Counted from the first letter of the stretch, positions 1-64,000 are shown. The stretch: DNA of 64,000 bases from Frankiales bacterium (GCA_033851265.1 JAWWOW010000005.1:302972-366971); one strand, 5' to 3'. The notes: a model not told the origin generated them from the sequence alone. Numbers and translations: made by a program.

Positions 1-342
1 CTCGAACAGCAGCGCGCCCTGTGGTCCGGCCCGCAACGGCCCGAAGGCAGCGCCGTGGGGGAGCTCGACATGGGTGCCCGCCGGGCAATGCCGTTGACCG
101 ATCTGCAACTCACCGTCGAGGACAAAGAGCACGTGGGGGCTGTGATGTCCGTGCCGTCGCACAATCATCCCCGGGTCGTAGCGGGCGTACAGGGAGAGGT
201 ACGGCGGATCGGCGGAGAATGCCAGCCACTTTTCCCAGACCGACGACGTAGTGCCATCGGCGTTGCGTTGTGCCTTGACCTGCTGCCAGGGCACATCGGC
301 ATCGTCGAGGTGACGAAACACCGGTTCGCTAGCGGATGACAT
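1..342 (-). CDS. Cupin-domain protein (ChrR/anti-sigma-like cupin fold), C-terminus beyond window edge
   Basis: Reverse-strand frame open from ATG (complement of 340-342) to position 1. GGAGAGG RBS lies 5 nt upstream. Translation MSSASEPVFRHLDDADVPWQQV...RRHGHHSPHVLFVLDGELQIGQRHCPAGTHVELPHGAAFGP has G-x5-HxH...E...G...P-x-G-x2-H cupin-like spacing. Not in the ORF track because no stop falls in the window. Confidence 0.5.
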   Translation of the reverse strand, partial: MSSASEPVFRHLDDADVPWQQVKAQRNADGTTSSVWEKWLAFSADPPYLSLYARYDPGMIVRRHGHHSPHVLFVLDGELQIGQRHCPAGTHVELPHGAAFGPLRAGPQGALLFE

Positions 343-387
343 GGCTGCACCTCTCCGAATCCGTCCCTGTCACGGCATCATCGGCCC

Positions 388-1227
388 ATGGACGTCGACC
401 GCGCCATTGATGAGCTCTACGCACTGCCACCCGACGACTTCACGGCAGCGCGCGATGAGCAGGCCGCCCTGGCCCGCGTGAGTGGTGACGCGACGTCGGC
501 CGCCGCGTTGCGGAAACTACGGCGGCCGAGCCGGAGTGCGTGGTTGGTCAACCAACTGGTGCGCCATCGTGGTGACGCGGTTGACCAGCTGCTCGACCTC
601 GGATCGGCGCTTCGCGATGCACAGAAGTCGTTGGCGGGAGACGACTTGCGTCGGTTGTCAGCACAACGCAGCGCCGTGGTCTCTGCTCTCGCACGCGATG
701 CGCGTCAGCTGGCCGAGGAGCTCGGTCAACCGGTCAACGACGCTATTGCACGCGAGGTTGAGACGACACTCGACGCTGCCCTTGCTGATCCGGCGGCTGC
801 GGAGCAGGTGCGCAGTGGTCGACTGACGACGTCGCTGCAACACAGCGGCTTTGGCACTGGCGCTGACGAGATCGCGTCTCGTCGACCGGCGAAGAAGCCG
901 GTAGGCAAGTCCGACGCGCCCGCCGACGACGGAGCCGAGGCGAAAAAGGCGCTAAGCGTGGCGCGTGCTGAGACGCAGGAGGCGGAGAAGCGCGAACGCG
1001 CGGAAGAGGCGAACCTCGCTGCTGCGTCGGCACGGCGGGAAAAAACGGTACGCCGCGTTGCGGGACTCGAAGAGGATCTCGCGCACGCGCGTCAGGAAGA
1101 TGCAGCGGCGGCTGACGACGTCAGGTCGGCGCACCGCCGGCGCGACGCAGCGACCAAATCGTTGGACGCCGCGCGCCAGAAAGAGGCGCGCGCAAAGGAG
1201 AGGCTGGACAAGGGGGTGAAACGCTAA
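388..1227 (+). CDS. Conserved hypothetical protein, Ala/Arg/Glu-rich coiled-coil C-terminus
   Basis: 279-aa ORF with protein-like N-terminal half (MDVDRAIDELYALPPDDFTAARDEQ...). C-terminal half is low complexity. Divergent from the cupin gene with a 45-bp spacer. Its 3' end overlaps the TetR stop by 4 nt. Confidence 0.55.
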   Translation: MDVDRAIDELYALPPDDFTAARDEQAALARVSGDATSAAALRKLRRPSRSAWLVNQLVRHRGDAVDQLLDLGSALRDAQKSLAGDDLRRLSAQRSAVVSALARDARQLAEELGQPVNDAIAREVETTLDAALADPAAAEQVRSGRLTTSLQHSGFGTGADEIASRRPAKKPVGKSDAPADDGAEAKKALSVARAETQEAEKRERAEEANLAAASARREKTVRRVAGLEEDLAHARQEDAAAADDVRSAHRRRDAATKSLDAARQKEARAKERLDKGVKR

Positions 1228-1820
1228 ACCGCTCTCGGCGTGAGTACCCGTCGCTCCAAAGTCACGCCCGCGACAAGGATCGCCAGCATCTGCCGGAAGC
1301 TTTCCTCGGCATCTTTGTTGCGGAAGGACCCGGCCGCTTCGAGAAGCACGAAGCCGTGGATACCCGAGCGCACCGCCCTGCCGAAGTGTTTGGCGGTCAC
1401 CGGATCAAGGCCCCAGGACGCCACGATCGCATTGAAGGGCTCGAGGGCTCGGAGGTACACCTTGCGCAGCTCGCTGTGGACCGGCAGCGGTGGCTGCATC
1501 GTCAGCTCGTAGCGCCCCGGGTACCTGCGGGCGTAGCCCCGATAGGCCTCCGCAAATGCGACCAGGGCGTCCTCGCCGCTGCGACCCATGACGGAGCCGC
1601 GCAGCACCTCACCAAGGTCGGCGACTGCGAACAAGCAGAGCGCACGGCGCAGGTCGGCCATGCCATCGACGTGGACGTAGAGCGATGGCGCACGAACGCC
1701 GACCTCTTTCGCGACCCGCGCAAGACTCAGGGCAGGGACGCCTTCGTAATCGATGATCGCCACTGCAGCGGCCACGACCGCTTCGCGATCGAGCCCTACC
1801 CGCGGCGCCATGACATTCAT
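1224..1820 (-). CDS. TetR/AcrR family transcriptional regulator
   Basis: 198 aa. N-terminal HTH LSLARVAKEVGVRAPSLYVHV is typical of TetR_N. Divergently oriented to the ABC transporter operon. Confidence 0.85.
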   Translation of the reverse strand: MNVMAPRVGLDREAVVAAAVAIIDYEGVPALSLARVAKEVGVRAPSLYVHVDGMADLRRALCLFAVADLGEVLRGSVMGRSGEDALVAFAEAYRGYARRYPGRYELTMQPPLPVHSELRKVYLRALEPFNAIVASWGLDPVTAKHFGRAVRSGIHGFVLLEAAGSFRNKDAEESFRQMLAILVAGVTLERRVLTPRAV

Positions 1821-1955
1821 ATGTATCAGTGCGCGTCGGCACTTGTCTAAGGACGTTAGGCACCTGCCTTGTGCGGCTCGGTGTCTGGATCTAACGTCTC
1901 GTCAGATTTCGAGGGTGAGCACGGTCATCCAGTGGGACGCGTTGTGGAGGCCAGC
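1821..1955. promoter_or_regulatory. Divergent TetR/ABC-operon control region with inverted repeat
   Basis: gacgttag (1852-1859) and ctaacgtc (1891-1898) form an 8-bp inverted repeat with a 31-nt spacer. GGAGG RBS at 1945-1949. An ~85%-identical copy of this region recurs at 3448-3604 upstream of the second SBP gene. Confidence 0.3.
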
Positions 1956-3422
1956 ATGCGGGTCCGCAGCACACCTCTTGTTGGCGCGTTGATGGTCCTC
2001 GTGGTGCTCGTCGGTGCCTGCGGCAACCGCGCCCCCGACACACTCAAGTCGCAAGCTCGAGCGGGCGCTATCAACGGCAGTGACGGCAACGGCAGCGGGA
2101 CAGGAAATGGCACCGGAGCAGGGACGGGAAGCGGAGCCGGGACGGGCACCGCTGCCGGGACCGGGACGGGTGCCGGAACCGGAATGGGAACGGGCAACGG
2201 GACTGGGACTGGGACTGGAACCGCAACGGGCACCCGCTCCGGTGGCGGGACCAGCAAATGCAGCAGCAGTGGTGACAAGGGCCAGTCCGGCAACACGATG
2301 ACGGTTGGCTTGGTCGCCGACACCACGGGGCCCGTGTCCGGGGTATTCCAGGGTGCGGTGCAAGGTGCGCAGGCGTACGCGGCGTACGTCAACTCCACGT
2401 TCGGTGGCATCTGCGGCATGCAGGTCGTCGTCAAAGCGGCCGACAGCAAGACCAACTGCCAGGGCAACCAGGCGGCAACACAGGACCTGGTCGGGAAGGT
2501 ATTCGCCTTCGTCGGCTCGTTCTCGGTCTATGACAACTGCGGAGCCAAGATCCTGAAGAACTACCCGGATGTCGCCGACGTCCATCGAGCGCTCGACCCC
2601 GCGGCGCAGATCCCAACGAACTTCAGCATTGAGGCGGGCCGGCTGGGCTACGCCAGCGGAATGTTCGAGTACTACGCGAAGAAGTTCCCCGGCCAGATCA
2701 AGGCCGTCGGCACGCTCTCGACCGATGTCCCCGCAGCGGCCGCTTCCCAACGGGCGTTTGTCAACGTGGCGAAGAAGTCGGGTTGGAACTTCGTCTACCA
2801 ACGGGGTGTGGCGGCGACCGAGACCGACTTCACCAGCGACTTCGTCAAGATGTGCAAGCAGAAGGGCGTAAAGGTCTTCTACACATCCGCAACCACCGCG
2901 TCGAACGCCGCTGCAATGGTCAACAACGAGAAGGCCGCCGGCTGCCCAGACAGCCTGATCAACATCATCTCGATCGCCTATGACCAAGCGTTTATCAAGG
3001 CGATGGGGAGCAACGTCAGAGCGGCTGACGGCATGCTCGGTTGGAACGAGTTCGCGCTGTTCTTCAACCAAGAGGAGGCGCGCAACAGCGCGGAGGTCGC
3101 GCTCTTCCAGCAGTGGATGGCGCGGGTCTATCCCGGCCGAACACTCGACCTGTTCGCACTGTTCTCCTGGGAGAGCATGCGGCTGTTCCAGGACGGGATG
3201 GAAAAGACCGCCCCGCAGGCGAAACGCCAGGATCTCGTGGCGGCACTGCGAACGATCACGAAGTTCAACGGTCGCGGGTCGCTCGCGCCCATCAATCCGA
3301 GCTCCAGAACCGTTGGGCCGACGTGTTACGTCCTCTGGGAGCTGCAGAACGGCGTCTACCGACGCGTCGACACGCCGGCAAAGGGCTACCGCTGCGATGG
3401 CCACTACGAGTACGCGTCCTGA
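1956..3422 (+). CDS. ABC transporter substrate-binding lipoprotein, branched-chain amino acid (Leu/Ile/Val)-binding family (periplasmic binding protein type I)
   Basis: ATG at 1956 is in frame with track ORF 1869..3422. Signal peptide plus lipobox [22 protein letters not shown]. About 60-aa G/T/A/S/N linker, then a PBP1-like domain ([15 protein letters not shown]...). About 80% identical to the downstream paralog. Confidence 0.85.
2077..2256 (+). repeat. Coding low-complexity Gly/Thr/Ala/Ser tract (degenerate GGNACN-type repeats)
   Basis: Encodes [60 protein letters not shown], directly after the lipobox Cys. Confidence 0.8.
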
Positions 3423-3604
3423 GGACGACCCGTAGGACCGTGTCTAAGGGCGTTAGGCACCTGCCTTGTGCGGTTCGATGTGTCGTTCTAACGTCTCGTC
3501 AGGTTTTGATGTTGGGGTCGCTTGAACGGGCAGGACCGGCGGCTCACGACGTCGAAGTTGGGGTGAACACGCCCCACCCAGCGGGACGCGTTGTGGAGGC
3601 CAGC

Positions 3605-5074
3605 ATGCGGGTCCGGGTCATCCCTCTTGTCTGTGCGTTGATGGGCCTAGTGGTGATGATCGGGGCCTGCGGCAACCGCGCTCCCGACACCCTCAAGGCA
3701 CAAGCCCGCGAGGGCGCCATCAATGGTGGCGGTGGTACGGGCAGCGGCACCGGTACGGGTACCGGGACCGGGACCGGTACGGGCACCGGCACTGGTACCG
3801 GCACTGGGACGGGGACCGGGACGGGGACGGGCACCGGGACGGGGACTGGCACTGGAACCGGCACAGGAACCGGGACGGGTCCTAATGGTGGCCCGGGCGG
3901 TGCTAACAAGTGCAGCAGCAGCGGTGACAAAGGTCAGTCCGGCACGAGCATGACCGTGGGGCTGGTCGCCGACCTGACCGGCCCCGTCTCCGGCTTGTTC
4001 CAAGGCGCGGTTGAAGGCGCGCAAGCATTTGCGGCGTACGCCAACTCCACCCTCGGTGGGATCTGCGGGATGCAGGTCAACGTCAAGGCAACCGACAGTC
4101 GCACGAACTGCCAGGGCAACCAGACCGCTACGCAGGACCTTGTCAACAAGGTGTTCGCCTTTGCCGGCTCGTTCTCGCTGTATGACAACTGCGGCGCGAA
4201 GATCCTGAAGAACTACCCCGACATAGCCGATGTGCATCGCGCTCTGGACCCAGCCGCTCGGATCTCGACCAACTTCAGCATCCAAGCGGGCAAGCTCGGC
4301 TACGCGACCGGCATGTTCGCGTACTACGCGAAGAAGTTCCCGGAACAGGTCAAGCATGTCGGCACGATCTACGGCGACATCCCGGCATCGGCCGCATCCC
4401 AGCGCGCGTTCGTCAAGGCGACGGAGTCGGTGGGGTGGAAGTACGTGTACAGCCGCGGCGCGGCTGCCACCGAGACTGACTTCACGAGCGACTTCGTCAA
4501 AATGTGCAAGCAGAAGGGGGTCCAGCTCTTCTTCTCGTCGACGACGACGGCGTCGAATGCTGCGGCCATGATCAACAATGAGAAGGCAGCCGGCTGCCCA
4601 CCGTCGCTGATCAACATCATCCCCATCGCGTACGACCAGAGCTTCCTCAAGGCGCTGGGAGGCAACGTCGCGGCTGCCAATGGTCTGCTCGGATCGAACG
4701 AGTTCGCACTCTTCTTCAATCCGGAAGAGGCACGGAACAACGCCGAGGTCGCGCTCTTCCAGCAGTGGATGGCTCGCGTGTACCCCGGCAAGCCGCTCGA
4801 TCTCTTCGCGCTGTTCTCGTGGGCGGATATGCGCCTCTTCCAACAGGGGATGGAGAAGACGGCTCCGAAGGCGAAACGCAAGGATCTCGTGGCTGCACTG
4901 CGAACAATCACGAAATTCGACGATCACGGCGCAATGGCACCGATCAACCCCAACTCTCAATCCGTCGGCCCGACGTGTTACGTGCTCTGGGAGTTGCAGA
5001 ACGGCGTGTACCGCCGCGTCGACACTCCGGCCAAGGGCTATCGCTGCGACGGCACCTACGTGTACGCGGACTGA
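3605..5074 (+). CDS. ABC transporter substrate-binding lipoprotein, paralog of 1956..3422
   Basis: ATG at 3605 is in frame with track ORF 3041..5074. [22 protein letters not shown] signal/lipobox, a (GT)~25 linker, then a PBP1-like domain with long identical blocks to the upstream paralog ([56 protein letters not shown]). Confidence 0.85.
3724..3906 (+). repeat. Near-perfect hexanucleotide (GGN ACN)n tract encoding (Gly-Thr)n tether
   Basis: ggcaccggtacgggtaccgggaccgggaccggtacgggc... encodes [60 protein letters not shown]. Confidence 0.8.
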
Positions 5075-5089
5075 GGCCGAGGCTGAGCC

Positions 5090-7039
5090 ATGGAGATCTT
5101 TCTCGTCTACACCATCCTGGGGATTGTCACGGGCTGCGTGTATGCGATCACGGCGACTGGCCTGGTGGTCACCTACACCACGACCGGCATCTTCAACTTC
5201 GGCCATGGCGCGATCAGCATGTTCGCTGCTTATACGTACTGGCAGCTGACCCAAGCCTGGAACATCCCGCAGCCAATCGCCCTGATCCTGGTGCTGTTCA
5301 TCCTTGCTCCCGCGTTCGGCGTCGTCATCGAACGCGTGCTCATGCGACCGATGTACGGCGCACCTGTCGACCTGACCCTGGTCGTGACCCTTGGGCTGCT
5401 GCTGACATTGCTCGGTTTGGCTTTTTGGGCCTGGGACCCGCAGGTCACGCGGCTACCTGTTGACTTCTTCAACCGCCGCGAGTTTCACGTCGGCTTTCTT
5501 GCGGTGTCCTACACGAAGGTCGTCACGGTCATCGTGGCCATCGCGATCGCGATCGGCCTGAAGGTGTTCTTCTCGCGCACGCGCACAGGTATCGCGATGC
5601 GTGCGGTCGTTGACAACCCGGACCTGGTGGCGATGGCCGGCGGTCGCCCGTACCGGATCCAGCAACTGTCCTGGGCTCTCGGATGTTCGCTGGCGGCAAT
5701 CGCCGGCATTCTCATCGCCCCGCTCACTCAAAACGTGCTGGACATCAACACCCTCACCCTGAACGTCATCAACGGATACGCCGCAGCAATGATCGGCCGG
5801 CTGCGAAACCTGCCCGCAACCGTTGCTGGTGCCATCGGAATTGGGTTGCTAACGCAGTACACAGTCGAGTTTGCGCCCTCAGGACAGTTCTGGAACAAGG
5901 CGTACCAGATCATTCCGATGGTCGTGTTGTTCATCGCACTGATTCTGTTGCCGCAAGACCGACTCCGCTCCGGATCGCTCGCCGCACCAGTTGCCCCGAA
6001 GCCGGCGGGACTGCGCTCGTCCGTGGTGTGGGCCGTCATCCTCGTCGTCGCGACAATCGTGATCTCCGGCCACTTGTCGCTGTCAAACCTGCAATCCGGC
6101 AGCCAAGGCTTTGCTCTGGCTTTTGTACTGCTCTCGTTAGTCGTGCTCACCGGGTATAGCGGCTTGCCGTCTCTCTGCGCGATGACGTTCGTGGGTCTAG
6201 GTGCCTACGCCGTCGGTCACTACACCGCACATGGATCACTCCTGGGCGGACTGCTCGGAGTCTTGCTCGCGATGGCCGTGGGCGTCCTGGTGGCGTTGCC
6301 GACATTGCGGCTCCGTGGGCTCTATCTTGCGCTCGCCACACTCGCCTTCGGTCAGGCGATGTACACCGTGTTCTTCGTCGGGTATCTCAGCAAGGGAACT
6401 GGCACCGGCGTCGGCTTGGACATCGAACGACCGAGTGTGTTCGGAATCTCGACCAGTTCCAACCGCGCATTCCTCATCTTCACTGCGGCCGTCTTCGCAA
6501 TTGCGTCGATCGGCGTCCTCGCCTTGCGGCGGGGTCCGTACGGCCGCCGCATGGCCGCGTTGAATGACTCGCCCGCTGCGTGCGCGACGCTAGGCGTCAA
6601 CATCAACTGGACGAAGCTGTCAATCTTCGCGCTCTCAGCCGGTCTAGCCGGCTTTGGCGGGTTGTTGTTCGGCGGTGTCACACAACTTGTCACGGACACT
6701 GACTTCTATCTATTCCAGAGCCTCATCATCTTGCTACTTGTGCGCATCGGTGGCATCAATACCGTGAGCGGGGCGTTTCTCGGTGCGATGTTCTTTGCTG
6801 CGTTCCCGATCATTCAGACGCATGTCGCCGGGGTCGCAAACCTGCAGTACATCCTGACCGGCGTGGGTGCCATCGCGTTGGCGCGCGACCCCAACGGACT
6901 GGGTCGACGGGTTGCAGAACTCTGCGAATGGGCGCGCAACCTCGTGTCGCGAGAGCGGTCGAAGCCAAAACCGGTGTCGAGCGACAGAGTTCTCGACTAT
7001 CTGCCGGAGGAGGAGAGCCTTGCCACCGCCGGCCACTGA
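5090..7039 (+). CDS. Fused branched-chain amino acid-type ABC permease (LivH-like plus LivM-like domains)
   Basis: 649 aa with two successive polytopic permease modules and the characteristic motifs (GLVVTYTTTGIFNFGHGA...; GYSGLPSLCAMTFVGLGAY). Follows the second SBP with a 15-nt gap. Confidence 0.9.
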   Translation: MEIFLVYTILGIVTGCVYAITATGLVVTYTTTGIFNFGHGAISMFAAYTYWQLTQAWNIPQPIALILVLFILAPAFGVVIERVLMRPMYGAPVDLTLVVTLGLLLTLLGLAFWAWDPQVTRLPVDFFNRREFHVGFLAVSYTKVVTVIVAIAIAIGLKVFFSRTRTGIAMRAVVDNPDLVAMAGGRPYRIQQLSWALGCSLAAIAGILIAPLTQNVLDINTLTLNVINGYAAAMIGRLRNLPATVAGAIGIGLLTQYTVEFAPSGQFWNKAYQIIPMVVLFIALILLPQDRLRSGSLAAPVAPKPAGLRSSVVWAVILVVATIVISGHLSLSNLQSGSQGFALAFVLLSLVVLTGYSGLPSLCAMTFVGLGAYAVGHYTAHGSLLGGLLGVLLAMAVGVLVALPTLRLRGLYLALATLAFGQAMYTVFFVGYLSKGTGTGVGLDIERPSVFGISTSSNRAFLIFTAAVFAIASIGVLALRRGPYGRRMAALNDSPAACATLGVNINWTKLSIFALSAGLAGFGGLLFGGVTQLVTDTDFYLFQSLIILLLVRIGGINTVSGAFLGAMFFAAFPIIQTHVAGVANLQYILTGVGAIALARDPNGLGRRVAELCEWARNLVSRERSKPKPVSSDRVLDYLPEEESLATAGH

Positions 7040-7808
7040 AACGTTCGCTAGCACCGAGCCCGTTCTCGAGGTGATCGGCGTCTCCGTGCGTTTCGGTGGG
7101 CTGCAGGCGCTCGACCTGGTCGACCTGACTGCCCTACCCGCCCAGATCACCGGTCTGATCGGCCCGAACGGTGCCGGTAAGACGACTCTCTTCAATGTCA
7201 TCACGGGGCTCGAGCGGCCGACAGCGGGACGCGTCGTGATTGCTGCCAAAGACGTCGGACGGATGTCGCCGTTCCGCCGGGCGCGACTCGGAATCGGTCG
7301 GACCTTCCAGCGGCTCGAGGTTTTCGGCTCGCTGTCCGTGCACGACAACATCCTGGCGGCAGCGGAGTTTCGAAAGGGTTGGGCCCGCGACGGTTCCAAG
7401 CCGAGAGACGTTGCTCGGGAAGTGATCGAGCGCATCGGTCTAGGCGACGTGAGCGACTCGCGTGTGGAGTCGCTGCCGACGGGCCATGCCCGCCTGGTCG
7501 AGCTAGGACGCGCTCTGGCGACGCGTCCGCGACTACTCCTGCTGGACGAGCCCGGCTCCGGTCTGAACTCGGAGGAAACGGAGTCTTTAGGCCACCTGCT
7601 GACCGAGTTGGCCGACGAAGGCACGGCAATCCTGCTCGTCGAGCACGACATGGAACTCGTGATGCGGGTGTGCCACCGCATCTACGTGCTCGACTTCGGC
7701 AAGATCATCTCGACGGGCACTGCTGCCGACGTGCAAGCAGACCCGGCCGTACAAGCGGCGTACCTTGGCACCGATACCTCCCTTACCCCGGAGGGGGAGG
7801 TGGCCTAG
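7020..7808 (+). CDS. livG: ABC transporter ATP-binding protein, LivG-like
   Basis: Walker A GPNGAGKTT, LSGG-like signature and Walker B LLLDEP. Proposed TTG start at 7020 sits after a GGAGG (7007-7011) and overlaps the permease stop by 20 nt. The track ORF 6867..7808 has no internal ATG before the NBD. Confidence 0.8.
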   Translation: MPPPATETFASTEPVLEVIGVSVRFGGLQALDLVDLTALPAQITGLIGPNGAGKTTLFNVITGLERPTAGRVVIAAKDVGRMSPFRRARLGIGRTFQRLEVFGSLSVHDNILAAAEFRKGWARDGSKPRDVAREVIERIGLGDVSDSRVESLPTGHARLVELGRALATRPRLLLLDEPGSGLNSEETESLGHLLTELADEGTAILLVEHDMELVMRVCHRIYVLDFGKIISTGTAADVQADPAVQAAYLGTDTSLTPEGEVA

Positions 7809-8519
7809 GTGACGACAGCAGCGCTAGAGCTCATCGACGTGCGCGCGGGCTACGGCCGTATCGAGGTGCTGCACGGCGTCTCGTTCGCAGTGCCCACCGG
7901 CACGGTGTTCGCTCTTCTCGGACCCAACGGGGGCGGCAAGTCCACGACGATGCAGGTGATCTCCGGCAAGATCCGGCCGACGGCCGGATGTGTGCACATC
8001 GCCGGAACGCACGTCAACGGCGCCAGCCCCGATGGGTTGACGCGTGCCGGGGTGTGCCGGATCCCCGAGGGTCGCGGCATCTTCCCGAACCTCACCGTGA
8101 CCGAGAACCTGCGGATGTGGACGTACGCCGCTGAGCTGTCGTTGCGGGATGTCGAAGAGCGCACGTACGCGCGGTTCCCACGACTTGGTGAACGCCGCCG
8201 GCAGCGGGCGGGCACGTTGTCGGGTGGCGAGCAGCAGATGCTGGCGATGTCACGCGCATTGGTGTCCGAACCCGCATTGCTGTTGCTCGACGAGATTTCG
8301 ATGGGCCTCGCGCCCCTGATCGTTGCCGAGCTCTTTGAGCTCGTCGGTCAGCTTGCACAAGAAGGCATCACCATCTTGTTGGTGGAGCAGTTCGCACATA
8401 CGGCGTTGGCCGTCGCTGACTACGCGGCTGTCATGACGCAGGGCCAGATTGCGGCCGTCGGTGAACCCGGCGATGTCGAGAGCATGGTTTCCGAGGCGTA
8501 CCTGGGAGGTGTCGCATGA
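7809..8519 (+). CDS. livF: ABC transporter ATP-binding protein, LivF-like
   Basis: GTG start immediately after the livG stop. Walker A GPNGGGKST, signature LSGGEQQML and Walker B LLLDE. Confidence 0.9.
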   Translation: MTTAALELIDVRAGYGRIEVLHGVSFAVPTGTVFALLGPNGGGKSTTMQVISGKIRPTAGCVHIAGTHVNGASPDGLTRAGVCRIPEGRGIFPNLTVTENLRMWTYAAELSLRDVEERTYARFPRLGERRRQRAGTLSGGEQQMLAMSRALVSEPALLLLDEISMGLAPLIVAELFELVGQLAQEGITILLVEQFAHTALAVADYAAVMTQGQIAAVGEPGDVESMVSEAYLGGVA

Positions 8520-9871
8520 AGCGACGCATAGCGATGGCGAGCCTTGCTACCGGAGGGGCGCTGTTCGTCACAGGCGGCCTGGGCATGGGTGGTGTGTGGG
8601 CAGCCGACGGGGCCGGCTCGGGCTTTGGCTCGCTCGGTCTGGTTGGTCTCGCGCACTCGGTACGCCTCGTCGGCCTCAACGCCGACGGCAAAGAGGGTGA
8701 AGGCCAGGTGCCCTATAGCGCTGCCACTCTCGCCACCGGCCCATTCGGTCATGCGTTGTCATCGATCGTCTGGCCCGGTGGCACCGCGGGCAACGCTGGA
8801 TCAACGCTTGGGTTGTTGGGCAACCCGGCCTGCGCCGCCGCGTCCAACGTGCATCCGATCCCAGGGTGCCCGCCGCTTCCGGTCGCGCTTTCAGAGAAGT
8901 ACCCAGCTCTCAACGACGATCTGAAGGTCGAGTCGCAGACCAACAGCGGCGACGCCAGTGACAGCATCAACCAGGGTGATGGCGCAGTAGTCATGTCCGC
9001 CACGGCCCTCGAGGACGATGTTCGAGCGGAGTCCTCGGTCGCCGGCACTCGAATCACTGGCGTTGGCGTCTTTGGCCCGAGCAGCGCTGCGGCGCGGACC
9101 CAGCTCACCGGGGCCAAGTCGGCGGTCAGTGACGCGTCGAGCCAGGTCCGTGACGTCGACCTGGCGGCCGGCGTCTTCAAGATCGGTTCGGTGAAATCAG
9201 TGGCGCACGCAGTCACGAATGGGGTGACTTCAAGCGGCACCGGCAGCTCGGTCGTGACGGGCTTCACCATCGCGAAGGTGCCGGTGACGGTCGATGACAA
9301 GGGGATCCACGTCAACGCGACTGGTGGCTCTGCCAAGGCAGCGAATGACGCGGTTAACAAGGCCGTCAAGAACTTCAGCTTCCAGGCCTATTTGACTCAG
9401 CCGACGTCGACCACCAAGGGCGGCGATACGACCTACAACTCGGGCAGCCTCGTCATCGTGATCCTCGATCCGTCGTACCAGTCCGGAGCCAACAACGACG
9501 GGCACGTGCTAGAGATCGGTGGGGCGTCGGTCACTGCTTCGGCGCTACCAGGCTTCGGCGGGCCGCTCCCGCCGTTCGTCTCGATTCCGCCAGTGGGGAC
9601 TACGCCCACCACCACGCTTCCGGGCTTGGGAGCAAGCACGGGCACGGGCACCACCGGCGGATTCGCGCCGGCCCCGAATACGAGCGGACCTAATGGGTCG
9701 GTCCCGCCAGTGCAACTGGCCGGAAAGCCGCTCGGTGAAGTGTTCGGCGGGTTGTCACCGGCGTGGGCCGTCGCAGTGCTGTTCGGGGTGGGCTTCATGG
9801 CGGCCGGCTTCCGCCGCTTACCGGACCGGCTGTTGGAAGACACCGGCGCTAGTTGTCCCTTGGAGGATTGA
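8516..9871 (+). CDS. Exported protein of unknown function with N-terminal signal peptide and C-terminal transmembrane anchor
   Basis: ATGA overlap with livF stop. N-terminal MKRRIAMASLATGGALFVTGGLGMGGVWAADG. C-terminal hydrophobic AWAVAVLFGVGFMAAGF followed by RRLPDRL. Thr/Ser/Gly-rich. Confidence 0.65.
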   Translation: MKRRIAMASLATGGALFVTGGLGMGGVWAADGAGSGFGSLGLVGLAHSVRLVGLNADGKEGEGQVPYSAATLATGPFGHALSSIVWPGGTAGNAGSTLGLLGNPACAAASNVHPIPGCPPLPVALSEKYPALNDDLKVESQTNSGDASDSINQGDGAVVMSATALEDDVRAESSVAGTRITGVGVFGPSSAAARTQLTGAKSAVSDASSQVRDVDLAAGVFKIGSVKSVAHAVTNGVTSSGTGSSVVTGFTIAKVPVTVDDKGIHVNATGGSAKAANDAVNKAVKNFSFQAYLTQPTSTTKGGDTTYNSGSLVIVILDPSYQSGANNDGHVLEIGGASVTASALPGFGGPLPPFVSIPPVGTTPTTTLPGLGASTGTGTTGGFAPAPNTSGPNGSVPPVQLAGKPLGEVFGGLSPAWAVAVLFGVGFMAAGFRRLPDRLLEDTGASCPLED

Positions 9872-10464
9872 TGGCCAGCGAGACACTTGTGACCGGGGGT
9901 ACGGCGGTCAGTCGCCAGCATCGGCTGGCCGACCGCGTCGCGTCGCTTCGCACGCGCGCGAGCACAGGCTCACTCGACCGTTGGCTGCTGTGGATCGGCG
10001 GGGTCCTCCTGCCGCTCGGTGTGATGCTCGTGTTCCTCGGTTGGTGGGGAACGTCGCACACCGTCTTCGTATTCGAGCAGCTGCCTTACGTCGTCTCCGG
10101 GGGCCTGCTCGGGCTGGCGTTCGTCTTTGCCGGCGGGTTCGTGTACTTCGCCTACTGGCAGACGGTCATCGTCCGTGAGCTGCGTACCGAGCGCCACGAA
10201 GTTGTGTCCGCACTCCGCCGTATTCAGTCGACGCTTGAAGGCCAGAGTGGGCTCGCGGGGACCGCCACGCAAGGCGCCACGGCCTCGGCTTCGACGGGAA
10301 CGTTTGTGGCGACACCCACCGGCACGATGTTCCATCGACCCGAATGCCCGGTCGTCGCCCGACGTGAGGACACCACTGAAGTCGACGCGAATAGCACCGA
10401 GCTGTTGCCCTGCGGGATCTGCGATCCGCTGGGAGAAGCGACCGCCGAGGTGCTCGAGCACTAG
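9871..10464 (+). CDS. Small membrane protein (2 TM) with C-terminal Cys cluster
   Basis: ATG at 9871 overlaps the previous stop (TGATG). GGAGG at 9862-9866. Two hydrophobic helices. C-terminal HRPECPVV...LLPCGICD is a possible metal-binding motif. Confidence 0.55.
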   Translation: MASETLVTGGTAVSRQHRLADRVASLRTRASTGSLDRWLLWIGGVLLPLGVMLVFLGWWGTSHTVFVFEQLPYVVSGGLLGLAFVFAGGFVYFAYWQTVIVRELRTERHEVVSALRRIQSTLEGQSGLAGTATQGATASASTGTFVATPTGTMFHRPECPVVARREDTTEVDANSTELLPCGICDPLGEATAEVLEH

Positions 10465-10574
10465 CCAGCGCAGCAGGAGTGCGACCACCCTGCCGCGAAT
10501 ACAACAGCCAACAGTGGCGCCTTCTTTCCTGCGCCGAGATCGCCCGCCCAACCGCGGAAGGCAAGGGCACCCCT

Positions 10575-12152
10575 ATGTACCGCTACGCGCGCCTCGTCCT
10601 GGCTATCGGGACACTCACGACGATCGCCGTGTTGACCCCGATGGCGCGCGGCTCCGGCGGGCCGCAGCTCTCCACCCCGATGGCTTGGGGGACCGTCGAC
10701 TTCGGCGATCGGGTGCAGTACCGGCTGGACGGCGCGGCTTGCGCAGGCACTCCGGTGCACGTGCACATCGGCGGGTCGAGCCGGGTTGACGCTGTCGGTC
10801 CGCTCTCCGGCGCAGTGCGCGACCCACTCGCTCCAGGTTCCTGCATCGGCATCGCGCGGGTCCCGACCGAAGCGGCCGTGCGGGCGAAGGGATGGGCTCC
10901 TGGCGACCGCGTGACCGTGCGCCTGGTCTCGCCGGGCGACGAGGTCGCATTGCGCTATCAACGGGTGGAGGTGGACCAGGGGCGCGGCGCTAAGGGCAAG
11001 CCGAAGGCGGTGACGCCGGCGGTGCGTGACCCCCGCGGCGGTTCACGGGATCAAGCGATGTCGATGTCGACCGGCGACGTGGTCTCGATCGGCCAGGTCG
11101 ACCTGACGAAGATCTACTCGATCTCGTTGCGGGTCTGTCTGACCGAGCCCAAGCCGCACATCACGCCTACTCGGCTCGAGCTGCGCGCAGGTGCGCGCAA
11201 CGCACCGTCGATCATCGGTGTCGTCGACGTAGCCGACGACCTCAACAACGCTCACAAGTCGAACTTCGGCTGGCCGAACTGCTGGCAGACCCAGCCGTGG
11301 CCGATCATCAACAAGGTTCCTGGTCGAGCGCCGGAACTCTTCGTCGCTGTCGACCTCACTGCGATGCCGGTCGAGATCAGCTGGATCGACTTCAACGGCA
11401 CCGGCGCAAAGGTGCCGGACGCACCGGCTACCGATCCTGTGGGTACGCAGCGAATCTTCGACGGGAAGTCGTTCACGGGGTGGACTGCGTCCAGTTGCGC
11501 CATCGACGACGACGGCAGTGTTCGACAGACGCACACGAAGTCGCCGGCCAACTACGCGCCGCTCGTGACAGAGGGCTTTGTCGGCGAGCAAGGCTGCTCG
11601 ATGACCTACACCGCGCGAAAGCTGCACAACGTCGTCATCCGGTTTGCATACCGACTGCAATCCTTCGAGGACAATGGTGCGGTCTACGTCGGTGGGCGTG
11701 AGATCCAGATGCGCGAGGCTGGAGAGTTCCTTACGGGGGGTATCCAGGGCAACACCGTTCCCGACGCCCTGACCGGGTGGGCGATCGACAATCCCCCCAG
11801 CGGCTACCCGGCGCAGCGCATCAAGTCGAACTCGTATCCGGATTGGAATCAGATCGAGGTCGTGCAGATCGGCTCGCGTCACATCGTGCGGATCAATGGC
11901 CGAACCGTCACCGACTGCTCCGACTGTCTGCCCGATCCGGCGCCGTACAACTTCGAGGTGCAAGCACAGCCGAACTTTTCCTATACCTACGGCGTCGGTT
12001 ATCGCATGGACACGGGGCCGACCAATCCCGTCACCGACGATCCTTCGAACTGGGGCAATCTCTCGTTCAAGAACTTCCGCGTCTATGACTGCAAGTCCGC
12101 CACCGATCCAGTCTGCGTCGGTGGCCCGAGTGTGAATGGCCTGCCCCAGTGA
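10575..12152 (+). CDS. Secreted protein with C-terminal DUF1080/concanavalin-like (3-keto-disaccharide hydrolase family) domain, tentative
   Basis: Signal peptide MYRYARLVLAIGTLTTIAVLTPMARG. C-terminal YPDWNQIEVVQIGSRHIVRINGRTVTDC resembles the DUF1080 W-N-x-E-I...G-x-I-x-x-x-L-N-G motif. Start set at the first ATG after an in-frame stretch lacking an RBS. Confidence 0.7.
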   Translation: MYRYARLVLAIGTLTTIAVLTPMARGSGGPQLSTPMAWGTVDFGDRVQYRLDGAACAGTPVHVHIGGSSRVDAVGPLSGAVRDPLAPGSCIGIARVPTEAAVRAKGWAPGDRVTVRLVSPGDEVALRYQRVEVDQGRGAKGKPKAVTPAVRDPRGGSRDQAMSMSTGDVVSIGQVDLTKIYSISLRVCLTEPKPHITPTRLELRAGARNAPSIIGVVDVADDLNNAHKSNFGWPNCWQTQPWPIINKVPGRAPELFVAVDLTAMPVEISWIDFNGTGAKVPDAPATDPVGTQRIFDGKSFTGWTASSCAIDDDGSVRQTHTKSPANYAPLVTEGFVGEQGCSMTYTARKLHNVVIRFAYRLQSFEDNGAVYVGGREIQMREAGEFLTGGIQGNTVPDALTGWAIDNPPSGYPAQRIKSNSYPDWNQIEVVQIGSRHIVRINGRTVTDCSDCLPDPAPYNFEVQAQPNFSYTYGVGYRMDTGPTNPVTDDPSNWGNLSFKNFRVYDCKSATDPVCVGGPSVNGLPQ

Positions 12153-13606
12153 CCGTGGGGGGATTGCGGCGGCGTACCTGGGCGGGCGTCGTCGTGAGCG
12201 GATTGCTCCTGGTCGGCCTTCCAACGGTCGCTCGAAGTGCGGCCACCGCACCGTGCACGCAGTCGATGAACGCCGGTAGTTGGGCGACGTACGGCGAAGA
12301 TCTGCACGGCAGTCAGTACCAGCGCGCGGAGCACACGATCGGGATCACGAACGTCGCAGCACTGAAACGCACCTGGATGACTGGCGATACGGGCTACCAG
12401 TCCCCGCCGCCGATCGTGTCGGGTGGCTGTGTCTTCATCAACACGGGCGGTCACATCGAAGCCCTGTCCCTCGGCACGGGGAGACTCGTCTGGACGTCCC
12501 AAGGCGCGGATACGAGTGGGACCTTTGCCGTCACCGTCGTGGACGGGCGAGTGCATGTCGGGCTCAACAACAACGGCCGCCCGAAAGCCGCGGCCTTCGA
12601 CGTACGCAACGGGCATCTGCTGTGGACGAGCGAGGAGATCTACTTCGGATACACGACGTCGCAGCAGTCCAGCGCGATCGTCTACAACGGCATCCAAGTG
12701 TTGTTCACGACCGGACCAGACTTCGATCCCAAGGCTCGAGAGGGATACGGGCTGATTGACGCGGCGACGGGCTCGGTGATCTACAAGTCCACGACTGTCC
12801 CGGAGGCACAGCTCGCGAAGGGATACGCCGGCGGTGGCGTCTGGGGGACACCGACGGTCGACCCGCGGACGAACTACCTGTACGTCGGCACGTCGAACCC
12901 AGAATCCAAGACTAGAGAGAGCGCGTACGACGACTCCATCATCAAGTTGGATCTTGACCGCAACCGTTCGACCTTCGGGAAGGTCGTCGCGACGTACAAG
13001 GGGTCGCCAGACACTGTCACCGGCTACGACAATCCGGTCTGCCAGAACCTCGGGGATAAGGCGTGGGTCAACGCCGGCATCTACGGCTCGTCACCCACGT
13101 GCGGTCAGCTCGACGTCGACTTCGGTGTCGGTCCGACGCTGTGGCGCAATGCTGCTGGCCGGTTGCTCGGCGCGGCTACCCAGAAGTCTGGATGGCTGCA
13201 TGTGTTCGACGCCACCACGATGCGGCCGGTCTGGAAGAAGCGGCTGTTCGTCAGCATGTCCTTCCTCGGCGGAAACCTTGCTCGCATCGGCACGGACGGC
13301 AAGACGCTCTACGTCGCCGCCAACCCTGGCGTGTTGCACGCTTTCGATGCGAACACGTTCGCGGAGAAGTGGCGTGCGCCACTCACCGGTGTGCCGATGA
13401 AAGGCGGGAACGTCGCCGTGGCCAACGGCGTCGTCTACTACGTGGACGAGCCCGGTCTCAAGGCGTTTGACGCTGCGACGGGGCGGCTGCTGTGGATGTC
13501 CGCACTCACGCCCGGAGCAACGATCGGTAGCGGAGTCGCAATCGCCGGTCACCACGTGGTCGCGAACCATTACGGCACGATCGCGGCGTACCAACTATCC
13601 GGCTGA
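12149..13606 (+). CDS. Secreted PQQ-like repeat beta-propeller protein
   Basis: GTG start overlapping the previous stop (GTGA). Signal peptide. Repeated G-x-hydrophobic...D-x-x-T-G-x-x-x-W blocks (GRLVWTS, GHLLWTS, GRLLWMS) typical of PQQ/BamB-like propellers. Confidence 0.75.
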   Translation: MTVGGLRRRTWAGVVVSGLLLVGLPTVARSAATAPCTQSMNAGSWATYGEDLHGSQYQRAEHTIGITNVAALKRTWMTGDTGYQSPPPIVSGGCVFINTGGHIEALSLGTGRLVWTSQGADTSGTFAVTVVDGRVHVGLNNNGRPKAAAFDVRNGHLLWTSEEIYFGYTTSQQSSAIVYNGIQVLFTTGPDFDPKAREGYGLIDAATGSVIYKSTTVPEAQLAKGYAGGGVWGTPTVDPRTNYLYVGTSNPESKTRESAYDDSIIKLDLDRNRSTFGKVVATYKGSPDTVTGYDNPVCQNLGDKAWVNAGIYGSSPTCGQLDVDFGVGPTLWRNAAGRLLGAATQKSGWLHVFDATTMRPVWKKRLFVSMSFLGGNLARIGTDGKTLYVAANPGVLHAFDANTFAEKWRAPLTGVPMKGGNVAVANGVVYYVDEPGLKAFDAATGRLLWMSALTPGATIGSGVAIAGHHVVANHYGTIAAYQLSG

Positions 13607-14122
13607 GCTCGATACCGCAGGGGATGAAACACCGACACCGCCGCGGGTGTCTGCGCCGTACTGCTCCTTTGCACGGGCGATGTCGAGCGGTCGGATGCTC
13701 TTGGCGGCCGCGATCGTGGCGTCATCGATGAGCGACTTCGGCACCAGCCAGGAGACCTCGAACTCGATGCCGTCCGGGTCCTTGGCGTAGAGCGCCTTCG
13801 TCGTGCCGTGATCGGACGCTCCGACGAGTGCGCCGACGTCGCTAAGGACGCCTTCGATCCGCTCGAGCTCGTTGAGCGTGTCGACCTCCCACGCGAGGTG
13901 ATAGAGCCCGACCGTGCTGCGTCCGGCCGGCGAGTCACCGGCCTGGGCGCCGATCTCGAACAAGACGAGGTCGTGGTCGTTGGTGCTCGCCTCGGCCTGC
14001 AGGAATGCAGCGCCGGGCAAGCTCATGACGGTGCGGAAGCCGAGGGCGTCGCGGTAGAACGCGACGCTGCGCTCGACGTTGCGGACGTAGAGGACGGCGT
14101 GGTTGAGACGGGTGACCGGCAT
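13595..14122 (-). CDS. VOC/glyoxalase-bleomycin resistance family protein
   Basis: Start moved to internal ATG MPVTRLNHAVLYVRNVERSVAFYRDALGF, a canonical VOC N-terminus. The upstream part of the track ORF is Arg/Pro-rich junk. Confidence 0.8.
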   Translation of the reverse strand: MPVTRLNHAVLYVRNVERSVAFYRDALGFRTVMSLPGAAFLQAEASTNDHDLVLFEIGAQAGDSPAGRSTVGLYHLAWEVDTLNELERIEGVLSDVGALVGASDHGTTKALYAKDPDGIEFEVSWLVPKSLIDDATIAAAKSIRPLDIARAKEQYGADTRGGVGVSSPAVSSSAG

Positions 14123-14124
14123 GC

Positions 14125-15237
14125 CTAGACGGTAACCGGTTCGTCCGCGAGGAGGCGACCGAGCTTCGCCAGCTGCCGGGTGCCGCTGCCGAGCGTTAGC
14201 TCGAGTTGCTTTGCCCAGATGTAGTAGCGGTGCAGGGGGTACTCGCGGGAGACCCCCATCCCGCCATGCAGATGAGCCGCAGCGCGCACGATTCGCTGAC
14301 CTGCATCGGAGGCGTAGAACTTCGCGACCGCGACTTCCTTGTCCGCTGGCAGCCCGGCGTCGAGCAGCCACACGGCCTGCAGCGTCGTCAGCCGGATGGT
14401 CTGCGCGTCGATGAAGGCGTCGGCCGCGCGTTGCCCGACCGCCTGGAACAACGCGATCGGCCGCTCGAACTGCTCCCGCGTCTTCGTGTATTCGGCGGTC
14501 AGTTTGACCGCCGCCGCCGCCACGCCGGTGAGGACCGAGCTCACGGCCGCAGTGGCGAACTGCACTGCCGTTGACACGGCAGAGCCGTCGAGGGGGCCGA
14601 CGGCCTCCCCGCGCGCCGCAGCGAACGTCACCAATGCATCGGGTGCATAGACGATCGTGTCTTGTCGTTGCCGCTCGACGCCCGCACCGTTGGCGTCGAC
14701 GAGGAAGAGCCCGGCACCGTCGTCGGTCGAGGCAGAGACCAGCAGCTGGTCGGCGTACAGCCCGCCGGGCACGGTGGTTTTCTCGCCATCGATCACCCAG
14801 CTGTCGCCGTCACGGCGCGCGGTCGTCGTCGGTGCCTGCGGATCGCCGAGTGCTTCGACGTACGCGCCCGACAGGACCGTGGCGCCGCTCGCGACACCGG
14901 GGAGGATGGCGGCCTGCTGCTCCGGCGAGCCGAAGCGGGCAATCGGCATCGCGCCGTAGGCGAGTGTCGGCAGGAGCGGCACCGGCGCCACCGCGCGTCC
15001 GGCTTCCTCTAGCAACAGTGCGAGCTCGAGGAAGCCGAGGCCGAGACCACCGTGCTCTTCGGGGATGCACACGCCGAGCAGACCGGCGTTGGCGAGCTTG
15101 CCCCAGAGCGCACGGTCAAAGCCGGGGGTCTCGGAGTCTTCGACCGCGCGCAGCGACTCCTGCGTGACCTGGTCGTCGAACAACTCCGCGGCGAGACTGC
15201 GGATCGCTTCTTGCTCTTCGCTCAGTGAGAAGTCCAT
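14125..15237 (-). CDS. Acyl-CoA dehydrogenase family protein (possible beta-type partner subunit)
   Basis: Start at MDFSLSEEQEAIR. ACAD N, middle and C-terminal domain features. Immediately downstream of a second ACAD with a 16-nt gap. Confidence 0.9.
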   Translation of the reverse strand: MDFSLSEEQEAIRSLAAELFDDQVTQESLRAVEDSETPGFDRALWGKLANAGLLGVCIPEEHGGLGLGFLELALLLEEAGRAVAPVPLLPTLAYGAMPIARFGSPEQQAAILPGVASGATVLSGAYVEALGDPQAPTTTARRDGDSWVIDGEKTTVPGGLYADQLLVSASTDDGAGLFLVDANGAGVERQRQDTIVYAPDALVTFAAARGEAVGPLDGSAVSTAVQFATAAVSSVLTGVAAAAVKLTAEYTKTREQFERPIALFQAVGQRAADAFIDAQTIRLTTLQAVWLLDAGLPADKEVAVAKFYASDAGQRIVRAAAHLHGGMGVSREYPLHRYYIWAKQLELTLGSGTRQLAKLGRLLADEPVTV

Positions 15238-15253
15238 GAGTTGTCTCCGCCCC

Positions 15254-16429
15254 TCAGCGCTTCGCCATCGGCATACCAAGACCGAACACCGTGATCAGGT
15301 CACGTTGCACTTCGTTGACGCCGCCACCAAACGTGAGGATCACCAGCGAGCGGTAGAGCTGTTCAAGCCGCGAGGCGAGAACGCCACCCGGGGATCCCTT
15401 CTTGACGTACGCCGATTCGCCAACCACTTCCATGAGCAGGCGGATTGCATCGAGGTAGTGCTCGGTGCCAAAAACCTTGGTCGTGCTCGCATCAGCGACG
15501 TCGAGAACGCCCCGCTCGGCGTCCCACGCGACCTTCCAGTTCTGCAGCCGCAGGAACTCGAACCCCGCATGCACGCGCGCGAGGTTGAGCTGCACCCATT
15601 CCTGGTCGATGACGCGACGCCCGTCCGGCAGCTTCGTTTCTTGTGCCCATTGCCGGACCTCGGCCAGAGCGCGGTCGACCATGCCCGGGCTGCACAACGT
15701 GACGCGTTCGTGGTTGAGCTGCCCGGTGATCAGTGACCAGCCGTTGTTCTCGCCACCGATGAGGTTGGCGGCAGGAACCCGGACGTCTTCGTAGTGCACC
15801 TCGCAGATCGGGTGCTCGCCGACGAGTTCTAGCGGGCGCGGGGTGATGCCCGGCGTGTCCATCGGCACGACGATCATCGACAAGCCGCGGTGCTTTTTGA
15901 CGTTCGGGTCGGTGCGTACAGCGAGCCAGCAGTAGTCAGCGGTCATGCCGAAACTCGTCCAGAGCTTCGTGCCGTTGATGACGTACTCGTCGCCGTCCCG
16001 GACAGCGCGGGTCGTGAGCGATGCGAGGTCGGTGCCCGCGCCGGGCTCGCTGTAGCCGATGCAGAAGTGGATTTCGCCGCGCAGGATCTGTGGCAGGAAT
16101 CGTTGCCGCTGCTCGTCATTGCCGTGCAACATCAGCGTCGGTCCGACGGTGTTGATCGTCAGCATCGGCACCGGCGCACCGGCACGCATCGACTCGTTGA
16201 AGAAGATCCACTGGTCGATGTGCCCGCGACCCTGCCCGCCGTACTCCTTGGGCCAGCCGATGCCGAGCCATCCGTCCGCGGCCATTTGCTTGACCACGGT
16301 CCGCATGGTGGCGTCGTAGGTCTCGTGGTCGTGCAGCTTGGCCATCGTGTCGGGGTCGAGCAGCTTGTCGTAGTACTCCCGCAGTTCGCGGCGCAGTTGT
16401 TCCTGCTCTTCGGTGTAGGCGAGATACAT
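15254..16429 (-). CDS. Acyl-CoA dehydrogenase
   Basis: Start at MYLAYTEEQEQLRRELREYY. Conserved ACAD blocks (GWLGIGWPKEYGGQG; EYVINGTKLWTS; FGGGVNEVQRDLI). Confidence 0.9.
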   Translation of the reverse strand: MYLAYTEEQEQLRRELREYYDKLLDPDTMAKLHDHETYDATMRTVVKQMAADGWLGIGWPKEYGGQGRGHIDQWIFFNESMRAGAPVPMLTINTVGPTLMLHGNDEQRQRFLPQILRGEIHFCIGYSEPGAGTDLASLTTRAVRDGDEYVINGTKLWTSFGMTADYCWLAVRTDPNVKKHRGLSMIVVPMDTPGITPRPLELVGEHPICEVHYEDVRVPAANLIGGENNGWSLITGQLNHERVTLCSPGMVDRALAEVRQWAQETKLPDGRRVIDQEWVQLNLARVHAGFEFLRLQNWKVAWDAERGVLDVADASTTKVFGTEHYLDAIRLLMEVVGESAYVKKGSPGGVLASRLEQLYRSLVILTFGGGVNEVQRDLITVFGLGMPMAKR

Positions 16430-16433
16430 GCGC

Positions 16434-17591
16434 TTAGTCTCCTGGCGTCTGCGAGGCGGTGCTGATGACTCCGGCTGCGGCAAGTGCGGTGATGCGGTTG
16501 CTGTCGATGCCCCACGAGCTGAGCGCGTCGGCCGTTTCTGCGGTGGTGCGCATCGGTTGCGGATCGTCGAGCGGCGTGCCGTCGAATCGGGGGGAGGGCC
16601 GAGGCTGTACGACGCCGCCGACCGTCGTGAAAGTGCCGCGAGCCTTGTTGTGCGGGTGCTCCGACGCCTCGGTCGGCTCCAGGACCGGGGCGACGCACGC
16701 GTCGGTGCCGTCGTAGATGCCCGCCCACTCATCGCGGGTCTTGGACTTGAACGCGGCCGCGATCTGCTTGCGCGCGGCCGGCCAACGGCTGCGGTCCCAT
16801 TGCTCGGCGAGGTCGGGATCCTCGGTCAGGCCGATGCGCTCAACGAACGCCGCATAGAACTGTTTCTCGATCGCCCCAACGGCGATCCACTTGTGGTCGG
16901 CGGTCTCGTAGACGTCGTACCACGGTGCACCGGTGTCGATGTAGTTGGTGCCCCGCGGTCCCCACGTGCCCTTTGCGCGACCGGCATAGAACGGCGCCAT
17001 CACCATTGCCGCGCCGTCGATCATCGCCGCGTCGACAACCTGGCCGCGACCGGAACGGCTCACGTCGACAAGCGCGGCGCAGATGCCCAGCGCCAGCAGC
17101 AGACCGCCACCTGCGAAGTCACCGAGAACATTGATCGGGGGAGTAGGCGGTCCGTCGGCGCGGCCCAACGGCTCTAACGCACCGGCTATCGCGATGTAGT
17201 CGATGTCGTGTCCCGCGGTCTTCGCGAGCGGCCCTTCTTGCCCCCAGCCGGTGAGCCGGCCGTAGATCAGCCGCGGGTTGCGGGCGAGGCAGTCCGCAGG
17301 ACCGAAGCCGAGCCGTTCGGTGACACCAGGCCGGAAAACGTCGATGAGCACATCCGCCTGTTCGACGAGGTCGAGAAACACAGCGACGCCATCCGCGCTC
17401 TTCAGGTCGATCGCGGCCGACCGCTTACTCCGCTCGAGGGTGCCGCCCGAGTCGAGGCTGATCGTCGGCGTCAGCCGGTCGATGCGCAGGACGTCGGCGC
17501 CGAGGTCAGCGAGCACCATGCCGCACATCGGCCCCGGGCCGAGGCCGACGAGTTCCAGCACCCGGATCCCCGCGAGCGGCCCCGACCCCAA
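16434..17591 (-). CDS. CoA-transferase family III (CaiB/BaiF; possible alpha-methylacyl-CoA racemase)
   Basis: N-terminal GIRVLELVGLGPGPMCGMVLADLGADVLRIDR and overall family III architecture. Confidence 0.9.
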   Translation of the reverse strand: MGSGPLAGIRVLELVGLGPGPMCGMVLADLGADVLRIDRLTPTISLDSGGTLERSKRSAAIDLKSADGVAVFLDLVEQADVLIDVFRPGVTERLGFGPADCLARNPRLIYGRLTGWGQEGPLAKTAGHDIDYIAIAGALEPLGRADGPPTPPINVLGDFAGGGLLLALGICAALVDVSRSGRGQVVDAAMIDGAAMVMAPFYAGRAKGTWGPRGTNYIDTGAPWYDVYETADHKWIAVGAIEKQFYAAFVERIGLTEDPDLAEQWDRSRWPAARKQIAAAFKSKTRDEWAGIYDGTDACVAPVLEPTEASEHPHNKARGTFTTVGGVVQPRPSPRFDGTPLDDPQPMRTTAETADALSSWGIDSNRITALAAAGVISTASQTPGD

Positions 17592-17618
17592 TGCACCCTC
17601 CCTGGGAAGCTCATCATT

Positions 17619-17639
17619 GATCTGACAGGGTGTCAGATC
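17619..17639. promoter_or_regulatory. Perfect 21-bp palindrome GATCTGACAgggTGTCAGATC (candidate operator)
   Basis: 9-bp perfect arms with a 3-nt spacer. Sits 2 nt upstream of the fadD ATG in the divergent CoA-transferase/fadD intergenic region. Confidence 0.4.
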
Positions 17640-17640
17640 G

Positions 17641-19239
17641 ATGAGCGGGGTCGCAATCGAGCCGGATCTCGTCGAGGAGGAAGTCCTCGGCGAGCGGATG
17701 CTCGTGTTCCGGAACCGGTTGCCATCGCTGCGCGCGGTGCTCGACGCGTCGGCGGCGTACGCCGACCGCGACTACCTCGTCGAGGGTGACCGACGGCTGA
17801 CGTACGCCGGGCATCACGCCGCCGCTGCCTCCATCGCCCGGTTCCTGCAGGAGCAGCACGACGTGACCAACGGCTCGCGCGTCGCGATCCTCGGCGGGAA
17901 CTGCCTGGAGTGGGTCGCGACGTTCTGGGCGGTCGTCGGGATCGGTGGCGTCGCCGTCGCGCTCAGCTCCTGGTGGTCTGGTCCGGAGCTGGCACAGGGA
18001 CTGGCCGATGCCGAGCCTGCACTCTTGGTGGCAGACGAGGAGTCGCTCGCGAAGCTGACAGCGCGACCGTCATGTCCGGTACTCCTGATGGAACGCGACA
18101 TCCGACCGTTGCTCGATGCCCCCGACGGGCTGCAGCTGCCACCGGCCAACATCAGCGAGGACGAGCCCGCGGTCATCTTGTTCACCAGTGGTACGACGGG
18201 TCGGGCCAAAGGCGCCGTACACACCCATCGCAACATCGTCGGACTGGTCCAGATCCAGAAATACATCAGCGACAGCCGGGTCCCGCCGGGGATCACGATG
18301 CCGCCCGGTCGCGTGTTCACGACGAGTCCGCTCTTCCACGTCTCCGGGTTGCACAGCGGTGTGGTTGCCAACTTGGCGCAGGGATGGACCACGGTGTGGC
18401 AGCTCGGCCGGTTCGACCCCGTTGCCGTGATGGCGACCATTGAGCGCGAGAAATGCACGTCGTGGTCGACCGTGCCGACCGCGATCTGGCGGGTCATCAA
18501 TCATCCCGAGCGGTCGCGGTTCGATCTGTCGTCGCTGTTCCACATCGGCGGGGGAGGGGCGGCGTTCTCACCGTCGTTACAGACGCAGATGCGCGAGTCA
18601 ATCGGCGCGCAGCTGTCGTCGGGGCTGGGGTATGGGTTGACCGAGGGCACCAGTCTCGCGACGGTTGCGTCCAACGACGACCTGCGTGCGCATCCGACCA
18701 CCTCCGGTCGGCCCGTGCCGACCGTGCAGATCGAGATTCGTGACGAGAGCGGCGTGCCGCTGCCGGACAGTGAGGAGGGCGAGATCTGCCTGCGCGGTCC
18801 ACTCGTGATGCTGGGCTACTGGCGCAACAAGGATGCGACCGATGCCATCATCGGGCCCTGCCGGTGGCTGCGGACCGGCGACATCGGCTATCTGCAGGAC
18901 GGCCTGCTGTTCTTGTCGACGCGTCGCTACGACCTGATCCTTCGTGGCGGCGAGAACGTCTATCCGGTCGAGATCGAGAACTGCCTCGAAGGCCATCCCG
19001 CAGTCGAGGAGTGCGTTGTGCTCGGTCTGCCGCACGACGAGCTCGGTCAAGAGGTGACCGCTGTCGTCGTACCGAAGCCGGACGCCGTCCTCGATATCGA
19101 CGAGCTGACGCGTTATGTGCGTGAGCGGCTCGCCTACTTCAAGGTGCCGAGCCGCTGGATACTGCGCACCACGGAGTTGCCGCGCACTGCCAGTGGCAAA
19201 GTTGTGCGACCCGAGGTGATGGCGGAGCTGACCGGATGA
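17641..19239 (+). CDS. Acyl-CoA synthetase / AMP-dependent ligase (FadD-like)
   Basis: AMP-binding motifs FTSGTTGRAKG, YGLTE, GDIGY and C-terminal PRTASGKVVR. Confidence 0.9.
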   Translation: MSGVAIEPDLVEEEVLGERMLVFRNRLPSLRAVLDASAAYADRDYLVEGDRRLTYAGHHAAAASIARFLQEQHDVTNGSRVAILGGNCLEWVATFWAVVGIGGVAVALSSWWSGPELAQGLADAEPALLVADEESLAKLTARPSCPVLLMERDIRPLLDAPDGLQLPPANISEDEPAVILFTSGTTGRAKGAVHTHRNIVGLVQIQKYISDSRVPPGITMPPGRVFTTSPLFHVSGLHSGVVANLAQGWTTVWQLGRFDPVAVMATIEREKCTSWSTVPTAIWRVINHPERSRFDLSSLFHIGGGGAAFSPSLQTQMRESIGAQLSSGLGYGLTEGTSLATVASNDDLRAHPTTSGRPVPTVQIEIRDESGVPLPDSEEGEICLRGPLVMLGYWRNKDATDAIIGPCRWLRTGDIGYLQDGLLFLSTRRYDLILRGGENVYPVEIENCLEGHPAVEECVVLGLPHDELGQEVTAVVVPKPDAVLDIDELTRYVRERLAYFKVPSRWILRTTELPRTASGKVVRPEVMAELTG

Positions 19240-20435
19240 GCGTCGACTTCTACAGTCCGGAGGCGTACGCCGACGGGCCGCCGCATGAGCTGTTTGCGGA
19301 GCTACGCCGCACCGAACCCGTGTGTTGGCAGGACATCCCCGGCCAGCCCGGCTACTGGTCGGTGCTCAAGCACGCGGATGTCGACCATGTGGCGCGACAT
19401 CCCACGCTGTTCTCTGCCGAGCAGGGCGGTGTGGTGTTGGAGGATCTGGACGAGGTGCGCCTCGAACAGATGCGCAACATGCTGCTGGCGATGGATCCGC
19501 CTCGTCACCGCGACTACCGCCAGCCGTTGGTGAAACGGTTCATGCCGAAGATCATGGCCGAGCTCGAGGGTCGGATCCGCACGATCACCAAGGAGATCCT
19601 GGCGGACGCTGCGGAGCAGGGTGATGTCGAGTTCGTTCATGACGTCACGTCGCATCTCCCATCGAAGGTGATTGGCGAACTGGTCGGCCTGCCGCGCGAG
19701 GACTGGGACCGCGTTCACCACCTCGCCGAGCTCATCACTCACTCGCAGGACCCTGACTACGTCACCTCCGAGGACACGGCGGGGGACGGCACGACGCAGA
19801 TGGCGATGTACGCGATCGAGTTCGCTGCACGCCGCCGTGGCGAGGAACAACGCGACGACCTCACGGATCTGCTGCTGACCCAAGAGTTCGGCGGCAAGCG
19901 CATGACCGACATCGACTACGGAATTTTCTTCGTCCAGTTGGTGACCGCCGGCAACGACACGACGCAGACCATGCTGTCGTCCGGGCTGCTTGCCCTCCTG
20001 CAACATCCCGGTCAGTTGACCCAGCTTCGCGCGGACCCCGAACTGCTTCCTCAGGCGATCGAAGAGATCCTTCGCTGGGCCAACCCACTGCATTACTTCC
20101 GTCGGACGGCCTCCGAAGACACCGAGCTCCGCGACGTACCCATCAAGGCCGGTGACAAGGTCGCGATGTACTACACGTCTGCCAACCGCGACGACGACGT
20201 CTTTGGTAACGCGCAGTCGTTCGACATCCACCGCAACCCCAACCATCACCTGAGCTTCGGGACAGCCGAGCACTTCTGTCTCGGTGCGCACCTCGCCCGG
20301 CTGGAGGGTCGTGTCTTCTTCGAGGAGTTGCTCGCGATGTTCCCGACGATTGAGCAGACCGGCGAACCGCAGCGGTTACGGTCGAACCTCAACAACGCTT
20401 TCAAGTCACTGCCGGTGAGATTGGTGTCGCGATGA
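19236..20435 (+). CDS. Cytochrome P450
   Basis: Haem-thiolate loop FGTAEHFCLGAHLAR. EILRW K-helix ExxR. AGNDTT I-helix. ATGA overlap with the fadD stop. Confidence 0.92.
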   Translation: MSVDFYSPEAYADGPPHELFAELRRTEPVCWQDIPGQPGYWSVLKHADVDHVARHPTLFSAEQGGVVLEDLDEVRLEQMRNMLLAMDPPRHRDYRQPLVKRFMPKIMAELEGRIRTITKEILADAAEQGDVEFVHDVTSHLPSKVIGELVGLPREDWDRVHHLAELITHSQDPDYVTSEDTAGDGTTQMAMYAIEFAARRRGEEQRDDLTDLLLTQEFGGKRMTDIDYGIFFVQLVTAGNDTTQTMLSSGLLALLQHPGQLTQLRADPELLPQAIEEILRWANPLHYFRRTASEDTELRDVPIKAGDKVAMYYTSANRDDDVFGNAQSFDIHRNPNHHLSFGTAEHFCLGAHLARLEGRVFFEELLAMFPTIEQTGEPQRLRSNLNNAFKSLPVRLVSR

Positions 20436-21232
20436 CGATCGTGGTGACGGGTTCGGCGTCCGGGATCGGCGCGGCAACCGCCGCGCGGTTGACTGCCGAC
20501 GGCCAGCGCGTCATCGGTGTCGATATTCACGATGCGGATGTCGTCGCTGATCTGGGCACGGCGGAGGGTCGGCGTACTGCGGTCGAGAAGGTGACTGCCG
20601 AATGCGGCGGCACCCTGAGCGGTGTCGTTGCCTGCGCTGGTCTCGGCGGCACGACCGAACGTGCTGGCTCGTTGCTCGCGTCGGTCAACTACTTCGGCGC
20701 CGTGGCGACCCTCGATGGTTTGCGCCCCTTGCTCGCCGCCAACGGCGGCGGCGCAGCGGTGGCGATCAGCTCAAACTCCACGACAATTCTGCCTAACTGG
20801 TCGACCGATCTGGCCGATGCATGTCTCGCCGGCGACGAGCCGTTGGCACGCGAACGTGCGGACGCGGTCGGAGCCAATGAGACCTACGCAGCCACGAAGG
20901 CTGCGCTTGCCCGTTGGGTGCGCCGGCAGGCGACGACCCCGGAGTGGATAGGCGCAGAAATCCGGCTGAACGCGATCGCGCCGGGACTCGTGACGACGCC
21001 GCTCAGCGACGAGATCCGCCGCGACCCAGTGCTTGGATCGGCGATCGATTCGTTTCCGATTCCGGCGGGTCGGCCCGGTCGGCCGGAGGAGATCGCGGCC
21101 TTCATCGCCTACCTGCTCAGTGACGAGGCGTCGTTCTTCGTCGGCTCGCTGTTGTTCATCGATGGCGGATCTGATGCGATGCTCCGCCCGGACGACGTGC
21201 CGCAACGGTGGGTTCTAGGGGGTCTGGACTAG
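20432..21232 (+). CDS. SDR family oxidoreductase
   Basis: TGSASGIGAATAARL Rossmann motif. YAATK catalytic Y-x3-K. Overlaps the P450 stop. Confidence 0.85.
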   Translation: MTIVVTGSASGIGAATAARLTADGQRVIGVDIHDADVVADLGTAEGRRTAVEKVTAECGGTLSGVVACAGLGGTTERAGSLLASVNYFGAVATLDGLRPLLAANGGGAAVAISSNSTTILPNWSTDLADACLAGDEPLARERADAVGANETYAATKAALARWVRRQATTPEWIGAEIRLNAIAPGLVTTPLSDEIRRDPVLGSAIDSFPIPAGRPGRPEEIAAFIAYLLSDEASFFVGSLLFIDGGSDAMLRPDDVPQRWVLGGLD

Positions 21233-22093
21233 ATGGTCGACATCAGCAGCATCGGCGTCATCGATCTGATGATCGGTTTTCCGAGCGCCGATGCGCGCAG
21301 GCATTACGACTTCATGAAGCCGCAGTTCCGTGACAAGGAATCCGGCGAGATGGAGTTCCCGGCCGAGTACATGTTCAAGGACGTGCCCAACCGGCTCGAC
21401 GACGAGGCGGATTCCATCGAGGTCACGTTGGCCGAGATGGACAAGTACGGCGTCGCCAAGGGGCTCGTCGGGTTGGGCCCAGGCATCGCCGTACGCGCAA
21501 TCAAAGAACACCCTGAGCGGTTCATTGCGGCGTTGGAGGTTGACCCCAACAAGATCACCGACACAGTGCGCAAGATTCGCGAGGCGTATGACGAGCACGG
21601 CATCAAGGCGGTTACGACGTTCCCCGCCGGGTGCAACCCGCAAGTGCCGGTCAGCGATCGGCGCTACTACCCGATCTACCAGACCTGCGTCGACCTCGAC
21701 ATACCGATCGTGTCCAACGCGGGGATCGCCGGGCCGCGGCTGCCATCCGCATGCCAGGACGTCATGCATTTCGATCAGGTCTGCTACGACTTCCCCGAGC
21801 TGCGGATCGTCATGCGGCACGGTGCAGAGCCGTGGGAGGAGCTCGCGGTCAAGCTCATGCTGAAGTGGCCGGGGCTCTACTACATGACGAGCGCATTCGC
21901 GCCCAAGTACTACCCGAAGGCTGTCATCGACTACGCGAACACCCGTGGTGCCGACAAGGTGATGTACGCCGGGTACTACCCGATGGGGCTGTCGCTCGAG
22001 CGCATCTTCGACGAGCTGCCCAATGTGCCGTTCCGCGACCACGTGTGGCCGAAGTTCCTGCGCGAGAACGCAGAGCGCGTCTTCAAGCTCTAG
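21233..22093 (+). CDS. Amidohydrolase-2 family metal-dependent hydrolase (TIM barrel)
   Basis: 286 aa. Conserved His/Asp-containing blocks (VIDLMIGFP; MRHGAEPW; HD residues). Confidence 0.8.
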   Translation: MVDISSIGVIDLMIGFPSADARRHYDFMKPQFRDKESGEMEFPAEYMFKDVPNRLDDEADSIEVTLAEMDKYGVAKGLVGLGPGIAVRAIKEHPERFIAALEVDPNKITDTVRKIREAYDEHGIKAVTTFPAGCNPQVPVSDRRYYPIYQTCVDLDIPIVSNAGIAGPRLPSACQDVMHFDQVCYDFPELRIVMRHGAEPWEELAVKLMLKWPGLYYMTSAFAPKYYPKAVIDYANTRGADKVMYAGYYPMGLSLERIFDELPNVPFRDHVWPKFLRENAERVFKL

Positions 22094-22108
22094 TCCGCAC
22101 GGGCTCGC

Positions 22109-23035
22109 TTAGCCGGCGAAGTCAGGGCTGCTGGCGCGGCGGAACGTGAACGGGTCCTGCCAGCTGAAGTCGGCCTCGAGCGTCGTGGCTTGGTTGCCGA
22201 TGATCGTGGGCAGATCCGCCGGCTGCCAGCCGTCGATCAGTCGGTCACCGTGCAGGTCGCGCACCGGTCGTTCGAGTTCGACGAGCAGTTGCAAGCTGTA
22301 GGCAATGCGACCGGTCAGTGTGTTCGGGTCGGCTGTCGCCAGTGCCAGCACCGCTTCCGCCATGGTCTCGAGCGGCTCGAACAGCGCCCCTTTGATCCAG
22401 CCGCCCTCGACGAGGTCCGGCGTGGCGATTGCTGCTTGCGGGCTGAGCGCGTTGACGGCAACGCCGGTGCCTTCGCATTCGGAGGCAACGCTCAACGTCA
22501 GTCTGTTCAGGGCGGCCTTCGATGCGCCGTACGCCGCCCCCGCCTTCGATGGCTTGTTGGTCGGGTAGGGCGGCCCGGGCGGATTCTCAGCGCAGAACGT
22601 CGTCAGGTTGACGACCCATCCCCGACCGCGCGCACGCATGCCCGGCACGACCTGCTGCATGAGTAACCACGGTGCGATGAGGTTGAGCTCGAGACGGTGC
22701 TGGATGTCGGCGTAGCTCCACTCGTCGAACGGCTGGAAGCCGTTGACAGCGGCATTGTTGACGAGGATGTCGATCGGCCCGAGCTCACCCTCGACCTGGG
22801 CGACGAGTTGGTCGCGGCCGCCGGCCGGGTCGCTCAAGTCGCACGGGGGCAACACCAGCACGGTGCCGCCGAAGCCCTCGATCTCCTCAGCCGACCGTTG
22901 CAACCCGTCGATCGAACGCGCGACGATCGCGACGCGAGCCCCTTCCGCGGCAAGCCGAATGGCGGAGACGGTGCCCGTGCCGCCACGGCTCGCACCGGTG
23001 ATGAGCGCAACTCGGTCCGTGCAGGTGTTGCCCAT
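22109..23035 (-). CDS. SDR family oxidoreductase
   Basis: LITGASRGGTG... nucleotide-binding motif. NNAAV. YGASKAALNRL (Y-x3-K). Confidence 0.85.
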   Translation of the reverse strand: MGNTCTDRVALITGASRGGTGTVSAIRLAAEGARVAIVARSIDGLQRSAEEIEGFGGTVLVLPPCDLSDPAGGRDQLVAQVEGELGPIDILVNNAAVNGFQPFDEWSYADIQHRLELNLIAPWLLMQQVVPGMRARGRGWVVNLTTFCAENPPGPPYPTNKPSKAGAAYGASKAALNRLTLSVASECEGTGVAVNALSPQAAIATPDLVEGGWIKGALFEPLETMAEAVLALATADPNTLTGRIAYSLQLLVELERPVRDLHGDRLIDGWQPADLPTIIGNQATTLEADFSWQDPFTFRRASSPDFAG

Positions 23036-23093
23036 TCATGCCCCCCTGGTCGCGCCGGGCATGATGTCAGATCGCATCGCAGGGGAGGGGTTC

Positions 23094-24296
23094 ATGCGCA
23101 GGATCGAGTACGCCGGCAGCGTGCACGACGAGGCCGAGGTCGCCGCGGTTGTCGAAGTTCTGCAAGGCCCCCCGACTGCAATGCGCATCGGCAAGAACGT
23201 GCGCGCCTTCGAGCAGGGAATCGCCGAGCTGTTCGGCAAGACGCACGGCATCATGTGCAACTCCGGGTCTTCCGCGCTCTACCTGGCGGTCGAAGCCCTC
23301 GATCTGTCTCCCGGTGACGAGGTCATCACCTCGGTCGTGACCTTCTCGACCGACGTCGCGCCTCTTGTCCGGGCCGGCTTGATCCCGGTGTTCGTTGACG
23401 TGGAGCGCGACACGTTCAACATCGACGTGGACGCGATCGAACGGATCATCTCGTCGCACACGCGCGCCGTACTGATCCCGAACCTCGTCGGTAACGCCCC
23501 GGACTGGGACCGCATCCGCGACATCGCGGACCGGCACGAGCTCGCCGTCATCGAGGACTCATGCGACGCACTCGGCTCGACGTTGCGCGGCACTCCGACC
23601 GGGACGCGCTCGGACATCAGTGTCACGAGCTTCGCGCTATCCCACATCATCACGGCGGCGGGCACCGGTGGCATGGTCTGCCTCGACGACGACGAGCTGA
23701 CGGACCGGATCCTGCTACTGCGGCGATGGGGCCGGCGGTCCGAGCCGCAGCTCTTCGGGTCACGCAAGGGCGTCGACAAGCGCTTCTTCAGCGACGTTGA
23801 CGGTCTGGAGTACGACAACTTGTTCATCTTCGATGAGGTCGGCTGGAACTTCGAACCGTCCGAGCTGTCCGCGGCGTTCGGGCTGGTGCAATTGTCCAAG
23901 CTTCCCGCGAATCTCGCTCGCCGCAAGCGGAACTTCGCAGCGCTACGCGAGCATCTCGCGGGCTACCCAGACTTCTTCGAGTTGCCGCGAACCACGGCGG
24001 AACTCAACACGGCGTGGCACATGTTCCCGTTCCTGATCCGCCCCGAGTCGGGCATCCGCCGCGGTGAGCTGCAAGAGCACATGGAACGGCACGGTGTCGA
24101 CACGCGGATGGTCTGGACCGGCAACGTCTTGCGCCAGCCGGCGTTCGCCAAGATCGAGCACCGCGCCGACCCCGCGGGTTATCCCAACGCCGATCGGGTC
24201 ATGGAGCAGGGACTCGTGCTCCCCTCGAACCACGGCATGAACGACGACGACGTCGCGTACGTGTGCGAAACCCTCGACGCGTTCCTGAACCGTTAG
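23094..24296 (+). CDS. DegT/DnrJ/EryC1/StrS family PLP-dependent aminotransferase
   Basis: ATG at 23094 after AGGGGAGGGG. N-terminal EAEVAAVVEVLQG. TSFALSHIITAAGTGGM with Lys-containing PLP region. Family-typical C-terminus. Confidence 0.85.
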   Translation: MRRIEYAGSVHDEAEVAAVVEVLQGPPTAMRIGKNVRAFEQGIAELFGKTHGIMCNSGSSALYLAVEALDLSPGDEVITSVVTFSTDVAPLVRAGLIPVFVDVERDTFNIDVDAIERIISSHTRAVLIPNLVGNAPDWDRIRDIADRHELAVIEDSCDALGSTLRGTPTGTRSDISVTSFALSHIITAAGTGGMVCLDDDELTDRILLLRRWGRRSEPQLFGSRKGVDKRFFSDVDGLEYDNLFIFDEVGWNFEPSELSAAFGLVQLSKLPANLARRKRNFAALREHLAGYPDFFELPRTTAELNTAWHMFPFLIRPESGIRRGELQEHMERHGVDTRMVWTGNVLRQPAFAKIEHRADPAGYPNADRVMEQGLVLPSNHGMNDDDVAYVCETLDAFLNR

Positions 24297-25816
24297 CGCG
24301 GTCTACGGATCCCAATACCTGTACGGCGTGATCGGATAGCGACGTCCGAGTGGGTTGATGAGTGTTGCTGTGCCGTTAGGCCCGGGAATCGTCGTCCAGC
24401 CATTGTTCTTCGTGGTGCGGTTGTGGTGGGCGCAGCCGGATCCCATGGTGTCGACGTTGGTTTACCACCGTCGGTCCATCCGTCGCGATGGTCGACGTCG
24501 TTGTCTTCGGCGGGTCTGCCGCAGCTGGGCACGAAGCATTCGCGGTCGCGGTCGACGACGTATCCGCGTTGCCGTTTCGACGCGGTCCGTCGGTCTCGGT
24601 GGAGGTCGAGCCGGTCGTCGTCGGGGCGAGTGAGCCAGCCGGTTGCCGGGTCGACGGGCAGAAGCTTGAACCGCAGATCGGCACCCGGCACGACACTGGC
24701 CCCGCCTGGTTGCGGCTCGCTCGAACCACGCTCGGTCGGACGGAGCCCGCTGTCCCAGCGACCGTCAGCGTCCTCGGGGTCGTGGTAGCGGAACGGGTCG
24801 TCATCGACGGTGTCATCGGCGTCGCGGTCGGGTTGCCCAGCGATGACCCGTCGGGCAACGGATGCGGAGATTGGGCCGTATCCCGGGATGTCTGCCGGGT
24901 CGTCGTCCTGACCCGCGGCGGTGCTCGCCTTGACGACCAGGCCCACCGTTGCCGGCACGGGACCGACCTCGGGCGGCAACGACGTTTCGCCGATGTGGGC
25001 TTTAGCGATGAGATTGCCGGCCGCCATGGCGAACACCAGCCCGACCAACGCGTCGAACCGGCCGGCGCCGATCGTGTCGACCTGGCCGCTCCTCTTCATC
25101 TGCTTGGCCCACGCGGTGAGGATGAGGAAGACCGCGACGACAGCCTCGGTCGGCCCTTCGACCCACATGCCTGACTGGCCGTCACCGACCGGGCGGGGCC
25201 GTTCGACGCGGCGCTCTCGACGGCGTTGCCGCCGGCGTTCTTCGGCGGCTTCGGGGTCGACTGCGAGGACGGCCTTTTCCACCGCGCGTCGGGTCTCGGC
25301 CCGGGTCTGCTCGGGGGCCCGGCGCAATACCGTCGCTTCGACCGTGCGCGCATTGTCGTCGGTGAGCATCCAGGTGCCGTCGGCGATTTCGAAGGCCTGC
25401 TGGTAGGAGATCCGCCCGTCTTCGAGCAGGTCCAACGTGTCGTGCAATCGCCTGCTCAGGTCGGTCGCCGCACTGATGCGGCTGTGCGCTGCAGTGTCAC
25501 CGATCCGTAGCGCGGAACCTACCTCCCAAGCGCACCACCTGTCGTCGCCGAATCTCGGAGTCGCTGCCAGCGAAGCCAGGGTCGTTTGCTGTTGGGCGTC
25601 GAGCCAGTGCCGGCATTCGTCCCACTGCTCCGCCACCCCGAGCTTCTGCTCGGGGGTGAGGAGATCCAGATCGATCTGGCTCAGGGCGGCGATGCGCGCT
25701 GGCCCCGGCCAACTCAACCCAGCCTTCAGTAGCAGTTCGCCTGCATGGGCGATCCGCTCATCAGTGGCGATGCGCCGGGCGCCGTGGTACTCGAACATAC
25801 GTTCGATTATACCCAC
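24293..25816 (-). CDS. DUF222 (REP13E12-type) protein with C-terminal HNH region that appears degenerate
   Basis: N-terminus MFEYHGARRIATDERIAHAGELLLKAGL is typical of DUF222. C-terminal CFVPSCGRPAEDNDVDHRDGWTDGGKPT matches the first half of the HNH motif. The expected N...LCRRHH continuation is only partly visible (NQRRHH) in the +1 frame. Confidence 0.75.
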   Translation of the reverse strand: MGIIERMFEYHGARRIATDERIAHAGELLLKAGLSWPGPARIAALSQIDLDLLTPEQKLGVAEQWDECRHWLDAQQQTTLASLAATPRFGDDRWCAWEVGSALRIGDTAAHSRISAATDLSRRLHDTLDLLEDGRISYQQAFEIADGTWMLTDDNARTVEATVLRRAPEQTRAETRRAVEKAVLAVDPEAAEERRRQRRRERRVERPRPVGDGQSGMWVEGPTEAVVAVFLILTAWAKQMKRSGQVDTIGAGRFDALVGLVFAMAAGNLIAKAHIGETSLPPEVGPVPATVGLVVKASTAAGQDDDPADIPGYGPISASVARRVIAGQPDRDADDTVDDDPFRYHDPEDADGRWDSGLRPTERGSSEPQPGGASVVPGADLRFKLLPVDPATGWLTRPDDDRLDLHRDRRTASKRQRGYVVDRDRECFVPSCGRPAEDNDVDHRDGWTDGGKPTSTPWDPAAPTTTAPRRTMAGRRFPGLTAQQHSSTHSDVAIRSRRTGIGIRRPR

Positions 25817-25948
25817 GACACCGACAAAAACGAGGCCCTGTAAGGAAATTTCTTGAACGAATTTCGCTTGGTGAGAACGACCAGGGCCGCTGTGTCAACT
25901 AGTCAGCCGCAACCTGTGGGCAGTTGTCTGTCGTGAAAGCCTGGCTTC

Positions 25949-26419
25949 GTGACGCCCAGCTTGGTCGCTCTTCCGTTGTTCGGCCTCGGGCTTGGCGTTG
26001 TCGGCGTCTGGCTCGTCCGAGCGCGGCCGATAGGCCGGACGGTCGTGCTCGTCGCGGCGTGCCTGCTGGCATTCCTCAGCATGGCCAGCGTTGCCGCAGC
26101 ATTTGAGGCCGCCGGAGCCCGGGGTTTGGACCCGGCAAACACCGTCTGCGACGAGCACGCGCCAGCCGGCTGGTTCGAGGCCACCCGCTCTGAGGCGCAT
26201 TTTTCTTGGCTTCCACCCAGGACGCGTTGCCACATGGTGAACGTCCGGACCGGTCAAACCGCGGCATGGGATTCAGGATTCGCGTCGATACCCGCGTTGA
26301 CCGGAGGGGCGCTTGCCGGTGGTGCTTCCCTCGCACTCGTGGCGTGGGCGTTCAGTGCGACCATTCGCTCGGCTAGGCAGCGCTTGCAGCGGGGAGGACT
26401 TGCTCCACGAACAGGTTGA
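25949..26419 (+). CDS. Hypothetical small membrane protein
   Basis: GTG-start ORF with three hydrophobic segments. Overlaps the 3' end of the convergent LLM gene by 47 nt. Coding status uncertain. Confidence 0.3.
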   Translation: MTPSLVALPLFGLGLGVVGVWLVRARPIGRTVVLVAACLLAFLSMASVAAAFEAAGARGLDPANTVCDEHAPAGWFEATRSEAHFSWLPPRTRCHMVNVRTGQTAAWDSGFASIPALTGGALAGGASLALVAWAFSATIRSARQRLQRGGLAPRTG

Positions 26420-27341
26420 GGCTCTCCCAACCTTTCTCGATCGAGATGCCGTTGCACAACGGGTGGAAGCTGAACATCCCCTTGCCGTCCTTGATGCGCT
26501 TGATGCACTCCTCCGGCGTGAGGATGTTGTAGATACCGGTCGCACGCAGTTCATCGATCGTGGATGCCTTGGTGTGCACGGCGGATGACACCTTGCCGGT
26601 CTGCCAGCCGGCGTACGTCGTCGCCTCGTCGAGGAAGCACGGGCCGATCTCGGCCCAGTCGCGCTCCGGGTCCTCCGAGACATGCACCTGCCCGTAGTCG
26701 GGTGCCGGCATGATGCAGACCGGATTGGTGCCGTGTTCCTTGCACTGTTCCTCGTAATAGGCCTGCAGCTCGGGCAGATGTGCCACGGGTTGGAACGGCA
26801 GCCCGAACCGCGCCGCGCGCCGCGCTGCAATCTTGCTCTCGCCACCGACGAACACCGGCGGATGCGGTTTCGTGTACGGCGCCGGCGTCACCGTGCCGTC
26901 GCGCCATGCGGCGAGCATCGTCTCCAAGACGTGATCCATGATCTTGCCGCGTTCGGCGAAGTCCTTGCCAAGCAGCGCGTACTCCGACGGGCGATACCCG
27001 AGCCCGGCGACCGTCATGACGCGACCGCGCGAGGCGAGGTCGACCACCGCCAGATCCTCGGCCAGCCGGAGCGGGTCATACAGCGGCGCGAGGGCTGCCG
27101 AGAGGCTGATGACGACGTTCTTCGTGCGTGCGGCGACCATGCCGGCGAGCAGGATCGGCGATGGCGTCCAGTTGTTCTCGGCGCCGTGGTGCTCGCTGAG
27201 TACGACGGACATGAAGCCGTTGTTGTCGGCGTACTCGCACATCTCGAGCATCGCGGCGTGCATGGAGGCCTGCTCCTCCGGCGAGGAGCCGGGATTGGCC
27301 ATCGTGAAGCGGATCATCGACATCAGCATGGGTTGAACCAT
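26373..27341 (-). CDS. LLM-class flavin-dependent oxidoreductase (luciferase-like monooxygenase, possibly F420-dependent)
   Basis: 322 aa with luciferase-like TIM-barrel blocks (VVLSEHHGAENNW, GLGYRPSEYALLGKDFAERG). Confidence 0.85.
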   Translation of the reverse strand: MVQPMLMSMIRFTMANPGSSPEEQASMHAAMLEMCEYADNNGFMSVVLSEHHGAENNWTPSPILLAGMVAARTKNVVISLSAALAPLYDPLRLAEDLAVVDLASRGRVMTVAGLGYRPSEYALLGKDFAERGKIMDHVLETMLAAWRDGTVTPAPYTKPHPPVFVGGESKIAARRAARFGLPFQPVAHLPELQAYYEEQCKEHGTNPVCIMPAPDYGQVHVSEDPERDWAEIGPCFLDEATTYAGWQTGKVSSAVHTKASTIDELRATGIYNILTPEECIKRIKDGKGMFSFHPLCNGISIEKGWESLNLFVEQVLPAASAA

Positions 27342-27424
27342 AGTCCTGACGCCCCGTCAGGTCTGCACCGAGTAGCCGATCTCGGGCGTTAGGGTGTCCC
27401 ACGCGACAAGCCGGGGGTGGCGTT

Positions 27425-27979
27425 TTGGTTGCCTGGATCGTGATCGCCGTCGTGGCGGCGGTTCTCATCATCGCCATCGTCGTTGGGTTCAATGCGTTGG
27501 TACGCCGCCGCAATCGGTGCGACGCCTCATGGGCCCAGGTCGACGTGCAACTCGTCAAACGCCACGACCTGATACCCAACGTCGTCGAAGCGGTGAAGGG
27601 ATACGCCGCTCACGAGCGGCAGAGCTTGCAGGCGGTGACCGAGGCTCGAAGCAGTGCGATGAGTGCTCAAGGACCCGCCGCGCGGGCCGGTGCGGAAGAC
27701 CACCTGACCGCTGCCCTTGGCGGCTTATTCGTCGTCGCCGAGAACTATCCGGCTCTCAAGGCCAGCGACAACTTCTTGGATCTGCAAGGGCAACTCGCAT
27801 CCGTTGAAGCGGGCATCGCGTACGCGCGGCAGTACTACAACGACGCTGTGCTCAGCTACCTGAATACTCGGTCGACGTTCCCGTTGCTCCTCGTCGCACA
27901 CGCGCTGCGATTCGGCCCGCGTGAGTACTTCAGAGCCGGTGCTGGTACGACGGAGCCAGTTGAGGTCTCGCTCAGTTGA
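27425..27979 (+). CDS. LemA family protein
   Basis: TTG start. N-terminal TM then the conserved LemA core (NALVRRRNRCDASWAQVDVQLVKRHDLIPNVVEAVKGYAAHE...YYNDAV). Confidence 0.8.
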   Translation: MVAWIVIAVVAAVLIIAIVVGFNALVRRRNRCDASWAQVDVQLVKRHDLIPNVVEAVKGYAAHERQSLQAVTEARSSAMSAQGPAARAGAEDHLTAALGGLFVVAENYPALKASDNFLDLQGQLASVEAGIAYARQYYNDAVLSYLNTRSTFPLLLVAHALRFGPREYFRAGAGTTEPVEVSLS

Positions 27980-29463
27980 TCGACGTCCTCGTCTTATTGC
28001 CCGGCGTCAGCAGCTCGGACCACAGCAAGGACGTTCTGTTCCAGTTGTACGTCGGCGTGACCGCGCTGGTCTTCGCGCTGGTCATCGGAGTGCTGCTGCT
28101 CGCTGTCGTCTTCTTCCGCCGGGAACGGCAACCGGAGGAGGGCAGGCGCACTCTCGAGACCAGGGACGACTCGCCTGCTGTTGCCGCGCTGCTCGTGCAC
28201 ACGCGCGAGGTGCCGGGTGAGGCCGCCGCAGCAACGCTGGTCGACCTAGCCGCGCGCGGAACGGTCGAGATCCTCGACATGGGCGGCGGGACTCCCGCCG
28301 TACGGCTGCTGGAAACGGCTCCACTTGGACTCAGGGCTTACGAGCAACGTGTGTTCGAGCTGGTCCGAAGGCATGCGGACGGTGACGGGGTCGCTCCGGC
28401 GGACGCGCTGACCTTGTCAGACGACGAAGCATCGGAGAAGTGGCTCGAAGAATTCCGTAGTGAAGTCCGCGACGAAGCGCGGAGCAACGGATGGGTGCGC
28501 AAGCGGTACGGCACCGAGGTCTCGATTGTGGCTGTGCTGCTGCTCATTGGTGCCGTGGTCATCGCCATCTGGGGTTACGCAACCGCGACGAAGTTTCCAG
28601 CCGATGTAGCGCACCCTCCTACACCGCACTCCGACTTGCGCGCCGGCTTGGTCTGGGCGGCGGTGCTGCTTGGCGGGGCAGAGTTCGTAGCGATCAGCGC
28701 GCTCTGGCGCAGCGCAGCGCAACGGCTAACTCGTTCGGGTAGACCCGTTGCCGCATCCTGGCTCGGCGTTGCAGCACATCTCCGTGACGACGAACAGCTA
28801 GCTGAAGCACCACCCACGGCGGTCGCGATCTGGCACCGGTTGCTTGCGTACGCGACCGGCTTCGGCGTTGCGCACGCCGTGCAAGAGCGGATCCCGCTAG
28901 GCCCGGAGTCCCGTAGCAGGGCGTGGAGCGCCGAAAGCGGTCGTTGGCGGCAAGTGCGGGTGCGCTATCCCGAACGCTGGCCTCCCGGGTGGGGGAGTCG
29001 GCCCGGCGAACTCGTGAAGTACGGCGCGGGTCGGCTGCTGATGGTGGGTGTTCCCGTTGTCGTGATCCTCACCGTGGGCGTGCAACTGATACGCGCTGGC
29101 GTGCTGGACTCCGCGCCGTGGTGGAGCGTCGCGTTTGCCGGTCTCGTCGCCGGCCCGTTCCTGCTCCTTGCCGCCGCGGGGATCGTCAACCTCCTCTTCG
29201 GGTTGGTCATGCTTGCGTCGTTGTTCGGCCCGCCGCGTGAGGTCACCGGTCTGGCTGTTCGGGTGCGTCCGATCCCGGGGCAAACCGCGGGAATGTGGGT
29301 CGCCATCGACGACGGCACGAGGGACGAGGTCGTCGCCTACAAGGTCCGGGTATCGAACTCGATCCAGCAGGGCGACCACGTGCGGCTGCTGGTACGCCCG
29401 CTGAGCGGACAAGTGTTGGCCGCGGCCGATAGCACCGAGCCGGTCGGCGCGGCTACTCGATGA
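27976..29463 (+). CDS. DUF2207-like polytopic membrane protein, the usual LemA partner
   Basis: TTGA overlap with the lemA stop. N-terminal TM, large middle domain, C-terminal multi-TM region. Confidence 0.7.
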   Translation: MIDVLVLLPGVSSSDHSKDVLFQLYVGVTALVFALVIGVLLLAVVFFRRERQPEEGRRTLETRDDSPAVAALLVHTREVPGEAAAATLVDLAARGTVEILDMGGGTPAVRLLETAPLGLRAYEQRVFELVRRHADGDGVAPADALTLSDDEASEKWLEEFRSEVRDEARSNGWVRKRYGTEVSIVAVLLLIGAVVIAIWGYATATKFPADVAHPPTPHSDLRAGLVWAAVLLGGAEFVAISALWRSAAQRLTRSGRPVAASWLGVAAHLRDDEQLAEAPPTAVAIWHRLLAYATGFGVAHAVQERIPLGPESRSRAWSAESGRWRQVRVRYPERWPPGWGSRPGELVKYGAGRLLMVGVPVVVILTVGVQLIRAGVLDSAPWWSVAFAGLVAGPFLLLAAAGIVNLLFGLVMLASLFGPPREVTGLAVRVRPIPGQTAGMWVAIDDGTRDEVVAYKVRVSNSIQQGDHVRLLVRPLSGQVLAAADSTEPVGAATR

Positions 29464-30112
29464 CGTAGGCCATTGCGAAGCCGTCGTACCCCTTGCTGCC
29501 GACCGTCTGAATCACGGTGGCGCTGACGCGCGGTTCTGACTCGACGAGGGTGAAGAGCTCTCGCGTGCCAAGCACATTGGGGTCCGAACTGTTCTCCTCG
29601 AGGATCGCTCCGTTGCGTACGACGTTGTCGACGATGATGACGCTGCCGGGCCGCGACAACTTCAACGCCCAGGCGAAGTACGCCGGGTTGTTCACCTTGT
29701 CGGCATCGATGAACGCGAGATCAAAAGGTGGCAGATCAGCGAGCGCCGGCAGCGACTCGAGCGCGGGCCCAACGCGCACCTCCACGATCGCGCCGAAGCC
29801 TGCGGCTTCAATGTGGCGCCGCGCCAGCTCGGCGTAGTCCGGATTCGCTTCCAACGTCACTAGCCGGCCGTCAGCGGGCAGCGCGGATGCGATCCAGATG
29901 GTGCTGTAGCCGCCCAGGGTCCCGATCTCGAGCACATGACGCGCGTTGATCGAACGCGCCAAGAGATGCAGGAACTTGCCCTGCGGCGGCGACACATTGA
30001 TTGCAGGCAATCCAGCGTTGCGGCTGTTTTCCAGCGCTGCCGCCGCTGGATGGTCGCCCACGAGTACCTCGGTGAGGTACTCGTCGACCGCGGCCCACCG
30101 CTCGTCCGTCAT
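29453..30112 (-). CDS. Class I SAM-dependent O-methyltransferase (caffeoyl-CoA OMT-like)
   Basis: VLEIGTLGGYSTIWIA SAM motif I. DLAFIDADK. 219 aa. Confidence 0.9.
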   Translation of the reverse strand: MTDERWAAVDEYLTEVLVGDHPAAAALENSRNAGLPAINVSPPQGKFLHLLARSINARHVLEIGTLGGYSTIWIASALPADGRLVTLEANPDYAELARRHIEAAGFGAIVEVRVGPALESLPALADLPPFDLAFIDADKVNNPAYFAWALKLSRPGSVIIVDNVVRNGAILEENSSDPNVLGTRELFTLVESEPRVSATVIQTVGSKGYDGFAMAYVIE

Positions 30113-30124
30113 GTCAGCACGGCT

Positions 30125-30601
30125 TTACGCGTAGACCATTCGCGTGACCCAGTCAGCGACCAAAGCTGGCTTGTCTTCGCCTTCGATCTCCACTGTCACG
30201 GTTCGCACGGACTGCAACGTGTTCGGGTCTTTCAGGTCCACGCTCGAAAGCACGCTGGATGCCCGAATGCGTGAGCCGACCTTGACCGGAGCGATGAAGC
30301 GCACCTTCTCGAAGCCGTAGTTGACCCCCATGACGATGCCGTCCAAGCGCTCGGGCGGCTGCGGGATCGACGAACACAGATGACTGAGCATGGACAGCGT
30401 CAGGAATCCGTGCGCGATCGTTACTCCCCACGGCGACATCTCGGCGGAGAGTTTCGGGTCGACGTGGATGAACTGATGGTCCTCCGTCACATCAGCGAAC
30501 GCGTTGATCCGGTCCTGGTCGACCATGAACCAATCGCCAGTGCCCTCAGCCTCACCGATCGCAGCCTTGAACAGCTCGTATGCGTTCTCGCCCTTGCTCA
30601 T
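30125..30601 (-). CDS. MaoC-like (R)-specific enoyl-CoA hydratase, hot-dog fold
   Basis: Start at the second ATG, preceded by GAGGAG. FADVTEDHQFIHVDP hot-dog hydratase motif. Confidence 0.85.
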   Translation of the reverse strand: MSKGENAYELFKAAIGEAEGTGDWFMVDQDRINAFADVTEDHQFIHVDPKLSAEMSPWGVTIAHGFLTLSMLSHLCSSIPQPPERLDGIVMGVNYGFEKVRFIAPVKVGSRIRASSVLSSVDLKDPNTLQSVRTVTVEIEGEDKPALVADWVTRMVYA

Positions 30602-30659
30602 CGCACTCCTCATGTATGGCGTTGCGCGTCAGGATAGATTCACAGAGATTCGCATGCGC

Positions 30660-31832
30660 TCACGGGGGAGACGTGGCTGTGTGCGCGAGGAAAACGCGCA
30701 ACGCAGCGCCACCGCCGTTGCGGTCCTCGACCCAGGCCCGACCGTCATGGCGGGCCGCGAAGTGGCCGACGAGGGCCAAACCGATGCCCATGCCCGGGGC
30801 ATGCGTGCGCAAGACCGAACCGTGTTCGAAGGCGCCAAAGATCCTGCTGCGAACGTGCTCGGGGATACCCGGCCCGTTGTCATCAACGCAGATGAGGATG
30901 CCGTCCGGTTGGGCCCGAACGGCGACCCAGATCTGAGCGGTATCTGGTGTGTGGGTGACGGCGTTCGAGACCAGGTTTTCGATGATGCGCTCGACCATCC
31001 CAGGGTCGACGTTCGCTTGCAGGTCCGGGGCTTCAACGTGAATCGGGCGTGGTGAGTGCAACGCATCGACTACCCAGCGCACGAATGAGCCGACATCGAT
31101 CTCCTGACGGCGGGCTTCGAGGACTCCTCGACCGAGACGATCAACGTCGAGCAGGTCGGCGATGAGCCGGTCGAGTTTCTCTGCGCTCCCCGCGATGCGT
31201 TCGACACAGTCGCGACGCAATTCGGTGGATAGCTCCGCATCGTGATCTTTGAGTGTCCGGGCGAAGCCAAGTAGCGCAGTCAATGGCGTTCGGAGTTCGT
31301 GGGAAACGGTCGTGATGAATATCGACTTGGCTGCCTCTAACGCTTTTCTTGACGTGATGTCCTGCGCGAGCACCAAGACTGCATCGCGGTCGGCAAATCT
31401 CTGTGCGTGCGAAACGATCTCGACATCGATGACACGGCCGTCCTTCAGTCTGTGCTTCCAGGCACCTGAATGATGCACCGGGGACCGTCCGAGAGACGGG
31501 TCTCCGTGCACGAGCTGGACGTCCTCCGGAGGTCGGATGTCCTCGATGGTCAGGGTGAGGAACTCATCACGCGAGTACCCATAGTTCGCGGTTGCGGCTG
31601 AGTTGACTTCGAGGATGCGCAGTGTCTCGACGTCGTAGACCCACATCGGGTAGGGGTTATCGGCGAAGAGTGCGCGGAAGCTCTGCTCGCGTTCGTAGAG
31701 CTCGCGCGTGGTTCGTTCGGCGATGCTCTCCGCTTCTTGTCGCGCACGCTGTTCCCGGACCAGCCGTCGCCTGAGCCGCGCGAGCTCGGAGTCGTCGCTG
31801 GGATCCGCCGGTGTCGGGCTAAGCCGCGACAC
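30660..31832 (-). CDS. PAS-domain sensor histidine kinase
   Basis: Coiled-coil N-terminus, PAS block (FRALFADNPYPMWVYDVETLRILEVNSAATANYGYSRDEF), HisKA H-box SHELRTPL, HATPase N/G boxes. Confidence 0.9.
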   Translation of the reverse strand: MSRLSPTPADPSDDSELARLRRRLVREQRARQEAESIAERTTRELYEREQSFRALFADNPYPMWVYDVETLRILEVNSAATANYGYSRDEFLTLTIEDIRPPEDVQLVHGDPSLGRSPVHHSGAWKHRLKDGRVIDVEIVSHAQRFADRDAVLVLAQDITSRKALEAAKSIFITTVSHELRTPLTALLGFARTLKDHDAELSTELRRDCVERIAGSAEKLDRLIADLLDVDRLGRGVLEARRQEIDVGSFVRWVVDALHSPRPIHVEAPDLQANVDPGMVERIIENLVSNAVTHTPDTAQIWVAVRAQPDGILICVDDNGPGIPEHVRSRIFGAFEHGSVLRTHAPGMGIGLALVGHFAARHDGRAWVEDRNGGGAALRVFLAHTATSPP

Positions 31833-32622
31833 GTTTTCGCAGCCTCACGCCGAAACAAGACCCAGTGGGCTGGTTCTGCTCGTACCACGTCTCGCCGCCG
31901 TTGGCATGGGCGAGTCCGCGCACGATCGATAAGCCGAGACCGGTGCCACCTTTCTCGTGGCTGCTCGCACCGCGAACGAACTTGCCGAACAGTCGTGGAA
32001 CCAACTCCTCTGGAACTCCTTCGCCACAGTCTCGAACCTCGATCTGAACCCAGGATCCGGCGTCACGCGTCAGTACTTCGATGGGGGGCGAGCCGTAGGT
32101 GAGTGCATTGCGCACATAGTTGGTCAGGATTCGCTGTAGGTGATCCCGGTCGACAACGGCGTCAACATCGTCGGCGACGCAGCGGATCTCTTCGCTCCGA
32201 TCGTTGAAGCCGGACATCAGCTCGGCCATCGCATCCCGGATCGGAACGACGTCGGCGACGGTTTCCAACGCACCGGCTTCGATCGTGGATGCGGTGAGCA
32301 GGTCGTCGATCAGGCGAGCCAGTCGCTTTCCCTGTCGCTCGATAGTCGAGAGGAATTGCGCACGAGTCTCCGTTGGTAGGTCTGGCCAGCGCTTCGACAG
32401 CGTTGATGCCATGCCGAGGATGGCAGTCAGTGGCCCACGAAGGTCGTGTGCCGTTACCGCGATGAATTCTTTCAGCGATTCGTTAAGGGACTCGAGCTCC
32501 GCGTTGACCCGGTAGAAGTCCGCCGTTACCCGCTCGGCAATATTCTCAGCTTCGTGGCGGGCAGTTCGCTCGCGGTCGAGCCGGCGTTGGATGCCCTCGA
32601 CAGGGTCAGGGGAAGAGGTCAT
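31819..32622 (-). CDS. Histidine kinase without sensor domain (HnoK-like)
   Basis: 267 aa. N-terminal coiled coil paralogous to the PAS-HK. H-box AHDLRGPLTA. HATPase_c motifs. Starts 6 nt after the H-NOX stop. Overlaps the next HK start by 14 nt. Confidence 0.9.
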   Translation of the reverse strand: MTSSPDPVEGIQRRLDRERTARHEAENIAERVTADFYRVNAELESLNESLKEFIAVTAHDLRGPLTAILGMASTLSKRWPDLPTETRAQFLSTIERQGKRLARLIDDLLTASTIEAGALETVADVVPIRDAMAELMSGFNDRSEEIRCVADDVDAVVDRDHLQRILTNYVRNALTYGSPPIEVLTRDAGSWVQIEVRDCGEGVPEELVPRLFGKFVRGASSHEKGGTGLGLSIVRGLAHANGGETWYEQNQPTGSCFGVRLRKRVAA

Positions 32623-32628
32623 CGCACG

Positions 32629-33171
32629 TTAACCGACGGGAAGTTTCGCGCGCAGTAAGCAGCGCGCGTCGCCTCGTTTGACGCACTCCGGCTGGTCGAC
32701 AAGCGTGGTTTCACCGAAGTGGTCTGCAGCGCCCTCGATAAGCCCTTCGGCGAACAGGCACAGCCCGCGGTGAGACTCGTAGGAGAGCGAAACCGCGTGC
32801 GGGTCGTTGGAGTCGACTTCGAACGTCGGCGCATAGGCACCGGGGAAGAGCTTGCGCACCTCCGGATGAATCACGTCGTTGAGGGTCAGCAGGAAGGACC
32901 GCGTGTTCTGGTGAGTGTCGAAGAAGGCGGGATAGCGGTTGTACAGCAACGGCAATGCCTGGCGACCAAACCATCGCACGAGATCATCGACCGGTCGGCC
33001 GGTGGCTTCCGACGCCAAGACGACGAGAGCAACCAACTCTTCGTGCGGGTAGCTGCCCACCGACGTGTACGCACCCGAGAGATTCGCTTGCGAGAGGAGG
33101 GTGTCCCATGTCTCCTCACCGAACTCATCGCCCACAACTTGCTCGAGCAGGTTGAAGATGACGCCTTTCAC
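32629..33171 (-). CDS. hnoX: H-NOX (haem nitric oxide/oxygen-binding, HNOB) domain protein
   Basis: MKGVIFNLLEQVV N-terminus. Single His in DVIHPEV at the expected proximal-haem-ligand position. Y-x-S-x-R haem-propionate motif (YESHRGL). LCLFAEGLIEGAADHF block. 180 aa stand-alone domain, closely alignable to Shewanella-type H-NOX. Confidence 0.85.
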   Translation of the reverse strand: MKGVIFNLLEQVVGDEFGEETWDTLLSQANLSGAYTSVGSYPHEELVALVVLASEATGRPVDDLVRWFGRQALPLLYNRYPAFFDTHQNTRSFLLTLNDVIHPEVRKLFPGAYAPTFEVDSNDPHAVSLSYESHRGLCLFAEGLIEGAADHFGETTLVDQPECVKRGDARCLLRAKLPVG

Positions 33172-33245
33172 GTTGCCCCCTGGGGTTTCGCCCGAAGATC
33201 AAACGGTACGCGCACTGAGACCATGCAGCGGCGCGCCAGGCCGGG

Positions 33246-34370
33246 TTAGGCCTTGCGTTGCCATCTCGGCAGCGCTTCCACGCCCAAACGCAACGGCGGG
33301 ACAGTCTCCGGCGTTGACGAGGGATGCCGCTTGTAGAGCAGCGGGTGACTCATCGCAGTCCGGTCATCCGGCGCTCGGCGTACGACGCCCCGCGCGGTCA
33401 GGTGCGCATCGTCGACCAGCTCGGTTTGCCCAAGCACCGGCGAGACCGGCACGCCGGCAGCAGCGAGCAGGGACACCGTGTCATCGCGCGACAGCTTCGC
33501 GATCGCCGTGGCCAACTGCGCATTGAGCGCTTCTTGCTCAGCAGAGCGTTCGACGAAGGTCAGCTCAGCGAGGTCGGACAGACCAAGTGCTGTCACCAGG
33601 GCCAGCCACAACGGTTGTTCCGCCAGTACGCCGAGCGTGATCCAGCCGTCATCGGCGGTTCGAAATGCGCCGTAGCCCGCGGCACCGCCGCGCATGACGT
33701 CGCCGTTGTCCAGGCGCAGTTTGGGCAGCGGCCCGGTCCACGTCGCGAGCACGTCGGCCATCGCGACGTCGATGTACTCGCCCTCACCAGTGCGGCCAGC
33801 GCGCACGAGAGCCGCGCAGATTGCCATCGCGGCGTAGACCCCACCGGCGAGGTCGGCAATCGGTGGACGGCCGACCACTGGCTCAGCTCCGGTGGCGCGT
33901 GGCTCCACGATGCCGGCGAGCGCCTGGTAGTTGAGGTCATGGCCCGGCACGTCACGCATCGGTCCGGTCTGGCCGTATCCGGACACCGAGCAGTAGACGA
34001 CCGTCGGGTTCACCGCGCTCACATCGTCGTAGCCGAGGCCGAGCCGGTTGACGACGCCGGGCCGGAAACCTTCGGTGACCACGTCGGCATCGCGGGCGAG
34101 CTCGAGCACTGCGCCGCGTTGGGTCGAGTCCTTGAGGTCGATGGCAACCGCGCGCTTGCCCGCATTGAGAATCGCAAACAGATCAGGAAACACCCGCATC
34201 GGGTCGCCACCGGGTGGCTCGATCTTGATGACGTCCGCGCCCATCTCGACGAGCAGTTGTGTTGCGTAGGGGACCGGTCGCCAGATGCCGAGGTCAAGAA
34301 CACGTACGCCGGACAACAGCCCCGATCCGCTGCTCACGTCGCTGCGCGTTCCAGGACGTGCACGCAGCAC
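33246..34370 (-). CDS. CoA-transferase family III (CaiB/BaiF)
   Basis: GVRVLDLGIWRPVPYATQLLVEMGADVIKIEPPGGDP N-terminus diagnostic of family III. Confidence 0.9.
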   Translation of the reverse strand: MLRARPGTRSDVSSGSGLLSGVRVLDLGIWRPVPYATQLLVEMGADVIKIEPPGGDPMRVFPDLFAILNAGKRAVAIDLKDSTQRGAVLELARDADVVTEGFRPGVVNRLGLGYDDVSAVNPTVVYCSVSGYGQTGPMRDVPGHDLNYQALAGIVEPRATGAEPVVGRPPIADLAGGVYAAMAICAALVRAGRTGEGEYIDVAMADVLATWTGPLPKLRLDNGDVMRGGAAGYGAFRTADDGWITLGVLAEQPLWLALVTALGLSDLAELTFVERSAEQEALNAQLATAIAKLSRDDTVSLLAAAGVPVSPVLGQTELVDDAHLTARGVVRRAPDDRTAMSHPLLYKRHPSSTPETVPPLRLGVEALPRWQRKA

Positions 34371-35530
34371 GCCGAGCCGAGTCCGATGACGTGCGTGAGC
34401 CCGACCTTCGCGTCTGGCAGCTGGCGGTCACCCGCCTCGCCGCGAAGCTGGGTCGTGACTTCATACACATTGGCGATACCGGTGGCACCGATCGGATGCC
34501 CCTTCGACAGCAGCCCGCCTGACACGTTGACCGGTGTGCGGCCGTCGCGCCACGGCGCTCCTGAGTCGATGAAGTCACCGGCACCGCCCGGCTCGCACAA
34601 CCGCAGGTTGTCGTAGTGCACCAGCTCGGCCGTCGCGAAGCAGTCATGCAGCTCGACGAGATCGAGATCCTCGGGTCCGACGCCGGCAACTTCGTAGGCG
34701 CGGTCCGCGGCGTTGCGCGTCAACGTGTTGACGTCCGGCAGCACTTCGGTTTCGGGTGTGTAGGGATCGGTAGTCATCACCGATGCGGCGATGCGGACTG
34801 CGCGCCGTCGTACATCCGGATCCATCGTGCGCAGGCGCTTTTCCGAGACGACAACGGTCGCTGCTGCGCCGTCACCGATCGGGCATGCCATGAGCAGCGT
34901 GTTCGGATAGCTGAGCATCTCGGCCGTCATGATCTGCTCGAGCGAGTAGCGATCGCGGTACTGCGCGAGAGGGTTCAGCACCGCGTGCGCGTGGTTCTTC
35001 TCCGCCACCTTGGCGAACTGCTCGAAGTCGACGCCGCCGTGTGCGCGCGCGTAGTCGAGGCCGACCTCGGCGAAGACGCCGAACATCTGCCCGGTGCCGA
35101 GCATCCCTTCGGTCGGGAGTACGGCGCCCGCGCGTCCCGTGGGGGTGAACGTCTCGGCGTTGTGCCGTGGCATCGCAAACGGCGTACCCGGGTTGGTCAT
35201 CTGTTCGGCGCCGAGCGCAAGCCCGATGTCTGCCTCGCCGGCGCGAATCTCCATGATGACGCTACGCAGTGCCGTCGCGCCGGTGGCGCAGGCGTTGTGC
35301 ACGTTGTAGAGCGGGATGCCGGTCTGTCCGACTTGTTGAAGGACCCGTTGGCCGAAGGTGATGGTCTCGAACTGGCTGCCGACGGCCATCACTTGAACGT
35401 CGTGCATCGATAGCGCTGCGTCGTCGAGTGCACCGAACACAGCTTCACTGGCGAGGTCGAGAACATCGCGATCGCGGAACTTGCCGAACGGCGTCATCGC
35501 CGTGCCGACGATCCACACTGAGTCCGACAA
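34334..35530 (-). CDS. Thiolase-like lipid-transfer protein (SCP-x/Ltp-type, non-canonical thiolase)
   Basis: VWIVGTAMTPFGKF N-terminus. CATGATAL active-site Cys region. C-terminal GHPIGATG. Confidence 0.9.
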   Translation of the reverse strand: MSDSVWIVGTAMTPFGKFRDRDVLDLASEAVFGALDDAALSMHDVQVMAVGSQFETITFGQRVLQQVGQTGIPLYNVHNACATGATALRSVIMEIRAGEADIGLALGAEQMTNPGTPFAMPRHNAETFTPTGRAGAVLPTEGMLGTGQMFGVFAEVGLDYARAHGGVDFEQFAKVAEKNHAHAVLNPLAQYRDRYSLEQIMTAEMLSYPNTLLMACPIGDGAAATVVVSEKRLRTMDPDVRRRAVRIAASVMTTDPYTPETEVLPDVNTLTRNAADRAYEVAGVGPEDLDLVELHDCFATAELVHYDNLRLCEPGGAGDFIDSGAPWRDGRTPVNVSGGLLSKGHPIGATGIANVYEVTTQLRGEAGDRQLPDAKVGLTHVIGLGSACCVHVLERAAT

Positions 35531-35541
35531 CGTGCTCCTCC

Positions 35542-35928
35542 TCAGACCGGTCGAAAGCCGAAGGCGATGGCCTCGGTGCCATGCGTATCGGTCGCAACCG
35601 GATACGTCACCAGCTCGACGCGGCCGCCGAGCGGGATGGATTCAGGAGTTGGCGGCACGTCTACGAGGTTCGACTTCACGATCGTCCCGTCGTCCAGCTC
35701 GACAACCGCCGAAACGAACGGATCGCCGCGTTTGCCCCGGTGCACGATCGTGAAGGTCCGCAGCATGCCAGTGGGAGGCAGGTCGATCTGCTCGAACGTG
35801 CGCCCGCTGCAACTCGCGCACCCGTTGTGGCGCTGGAGGAACACCGCGCTGCAGGTGAGGCAACGATTTCCTCGCAGCCGCGGCGGATCCGCCAACGAGA
35901 GATAGTCGACTACCGGAAGGCTCGGCAC
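35542..35928 (-). CDS. DUF35 OB-fold/zinc-ribbon protein (thiolase partner)
   Basis: CxxC...CxxC ribbon (CLTCSAVFLQRHNGCASCSG) followed by an OB-fold segment. Immediately upstream of the Ltp-like thiolase. Confidence 0.85.
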   Translation of the reverse strand: MPSLPVVDYLSLADPPRLRGNRCLTCSAVFLQRHNGCASCSGRTFEQIDLPPTGMLRTFTIVHRGKRGDPFVSAVVELDDGTIVKSNLVDVPPTPESIPLGGRVELVTYPVATDTHGTEAIAFGFRPV

Positions 35929-35947
35929 CGCTGCAGCCTACGGATCG

Positions 35948-35977
35948 TTGACACGTCACGTTCCCTGCACCTAGTTT
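35948..35977 (+). promoter_or_regulatory. Candidate sigma-A-type promoter for frdA
   Basis: TTGACA (35948-35953), 18-nt spacer, TAGTTT (35972-35977). About 80 nt upstream of the frdA start. Confidence 0.3.
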
Positions 35978-36058
35978 CGCGAACCTGGATGCACGAGTGA
36001 CGAGGTTCGGCGCGGACAGTTGGACTAGCTGGACGCCCTTCAGCCGGGAGTAGGCCGC

Positions 36059-37825
36059 TTGTCCGACAGCCTCGAGCACGACCTCCTTATTGTCGGTGGA
36101 GGCGGCGCCGGCCTGCGGGCGGCGATCGCCGCTGCGGAGGCGTTTCCGGACCTCGACATCGCGGTGGTGTCCAAGGTCTACCCGATGCGCAGCCACACGG
36201 TGTCCGCGGAGGGCGGCGCGGCCGCAGTCATCAAACCCAATGACTCTCTCGACGATCACTTCCGTGACACGGTGTCCGGTTCCGACTGGCTGGCCGACCA
36301 GGACGCCGTCGATGCCCTCGTGACCGAGGCACCCCGGGAGCTCCTGCAGCTCGAGCACTGGGGTTGTCCCTGGAGCCGCGAACCGGACGGCACTGTGGCG
36401 GTCCGGCCGTTCGGTGGGATGAGCATCGAGCGCACGTGGTTCGCCGCCGACAAGACCGGCTTCCACATGCTGCACACGCTGTTCCAGACCTCGTTGAAAT
36501 ACCCGGCGAACACCAGGTACGACGAGTGGTTCGCGACACGCCTGCTCGTCGAGGATGGCCGTTGCCAAGGTGTGACCGCGATCGAGCTACGCACCGGACA
36601 GGTGCGCGCAATCCTCGCGAAGGCCGTCGTCATGTGCACCGGTGGCTTCGGCCGGATCTTCCCGTTCACGACCAACGCCGCGATCAGCACCGGCGATGGA
36701 CTCGGGCTCGCTTATCGCGCGGGAGTGCCGCTCAAGGACCTGGAGTTCGTGCAGTACCACCCGACGGGGCTGCCCGGCACCGGCATCCTCATCACCGAGG
36801 CAGCACGCGGTGAGGGCGGCATCCTGATCAACAAGGACGGGGAGCGCTACCTCCAGGACTACGACCTCGGGCAGCCGCTCGACGTCCACGACGAGCACCA
36901 CCCGCAGCTGCGCACGATGGAGCTCGGGCCGCGTGACCGGCTCTCGCAGGCGTTCATGAAGGAGCAGGACAAAGGCAAGGTGTTCGAGGGGGAGTACGGC
37001 ACCTACGTGCACCTCGACGTTCGCCATCTCGGCGAGAAGAAGATCGACAAGAAGATCCCGTTCGTCCGGGAGCTGACGAAGAACTACGTCGGGATCGACC
37101 CGGTGCACGAGCCGATCCCGGTGCGCCCGGTCGTTCACTACATGATGGGCGGGATCGACACCAACGTTGACGCAGCGACGCTGATGCCCGGGCTGTTTGC
37201 TGCCGGCGAGTGCGCCTGCGTGAGCATCAACGGTGCCAACCGGCTTGGTTCCAACTCACTCGTGGAGATCCTGGTGTTCGGTGCTCGGGCCGGGAAGAAC
37301 GCCGGACAGTGGGCTCGCGAGCATTCCAAAATCAATCACGCCGCGGTCGAGGCGCAGGCGGCTGATGAGCAGAAGCGCATCTCCCGGGACTTCATCAACA
37401 AGCACGATGGGTCCATTCGTCCCGCGACGATCCGCACCGAGTTGCAGCGCACCATGGAAGCGGGCTGCGGCATCTACCGCACCGAGGCGTCGTTGCGGGC
37501 AACCGCCGAAAAAGTCGCGGAGCTGAAAGAGCAGTTCACGCGCGTCAAACTCGACGACCACAGCCTCAGCTTCAATACTGAGCTCATTACCGCGCTAGAG
37601 CTCGAGTGCATGCTCGACATTTCCGAAGCACTCGTGCACTCGGCGCTTCGGCGTACCGAATCCCGCGGCTCGCATCAGCGCACTGACTACCCACAGCGCG
37701 ACGACGGGAAGTTCCTCAAACACTCCCTTGCTTACCGCAGTGACGGTACGCCGCGCATCGAGTACCGAGACGTGGTCATCACCAAGTGGCCGCCAGAAGA
37801 ACGCGTGTACGGCAGGGCTCACTAG
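36059..37825 (+). CDS. frdA: Fumarate reductase/succinate dehydrogenase flavoprotein subunit
   Basis: TTG start. [17 protein letters not shown] motif. Covalent-FAD His region [24 protein letters not shown]. Confidence 0.92.
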
Positions 37826-37840
37826 ACCTAACGGCTCAGG

Positions 37841-38677
37841 ATGGGGACGCAGATGACGGTCGAAGCCACGGACGGAATCACTGTCGGGCCGTCGGCACGT
37901 CCCTCCCAAGACACGATCTCGCTCGAGATCGCGCGCTACCGGCCGGGGCACGACGAGCATCCGACGTTCGAGAGTTACGACGTTCCGTACCGCCCCGAGT
38001 GGGTCGTGCTCGACGCGCTCAACTACTTGAAGGACCAGGTCGACGGCACGCTGTCCTACCGGTGGTCGTGCCGCATGGGTGTGTGCGGCTCGTGCGGGAT
38101 GATGGTCAACGGCGTACCGAAGCTGACGTGCGCAACGTTCCTTCGCGACTATCTGCCCGGCCCGATCCGGGTCGAGGCGCTCGCTAACTTTCCGATCGAG
38201 CGCGACCTCGTCATCGTGCTCGACGACTTCATCGAAAAGCTTCCGAAGATCAAGCCGTGGCTCGTCCGTGAGGTCGAGCAACCGCTCGAGGAAGGCGAGT
38301 ACCTCCAGACACCGAAGGAGCTCGCTGACTACAAGCAATACAGCATGTGCATCAACTGCATGCTGTGTTACTCGGCCTGTCCCGTGTATCAGAACGACGA
38401 ACACTTCCTCGGTCCGGCCTTGCTCGCATTGGGTCAGCGCTACAACCACGACTCCCGTGACCAGGGCGCAGCCGAACGGCACGACGTGATGTGGACGAGC
38501 GAGGGTGTCTGGGACTGCACTTTCGTGGGCGAGTGCAGCGTCGTCTGTCCGAAGCATGTAGATCCGGCCGGGGCCATCCAGCAGGCCAAGGTGGAGAGCA
38601 CCATCGGCTGGCAGCTGTCGTTCGCGCCCCCCGTTCCGCCGCTGCCGTTCGGCCGCAAGCAGGCGGAGGAGACCTGA
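37841..38677 (+). CDS. frdB: Fumarate reductase iron-sulfur subunit
   Basis: Cys clusters [27 protein letters not shown] and [12 protein letters not shown]. Confidence 0.9.
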
Positions 38678-38679
38678 CG

Positions 38680-39057
38680 ATGGTCTATCCGCGGCAGCAG
38701 TCCAACTTCTGGTACCTCAAGCGGTGGCCCTACCGCATCTTCATCTTGCGCGAGTTCTCGGCCGTGTTTCTCGCTGCCTACATGGTTGTGCTGCTCATCC
38801 TTGTCATGAAGGTGCACGACGGACCGGCCGCGTTCCATGACTTCGCGGACACGCTGCAGTCGCCGGCGCTCATCGTGTTCAACACCATCGCGCTCTTGTT
38901 TGCGCTGCTGCATACGGTCACGTGGTTCATGGCGGTGCCATCAGCCATGCAGCTGCGGCGGGGCGAAGAAAAGGTGCCGCCGCAATTGCTGATTGGAGCG
39001 GCGTACGTACTCATGCTCGGCGCCTCGGTCGTCGTTCTGCTCCTGGTGTTGGTGTGA
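38680..39057 (+). CDS. frdC: Fumarate reductase membrane anchor subunit C
   Basis: ATG 2 nt after the frdB stop. Three TM helices. Frame-checked against track ORF 38491..39057. Confidence 0.8.
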   Translation: MVYPRQQSNFWYLKRWPYRIFILREFSAVFLAAYMVVLLILVMKVHDGPAAFHDFADTLQSPALIVFNTIALLFALLHTVTWFMAVPSAMQLRRGEEKVPPQLLIGAAYVLMLGASVVVLLLVLV

Positions 39058-39389
39058 TGCGCAGATCATCCGAGCCACTGTTCTGGTCGCTGTTCTCCGG
39101 CGGCGGGATGATCATGGCCATCCTCGCGCCAGTGCTGATCGTGGTTACGGCGTACCTCGTGCCTGCCGACCAGGTGGAGTTCGGTCGGCTGCACGCGATC
39201 TTCACGAACTTCTTCGCACGGCTCGGGCTGATCGTGCTCGCCTTCTTCACGTTCATGCACGCTGCGCATCGGTTGCGCCACACGCTCATTGAGATCGGGT
39301 TCAAACGGTTCGCTCAGCCGATCGCGGCGGGAAGCTACCTCGCTGCGTTGGCAGGGACCGTCTGGGCCGCCGTCGTGGCGTTCTCTTAG
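39057..39389 (+). CDS. frdD: Fumarate reductase membrane anchor subunit D
   Basis: ATG overlapping the frdC stop (TGATG). SLFSGGGMIMA motif typical of FrdD. Three TM helices. Confidence 0.8.
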   Translation: MRRSSEPLFWSLFSGGGMIMAILAPVLIVVTAYLVPADQVEFGRLHAIFTNFFARLGLIVLAFFTFMHAAHRLRHTLIEIGFKRFAQPIAAGSYLAALAGTVWAAVVAFS

Positions 39390-39405
39390 TTGGAGGTGGA
39401 TGGGA

Positions 39406-39828
39406 ATGTCGCGGTACCTGATCGTCACCCATCAGACGGCGCGCAGTCCTGAGCTGCAGCAGAAGATCTCCGAGCTGATCGCGAAGGACGCCGCGGCGGA
39501 GTTCTCGATCCTGATGCCGGAACAGGAGCGCACCGACTCCTGGGAAGGCGGCGACACTCTCGACGTCGCACAGCAGCGCCTTGAGTTGGCGCAAGAAGAA
39601 CTGCAAAAGAACACCGGGGCAAGCGTCGTGCGCACTGCAGTCGGATCCTCAGACCCGTTGAAGGCAATCGAGCAGGAACTGGTTGGACACAAGGACTACT
39701 CGACGATTCTCATCTGCACGCTTCCGCGCGGCGCGTCGCGCTGGCTCAAGCGAGACCTCATCGGAAATGCTCAGAAGAAGTTTGGCCTCCCCGTCATCCA
39801 TGTTGTGGCTGAAGGCGCGAGTCGGTAG
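39406..39828 (+). CDS. Hypothetical protein (possible alpha/beta USP-like fold)
   Basis: ATG 9 nt after GGAGG (39392-39396). 140 aa. Follows frdD by 16 nt. Confidence 0.5.
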   Translation: MSRYLIVTHQTARSPELQQKISELIAKDAAAEFSILMPEQERTDSWEGGDTLDVAQQRLELAQEELQKNTGASVVRTAVGSSDPLKAIEQELVGHKDYSTILICTLPRGASRWLKRDLIGNAQKKFGLPVIHVVAEGASR

Positions 39829-39837
39829 GGGTCGGAC

Positions 39838-40482
39838 TCAACTCAGGCCGGCGCGGGCCTGCCCCTCTGTGTTGGCGGTGTCACGTCGGCGACGTGAGCG
39901 CACGATCCAGATGGCGATCAGCGCGATGGCGACCACGAGGACGGCTGCACTAACCGCGCTGAGTTGTCGCTCCAACGAGTGGTAGCCGGCGCCGGCCAAA
40001 TATCCGAGCGTCGCCACGACCGCGGCCCACATTGATCCGCCAGCGATGTTCGCCACCGTGAATCGCCCGGCGGGTATGCCGCTCATCCCTGCGATGCCGG
40101 GGACTAGCGCCCGCAATGCAGCCGCCCATCGACCGAGGACAACAGCGATGGCGCCGCGACGTCGTACCAGAGCCAGCGCCCGCTCGACTTCTCCCGATCC
40201 CTTGATGCGTTGAGGTAGGCGCGCGAGCAGGGTGCGGCCGTAGCGTCGGCCTACTCGGTAACCGATCTGGTCGCCGACCACGGCGCCGGCAATGGCCGCG
40301 GCGATGACCGCCCACAGCGGGAGCGCACCTCCGTTTGCGACGACGCCGCCGACGATGACGGCGATCTCGCCGGGAATCACCAGCCCGATGAACACAGAGG
40401 CTTCCAGGGCGGGAAGGAGAAAAACGACGCTCAGTACGAGCCACGGTGGGAGCCCGACCAAGGAGTTGATGACCGACGTCAT
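39838..40482 (-). CDS. DedA/VTT-domain family membrane protein
   Basis: LVLSVVFLLPALEASVFIGLVIPGEIAVIVGGV... core with the conserved G-x3-G/E...R-x-G-R motif (IGYRVGRRYGR). Confidence 0.85.
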   Translation of the reverse strand: MTSVINSLVGLPPWLVLSVVFLLPALEASVFIGLVIPGEIAVIVGGVVANGGALPLWAVIAAAIAGAVVGDQIGYRVGRRYGRTLLARLPQRIKGSGEVERALALVRRRGAIAVVLGRWAAALRALVPGIAGMSGIPAGRFTVANIAGGSMWAAVVATLGYLAGAGYHSLERQLSAVSAAVLVVAIALIAIWIVRSRRRRDTANTEGQARAGLS

Positions 40483-40583
40483 TCTCGAACAATGACCGAG
40501 GACTCCTGACAAATTCCTGAACGATGCTGCCGGGAGGGCGACAGCTCAGCCCTCCCGGCAGTGGTTCGTTACACCGGCGCGAG

Positions 40584-40877
40584 TTACTCGACGCCGTTGT
40601 ACTGGTGATCGACATTGCCCGCAGGATCAGCGTGGCCGCCCGGACCGTCCGGGGAACCGGTCTCCGTGCCGGTCTCCGGGTTTTCGGTGCCTGGCGCTTC
40701 CGCGTCCTGCTGGGGGGATGCCGGGGTGCTCGTTGTCGGGGTCTGCGTAGCAGTCGAGACCACCGGCTTGGCGGTGGAGCTGGACGGACTGGACGCCGCC
40801 ATGGCGACACCAGTGCCCAATCCCGTGGCGAGGACCAGCCCGGCCAAGATGGCTACTGGTCTACGTGTCTTCGTCAT
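40584..40877 (-). CDS. Small secreted protein, paralog A, with C-terminal DGPGGHxDPAGNVDHQ motif
   Basis: ATG with GGAGG 9 nt upstream. Signal peptide MTKTRRPVAILAGLVLATGLGTGVAMA. Ser/Thr/Pro-rich middle. Conserved tail PETGTETGSPDGPGGHADPAGNVDHQYNGVE. Confidence 0.6.
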   Translation of the reverse strand: MTKTRRPVAILAGLVLATGLGTGVAMAASSPSSSTAKPVVSTATQTPTTSTPASPQQDAEAPGTENPETGTETGSPDGPGGHADPAGNVDHQYNGVE

Positions 40878-41047
40878 GACAACCAACCTCCTGTTTCAGG
40901 TTCGGTGGCGTTTCCACCGGTGCAACAAGGTGCATCCCGCCCGCTGACGCACGCATGACGCGAGGTGACGCGTTGGTGAAGGCATGTCCAGCAACTCTTA
41001 GGGTTCCGTTCAGCAAATCGTCAGGATTGGAGTGATGAACTCCATTC

Positions 41048-42103
41048 GTGGACCTGACCACTGCTCCTGCGGTGCACGGGACGGGCATCGATCGTCGCCG
41101 GGCGATGAGCTTGGGTGCAGCCCTCGCGACAGTCAGCGCGCTCTGGCTCTACTTCTCCGACACCGATCGGCTCGTCGCACTGAGTGGGGCAGCCGACCAG
41201 CTCGGTGCATCCATCGCGCAAGTGCCATGGGTTGTCGTTGCGGCTAGCGCATTGGCGCTGGCGCTTGCCACCATCCACTACGTCCTTGCTGCGGTCGCGA
41301 TTCGTGCGTCCAGTGGAGCGCCGCTCCCGCTCGGTGAGGCGACGTTGAGCCAGCTTGCATCCTCGGTCCTGAATCGGGTCGCGCCCGGCGGCGTCGGGGG
41401 AATGGTGGTCAACACGCGTTATCTCTCGCGTCATGGCTTGCCGATGGGCGGGGCGCTCACGGCTGTCGGAGCGCTCGGCGTTCTCGGGGGAGTCGCAGAT
41501 CTGCTCGGGACTGGACTGCTGCTTTTCGGCGGCCACTGGATCGGTCTCGGCGGCGGCACGCGCGAACTACATGTGCTCGCGGGCGCTGGGATGCATTGGG
41601 CGCCAACCAAACACCTGGTCACCATGGGCGTAGCGGCAGCGGTGCTCGCCGGTTTGGCCACCGCGGCGTACGTCGTGATCCGGAGGCATCGACGCGCACG
41701 CGGTAAGGACACCGAAGTCGGCGCCCACGCATGGCGGCACATCGCTGCCCTGGCGCGGCGGCCGCGTCGTGCGTCGACGTTGCTGCTCGCGTCCGCCGGG
41801 ACAACCTTTGTGCTCGCGTTCGCCTTCGCGATCGTCGTACAAGCCCTCGTCGGCACCGCCGCGCCGTCGCTTGCCGCACTCATGGTCGTCTACCTCGTCG
41901 GAGCAGCTGCTGCTTCGGCGGTACACATCCCAGCAATCGCGGGACCAACAGAAATCGCATTGACCGCGGCGCTCGTCGCCAGTGGTGTTGCGGCCGGCCC
42001 GGCCCTTGTGTCGGTGCTGTTGTTCCGCGGGCTCACCTTCTGGGCACCGGTCCCCGTCGGGCTTTTCGCGGTGCGAGCGCTGCGCCGCCGTGGTGCGCTA
42101 TGA
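41048..42103 (+). CDS. Polytopic membrane protein (possibly UPF0104/flippase-like family)
   Basis: 351 aa, about 8 hydrophobic segments, Gly/Ala-rich helices, basic loops (RRHRRARGK). Family assignment tentative. Confidence 0.65.
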   Translation: MDLTTAPAVHGTGIDRRRAMSLGAALATVSALWLYFSDTDRLVALSGAADQLGASIAQVPWVVVAASALALALATIHYVLAAVAIRASSGAPLPLGEATLSQLASSVLNRVAPGGVGGMVVNTRYLSRHGLPMGGALTAVGALGVLGGVADLLGTGLLLFGGHWIGLGGGTRELHVLAGAGMHWAPTKHLVTMGVAAAVLAGLATAAYVVIRRHRRARGKDTEVGAHAWRHIAALARRPRRASTLLLASAGTTFVLAFAFAIVVQALVGTAAPSLAALMVVYLVGAAAASAVHIPAIAGPTEIALTAALVASGVAAGPALVSVLLFRGLTFWAPVPVGLFAVRALRRRGAL

Positions 42104-42169
42104 GAAAAGCCAGCTACCGGGAGGCAGGGGGCGCACTCCCGGTAGCTGGTCTTGTTGGGCCGAGAAGAG

Positions 42170-42550
42170 TTACTCGGTGCCCTCGAACTGGTGGTCTACG
42201 TTGCCCGCGGGGTCTTCGTGCCCGCCGGGACCGTCCGAGGGGCTCTCCGTCTCGGTACCGGTCTCAGGTGCCTCGGTCCCGGGCGCCTCTGCAGCTTCCG
42301 ACCCCGTGTCCGGGGTCGTCTGGTCACCTTCCTGAACATTGTCCGCGTCCGTCGGTGCGGCCGGCTTGGCCTTCGCCGGGGCGGCGGGAGCGGCAACCGC
42401 GGCTGGCGCTTTGGTCACCACCGTGGACACAACTGCAGGCTTAGTCGGCGCATTCGAGCCCGTTGCCGCGAACGCGACGCCGGTGCCCAGGCCTCCGGCA
42501 GCCAGCGCTAGTCCAGCTGCGATCGCAAGCGGTCGGTGGATCTTTGGCAT
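42170..42550 (-). CDS. Small secreted protein, paralog B, with C-terminal DGPGGHxDPAGNVDHQ motif
   Basis: Start at MPKIHRPLAIAAGLALAAGGLGTGVAFA. Tail PETGTETESPSDGPGGHEDPAGNVDHQFEGTE is nearly identical to paralog A. Confidence 0.6.
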   Translation of the reverse strand: MPKIHRPLAIAAGLALAAGGLGTGVAFAATGSNAPTKPAVVSTVVTKAPAAVAAPAAPAKAKPAAPTDADNVQEGDQTTPDTGSEAAEAPGTEAPETGTETESPSDGPGGHEDPAGNVDHQFEGTE

Positions 42551-42717
42551 GGTGCAAGCCTTCCCGTTCGTCCGGTGGCGGTTCCACCGGCTTGGGCACA
42601 CGCTGCACGGGCGGGCCTGACGGGACGGTGAACGTTCCTGACAACGCTGGCTGCGCGGCGCCGTTCAGAATCTGTTCAGATTGGCTTAGCCACTATGGCC
42701 CGGCTGGAAGGGGAACC

Positions 42718-43398
42718 GTGCCGAGAGTGCTAGTGGTTGAGGACGAGGCGGGTATCGCCACGGCGGTACGCCGCGGCCTGATCGCCGAGGGCTTCACCGT
42801 GGACATCGCCGACAACGGCGTCGACGGCTTATGGCGAGTAACCGAGAACGAGTACGACGCCGTCGTACTCGACATCATGTTGCCGCAGCTGTCTGGCTAC
42901 GAAGTCTTGCGCCAGATGCGCGCCGCCAACGTCTGGGCCCCGGTGCTCATGCTGACCGCGAAGGACGGGGAGTACGACGTCGCCGACGCACTCGATCTAG
43001 GCGCTGATGACTACCTGACCAAGCCGTTCTCCTTCGTCGTACTCATGGCGCGGCTGCGGGCGATGATGCGCCGAGTTCAGCGCGAGCGCCCCGCGGTACT
43101 GATGGCCGGTGATCTCGAGTTGGACCCAGCTCGTCGGCAGTGCGTTCGCGGCACGGTCGAGATCAAACTGACCGCGCGGGAGTTCGCCGTCCTCGAATAC
43201 CTGATGCGCTACCACGACGAAGTTGTGTCGAGGAGCGAGATCCTCGCGCACGTGTGGGACGAGAACTTCGAGGGTGACCCGAACATCGTTGATGTGTACG
43301 TCGGACGTCTCCGGCGCAAGGTAGATACACCGTTCAAGCGGCAGGCCATCGAAACCGTGCGTGGTGTGGGCTACCGGCTGCACGGCACCGGTGGCTGA
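42718..43398 (+). CDS. OmpR-family response regulator
   Basis: GTG start (residue-counted from the track ORF). Receiver LVVEDE...D...LMLTAKD. Winged-helix C-terminus (RGVGYRL). Confidence 0.9.
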   Translation: MPRVLVVEDEAGIATAVRRGLIAEGFTVDIADNGVDGLWRVTENEYDAVVLDIMLPQLSGYEVLRQMRAANVWAPVLMLTAKDGEYDVADALDLGADDYLTKPFSFVVLMARLRAMMRRVQRERPAVLMAGDLELDPARRQCVRGTVEIKLTAREFAVLEYLMRYHDEVVSRSEILAHVWDENFEGDPNIVDVYVGRLRRKVDTPFKRQAIETVRGVGYRLHGTGG

Positions 43399-43402
43399 CT
43401 TG

Positions 43403-44749
43403 ATGAGCGGTTGGTGGCGGCGGCGCTCGCTGCGCGCCCGCCTCACCGTTGCAGCGACCGCGGCTATCACCGTGGTGATCGCTGCCGCGGCAGCATTGCT
43501 GCTGTGGCGGGTGCACGCGTCTCTCGTCTCTCAACTCGACGCGACGATCACGCGAGAGGCGCTCAGCGTCGGTGCGGTCGTCCGCAACGCTGACCAACCA
43601 GTCGTGCCCGGCAAACTCGCTGGGGACATCGTCGTGCAGGTCGTCGACAACAACGGTCGCGTTGTTGCCAGCTCAGAGAACATCAACGGCGAGAGCCGAC
43701 TGTTCAGTTTCCGGGCACCCACGCCGCTTGCCAACGTGAGCATCCGCACGATGCCTAACGTCCCGGTGGGGGAGCAGGGTGAATATCGAGTGGCGGCCAC
43801 CGCGGTCGGCGGGGCCATTCCGTACACGGTGTACGTGGGCCGACCACTGGAGCCGACGAACCGGAGCGTGACCGAGTTCACGGTCGGGCTCGCGGTCGGC
43901 GTACCCGTGCTCGCCGCCGTCCTCGGCGGCATCACGTGGCTGCTCGTGGGGCTTGCCTTGCGACCGGTCGAAGTGCTCCGCAGGCAGGCGGCAGAAATAA
44001 CGGTCACAGATTTGCACCGCCGGGTCGACGTGCCACCGGCTCGGGACGAGTTGGCACGGCTGGCTGCCACTCTCAATGAGTTGCTCGATCGGTTGGACAG
44101 ATCACTGACCCAACAACAGCAATTCATCGCCGACGCAGCCCATGAGTTACGCAGTCCTATTACGTCGTTGCTTGCACAGCTTGAGGTAGCCGAACGCGGC
44201 GGCGGGGGCGCGACACCGGCCGAGCTCGCCCCTGAGGTCTGGCGGTTGTCCAAGCTCACCGATGACCTGCTGACGCTCGCGAGCCTCGACGCGGCTCCGT
44301 CAGGGCATCGGGACGAGGTGGACCTCGATGACCTCGTCTTCGCAGAGGTACAACGGCCGCGGCAGCGCACCGACGTGACCGTCGATGTCAGCGGTGTTTC
44401 CGCAGCTAGCGTTCATGGCGACGTAACGATGCTGACCCGCGTCGTACGCAACCTTCTGGATAACGCGATTCGTCACGCCCGCAGCCGAGTCGTCGTACAA
44501 CTGACTAGTGGGGGGAGCGATGCGACTCTGGTCGTCGCTGACGACGGTCCCGGCATTCCGGAGGAGAAGCGCGTTGAGGTGTTCGAGCGGTTCTCCCGGC
44601 TCGACGATGCCCGTGACCGCGATGCTGGTGGACGGGGGCTCGGTCTCGCCATCGTTCGTGATGTTGTGAACGCGCATGATGGTGTGGTGACCATCGAGGA
44701 CAATGACCCAGGCGCACGCTTTGTGGTGCGACTGCCGGCTGATCAATAG
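43403..44749 (+). CDS. Sensor histidine kinase (2 TM, HAMP, HisKA, HATPase_c)
   Basis: ATG 5 nt after the RR stop. H-box AAHELRSPIT. N box LLDNAIRHA. G boxes. Confidence 0.9.
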   Translation: MSGWWRRRSLRARLTVAATAAITVVIAAAAALLLWRVHASLVSQLDATITREALSVGAVVRNADQPVVPGKLAGDIVVQVVDNNGRVVASSENINGESRLFSFRAPTPLANVSIRTMPNVPVGEQGEYRVAATAVGGAIPYTVYVGRPLEPTNRSVTEFTVGLAVGVPVLAAVLGGITWLLVGLALRPVEVLRRQAAEITVTDLHRRVDVPPARDELARLAATLNELLDRLDRSLTQQQQFIADAAHELRSPITSLLAQLEVAERGGGGATPAELAPEVWRLSKLTDDLLTLASLDAAPSGHRDEVDLDDLVFAEVQRPRQRTDVTVDVSGVSAASVHGDVTMLTRVVRNLLDNAIRHARSRVVVQLTSGGSDATLVVADDGPGIPEEKRVEVFERFSRLDDARDRDAGGRGLGLAIVRDVVNAHDGVVTIEDNDPGARFVVRLPADQ

Positions 44750-44757
44750 CCAATGAG

Positions 44758-44830
44758 TGCGCCGCCAGGGACTCGAACCCCGAACCCGCTGGTTAAGAGC
44801 CAGCTGCTCTGCCAATTGAGCTAGCGGCGC
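44758..44830 (-). tRNA. tRNA-Lys (anticodon CUU)
   Basis: Reverse-strand cloverleaf. Acceptor GCGCCGC/GCGGCGC. D-arm GCTC-AATTGGCA-GAGC. Anticodon arm GCTGG-CTCTTAA-CCAGC. T-arm CGGGG-TTCGAGT-CCCTG. Discriminator A. Confidence 0.85.
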
Positions 44831-45266
44831 CAGCTGCGCTCGATGTTATCAGCGGAGTCTCCGCCGACCCGAGGTGTTATGCGGTCTCGGTTACCGGCTC
44901 AACGAGTGGTGCAGGAAGCGGCATGACGCGCGGGTGCGGGACGGAGTTCGACGGTCCGGCGACCGCGAGTTGGACGGTTTCAGCAACGTCGCGTGGCTCG
45001 TCGAGCATGCGCTCGTACCGCTCGAGTAGCCGGAGCATGACGAGGAGTACTGCCGGCAGGAGCAGCGAGAGCAGTAACAAGTCGAATTCCTTACCAGGAC
45101 AACGGTTCTGAGCCCGGACACCTTATCCACAACCCTGGCCTAGATCGCCGCAGGACCCGCCCGGGACGCGCCCGCACCCAGCCGGTACGCGGCGTTTGCG
45201 CTCACCTCCTGGTTGACCCGAGATCCGACGGGGCGAAGGATCCTCCCGCCAAGCGAAGGAGGAGGG

Positions 45267-45710
45267 ATGTCCACCATTCATTTGCACCAGTCGACGACCG
45301 CGACCCCCGAGCAGTTCGTCGCCGGGCTTACTGACTTCGGCCCGGGGCGCTCGAAGCTCTTCGGCAACAGTGCCGATGAGTACCTCAAGGTGCATGACCA
45401 AGGCCCGACCCACGCCGACGTTACGGAGGGCTCGGCCGGCATCTGGGAACGCCTGCACTACGACTGGTCCGATCCAAACCGCGTCGTCATGACGACCACC
45501 GACTCCAACCTGTGGGGAGGCGCGTCAGGCCACACCTACACGTTCACGCGACAGCCCGACGGGACGACCGACGTGGACGCCGTCGTCGTACGCGAGGGCA
45601 AGAACATCAAAGGACGGGTGCTCGGGGTCGTGGTCGCGACCATCGGCAAGCGCGTCTTGACAAAGGCGTTCGCCAACACTGTCAAGGCCATCGAAGCCCG
45701 GAACAGTTGA
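45267..45710 (+). CDS. SRPBCC (polyketide cyclase/dehydrase-like) family protein
   Basis: ATG after GAAGGAGGAGGG. 147 aa with SRPBCC-like composition. Confidence 0.75.
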   Translation: MSTIHLHQSTTATPEQFVAGLTDFGPGRSKLFGNSADEYLKVHDQGPTHADVTEGSAGIWERLHYDWSDPNRVVMTTTDSNLWGGASGHTYTFTRQPDGTTDVDAVVVREGKNIKGRVLGVVVATIGKRVLTKAFANTVKAIEARNS

Positions 45711-45723
45711 GCGAAAGAAAACA

Positions 45724-45800
45724 TGGGGTGAGTGACGGGGCTCGAACCCGCGACAACCGGGACCACAACCCGGTGCTCTACCAGCTGAGCTACACCCACC
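45724..45800 (-). tRNA. tRNA-His (anticodon GUG), CCA encoded
   Basis: Reverse-strand. Extra 5' G(-1) pairing with discriminator C. Acceptor GTGGGTG/CACTCAC. Anticodon arm CCGGG-TTGTGGT-CCCGG. T-arm GCGGG-TTCGAGC-CCCGT. 3' CCA present. Confidence 0.85.
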
Positions 45801-45837
45801 ATGGAGTCCGCAGCCGCGGCTACGAACAGGCTCAAGT

Positions 45838-46494
45838 CTAGTGGCTCGCCGGGACCGCTCCTGATCCGTCGTCGTTCTTAGCCGGTGCTGGCGGCGGCGT
45901 ACCGGAGATCGATGCAGCGATCGCTGTTGCGCGTTCGGCATCGGGACCAGGTGGCTGCACGAGCACCGTCGCCCGGTAGTAACGCAACTCGTCGATGCTC
46001 TCCTTGATATCCGCCAGCGCGCGATGACCGCCGGCCTTCGCGGGGGCGTTGTAGTAAACGCGCGGATACCACCGGCGCGCGAGCTCCTTGATGCTCGATA
46101 CGTCGATCATCCGATAGTGCATGTGCGACTCGAGCTTCGGCATGTCCCGCGCCAGGAACGCCCGGTCGGTCGCGACTGAGTTGCCACACAGCGGCGCCTT
46201 GCCGGCGTCGGGCACGAACTGACGGATGTAGTCGAGCAGCTGCTCCTCGGCGTCCGCCATCGACAGCGTGGCGACCTTGATCTCCTCGAGCAGGCCTGAC
46301 GACGTGTGCATCTCGCGTACGACGTCGGGCATCCCGTCGAGCGCTTCCTCCGTCGTAGCAATGACGAGGTCGAGGCCGTCGTCGAGCAGCGCAAGCTCGG
46401 AATCTGTGATGACGACGGCGACCTCGACGAGCGCATCACGGCTCAGGTCGAGGCCGGTCATCTCACAGTCGATCCACACCAGCCGGTCAAGCAC
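45838..46494 (-). CDS. orn: Oligoribonuclease
   Basis: LVWIDCEMTGLD DEDD exonuclease motif I. HYRMIDVSSIKEL motif III. Confidence 0.9.
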   Translation of the reverse strand: MLDRLVWIDCEMTGLDLSRDALVEVAVVITDSELALLDDGLDLVIATTEEALDGMPDVVREMHTSSGLLEEIKVATLSMADAEEQLLDYIRQFVPDAGKAPLCGNSVATDRAFLARDMPKLESHMHYRMIDVSSIKELARRWYPRVYYNAPAKAGGHRALADIKESIDELRYYRATVLVQPPGPDAERATAIAASISGTPPPAPAKNDDGSGAVPASH

Positions 46495-46533
46495 CCGCGC
46501 AGCCTACGACGGAATCGGACATCGGCCGCGCAA

Positions 46534-46983
46534 CTACGCACCCGGCGCGGGCGTGCCCCACGGCCGGACGGCCCGGAGAGCGGCCACCAGGTTGATGACT
46601 CCGATGGCGGCCGGGCAGTACAGGTCGGCGCCCTCGTCGAGCGCTTCCGACTCGTCCTGCGGGCTGCCGGTGCCGTTGATGACGACGAGAGCCGCGGTCG
46701 GCGCTGCCATCCGGAGGGCGCGTAGCAGCAATCGCTCGTTGAGGGCATGCATGGCAAGGTCGACGATCATGAGGTCGGGCTGCAGGTCCTGGGCTCGGTG
46801 GACCGCGACGGCGTAGGTGGCGGCGGTGCCGACGACAGTGAAGTCGGGTTCACCGTCGAGAATCCCCTGCAGCGCAGCGGAGTGAATCGACCGGTCCGTC
46901 ACCAGCAGGACCCGCCGGCTCGCGGTTACTCGGGACGGCAGCGCTGTGACGGACTGCCGACTCATCGTGCGACGTTGCTCCAT
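46534..46983 (-). CDS. Stand-alone response-regulator receiver domain protein
   Basis: VLLVTDR...DLMIVDLAMH receiver-like pattern. No output domain. Start chosen at the internal Met. Confidence 0.55.
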   Translation of the reverse strand: MEQRRTMSRQSVTALPSRVTASRRVLLVTDRSIHSAALQGILDGEPDFTVVGTAATYAVAVHRAQDLQPDLMIVDLAMHALNERLLLRALRMAAPTAALVVINGTGSPQDESEALDEGADLYCPAAIGVINLVAALRAVRPWGTPAPGA

Positions 46984-47196
46984 GAGACTGGCCTTGCCCT
47001 TCGACCGGAGTTGCTGGGATGTGTCGGTCTTGAGCCCCCCATTTGGACCTGCGTGCATTGGTCTATTCGGCCCAGCAAGAGTCAGTCTTGAGCCCAATGT
47101 CGGATTTCGCAGGCAGTTGTCACCCAAACGGCACATTCCGCTCATGGGCCGGCGCAGGGCTCGTCCCGGTAGCCGGTGCAGTTCGTGAGCCCGAGG

Positions 47197-47592
47197 TCAG
47201 GTGTAGAGAGTGCCGTCCTCGCAGAAACACAGGTCGGTGCCCCACGGGTCGACGACGTAGAACGAGCGCTCACCCCAGGGCCTTTCGAGAACGTCGCCGG
47301 CAGGTAATCCGTGCACCTGGTACGGCGCGAGGATGCCGAGACGCGCCGCTCGCTCGTGTACGGCGTGGATGTCGTCGACCGCGAAGTACAGCGACTTTGG
47401 TCCTGGCGTCGGCACCATTCCCCCGCGCGAGACGTCGAGGACCGCGAGGGTGACACCGCCACAGTCAAAGTAGTGGCGGGCGCCCGGATGCTGCTGCCCC
47501 TCGACGCCAAGGAGCTCGCGGTACAGCGCCGTCGCTCGGTCGATGTCATCGACTTCAATGGTGACGCGAAACAATTGCGGGGATTTGCTCAT
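47197..47592 (-). CDS. VOC/glyoxalase family protein
   Basis: 131 aa. FRVTIEVDDIDRATALYRELLG VOC N-terminal signature. Confidence 0.85.
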   Translation of the reverse strand: MSKSPQLFRVTIEVDDIDRATALYRELLGVEGQQHPGARHYFDCGGVTLAVLDVSRGGMVPTPGPKSLYFAVDDIHAVHERAARLGILAPYQVHGLPAGDVLERPWGERSFYVVDPWGTDLCFCEDGTLYT

Positions 47593-47689
47593 CGCGATTC
47601 CTTCCGGCCAGGTACCTGCCGACCCATCGCGACGTCGACGGGTCAGCCCACGCTCAAAGGTTCGCCAGGTATGGCTTGGCTCCGCGTTG

Positions 47690-47763
47690 CGCGCCCGGCA
47701 GGGGTCGAACCTGCGACCTGCCGCTTAGAAGGCGGCTGCTCTGTCCAGCTGAGCTACGGGCGC
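47690..47763 (-). tRNA. tRNA-Arg (anticodon UCU)
   Basis: Reverse-strand. Acceptor GCGCCCG/CGGGCGC. Anticodon arm GCCGC-CTTCTAA-GCGGC. T-arm GCAGG-TTCGACC-CCTGC. Discriminator G. No encoded CCA. Confidence 0.8.
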
Positions 47764-47807
47764 CCGAGGATCAGTGAGCACCGATCACTGTAGGGCGAGG
47801 CGCTGGA

Positions 47808-48293
47808 TCAGCGTCTGGCGCGACGGGCGGTCAGCGAGGCTGCACCGAGCAGCACGAGCGCGGCAATCGGTACGCCGATCGGCAACCCGGTGTTCGGCAT
47901 CTGCGGCGTACCGGCCGTGGTCCCGCCGCCGCTGCCACCTGACCCACCGGAGCCGCCCGATCCACCGCTGCCGCTGCCAGAGCCGGAACCACCAGAGCTA
48001 CCCGACCCGCCGGGAGTGCTCGGCGGGCTGGTCGGGGTCTTCGGGCCCTGCGTGACCGTTGGCTCCGGGCTCGGCGACTCCGTCTCGGACGGCGACGGGG
48101 AGGCCGTCGCGTTGGGCGCGGCCGACGATTTCTTGTTGTCGTCGTGCTTGACGATCGCGGTCGCGACGCCACCGATCATGAGCAGCACAAGAAGAGCAGC
48201 GAGCATGCCAACAAATTGCCGCTCCGGACGGGCCACGCGCCCAAGTCCACCATTCATGGCCCCTCTATGCCCAAACGGCGCGCCGTATCCCAA
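47808..48293 (-). CDS. Gly/Ser/Pro-rich surface protein with N-terminal TM/signal and C-terminal sorting-signal-like tail
   Basis: N-terminal hydrophobic FVGMLAALLVLLMIGGVATAIV. (GSG)n low-complexity middle. C-terminal MPNTG + hydrophobic stretch + RRARR, an LPXTG-like tripartite signal. Confidence 0.55.
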   Translation of the reverse strand: MGYGAPFGHRGAMNGGLGRVARPERQFVGMLAALLVLLMIGGVATAIVKHDDNKKSSAAPNATASPSPSETESPSPEPTVTQGPKTPTSPPSTPGGSGSSGGSGSGSGSGGSGGSGGSGGSGGGTTAGTPQMPNTGLPIGVPIAALVLLGAASLTARRARR

Positions 48294-48337
48294 CGGGGTA
48301 AGTGGTGGACATCACGCCTGACGCGCGGGGAGTAGAC

Positions 48338-50794
48338 CTACTCGGCCACCTGCGGGAGCACCGCGAGCCTGGCCCGACGCGGTTGGGGGACCCCGCGGGA
48401 CCGATTGCCGACCGGATCGCCCGTCGCCAATGCCGTTCGAACCGTCGCCGCCGGGGCCGGCATCCCGAGATGGAAGCCCTGCGCCAGATCACAGCCCAGG
48501 TCAGCGAGGCGATCCCGCAGCGGGCCCGACTCGACGCCTTCGGCGACGACCCGCAGTCCCAGCCCGTGCGCCAGCTCGATCGTGGCCCGAACGATGGCGA
48601 AGTCGCCGGCGGATCCCAACATGCCGGAGACGAACGAGCGATCGATCTTGACCTCGTTCACCGAGATGCGTTGGAGGAGCGCAAGCGACGAGTAGCCCGT
48701 GCCGAAGTCGTCGACGCTGAGCTCGACACCTAACCGGCGAAGCGAGGCGAGCACATCTTCGACAACATCAAGCTCGCTCATCATCGTCGTCTCGGTGATC
48801 TCGAGGACGAGATTCTCGGCGGGCAGACCGTGCCGCGCGAGCACGCGGTGCACGTCGTCGGGGAGCTGGCGATCGAGCAGGTTCCGCGCCGACAGATTGA
48901 CTGCAACTGAGAGCGGTGACCCGGTGCGATGCCACTGCGCGCATTCCGCGACGGCTCGGTCAAGCACCCGCATTGCGAACTGACGGACCAGACCGGACTG
49001 CTCAGCGACCGCGACGAACTCCGACGGGGCCAGCAGCCCCCGGGTCGGGTGCTGCCAACGGACGAGCGCCTCGTAGCCCACGACGGTGTCAGTCAGGAGA
49101 TCGATCTGCGGTTGGAAGTACGTAACGAGTTCGTCGCGCTCGATCGCGGCGTGCAGCTCAGCCACGAGCGCCAATCGGTCGAGGTTGGAAGCGTCACGGT
49201 TGGGGTCGTAACGCCGCCAATGGCCACGCTCGTCCTTGGCCTGATACATCGCGATGTCTGCGCGTTGCAGCAGTTCCTCGACGCTCCCGCCGTCTTCCGG
49301 GTAGCACGCGACCCCCATGCTGCCTTCGATCGACAGTCGCATGCCTTCGAACGTCACGGGGTCCGTGAGCGCCGAGAGCAGGTTTTCGGCTGCGATCGAC
49401 GCGGCGATTCCGCCGGACAGGCCCGGCAGCAGTACGCCGAACTCATCACCACCGAGTCGCGCGATGGTCGCACCGGCCGGTACCGCGTTACGTAGTCGGT
49501 TTGCCAAGTTGCGCAGGAGCTCATCACCGGCGGCGTGCCCGAGCGTGTCGTTGATCTCTTTGAAGTGGTCGAGATCGAGCAACAACAGAGCAACGGTTGT
49601 CCCACTCAGCTGCGCATCATCGAGCGCAGCTGCGGTTTTGGTCAGCAGCAGACCACGACTGGACAAACCCGTGAGCGCGTCATGCGCCGCCTCGTGCGCA
49701 GCGCGCGCGGCCTGCCGCTGCACCGCCGAGTGCAGCCGCGCGTTGACGAGCGTTGTGCTGACCGTCCCGGCGTACGTCGTCAGCACCTGAATCTCGCGCT
49801 TTGACAACTTGCCGGTATCACCGAGCCCGACGCGCAGCGCACCGAGGACGCCGTCGGGGCTGGTGAGATGTGCCATCGCGCACGTCTCAGCCATCATCGG
49901 CTCTCCTGCGGACGGCTGCTCACCCAGGCGATGCGTCACCGAACGACCGGCGTCAGTCAGCACCAACTCGACCCACGCGGCCTGAAACAACGCTTTCGCA
50001 TGCCGGAGTGCGGCCTGGGCAACGGCTTCCTCGTCGAGTTGGTTGAGGTCCTTCGTCGCCGTCTCGAGCTGACGCCAGTAGTTCACATCGCGCGATGCGC
50101 CGAGGTAGCCGCGGTACACGGCGTACAGCAGAGCGAGGATCGGTGGGAGTACGGCGAGCGCCGGTGGCGCCCAGCGCGCCATCACCACGATCGCGACTCC
50201 TGCGGCGATGTTCGCCGCCCCCACCGATGTGCGGAAGACGACACCCGCTGCGTAGACGTCGCGGATCCGTCGACCTGCTGCCAGTGCCACGACGGTTGCG
50301 GTGGCGGCGCCGTTCCACGCCCAGAAGACAACGAGCGCTGCGGCGATCGACGCAACGTCGGACGGCGAAATCGTACTGACGGTCGTTGGACCGCTGGTTT
50401 GCATGACCAGTGCGGCTAAGGCGCTACCAATCACGAAGGACGACGCGTTGAACACGGTCTTGAGCCACGATCGGCCACGCAGGACGTGCGCCACGATCAC
50501 CGCGAGCCCCGCTAGCGGGAGCACGTATGACCACGGAAGTAGCAGCAGCGCGACGGCAAGCATTGCCTCGGCGAACGTCACTGACTCGGCCTCCGCGCCG
50601 GTCCGAATGTCCACGAGGGCGGAGTCGGCCAACAGCAGAGCTAGCAGCGCGATGACGAGATGTGACGTGCGCGGGCTGGTCACGGACGACGCATGTACGA
50701 CCGCGACGCTGACGAGGGTCACGGCGACGACAGCGACGCCAGCCACCGTTAGCAGCAGGTGTTGCCGCGTCCAGGACGAACCCGGTGGCGTCAC
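48338..50794 (-). CDS. Membrane-anchored GGDEF-EAL protein (diguanylate cyclase/phosphodiesterase) with multi-TM and GAF-like sensor region
   Basis: About 8 N-terminal TM helices. RLGGDEFGV GGDEF motif. EALVRW EAL motif plus DDFGTGYSSL. Start overlaps the S8 protease stop. Confidence 0.9.
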   Translation of the reverse strand: MTPPGSSWTRQHLLLTVAGVAVVAVTLVSVAVVHASSVTSPRTSHLVIALLALLLADSALVDIRTGAEAESVTFAEAMLAVALLLLPWSYVLPLAGLAVIVAHVLRGRSWLKTVFNASSFVIGSALAALVMQTSGPTTVSTISPSDVASIAAALVVFWAWNGAATATVVALAAGRRIRDVYAAGVVFRTSVGAANIAAGVAIVVMARWAPPALAVLPPILALLYAVYRGYLGASRDVNYWRQLETATKDLNQLDEEAVAQAALRHAKALFQAAWVELVLTDAGRSVTHRLGEQPSAGEPMMAETCAMAHLTSPDGVLGALRVGLGDTGKLSKREIQVLTTYAGTVSTTLVNARLHSAVQRQAARAAHEAAHDALTGLSSRGLLLTKTAAALDDAQLSGTTVALLLLDLDHFKEINDTLGHAAGDELLRNLANRLRNAVPAGATIARLGGDEFGVLLPGLSGGIAASIAAENLLSALTDPVTFEGMRLSIEGSMGVACYPEDGGSVEELLQRADIAMYQAKDERGHWRRYDPNRDASNLDRLALVAELHAAIERDELVTYFQPQIDLLTDTVVGYEALVRWQHPTRGLLAPSEFVAVAEQSGLVRQFAMRVLDRAVAECAQWHRTGSPLSVAVNLSARNLLDRQLPDDVHRVLARHGLPAENLVLEITETTMMSELDVVEDVLASLRRLGVELSVDDFGTGYSSLALLQRISVNEVKIDRSFVSGMLGSAGDFAIVRATIELAHGLGLRVVAEGVESGPLRDRLADLGCDLAQGFHLGMPAPAATVRTALATGDPVGNRSRGVPQPRRARLAVLPQVAE

Positions 50795-52731
50795 GGCACA
50801 GCGCTCGTGATCGTGCCTACGTCGGCGGTCGCTTCACCGAGGACCGGCTTCCACCATGGCGGTGCATCGCCCCAGAACGCGGTGAGGAACTGCGCCTCAC
50901 CGACACCGAAGAACAACGTGCTCGTCCACGTCGTGCCCGTCCAGGTGGTACCCGTCCAGGTGGTACCTGTCCACGTCGTCCCCGTCCAGGCGGTGCCGCC
51001 CTGCCACGCCCCACCGAGCCACTCGCCGCCTGTCCACGTCGTGCCTGTCCACGTTGCGGGCGTCCAGGCTTGCGACGTCCACGTCGTGCCGGTCCAGCTG
51101 TCGCCCGTCCAGGTCGTGCCGACCCACGCGCTGCTGTCCCAAGGTTCGCAGCGGACGTCGATCTCGCCAGTCACGACCGTCGTGGTGCCGCTGCATTGCG
51201 CCAGCACGTGAACGCCACCGCGGCTGCCTTCGATCGAGCCGGTGCCGGAGGACGCCGGTTGCTGGCGCGGTGCTGCGGCGGCGCTGGCCGTGAGGGCTCG
51301 CGTGAGATGCAGGCGGCCGGTCCCGACCTGGTTCGCTGAGAAGTTGTCCAGTGGGTGGGCGGCGGCTCGCAGCAGGTACTTCACTTCGTCGGGCGTTAGG
51401 TCGGGGCGCTGGGCGAGCAGCAGCGCGGCAACACCCGACGCGACAGCGGTGGCTTCCGACGTACCGGACCCGCGGATGTAACTCGGCCCAATGAGCGCAC
51501 TCGGGTTCGCTTGCTCGACTGTCGAGCCGAAAGACCGCGCGGCGATCAAGCGGCGACCTGGTGAAACGAGGTCGGGCTTGGTCACACCATCCGCTGTGGG
51601 GCCTCGCGACGACCAGACCGGCAGGACGTCGTCGGTGTCGTCCTCGTCGTTGCGGTCGTTGTAGGCGCCGACTGTCAGCACCATCGGGTCGTCGGCCGGT
51701 TTCACGATGCTGCCGGCGAACGGTCCGGAGTTACCAGCGGCAGCGACGACGACGATGCCGAGGCGCCACAGCCGTTCGACCGCGTGATTGACCGGATCGA
51801 CCGACGGGCTTTGCGTTGACGGCACGCCCCACGAGAGGTTGAGCACACGGATGTTGAACTGCGTGCGGTACGCCGCCACCCAGTGCATGGCTTGCAGCAC
51901 TGTCGTCACGTCGACCGAGCCATCACGCCCGGCGACCTTGACTGCCACGACGTTCGCGCGCGGTGCGACTCCGGTGTAGGGCCGTTGCGCCCCGCTGTCC
52001 GCGCCATTCCCAGCAATGAGCCCGGCCATCACGGTGCCGTGTCCGTACGTGTCGACACTCGTGCCCTCGCCGGACAGATCCGGACCGTGGACGATCCGAC
52101 CCGCTAGGTCATTGACGTCGGACACACCGGTATCGATCAGGGCGACGCCCACGCCGGCGCCTTGATTGCCATTGGCCCAAGCGGTCCTGGCACCGGTGCT
52201 CCCGACAAATGATGACGCCGATCGCTCCTTGTCACCCCGGTCGGCGGAGTCGCTGCTCTTCTTGTCGGGCTTGCCCTTGTCCTTTTCCTTGTCGTTGTTC
52301 CGGTCGCCTTTGTCGTTGTTGCGATCGCCGTTGTCGCGACGGTCGTCGATAGGCCAACTTGTCAGCTGCACTTTGCGGTCGGCCGTCACCGCGAGTACGG
52401 CGGAATCCATCGCCAAGGGACGCAGTGCGTTCGCGCGTACGGTGGCTGCGACACCATCGACGATGGCGAGATGCGCGCGGACGACACCGCCCGCACGGCG
52501 TACCGCGTCTGCCGCAGACTCGGTCGTCCCGTCCGTGGCCGTCACGATGACGCGACTCAGACCTGCTCCACTCGTCGCTAGCCCCGGGTCGAGGTGCGTG
52601 ACGTGCTCGCGGGACGCGGTTTGTGCAGCAGCAGTTGCAACACCTGTTGTTGGGCCAATGACGAGCAGCGCTGTGGCGAGGACGAACCCACATACACGCC
52701 GTCGTGTCAGCCCCACCATGTGTTGGGTCAT
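50791..52731 (-). CDS. Subtilisin-like serine protease (S8) with I9-like propeptide, Lys/Asp-rich insert and C-terminal (TTWTG)n repeat domain
   Basis: Signal peptide. Catalytic D (ALIDTGVSD), H (HGTVMAG), S (GTSEATAVASG). Insert DRRDNGDRNNDKGDRNNDKEKDKGKPDKK. C-terminal WTGTTWTGTTWTGTTWTGTTWT. Confidence 0.9.
   Translation of the reverse strand: MTQHMVGLTRRRVCGFVLATALLVIGPTTGVATAAAQTASREHVTHLDPGLATSGAGLSRVIVTATDGTTESAADAVRRAGGVVRAHLAIVDGVAATVRANALRPLAMDSAVLAVTADRKVQLTSWPIDDRRDNGDRNNDKGDRNNDKEKDKGKPDKKSSDSADRGDKERSASSFVGSTGARTAWANGNQGAGVGVALIDTGVSDVNDLAGRIVHGPDLSGEGTSVDTYGHGTVMAGLIAGNGADSGAQRPYTGVAPRANVVAVKVAGRDGSVDVTTVLQAMHWVAAYRTQFNIRVLNLSWGVPSTQSPSVDPVNHAVERLWRLGIVVVAAAGNSGPFAGSIVKPADDPMVLTVGAYNDRNDEDDTDDVLPVWSSRGPTADGVTKPDLVSPGRRLIAARSFGSTVEQANPSALIGPSYIRGSGTSEATAVASGVAALLLAQRPDLTPDEVKYLLRAAAHPLDNFSANQVGTGRLHLTRALTASAAAAPRQQPASSGTGSIEGSRGGVHVLAQCSGTTTVVTGEIDVRCEPWDSSAWVGTTWTGDSWTGTTWTSQAWTPATWTGTTWTGGEWLGGAWQGGTAWTGTTWTGTTWTGTTWTGTTWTSTLFFGVGEAQFLTAFWGDAPPWWKPVLGEATADVGTITSAVP
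50915..51140 (-). repeat. Tandem ~15-nt coding repeats encoding (T-T-W-T-G)n pentapeptide units
   Basis: Plus strand shows reiterated gtccaggtggtaccc / gtccacgtcgtgccc units. About 13 pentapeptide copies in the protein. Confidence 0.7.
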
Positions 52732-53024
52732 GGCCGGTCCTCCGGAAAAGGGTCACTTTCCGTGCGGGTCTGAATGCTCTGTGTACGACACTCGCTGAAC
52801 AATGGCCCGCAGGTAGTCCGTTCGGGCCATTTCTGACAGCGATGTGTCCGGTTGCGACCAGTCACATCACCACTCGTTCGGGCTGCCCCATTGGGGTGAC
52901 ACATGGCCGATCTGGACTACTCCTCACCATCCACAGATCCACAATTCGTCTCCGCTGAGGCAATTGCGTGGCCTCACCCTGTACGACGGCGGCGCAGTGC
53001 CGCCCTCACTCGTCGGAGGTCTTG

Positions 53025-53510
53025 ATGAACTACGCGATCGTCACGTTCACCGGTTACGTCGCAACCAACCCAGAGCTTCGTACGACGACGACAGGCAAGA
53101 CGGTCGCGAGTTTTCGCGTCGCAACGACCGAACGCCGTTTCGATCGGCCGAGCGGCAAGTACATCGAAGGGGCCACCACGTTCTACACCGTCACTTGCTG
53201 GGCCTGGGTCGCCGAACGCGCGGTGAAGTGCCTCAAGACCGGCGACGGCGTCATCGTTTCCGGGCGACTGGCCGAGAAGAGCTACACACGACGGGATGGC
53301 AGTGGCGTGACTACCTACCTCGAGGTCGAAGTCGACGCGATCGGACCGGACCTCTTCAAGACCGACGTCGAAGTGCAACGTCGGCCTCGCCCGGACGAGG
53401 CGGCTTCGGCAGATGCGGCGCCGGCAGAGTCGACCGAGGTGCCTGCGCCCGCTGTCGCGCGCGACCCGTGGGCGAGGCCCCTCGGCCAGCGGGAGGAGCC
53501 CGCGGCCTGA
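53025..53510 (+). CDS. ssb: Single-stranded DNA-binding protein paralog
   Basis: ATG after CGGAGG. OB-fold N-terminus MNYAIVTFTGYVATNPELRTTTTGKTVASFRVATTER. Acidic and Pro-rich C-terminal tail. Confidence 0.85.
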   Translation: MNYAIVTFTGYVATNPELRTTTTGKTVASFRVATTERRFDRPSGKYIEGATTFYTVTCWAWVAERAVKCLKTGDGVIVSGRLAEKSYTRRDGSGVTTYLEVEVDAIGPDLFKTDVEVQRRPRPDEAASADAAPAESTEVPAPAVARDPWARPLGQREEPAA

Positions 53511-53542
53511 GGTGGCGGCCGGTTGCGCCGTAGTCTGGATGT

Positions 53543-55227
<1,685 letters not shown>

Positions 55228-55228
<1 letters not shown>

Positions 55229-55638
55229 TGCCGTTCACGTGGGACGTACACGTCCGCTTCAACGACTGCGACGGCATGCGGCACGTCAATAACGCGGTCT
55301 ATCTGACCTACCTCGAGGACGCGCGGATCGCATTCTTCCAGGCGCTCGACACCAAGGATGGCAAGGGATTCTTCGGTCGCGGCATCATCGTTGCTCGGAT
55401 GGAGGTCGACTACGTCAAGCCGGCACTGTTCGGGCACGGCTCGATCCAGGTGACTGTTGACATCCAATCGATCGGGCGCAGGTCATGGCGCATGGGCTAC
55501 GTCCTCCGCCAAGGAAACGACGAGGTCGCCCGCGCCGTTGGCGTGATGGTTGCGTATGACTACAAGCAGCAGGTCTCGCGCCCACTGGACGACGTGGAGC
55601 GCGCCGCCCTCGAGGAGCACCTGAGCCCGGTCGCATGA
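55228..55638 (+). CDS. Acyl-CoA thioesterase, 4HBT/YbgC-like hot-dog fold
   Basis: GTG overlapping the ettA stop. WDVHVRFNDCDGMRHVNNAVYLTYLEDAR is a typical 4HBT N-terminus. Confidence 0.85.
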
Positions 55639-55672
55639 CGCATACTGAAGCCAACGGCGAGAGGACATCGTC

Positions 55673-55849
55673 ATGACCGAGCCGACGCAGGACACTGTGG
55701 CTGAGGAGCGACGCAAGAAATACGGCGCGCTGCCCGCTCGGGTCGAGCCGAAGGACATGATCGAGACCAAGCAAACCGAACCCCCGAACGCACCGGAGAT
55801 CGGCGACCCCTCGCAGCGCGAATTCATGCGCACCGCGGGAATCGGCTGA
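55673..55849 (+). CDS. Small hypothetical protein (58 aa), absent from the ORF track
   Basis: ATG 8 nt after GAGAGGA. MTEPTQDTVAEERRKKYGALPARVEPKDMIETKQTEPPNAPEIGDPSQREFMRTAGIG. Stop abuts the convergent glbO stop. Confidence 0.4.
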   Translation: MTEPTQDTVAEERRKKYGALPARVEPKDMIETKQTEPPNAPEIGDPSQREFMRTAGIG

Positions 55850-56254
55850 CTAAGACTCCTGGTCGAACGTGTTGACCATCGAGTGTGCGGCCATCGTCAG
55901 GTAGTCCCAGAGAATCGCTTCGTGTTCGGGTGGCAGGGCGACCTCATCGAGCGCCTCGCGCATTCGCGCTAGCCACGCGTCACGTTCGCGCAGACCGATC
56001 GCGAACGGCGCATGGCGCATCCGCAGGCGAGGGTGGCCGCGTTGCTCGCTGTAGGTCCGCGGGCCACCCCAGTACTGCTCCAAGAACATCCGCAGCCGCT
56101 CCGGCGCCTCCGCCCAGTCCTCGTCGGGGTAGAGCGGCCGGAGCACGGGGTCCTCTGCAACGCCTGCATAGAAGCGGTCGATCAGCCGGCGAAACGTCTC
56201 CGCTCCACCGACCGCCTCGTAGAACGTGTCTTCGCTCACCGTGTCATCAGCCAC
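55850..56254 (-). CDS. glbO: Group II truncated haemoglobin (trHbO)
   Basis: [33 protein letters not shown]...[25 protein letters not shown] is a textbook trHbO signature. Confidence 0.9.
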
Positions 56255-57398
56255 GTTTTGCCGGTGTGCGCGTGCGAGCGGTCGCCTTCTTGGCTGCGGG
56301 CCGTTTGGCCGGCATGCGCTTAGTCGTGCGCTTGCGTGCCGCAGCCTTCTTGGCTGTGCTCACCGGCTCAGACGGCTCCGTTGCATTCTGCGAGTTGTCG
56401 GTGCGCATCCAGATCGTGTGTTGCTTGTAGGGGATCTCGATGCCGTGCTCATCGAAGGCCGCCTTGATGCGCTGTCGCAGCTCGCGCGCTACTTCCCACT
56501 GCGCGAGCGGCGCCGTCTTCACGACAAGACGAATCTGTACGCCGTCAACACCGAGGTCCTCGACGCCCCACACCTCAGGCTCCTGGAGCACCTTCCCGGC
56601 CCACATGGGGTCGCGCCACACGCTGTCGGCGACCTCCTTGATGACCTGCCGCGCCTCAGCGACGTCCGCGCCGTAGGCGATCGGTACGTCGAGCAACGCG
56701 CGAGACCAGCCCTGGCTCTTGTTGCCGACGCGGTTGATCTCGCCGTTGCGCGCGTACCAAACGGTGCCGTTGACGTCACGCAACCGTGTGGTGCGCAGCC
56801 CAACTGCCTCCACCGTGCCGGTCGCCTCACCGACGTCGATGACATCACCGACGCCGTACTGGTCCTCCAGGATCATGAAGATGCCGGAGAGGAAATCCTT
56901 GACGAGGTTCTGCGCGCCGAACCCGACCGCGACACCGACGATGCCGGCGCTCGCCACGATCGGTCCGAGGTTGATGCCGAGCTTGCCCAGGATCTCGATG
57001 AACGCGATCGTGAAAACGGTGATGGTGACGGTGTTGCGCAGCACCGACCCGATCGTCTCGGCCCGTTGGTGCCGTCGTTCCGGTGTCTCGACGACCACGT
57101 CGAGGTCGGCGGCTGCTTTGGCCTGGCGGCGTCCGCGCGGACGGATGGGCAGCCGTGGCGCGTCGATCGTGCGATCGATGACTCTGCTGATCGCGCGATT
57201 CAGCAACGCGCGCACGATGATCGCGACGATGATGATCAGCAAGATTTCGGAACCGACACCGATGACCGACTTGAGGATGCTCGCGGTATCCGGGTTGTCG
57301 GTCAGGTGCCGGACGATGCCGCACACGGCACCGCCTTGATCGTCACAAGGATTCTTCGTGTCGAATGGCAAGGTCGGGAGGGCGACGACCGTACTCAC
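56247..57398 (-). CDS. Mechanosensitive ion channel, MscS family
   Basis: TM region then the conserved MscS beta-domain ([38 protein letters not shown]). Basic Lys/Arg/Ala-rich C-terminus. 8-nt overlap with the glbO start. Confidence 0.9.
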
Positions 57399-57410
57399 GG
57401 CGGGTCCTCC

Positions 57411-59531
57411 TTAGTTGTTGTCGGACCGATGAGCTTCTTCGGGCAGAACTAGACCCGTGTGTGCTGCCGTGAACGACAGCACGTCGACCGAGAGGTCGAC
57501 CGACCGGCTCACGGCGCGGGCACCGTGACCGACATCCCGCTCGTTTCGCAGGAGAATCGGCCGGGAGCTGATCGTGGCGTGCTGGAGTGCGGCGCACATC
57601 TTCCGCGCATGCAACGGGTCGACCCGTGTGTCTGAATCGAACACCGTGAACAACACGGCTGGGTAGTCAACTCCGTCGACAACCCGATGATACGGGGAGT
57701 AGCTGAACAACCAACCGAACTCGGTCGGGTCAGCAGCCTTGCCGTACTCGTCGTTCCATGTCTCACCCAGCCCGAACCGTTCATAGCGAACCATGTCCAG
57801 CAATGGTGCGGAGCACGCAACCGCGGCGTACAACTCTGGCCGTTGCGTGAGAGCTGCACCAACGAGCAGACCGCCATTACTGCCGCCTGAGATGGATAGT
57901 TGAGCGGATGTCGTCCAATCGTGTGCGATCAACCACTCGGCGGCAGCGTGGAAGTCGTCGAATGTGTTCTGCTTTCGCTCCCGCATGCCCGCGCGGTGCC
58001 AGTCCTCGCCCTCCTCGGAGCCGCCGCGGATGTGAGCAATTGCATAGACACCGCCGGCCTCCACCCAGGCGAGTGCCGTCGCGGCGTACGCCGGTGTCAT
58101 CGACGCGCCGAACCCGCCGTACCCATAGAGAATTGTTGGTTGCGGCGCGGCAGGTTCGGACTCACGGGAGAGCAAGGTGAGTCGGACGGGCGTGTCGTCG
58201 GCGCTGCGGTAGACCACCTGCCGAGCGACGATCGACGGCACCTCCACCGTGCCGGGCGGGCGTGCCCACACCGTGGTCGCACCCGTGCGGCCGTCGTAGT
58301 GCATGGCGGTTGGCGGTGTCACGAAATCTGTGTAGGTGAACCAACACTCGTGGCCGCCCTCGGGTCGTTCACCGAGCCCACCGATCGTGCCGAGTCCAGG
58401 AAGCTCGACATATCCGCGCTTCGCGCCGTCGGCGAGGTCGTGCACGGTTACTTCGCTGATCGCGTGACGAGTCCACGACACAAGCAGTAGCGGCGTCTCC
58501 AACTCGGGTCCGTCGAGGATCGCGAAGTTCTCGAGGACGGCTTCCGGGTCTTCGGGGATGAGGTCGACCCAGCTCTCGTAAGCCGATGCGAGCGGAGCGG
58601 CGACACACAACCGGCCGCGGGGAGCGTCGCGGTCAGTCAGCAAGTAGAGACGCCCATCTCGGCCGACGTGTGCTGCTGTCTGCGCGTCGACACCTTCCTG
58701 CACGGTGATGAACTCCGGCTTTTCCGGTGAGGTCGCGGATAGGTCGGCAATCCAAAGGTCGTCGCGTGGCGCAGTGCCGGCTGCAGCCGCAACGATCAAC
58801 CAGCGGCCGTCCATGCTGACGGTCACGCCGTAGTAGTTGGTCTTGTCCAGCCCGGAGCCGAAGACCTCGACGTCGGTTGCGGGATCGGCACCGACCTCGT
58901 GCAGCCAGATCCGGCGGTGGAACTGCTCGTCGCCCTCCGGCACATCCTCTGGTGGCAGCCGGCGTACGTAATAGAAGTGCCGGCCACCGGGCATCCACGC
59001 GATCGGGGAGTAGCGCGCCCGGTCAATCGGTGTCTCGATCTCGGTGAGTGTGTCGAGCTCGAGGACGTGGACGTTGGATTCCTCGGTGCCACCGCTGGAG
59101 ACCTGGTAGGCGAGCAGCCGGCCTTCCTTGTCCACCTGCCAGGCGTCGAGCGTGGTCGTCCCGGCCGGGTCGATCGCCATCGGATCGATGACGGTTCGCT
59201 CCGTGCCGTCGGGGTCGAGCGTGATAACGACGGCGTGCTCTTGGTCGGCGGTCCGGCGCATGAACAGCGCGCGCTCGCCGCGATAGATGGGTGCGGTCAC
59301 CAGCCCCGCGTCCAAAAGAGCGGTCAAGCGCTGGCGCAGATGCTCTCGACCCGGGAGCCCACTGACCTGGCCTCGGAAGAGCCGGTCCTGCTCCTCGACC
59401 CACGCCCCGGTATCCGCTGATTCGGGCTCTTCCAGCCACCGGTAGGGGTCGGCGACGCGGTGTCCGTGCAGCTCGTCGACGACATCCAGACGTGGTGCGT
59501 CCGGGTAGTCCGGATGGCTCATGACGCTCAA
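57411..59531 (-). CDS. Prolyl oligopeptidase family (S9A) serine peptidase
   Basis: N-terminal DPYRWLE motif. Beta-propeller. C-terminal GGSNGGLLVG nucleophile elbow. Asp/His region. Confidence 0.9.
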   Translation of the reverse strand: MSVMSHPDYPDAPRLDVVDELHGHRVADPYRWLEEPESADTGAWVEEQDRLFRGQVSGLPGREHLRQRLTALLDAGLVTAPIYRGERALFMRRTADQEHAVVITLDPDGTERTVIDPMAIDPAGTTTLDAWQVDKEGRLLAYQVSSGGTEESNVHVLELDTLTEIETPIDRARYSPIAWMPGGRHFYYVRRLPPEDVPEGDEQFHRRIWLHEVGADPATDVEVFGSGLDKTNYYGVTVSMDGRWLIVAAAAGTAPRDDLWIADLSATSPEKPEFITVQEGVDAQTAAHVGRDGRLYLLTDRDAPRGRLCVAAPLASAYESWVDLIPEDPEAVLENFAILDGPELETPLLLVSWTRHAISEVTVHDLADGAKRGYVELPGLGTIGGLGERPEGGHECWFTYTDFVTPPTAMHYDGRTGATTVWARPPGTVEVPSIVARQVVYRSADDTPVRLTLLSRESEPAAPQPTILYGYGGFGASMTPAYAATALAWVEAGGVYAIAHIRGGSEEGEDWHRAGMRERKQNTFDDFHAAAEWLIAHDWTTSAQLSISGGSNGGLLVGAALTQRPELYAAVACSAPLLDMVRYERFGLGETWNDEYGKAADPTEFGWLFSYSPYHRVVDGVDYPAVLFTVFDSDTRVDPLHARKMCAALQHATISSRPILLRNERDVGHGARAVSRSVDLSVDVLSFTAAHTGLVLPEEAHRSDNN

Positions 59532-59618
59532 CTTACCGACGCGGAGTACGCCGCTTGGGGGTAGTCACGTGCGAACAGCGCGGTCTTTCGGGTTCACTTA
59601 GGCCTAAGAGGAGGGACC

Positions 59619-60137
59619 GTGCGCCAGTCACTAGTGCTGAACGCAACGTACGAGCCGCTCGGCGTCGTATCGTCGCGGCGCGCGGTCGTGCTGGTCCTCA
59701 CCGAGAAAGCAGTGTCTGTGGAGGACGCCGATGACGTCCTCCACGGCGTGACGAGGAGCATCTACGTGCCTGCAGTGGTCCGGCTGACTCGCTTCGTGCG
59801 GGTGCCCTACCGAGCCGGCGTGCCGCTCACCCGGCGCGCTGTTTTTGCTCGCGACGGGGGCCGCTGTGTCTATTGCGGCGCGGCCGCGACGAGCCTCGAT
59901 CACGTCATCCCGCGAAGTCGGGGTGGCGAGCACAACTGGGAGAACGTCGTCGCATCCTGTAGCCGGTGCAACCACCTGAAGGCGGACCGCGATATCAAGA
60001 CGCTTGGCTGGCGACTGCGCCGGACACCGCGCGAGCCAACTGGCACGGCGTGGCGCGTGCTCGGCACCGGCCGGTGCGATCCGACGTGGACGCGTTGGCT
60101 GTCGGGTCCGGTCCCTGACGCTGCGACGGCCTCGTGA
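59619..60137 (+). CDS. HNH endonuclease (small, conserved actinobacterial type)
   Basis: GTG after AAGAGGAGGGA. CVYCG...LDHVIPRSRGGEHNWENVVASCSRCNHLK HNH motif. Confidence 0.85.
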   Translation: MRQSLVLNATYEPLGVVSSRRAVVLVLTEKAVSVEDADDVLHGVTRSIYVPAVVRLTRFVRVPYRAGVPLTRRAVFARDGGRCVYCGAAATSLDHVIPRSRGGEHNWENVVASCSRCNHLKADRDIKTLGWRLRRTPREPTGTAWRVLGTGRCDPTWTRWLSGPVPDAATAS

Positions 60138-61051
60138 CCGCACGCGAGCGAGCCGAGGGATTGTTCACGCGAGTCACGAAGCGCCTGATCACGCAGGTCG
60201 AGAGCCGCAACGAGCCGCGTAAGTCTGCCGACCTGCTGGTTGCAGCGATCCTCGCGGAGCAGGACATCACGTCGCTGCGCGATCCGGGGGCCTACGTCGA
60301 CGTGTTGCGTCGGTCGTTTCTTCCTGCGCAGTTCATGGTGGACGAGATTCGGCCCGGCACGGGGGAGTGGGCCGAGCGGCCGGTGCAGTTCGGCAACCTC
60401 TTGCGAGAGCTCGAGTCCGGCGTACCGGCGCTGTCGATGTCGGACGCACTGCTCATCGCAAATGTCGCCGATGAATTGGGCGCGTCGCGCGAGCCGGTCG
60501 GTTGGGTCGACGTTGGGTCGCACTTCCGGCGGGCGTCGTCGTTTGCGCGTAAGGGACGGCTGTTGCAGGCAGCAGTCCGTCACGTGCGCGCGCGCAACGT
60601 TCTCGAGCTCGGTACGGCGTACGGCATGTCAGCGCTGTTCTTCGCATCCGCCGTCGGCAAGGAAGGCCTCGTCGCGACGGTGGAGGTGGCGCAGCCGCAG
60701 GCCCGCATCGCGGGCGAGGTCTTTGCGGAGCACTTCCCGGACCGGGTGCGCCCATTTGTCGGCCACAGCCCAGAAATCTTGACGGAGGTCGCCGGCATCG
60801 TGCCGTCGTTCGACGTGCTCTTCCACGACGCCGAGCACTCGCGCGCGGCGTACGTCGCCGACTTCGCCGCCTGCGAGCCGATGCTCGGCCCGGGTTCTCT
60901 GGTCATCTACGACGACATTCGTTGGCGAGGTGCCAGCCGGTTCGGCATGAAGGCCGACACCTACGAAGGGTGGCGCGAGGTCGCCGACCATCCGCGGGTG
61001 GAGCATGCGGTCGAGATCGACGGTGAGTACGGCATCCTGCTGCTCGGCTGA
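60134..61051 (+). CDS. Class I SAM-dependent methyltransferase (O-methyltransferase family 3-like) with N-terminal extension
   Basis: GTGA overlap with the HNH stop. VLELGTAYGMSALFFA SAM motif I. VLFHDAEHS. 305 aa. Confidence 0.7.
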   Translation: MTARERAEGLFTRVTKRLITQVESRNEPRKSADLLVAAILAEQDITSLRDPGAYVDVLRRSFLPAQFMVDEIRPGTGEWAERPVQFGNLLRELESGVPALSMSDALLIANVADELGASREPVGWVDVGSHFRRASSFARKGRLLQAAVRHVRARNVLELGTAYGMSALFFASAVGKEGLVATVEVAQPQARIAGEVFAEHFPDRVRPFVGHSPEILTEVAGIVPSFDVLFHDAEHSRAAYVADFAACEPMLGPGSLVIYDDIRWRGASRFGMKADTYEGWREVADHPRVEHAVEIDGEYGILLLG

Positions 61052-61211
61052 AAGCGCACTTTTGCCTCGAAGATCAAAAGCGGCAGCTACGAGGGACAGG
61101 CGTCGCGTTGCCATCTACCGCGTCGTTCTGCTTGCGGATACCGACGCCGCAGGTGGCAACGTGCGGGCACAACCGCCCCGCCGCCTGGCCGGGGTGGTCC
61201 ACCCAAACCTC

Positions 61212-61246
61212 CTCTGCTCTGCTTCTCAGGCGGAAGCAGAGCAGAG
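61212..61246. terminator. Perfect hairpin (14-bp stem, 7-nt loop) between convergent genes; likely bidirectional intrinsic terminator
   Basis: ctctgctctgcttc-tcaggcg-gaagcagagcagag. No flanking U tract, as is common in high-GC actinobacteria. Confidence 0.5.
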
Positions 61247-61296
61247 CAGAGCGCCGGTCCTGCGTCGAACAACACCACTTCACGCGCGTGGACGGA

Positions 61297-61818
61297 TCAG
61301 TTCTTCCGACCGCGACGTAGATCAAGGAGCACCAGGCTGCCGATAGCCACAGCAATCGCCGTCAGGGACATCAACGCGTAGCCGATGCGACCGTCTGCCA
61401 CGACATTCCAGGTCGAGGGATAGGCGGCTGACGGCTCACGATTTGCCAGATGGTTGCCCCAGAACTGGCCGGCTACGCCGAGGACTACCAGGGCGGCATA
61501 CGTGCTCGCGCGGAGAAATCGGCGTGAGCCGCCGCTCGTGATGGCGGCAAGACCCAACCCGATGGCTGGAAGCACCAAGTTGAGCGTGAGCACTATCCAC
61601 ACAAACGCGATGCCCGCACCGAGTTCAAGCGAGAACGGGTTATCCCAGCCAAGGTTGGCCGGGTCGGCCTGAGCGCGCGCCTCAGCGGTCCTCTCGATGA
61701 AGCCGTACAGGCCAAACACGAGCGCGCCAGCGCACCAAACCCCCACGCAGGCAGCCGCTGCCCAGCGCATCCCCTTGGACGCATCCGGCTGTGCGCCCAA
61801 CGCCATCGTCACGAACAA
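61297..61818 (-). CDS. Hypothetical membrane protein (4 TM)
   Basis: 173 aa with four hydrophobic helices. Confidence 0.55.
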   Translation of the reverse strand: MFVTMALGAQPDASKGMRWAAAACVGVWCAGALVFGLYGFIERTAEARAQADPANLGWDNPFSLELGAGIAFVWIVLTLNLVLPAIGLGLAAITSGGSRRFLRASTYAALVVLGVAGQFWGNHLANREPSAAYPSTWNVVADGRIGYALMSLTAIAVAIGSLVLLDLRRGRKN

Positions 61819-61941
61819 AGTATCGGCGAGTCACGGGTAGGTACACCACGTAGGTCCGCACCGGCTCTACGGTCCCAATCAGCCGGAACGCCCGGTGACG
61901 CCCGTGAGGTTGCACTGCTGTGACCCCGTTAGCGTGCTGGT

Positions 61942-63357
61942 GTGGCGGCACTGCACGATCTCTCTGCGCTTGAGCAAGCCGCTGCGATCCGTGCCGGCGA
62001 GATATCACCGGTTGAGCTGACGACGCACTACCTCGAACGCATCGAGCGACTCTCCAATGACGTCGGCGCCTTCGTGACCGTGACCGCAGAGTCTGCGCTG
62101 GCATCGGCGCGGTCCGCCGAGGCCGAGCTGGCACGCCGGACCGCACCCGTGTCGGCGTTGTACGGCGTGCCCACGGCTATCAAAGACCTGACGGCTGTCG
62201 CGGGCGTCGAGATGCGGATGGGCACCGCGGCGTTCGACCCGCTGGTGCCCGACACCGACGATCACGTGGTCACCCGATTGAAAGCAGCGGGAATGCCTCT
62301 GCTCGGCAAGACGAGCACGCCGGAGTTCGGCCTTCCGCTCTACACCGAACCGGACGGACAACGACCAGCGCGTTCACCGTGGGATCTGGCGATCTCCGCG
62401 GGCGGCTCGAGCGGAGGCGCGGCCGCCGCGGTCGCGAGTGGTCTTGTGCCGGTCGCGCACGGCAGCGACGGTGGAGGATCGGTCCGCACGCCCGCTGCCA
62501 TCTGCGGGCTCGTCGGCGTGAAGAGCAGCCGGGATCGGATCAGTCTCGGCCCGCGCCCGCGAAGTGGTCCGGGACTCGGGGTCCACGGGTTCCTCACGCG
62601 GACCGTCGCCGATGCTGCCGCGCTCCTCGACGCGACCTCTGGCCCCATGCCCGGTGATGCGACCTGGCTGCCACTGACGTCAGGCCGGTTCGTCGACGCA
62701 ACGCGGCGGGATCCAGGACGCCTCCGCGTCGGACGTCATCTGGTGCCGACGCTCGCCGACGTTGAGCCGCACCCCGATGTCATCGCGGCCTATGAGGCGG
62801 TCTCGAGCCAGCTGACCGAACTCGGCCACGAGGTGGTCGACGTCGCGCCGCCATTCGGCCGAGAGGTGATCGCCGACTTCGAGACCGTGTGGGCCAAGTG
62901 GGCCGCCTCGATACCGATACCTGCTGACCGCGAGCACCGGCTGACCGCACTGACCCGGTGGCTGCAGGAACGTGGCGCGAAAGTGAGCGCAGCCGACTAT
63001 GTGCGCGCACTTGGACGCTTGCAGTTGGCGTCGCGGGCGGCGATCAGCGCGGCGGCGGCGTACGACGTGGTGCTGGTGCCGACCCTTGCCGATCTGCCCA
63101 AGCGGGTCGGGGAGCTACGCGATGACGACGACCCAGCCGCCGACTTCGCTGCCCAAGAACGATTCAACCCGTACTCCGCGGCGTACAACATGACCGGACA
63201 ACCGGCGATCACCGTGCCGCTTCACTGGACGGCGGCGGGCGTTCCGGTCGGTGTTCAACTGGTTGGGGCGCCGGCAGGAGAGGCTGTGCTGCTAACGCTC
63301 GCCGCTCAACTGGAGGAGGCTCGGCCGTGGCGCGATCGGACACCACCGTCCTGGTGA
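61942..63357 (+). CDS. Amidase signature family enzyme
   Basis: GVPTAIKDL. GGSSGGAAAAVA. GSDGGGSVRTPAA (Ser-cisSer-Lys triad region). Confidence 0.9.
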   Translation: MAALHDLSALEQAAAIRAGEISPVELTTHYLERIERLSNDVGAFVTVTAESALASARSAEAELARRTAPVSALYGVPTAIKDLTAVAGVEMRMGTAAFDPLVPDTDDHVVTRLKAAGMPLLGKTSTPEFGLPLYTEPDGQRPARSPWDLAISAGGSSGGAAAAVASGLVPVAHGSDGGGSVRTPAAICGLVGVKSSRDRISLGPRPRSGPGLGVHGFLTRTVADAAALLDATSGPMPGDATWLPLTSGRFVDATRRDPGRLRVGRHLVPTLADVEPHPDVIAAYEAVSSQLTELGHEVVDVAPPFGREVIADFETVWAKWAASIPIPADREHRLTALTRWLQERGAKVSAADYVRALGRLQLASRAAISAAAAYDVVLVPTLADLPKRVGELRDDDDPAADFAAQERFNPYSAAYNMTGQPAITVPLHWTAAGVPVGVQLVGAPAGEAVLLTLAAQLEEARPWRDRTPPSW

Positions 63358-63364
63358 TGGCCGC

Positions 63365-64000
63365 GTGACCGATTCGCTGCTCGTTGCCTTGGCAGAGGCC
63401 TACGACGTCGCTACCGAGTTCACCGATTGGCGCGGCCGACCCGTGCAGGTGCCAGACAGCACGGTGGTCGCGGTTCTAGCGGCGCTCGACGTCGACGCCG
63501 CCACACCCGACGCGCGTACGCGGGCACTCGAGCAGGCGCGGCTGCAGCACTGGCGACGCGTTCTGCCACCGACCGTGGTGCAGCTGGTCGGATCTGGTGC
63601 CGTCGTTGCGGTGCACTGCCGACACGGTGACCCGATCGAGCTGCGCATCAAACTCGAAGACGGCACCGAGCGCGCTGTTGATGAGCAACTCATGGTCTGG
63701 GTCGAGCCGATCGACGTCGATGGCGAGTTGCGTGGTGAAGCGACGTACAAGATGCCGATGGATCTGCCGTTGGGATGGCACCGGCTCACAGCAGTGACGG
63801 GTTCGGAGACGGCGACCGCAACGCTCATCGTCGCGCCGGACATTGTCGGTCTCGGCGCATTGGGCGACCGCCGAGCGTGGGGGATCGCGACCCAGCTCTA
63901 CTCCGCGCGGTCGAGTCGGTCCTGGGGGATGGGTGACTTCGGCGACCTGAACACGATCACATCGTGGGCGGCTGAGCGCGGTGCCGGCTTCGTTCTCATC
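63365..64000 (+). CDS. malQ: 4-alpha-glucanotransferase (amylomaltase), N-terminal part; continues past window end
   Basis: GTG 8 nt after the amidase stop. The sequence WGIATQLYSARSSRSWGMGDFGDL is the hallmark MalQ motif. Not in the ORF track because no stop falls in the window. Confidence 0.8.
   Translation, partial: MTDSLLVALAEAYDVATEFTDWRGRPVQVPDSTVVAVLAALDVDAATPDARTRALEQARLQHWRRVLPPTVVQLVGSGAVVAVHCRHGDPIELRIKLEDGTERAVDEQLMVWVEPIDVDGELRGEATYKMPMDLPLGWHRLTAVTGSETATATLIVAPDIVGLGALGDRRAWGIATQLYSARSSRSWGMGDFGDLNTITSWAAERGAGFVLI

Follow-up and report, generated by a model that had tools for sequence, protein, structure and literature searches.

The DNA analysed here (the window; 64,000 nt at full length) carries two adjoining genes on its minus strand, for a peptidase of the S8 family and, downstream of it, for a multi-transmembrane GGDEF-EAL protein of 818 residues. 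Every element of the original prediction for this locus was found where that prediction had placed it, including the shared orientation of the two genes. The first gene is organized as follows:

50791..52731, minus strand: S8 peptidase, 646 amino acids
52630..52731, minus strand: predicted signal peptide, residues 1 to ~34 (read from the sequence: RRR n-region, hydrophobic core, ATA/A)
52372..52599, minus strand: propeptide with I9-like fold, residues ~45-120 (AlphaFold and Foldseek)
52219..52347, minus strand: Asp/Arg/Asn/Lys-rich insert between propeptide and catalytic domain, residues 129-171
51322..52161, minus strand: Peptidase S8 catalytic domain, residues 191-470 (PF00082, E 5.6e-46)
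52132-52134, minus strand: catalytic D200 (DTG), invariant
52039-52041, minus strand: catalytic H231 (HGT), invariant
51730-51732, minus strand: oxyanion N334 (GNSG), invariant
51457-51459, minus strand: catalytic S425 (GTS), invariant
51139..51246, minus strand: Cys-Cys hairpin before the array, residues 496-531, G.GSIE.SRGG...C513...GEIDVRC528E.W. (alignment and AlphaFold)
50920..51141, minus strand: x-x-W-[T/S]-G pentapeptide array, residues 531-604, 15 Trp in register
50794..50919, minus strand: C-terminal tail, residues 605-646 (FLTAFWG at 50869-50889; (P/L)GE at 50833-50841)
50791..50794, minus strand: GTGA overlap, in which the stop codon TGA of the protease gene and the GTG start codon of the second gene have 4 nt in common

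The junction (...GCT GTG CCG TGA) thus has the overlap of protease stop and GGDEF-EAL start that had been described; an identical 4-nt GTGA overlap is present in the close relative L001, and gaps of 5-52 nt separate the genes in other relatives. No terminator-like site was found between the two genes on the minus strand. Given the overlap, the lack of such a site and an adjacency that is kept in 75 of 80 related loci (see below), the two genes are very probably co-expressed, as first proposed. Neighbouring genes in the window encode SSB, ABC-F, a thioesterase, a globin, Orn and a REC protein, and a small protein of the surface-anchored type (C-terminal PNTG, a transmembrane segment and RRARR) is encoded just downstream, at 47808-48293.

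The protease is predicted to be exported by its N-terminal signal peptide, and residues 1-43 have pLDDT values below 50 in the AlphaFold model. The propeptide elements that follow (that is, E58-65, H70-79, E83-88, E93-99, H100-107 and E112-117) are modelled at pLDDT >90, and in this predicted structure their order, b-a-b-b-a-b over residues 58-117, is that of I9. Foldseek alignments to pro-Tk-SP and pro-subtilisin E extend over more than 440 columns. The earlier description of this region as I9-like is therefore supported by the predicted fold but not by the Pfam Inhibitor I9 HMM (PF05922), which gave no match to residues 41-125 even at E <= 10 and none in a scan of the full-length protein. 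The highly charged insert that had been noted before the catalytic domain is likewise present (residues 129-171, DDRRDNGDRNNDKGDRNNDKEKDKGKPDKKSSDSADRGDKERS); part of it is encoded by DNA repeated in tandem with a 21-nt unit (52289-52336), it is missing from the family consensus, its pLDDT is below 50 (AlphaFold), and we regard it as lineage-specific.

The catalytic domain scores 157.6 bits for PF00082 (cut-off 21.8), which places it in the S8 family, and D200, H231, N334 and S425 are invariant columns of a 114-sequence alignment, which bears out the intact Asp/His/Ser triad of the original prediction. The closest solved structures are those of Tk-SP from Thermococcus kodakarensis (3afg and 9ues; phmmer E ~1e-45, residues 180-478), with a Foldseek E value of 2e-28, 487 aligned columns including the propeptide (ProN-Tk-SP, 3afg), and 36% identity and an r.m.s.d. 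of 2.1 Å for 9ues. The two proteases resemble each other in the propeptide and the catalytic domain and have the D-H-S order of the triad in common, whereas Tk-SP ends in a beta-jelly-roll domain and the window protease in a Cys hairpin, an xxW(T/S)G array and an FLTAFWG tail; we know of no conserved signalling-gene partner of Tk-SP. The best NCBIfam match is mycosin (TIGR03921, E 4.2e-42), an identity that we rejected because the score of 144.5 bits falls below the cut-off (278.75) and no ESX genes lie nearby. Mycosins, which belong to type VII secretion, are also actinobacterial S8 proteases, but their C terminus is a membrane anchor, and the window protease has the repeat array in its place.

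The family-specific C terminus begins with the hairpin, in which G496, G498, R504, C513, E523 and C528 are invariant in the family alignment and the strands 510-513 and 516-519 are modelled at pLDDT ~90 (AlphaFold). Trp residues of the array lie at positions 531, 536 and onwards in steps of five to 576, and then from 582 to 602, so that 15 Trp in register with one six-residue step (W576-W582) give a count of 14-15 units; the array of WTG pentapeptides encoded by ~15-nt DNA repeats was therefore correctly recognized at the outset, at a count (~13) that proves slightly low. At the DNA level, TRF finds a period-15 array of 13.4 copies at 50917-51120, and the two-unit pattern TGGACNGG-N7-TGGACNGG occurs six times in the window, always within the array (0.03 in shuffles). 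The commonest unit, TTWTG, accounts for 5 of the 15. The short tail already noted after the repeats begins with TLFFGVGEAQFLTAFWGDAPPWWKPVLGE... and is kept across relatives, with F615, G621, G632 and E633 invariant and T617, A618, W620 and P624 at least 90% conserved.

What fold the array adopts was predicted less firmly. Its pLDDT is ~28 in the full-length AlphaFold model and ~60 in a domain-only model (52-74 and 67-85, respectively, for the tail), and the models bear only a weak resemblance to a solenoid or beta-helix; the beta-helical or solenoid domain that had been suggested is hence not established. Array, hairpin and tail have no sequence match in the PDB, no model in Pfam or NCBIfam covers the array, and we found no literature on the Trp repeat. 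As the original prediction had held, the repeat matches neither the classical pentapeptide-repeat models (PF00805, PF13599 and PF13576; full protein at E <= 0.1, residues 491-646 at E <= 10) nor the choline-binding or cell-wall-binding repeat (PF01473), whose unit has ~20 residues rather than 5. Pentapeptide-repeat (Rfr) proteins such as MfpA, Qnr and alr5209 have the same strict five-residue period and a large hydrophobic middle residue with small residues or Gly around it, but the array differs in its invariant central Trp and in the position two before the Trp, which is buried in the Rfr helix and here is Arg, Lys or His in many relatives. Moreover, AlphaFold usually models Rfr helices with confidence, unlike the array here. 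The array is thus most likely not a classical Rfr beta-helix; on the basis of its composition, its constrained length and the weak beta-helix resemblance, we think it most likely that the array forms a rod or tether of fixed length, laddered with Trp and with units specific to their positions.

The repeat had been called novel, which holds in that models and literature are lacking, but it is not unique: a homologue search scored more than 5,000 proteins, and all of the 120 that were listed (120/120) carry the array, which on this sampling defines a very large family. Among relatives it has 14-23 units (mean ~19, s.d. ~2). We propose to recognize the family by an S8 domain, the motif G.GS(I/L)E..RG and at least 12 Trp at five-residue spacing, all of which are found in the window protease. 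A search with the C-terminal 156 residues against 1.84 billion proteins points the same way: among the best 148 matches, the array is present in every protein with an S8 match, the short matches that lack S8 seem to be C-terminal fragments (not inspected one by one), and the longer non-S8 ones that were inspected are mostly eukaryotic repeat sequences, with one (P0180) not assigned. Judged by these best matches, the array is specific to the S8 protease family described here.

Several features of the array bear on its origin. The same array, including its irregular units, recurs in independent assemblies (P0002-P0010), so that the assembly artefact named in the original prediction as a possible refutation does not apply. 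The irregular units WTSQAWTPATW and GGxWxGGAWQ are kept position by position among orthologues down to ~58% identity. Between units of identical peptide sequence, 2.4 of the 15 nt differ on average, and the DNA is identical in just 13% of pairs. In one locus with two tandem paralogues (L068; 59% identical overall), both retain NSWSG units although the codons are scrambled, and no stretch of shared DNA exceeds 29 nt. The persistence of identical peptide units under scrambled codons indicates that each unit is under peptide-level selection, and we take the array to be functional rather than slippage junk. At the same time the commonest unit varies between systems, with 45 different ones among 85 loci.

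The second gene encodes a membrane sensor with the following parts:

50111..50764, minus strand: membrane sensor module, residues ~11-228, ~8 hydrophobic segments (8 predicted transmembrane helices) with short loops (hydropathy and alignment)
49715..50092, minus strand: GAF-like linker, residues ~235-360, shortened here (aligns with GAF-positive homologues)
49226..49690, minus strand: GGDEF domain, residues 369-523 (PF00990, E 1.4e-43, 148.9 bits)
48458..49159, minus strand: EAL domain, residues 546-779 (PF00563, E 4.5e-72, 242.7 bits)

The GGDEF motif (residues 448-452) and the EAL (residue 575), DDFGTG (residue 695) and EGVE (residue 752) motifs are intact, which by sequence places the protein among both the GGDEF diguanylate cyclases and the EAL phosphodiesterases. 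The linker matches GAF (PF01590) in 9 of 15 aligned members; the window sensor has no Pfam GAF match and lacks ~45 aligned residues. Conserved polar residues (E71, N111 and N190) lie within or near the membrane in the N-terminal module. For MASE9 (PF20972) the window sensor scores 12.2 bits (E 0.18) against a gathering score of 24.3 bits, the best of the sensors scanned individually (that of L011) scores 20.5 bits, and 3 of the 15 aligned sensors match at E <= 0.1 (best E 6.2e-5), so that the module would be at most a distant relative of MASE9. Short loops and conserved intramembrane polar residues are the pattern of intramembrane-sensing MASE domains described by Galperin and Chou (bioRxiv 10.1101/2021.11.05.467447). 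MASE9 and related MASE domains resemble the sensor in being polytopic N-terminal modules with short loops and polar residues in or near the membrane, and in being fused to various signalling outputs (for example, GGDEF-EAL or kinase); the sensor module differs in the GAF domain that follows it and in its linked protease gene, a kind of gene not mentioned in the passages on MASE9 in that source.

An HMM of the transmembrane module, run against the 80 related loci with 1 kb or more of downstream sequence, matches the gene downstream of the repeat protease on the same strand in 75 (94%). In 72 loci the sensor starts directly after the protease stop, at a distance of 3-238 nt (median 66), and the flanking genes of the pair vary. 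A sensor-module gene immediately downstream on the same strand is the further mark that we propose for the family, and the window has it with the 4-nt overlap. Hosts include Frankiales, Mycobacteriales, Acidimicrobiales, Micromonosporaceae-type genera (Actinoplanes and Dactylosporangium), Blastococcus and Thermoleophilia, as well as Chloroflexota and Dormiibacterota; cultured carriers include Blastococcus deserti, Actinoplanes nipponensis, Paractinoplanes globisporus and Dactylosporangium spp., and Virgisporangium ochraceum has the protease with no adjoining sensor gene found (L073). The GGDEF-EAL neighbour of the original prediction, which we consider the feature of the locus that tells most, is accordingly confirmed as a neighbour, but its output domains are not the constant part: 55 loci have GGDEF-EAL at this place, and 12 have a histidine kinase. 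BLASTP of a kinase-type partner (L005) against the window sensor finds the transmembrane and GAF region in common (29% identity, E 3e-39) and nothing else. By these comparisons, the conserved partner of the protease is the N-terminal membrane-sensor module and not the c-di-GMP domains. Scanning from the sensor, the repeat protease lies directly upstream in 9 of 14 loci with upstream room, and the other five belong to a 971-residue PAS-containing clade. We found no description of the protease-sensor pair in the literature.

We tentatively favour, as the most probable single reading though at somewhat less than even odds, that a conserved signalling module, of which this locus is one copy, pairs an extracytoplasmic protease with a membrane sensor. 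In such a module, the first gene would provide a secreted subtilase zymogen (that is, signal peptide, I9-like propeptide and Tk-SP-type catalytic domain) with a family-specific C terminus in which a disulfide-type Cys hairpin leads into 14-23 x-x-W-[T/S]-G units, followed in the window subtype by a conserved FLTAFWG..P....GE tail. The second, translationally coupled gene would provide an eight-helix sensor with short loops and a cytoplasmic GAF-like domain, driving GGDEF-EAL (c-di-GMP synthesis and breakdown) here and a histidine kinase in other lineages. Since the sensor itself exposes hardly any surface outside the cytoplasm, the protease may serve as its extracytoplasmic partner; the Trp array and tail may hold the protease at the membrane or envelope beside the sensor, whose output would be set by the presence, activity or products of the protease. 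Some observations count against this reading. The short extracytoplasmic loops offer little surface to bind a protein, some members of the sensor family stand without the protease (5/14) and five of the 80 protease loci lack the sensor, and the GAF region of the window sensor is truncated. In addition, partial Mantel analysis of unit composition against the sensor transmembrane module gave a partial r of 0.07-0.11, equal to the EAL control, and thus no covariation beyond that control.

Among the alternatives, an ordinary exoprotease fares best, although we consider it unlikely. Here the repeat would be a carbohydrate-binding or cell-wall-binding module, solenoid-like or extended, that anchors a nutritional or matrix-degrading protease, and the sensor gene would be merely co-regulated. 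C-terminal extensions of bacterial subtilases commonly serve in anchoring or substrate binding, and a Trp-rich surface with regular spacing is a common mark of carbohydrate binding; a folded domain would also account for an array of constrained length whose units are specific to their positions. However, the two genes adjoin in nearly all loci, across phyla and in various flanking contexts, and the sensor module is retained while its output domain is swapped, which co-regulation alone can hardly explain. Single metagenome-assembled genome (MAG) bins that hold two systems with different units (SAWTG in L007 and HTWSG in L070; likewise L011 and L059) argue against one envelope polymer dictating the unit.

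These same bins, in which each system has its own sensor, would suit a second alternative that we judge improbable: that the array is a multi-copy precursor of Trp pentapeptides, or a tethered multivalent ligand, which the S8 domain cuts, perhaps after each Trp, to release peptides that partition into the membrane and are read there by the intramembrane sensor. Units that are near-uniform within a protein and specific to a lineage or system, that persist despite scrambled codons and that are the same in two paralogues upstream of one sensor would be expected of such a precursor, as would an array without a confident fold in the full-length model and a sensor with conserved intramembrane polar residues and no ectodomain. 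Known analogues exist. Agr and Fsr combine a processing enzyme, a peptide and a multi-transmembrane kinase, the Phr pentapeptides of Bacillus are matured by subtilisin, Epr or Vpr, and alpha-factor repeats are processed by Kex2. Like these cassettes, the window pair combines an S8-family protease with a downstream polytopic sensor that lacks an ectodomain, and has tandem near-identical lineage-specific units. The pair differs from them in that its units are fused to the protease, with conserved flanks and constrained copy number, and its sensor is not an HPK10-type kinase. The conservation of irregular units by position points to a structural role rather than to interchangeable cassettes; only 5 of the 15 window units are TTWTG, copy number is tightly constrained, the conserved hairpin and tail that flank the array in the window subtype would be needless for a simple precursor, and unit and sensor do not specifically covary. 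The broader version is a long shot: the array would be a store of ligand with its own processing enzyme, its lineage-specific Trp pentapeptides, released or tethered, being read at the membrane interface, which would make the pair a compact cassette for quorum sensing or self-sensing that acts, in Actinomycetota and phyla close to them, through c-di-GMP or a histidine kinase. We know of no described bacterial signalling system of this design.

Equally hard to favour is an inside-out system like LapG and LapD, in which the membrane GGDEF-EAL protein would sense cytoplasmic c-di-GMP and, acting across the membrane, capture or release the protease, which in turn would cleave a surface adhesin or matrix protein. 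LapD and LapG are an established precedent for a protease and a c-di-GMP protein that work together as a single transmembrane unit, both systems place the gene of an extracytoplasmic protease in tight linkage with that of an inner-membrane GGDEF-EAL protein, and the surface-anchored-type protein just downstream would be a possible substrate. But LapG of Pseudomonas fluorescens is a calcium-dependent cysteine protease and the protease here is of the S8 family; LapD has a periplasmic domain, a HAMP domain and degenerate GGDEF and EAL domains that only bind c-di-GMP, whereas the window sensor has eight transmembrane helices, no ectodomain, no LapD-type periplasmic domain or HAMP that we could find, and intact motifs, and reaches 137 of the 1020 bits required by the NCBIfam LapD model NF045673. 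The partner is moreover interchangeable with a kinase, and the 12 loci in which a histidine kinase takes the place of the c-di-GMP domains imply that a c-di-GMP-driven switch is not the common mechanism. Finally, that the repeat is an artefact of assembly or slippage, or an Rfr domain missed by the models, is highly improbable despite the period-15 tandem DNA and the likeness of x-x-W-T-G to [STAV][DN][LF][STR][G] at three of five positions (our own comparison with the published consensus), given synonymous differences between units unlike those of collapsed or mis-assembled repeats, unit-by-unit conservation in independent assemblies from many sources, and, for Rfr, the charged position, the absence of Pfam matches and the lack of a confident AlphaFold model.

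Returning to the signalling module that we favour, the repeat itself is a very common and unannotated protein element, with an unusual evolutionary signature of uniform units under scrambled codons and a unit identity that differs by system. Pfam or NCBIfam models of the repeat and of the sensor module would re-annotate thousands of entries now named 'AprX / S8 family peptidase' or 'GGDEF-EAL'. The pair would carry the coupling of a protease to a c-di-GMP protein, known in Proteobacteria from LapG and LapD, into Gram-positive soil lineages, where the parts are different. As the inputs of MASE-type sensors are largely unknown, both for c-di-GMP enzymes and for orphan kinases, a secreted protease that is a near-constant neighbour offers a concrete candidate input.

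The S8 protease gene and the gene of the GGDEF-EAL membrane protein adjoin on one strand, and the overlap between the protease stop and the start of its neighbour, noted in the original prediction, is confirmed as one of 4 nt with GTG as the start codon of the GGDEF-EAL gene.

Features of the gene pair, in window positions
50791..52731, minus strand: S8 protease gene (646 aa)
Downstream of the S8 gene, same minus strand: GGDEF-EAL gene (818 aa)

The catalytic part of the protease, found in the database as the identical 'MAG: serine protease AprX [Frankiales bacterium]', is that of an ordinary subtilase (PF00082, E 5.6e-46), with D200, H231, N334 and S425 invariant among 114 relatives; a mycosin HMM stayed below threshold. 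By eye, the N-terminus is signal-peptide-like, and the AlphaFold model shows the propeptide (aa 58–117) with its elements in the order beta-alpha-beta-beta-alpha-beta, as in the I9 propeptides of subtilases (pLDDT >90). The Pfam I9 model gave no match to this propeptide, even at E <= 10, and Foldseek aligned the protease model with ProN-Tk-SP (3afg) over 487 columns (E 2e-28). The charged insert (aa 129–171), which is not in the family consensus and derives in part from a 21-nt tandem repeat encoding DRNNDKG units (2.3 copies, 52289–52336, minus strand), is a lineage-specific low-complexity expansion in the linker between propeptide and catalytic domain, the normal site of propeptide removal. 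After the catalytic domain come a conserved hairpin, whose two cysteines (C513 and C528) are invariant, and the array, in which Trp recurs every five residues at aa 531–576 and again at aa 582–602 (15 Trp in total). At the DNA level the array has a period of 15 and 13.4 copies (TRF, 50917–51120); a two-unit DNA pattern, for which chance predicts 0.03 occurrences, is found six times in the window, always within the array. The protein ends in a 42-residue tail that contains the conserved FLTAFWG..P....(P/L)GE motif. Some relatives (among them P0022, P0026, P0044, P0047, P0078 and P0093) continue past this PGE tail with a short segment, absent from the window protease, that carries two cysteines ~8–15 residues apart (as in RCAAGAGAVCP and CAKDDGAVCA), a sequence pointing to an additional disulfide loop at the extreme C-terminus.

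The pairing of the two genes extends well beyond the window. All five homologues checked in their contigs have a signalling gene directly downstream, in neighbourhoods that are otherwise different; it encodes a GGDEF-EAL protein in four and a GAF-PAS-HisKA-HATPase protein in one, and the N-terminal TM and GAF region of this kinase is homologous to that of the window sensor (29% identity, E 3e-39). An HMM built from the sensor TM module was run on 85 protease loci, 80 of which extend at least 1 kb downstream; in 75 of these 80 it matched a gene on the protease strand, and in 72 of the 75 the match begins 3–238 nt (median 66) past the protease stop. The outputs, confirmed with Pfam, are GGDEF-EAL (55 loci), histidine kinase (12) and truncated or unclear (8). 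One of the five loci that lack a sensor holds a 79%-identical paralogue, and its genome also contains a complete pair. A REC-domain ORF lies near only 2 of 14 loci with kinase-type partners, which therefore mostly appear to be orphans. Scanning in reverse, from the sensor, and counting the 14 loci with enough sequence upstream, we found a repeat protease directly upstream in 9; the remaining five, all of a 971-aa clade that contains PAS, lack one. Members of this clade (L091, L093, L094, L095 and L099) share the TM module in a sensor-PAS-GGDEF-EAL order; the two whose upstream genes were inspected, L091 and L093, have genes there that by eye resemble aminotransferase and nitrilase types. That the protease is an ordinary anchored exoprotease with which the sensor is merely co-regulated is unlikely, given the 94% adjacency and the conservation of the sensor while its output is swapped.

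The array is likewise a family trait. The protein search returned more than 5,000 homologues at E <= 1e-5 (a lower bound), and the same C-terminal plan, with 12–23 units, is present in 120 of 120 homologues among the matches listed, the units being SAWTG, SSWTG, TTWTG, STWTG, NSWTG or AAWTG and, in some, STWRG or SSWKG. A more distant subtype (36–48% identity), which came from a genome scan, lacks the cysteine pair and the tail; it has units of the GRSWS, GSTWS and GKSWT kind and occurs in Actinoplanes, Dactylosporangium, Blastococcus, Virgisporangium, Thermoleophilia, Chloroflexota and Dormiibacterota. Across all arrays, Trp at position 3 is invariant, position 5 is Gly in 83% and position 4 Thr or Ser in 79% of units, and small or polar residues occupy positions 1 and 2. 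The commonest unit varies by lineage (45 variants in 85 loci). Among the 57 loci having at least five identical units, units with the same peptide differ on average at 2.4 of 15 nucleotides and share the same DNA in only 13% of pairs, with exchanges between Ser TCN and AGC and between Arg CGN and AGR; uniformity is therefore held by selection on the peptide rather than by recent DNA homogenization, and block duplication is still detectable in places (for example, a 30-nt alternation in locus L003). In L068, tandem S8 paralogues (5845–7620 and 7727–9541; 59% identical overall) lie upstream of a single sensor gene, and each of the two arrays is built of NSWSG units with scrambled codons. Gene conversion as the source of this common unit is ruled out by a longest shared DNA stretch of 29 nt and by a nucleotide distance between the arrays equal to that within them. 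Each of two MAGs holds two complete protease–sensor pairs, of the two subtypes, with different units: SAWTG and HTWSG in LS_FP_2_bin.126 (L007/L070) and SAWTG and RTWTG in BP_98 (L011/L059); as MAG bins can be chimeric, these could be either parallel, insulated systems or mixed bins.

Such uniform and system-specific units are what a multi-copy precursor of a peptide signal, fused to the protease, would show, but we consider this reading improbable: within the window protease's own clade, irregular units are retained at matching positions down to ~58% identity, copy number is fixed within 14–23 units (mean ~19), and conserved elements flank the array. Nor is there a specific signal of covariation between units and sensor, because the correlation of unit composition with the sensor TM module, controlled for catalytic-domain distance (partial Mantel, r = 0.07–0.11), does not exceed that of the EAL control.

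In the window sensor, short loops join about eight hydrophobic segments; a GAF-like region of reduced length follows, and both the GGDEF and the EAL domain have their signature motifs intact. The GAF-like region (aa ~235–360; 49715–50092, minus strand) has ~45 residues fewer than in homologues and gave no GAF match in Pfam, a match that was obtained for 9 of 15 aligned partners. The TM module has only sub-threshold similarity to MASE9, a domain that, according to a preprint (bioRxiv 10.1101/2021.11.05.467447), probably senses ligands within the membrane, and the c-di-GMP protein set of S. venezuelae includes no 8TM-GAF-GGDEF-EAL protein (PMC6205966). A LapD HMM also fell below threshold. Inside-out control of the LapG/LapD kind, in which cytoplasmic c-di-GMP, through the sensor, would govern the protease, is slightly more doubtful still than a peptide precursor, as the catalytic motifs are intact, LapD-type domains are absent and kinase variants exist.

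The array has no counterpart among Pfam or NCBIfam models or PDB sequences, and literature searches that included exact peptide strings returned nothing on the repeat. When the C-terminal 156 aa were searched with HMMER against 1.84 billion representative proteins, every S8-matching protein among the best 148 hits carried the array; in the same 148, the short non-S8 hits as a group resemble C-terminal fragments, and the longer ones inspected are mostly translations of eukaryotic satellite-like repeats, with one adhesion GPCR and one protein without a Pfam match (P0180). The GPCR-like protein (P0121, 1154 aa, eukaryotic) has a GPS motif, 7tm_2 and ~90 tandem (N-G-Q/L-V-W) pentapeptides in its ectodomain, and from its sequence looks like an independent array with Trp at every fifth residue in front of a membrane receptor. 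In the AlphaFold model from the full-length alignment, confidence is low only in the signal peptide, the insert and the array (array pLDDT ~28; tail 52–74); a domain-only alignment raised the array to ~60, with short strands, and the tail to 67–85, at a pTM of only 0.28. On these models, the solenoid suggested at the outset is one possible fold of the array. The array had been noted to fit neither the classical pentapeptide-repeat nor the choline-binding consensus, and this held, neither HMM having reached threshold. A classical Rfr helix is unlikely because of the missing HMM match and because the position that it would bury is Arg, Lys or His in many relatives. Assembly artefact, raised at the outset as what could undo the repeat, does not apply, and VNTR is ruled out with it: orthologues match unit for unit, and identical units differ synonymously. 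Artefact or classical pentapeptide repeat is thereby left scarcely credible as an explanation.

Immediately downstream of the GGDEF-EAL gene (47808–48293, minus strand), a 161-aa Ser/Gly/Pro-rich protein with an N-terminal TM segment ends in a sorting-signal-like 'MPNTG + hydrophobic stretch + RRARR' (sub-threshold NPXTG match in NCBIfam, E 0.0013); it is a candidate for a surface substrate of the protease. L001 and L002, which are close relatives, likewise have ORFs of similar length, without Pfam matches, after the pair; more distant loci do not. A few genes past the EAL protein lie an oligoribonuclease-type RNase_T exonuclease (45838–46494, minus strand) and a stand-alone receiver-domain protein (46534–47145, minus strand), both also near the pair in L001; as Orn in other bacteria degrades pGpG, the product of EAL enzymes, the proximity of the exonuclease gene may not be accidental. 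Divergent from the protease are an SSB-family gene (52968–53510, plus strand) and an ABC-F gene (tandem ABC_tran with ABC_tran_Xtn; 53543–55228, plus strand), arranged likewise in L001 and L002. A tRNA-Arg(TCT) gene lies at 47689–47763 (minus strand), with tRNA-His and tRNA-Lys further downstream.

Nothing on the protease–sensor pair came up in the literature, where searches extended to MASE9, Streptomyces c-di-GMP proteins and the pair itself, and both the C-terminal array and the protease–sensor module appear undescribed in the libraries and literature searched; the general kind, in which a membrane signalling enzyme has a protease or an accessory protein outside the cytoplasm as its partner, is already known. 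On the basis of the anatomy of both proteins, the conservation of the array, the conservation of the operon across phyla and the swapping of output domains, we tentatively suggest that protease and sensor form a functional unit. In this reading, a sensor with hardly any external surface of its own would have the protease as its extracytoplasmic part, which the Trp array and tail would hold next to it, at the membrane or envelope.
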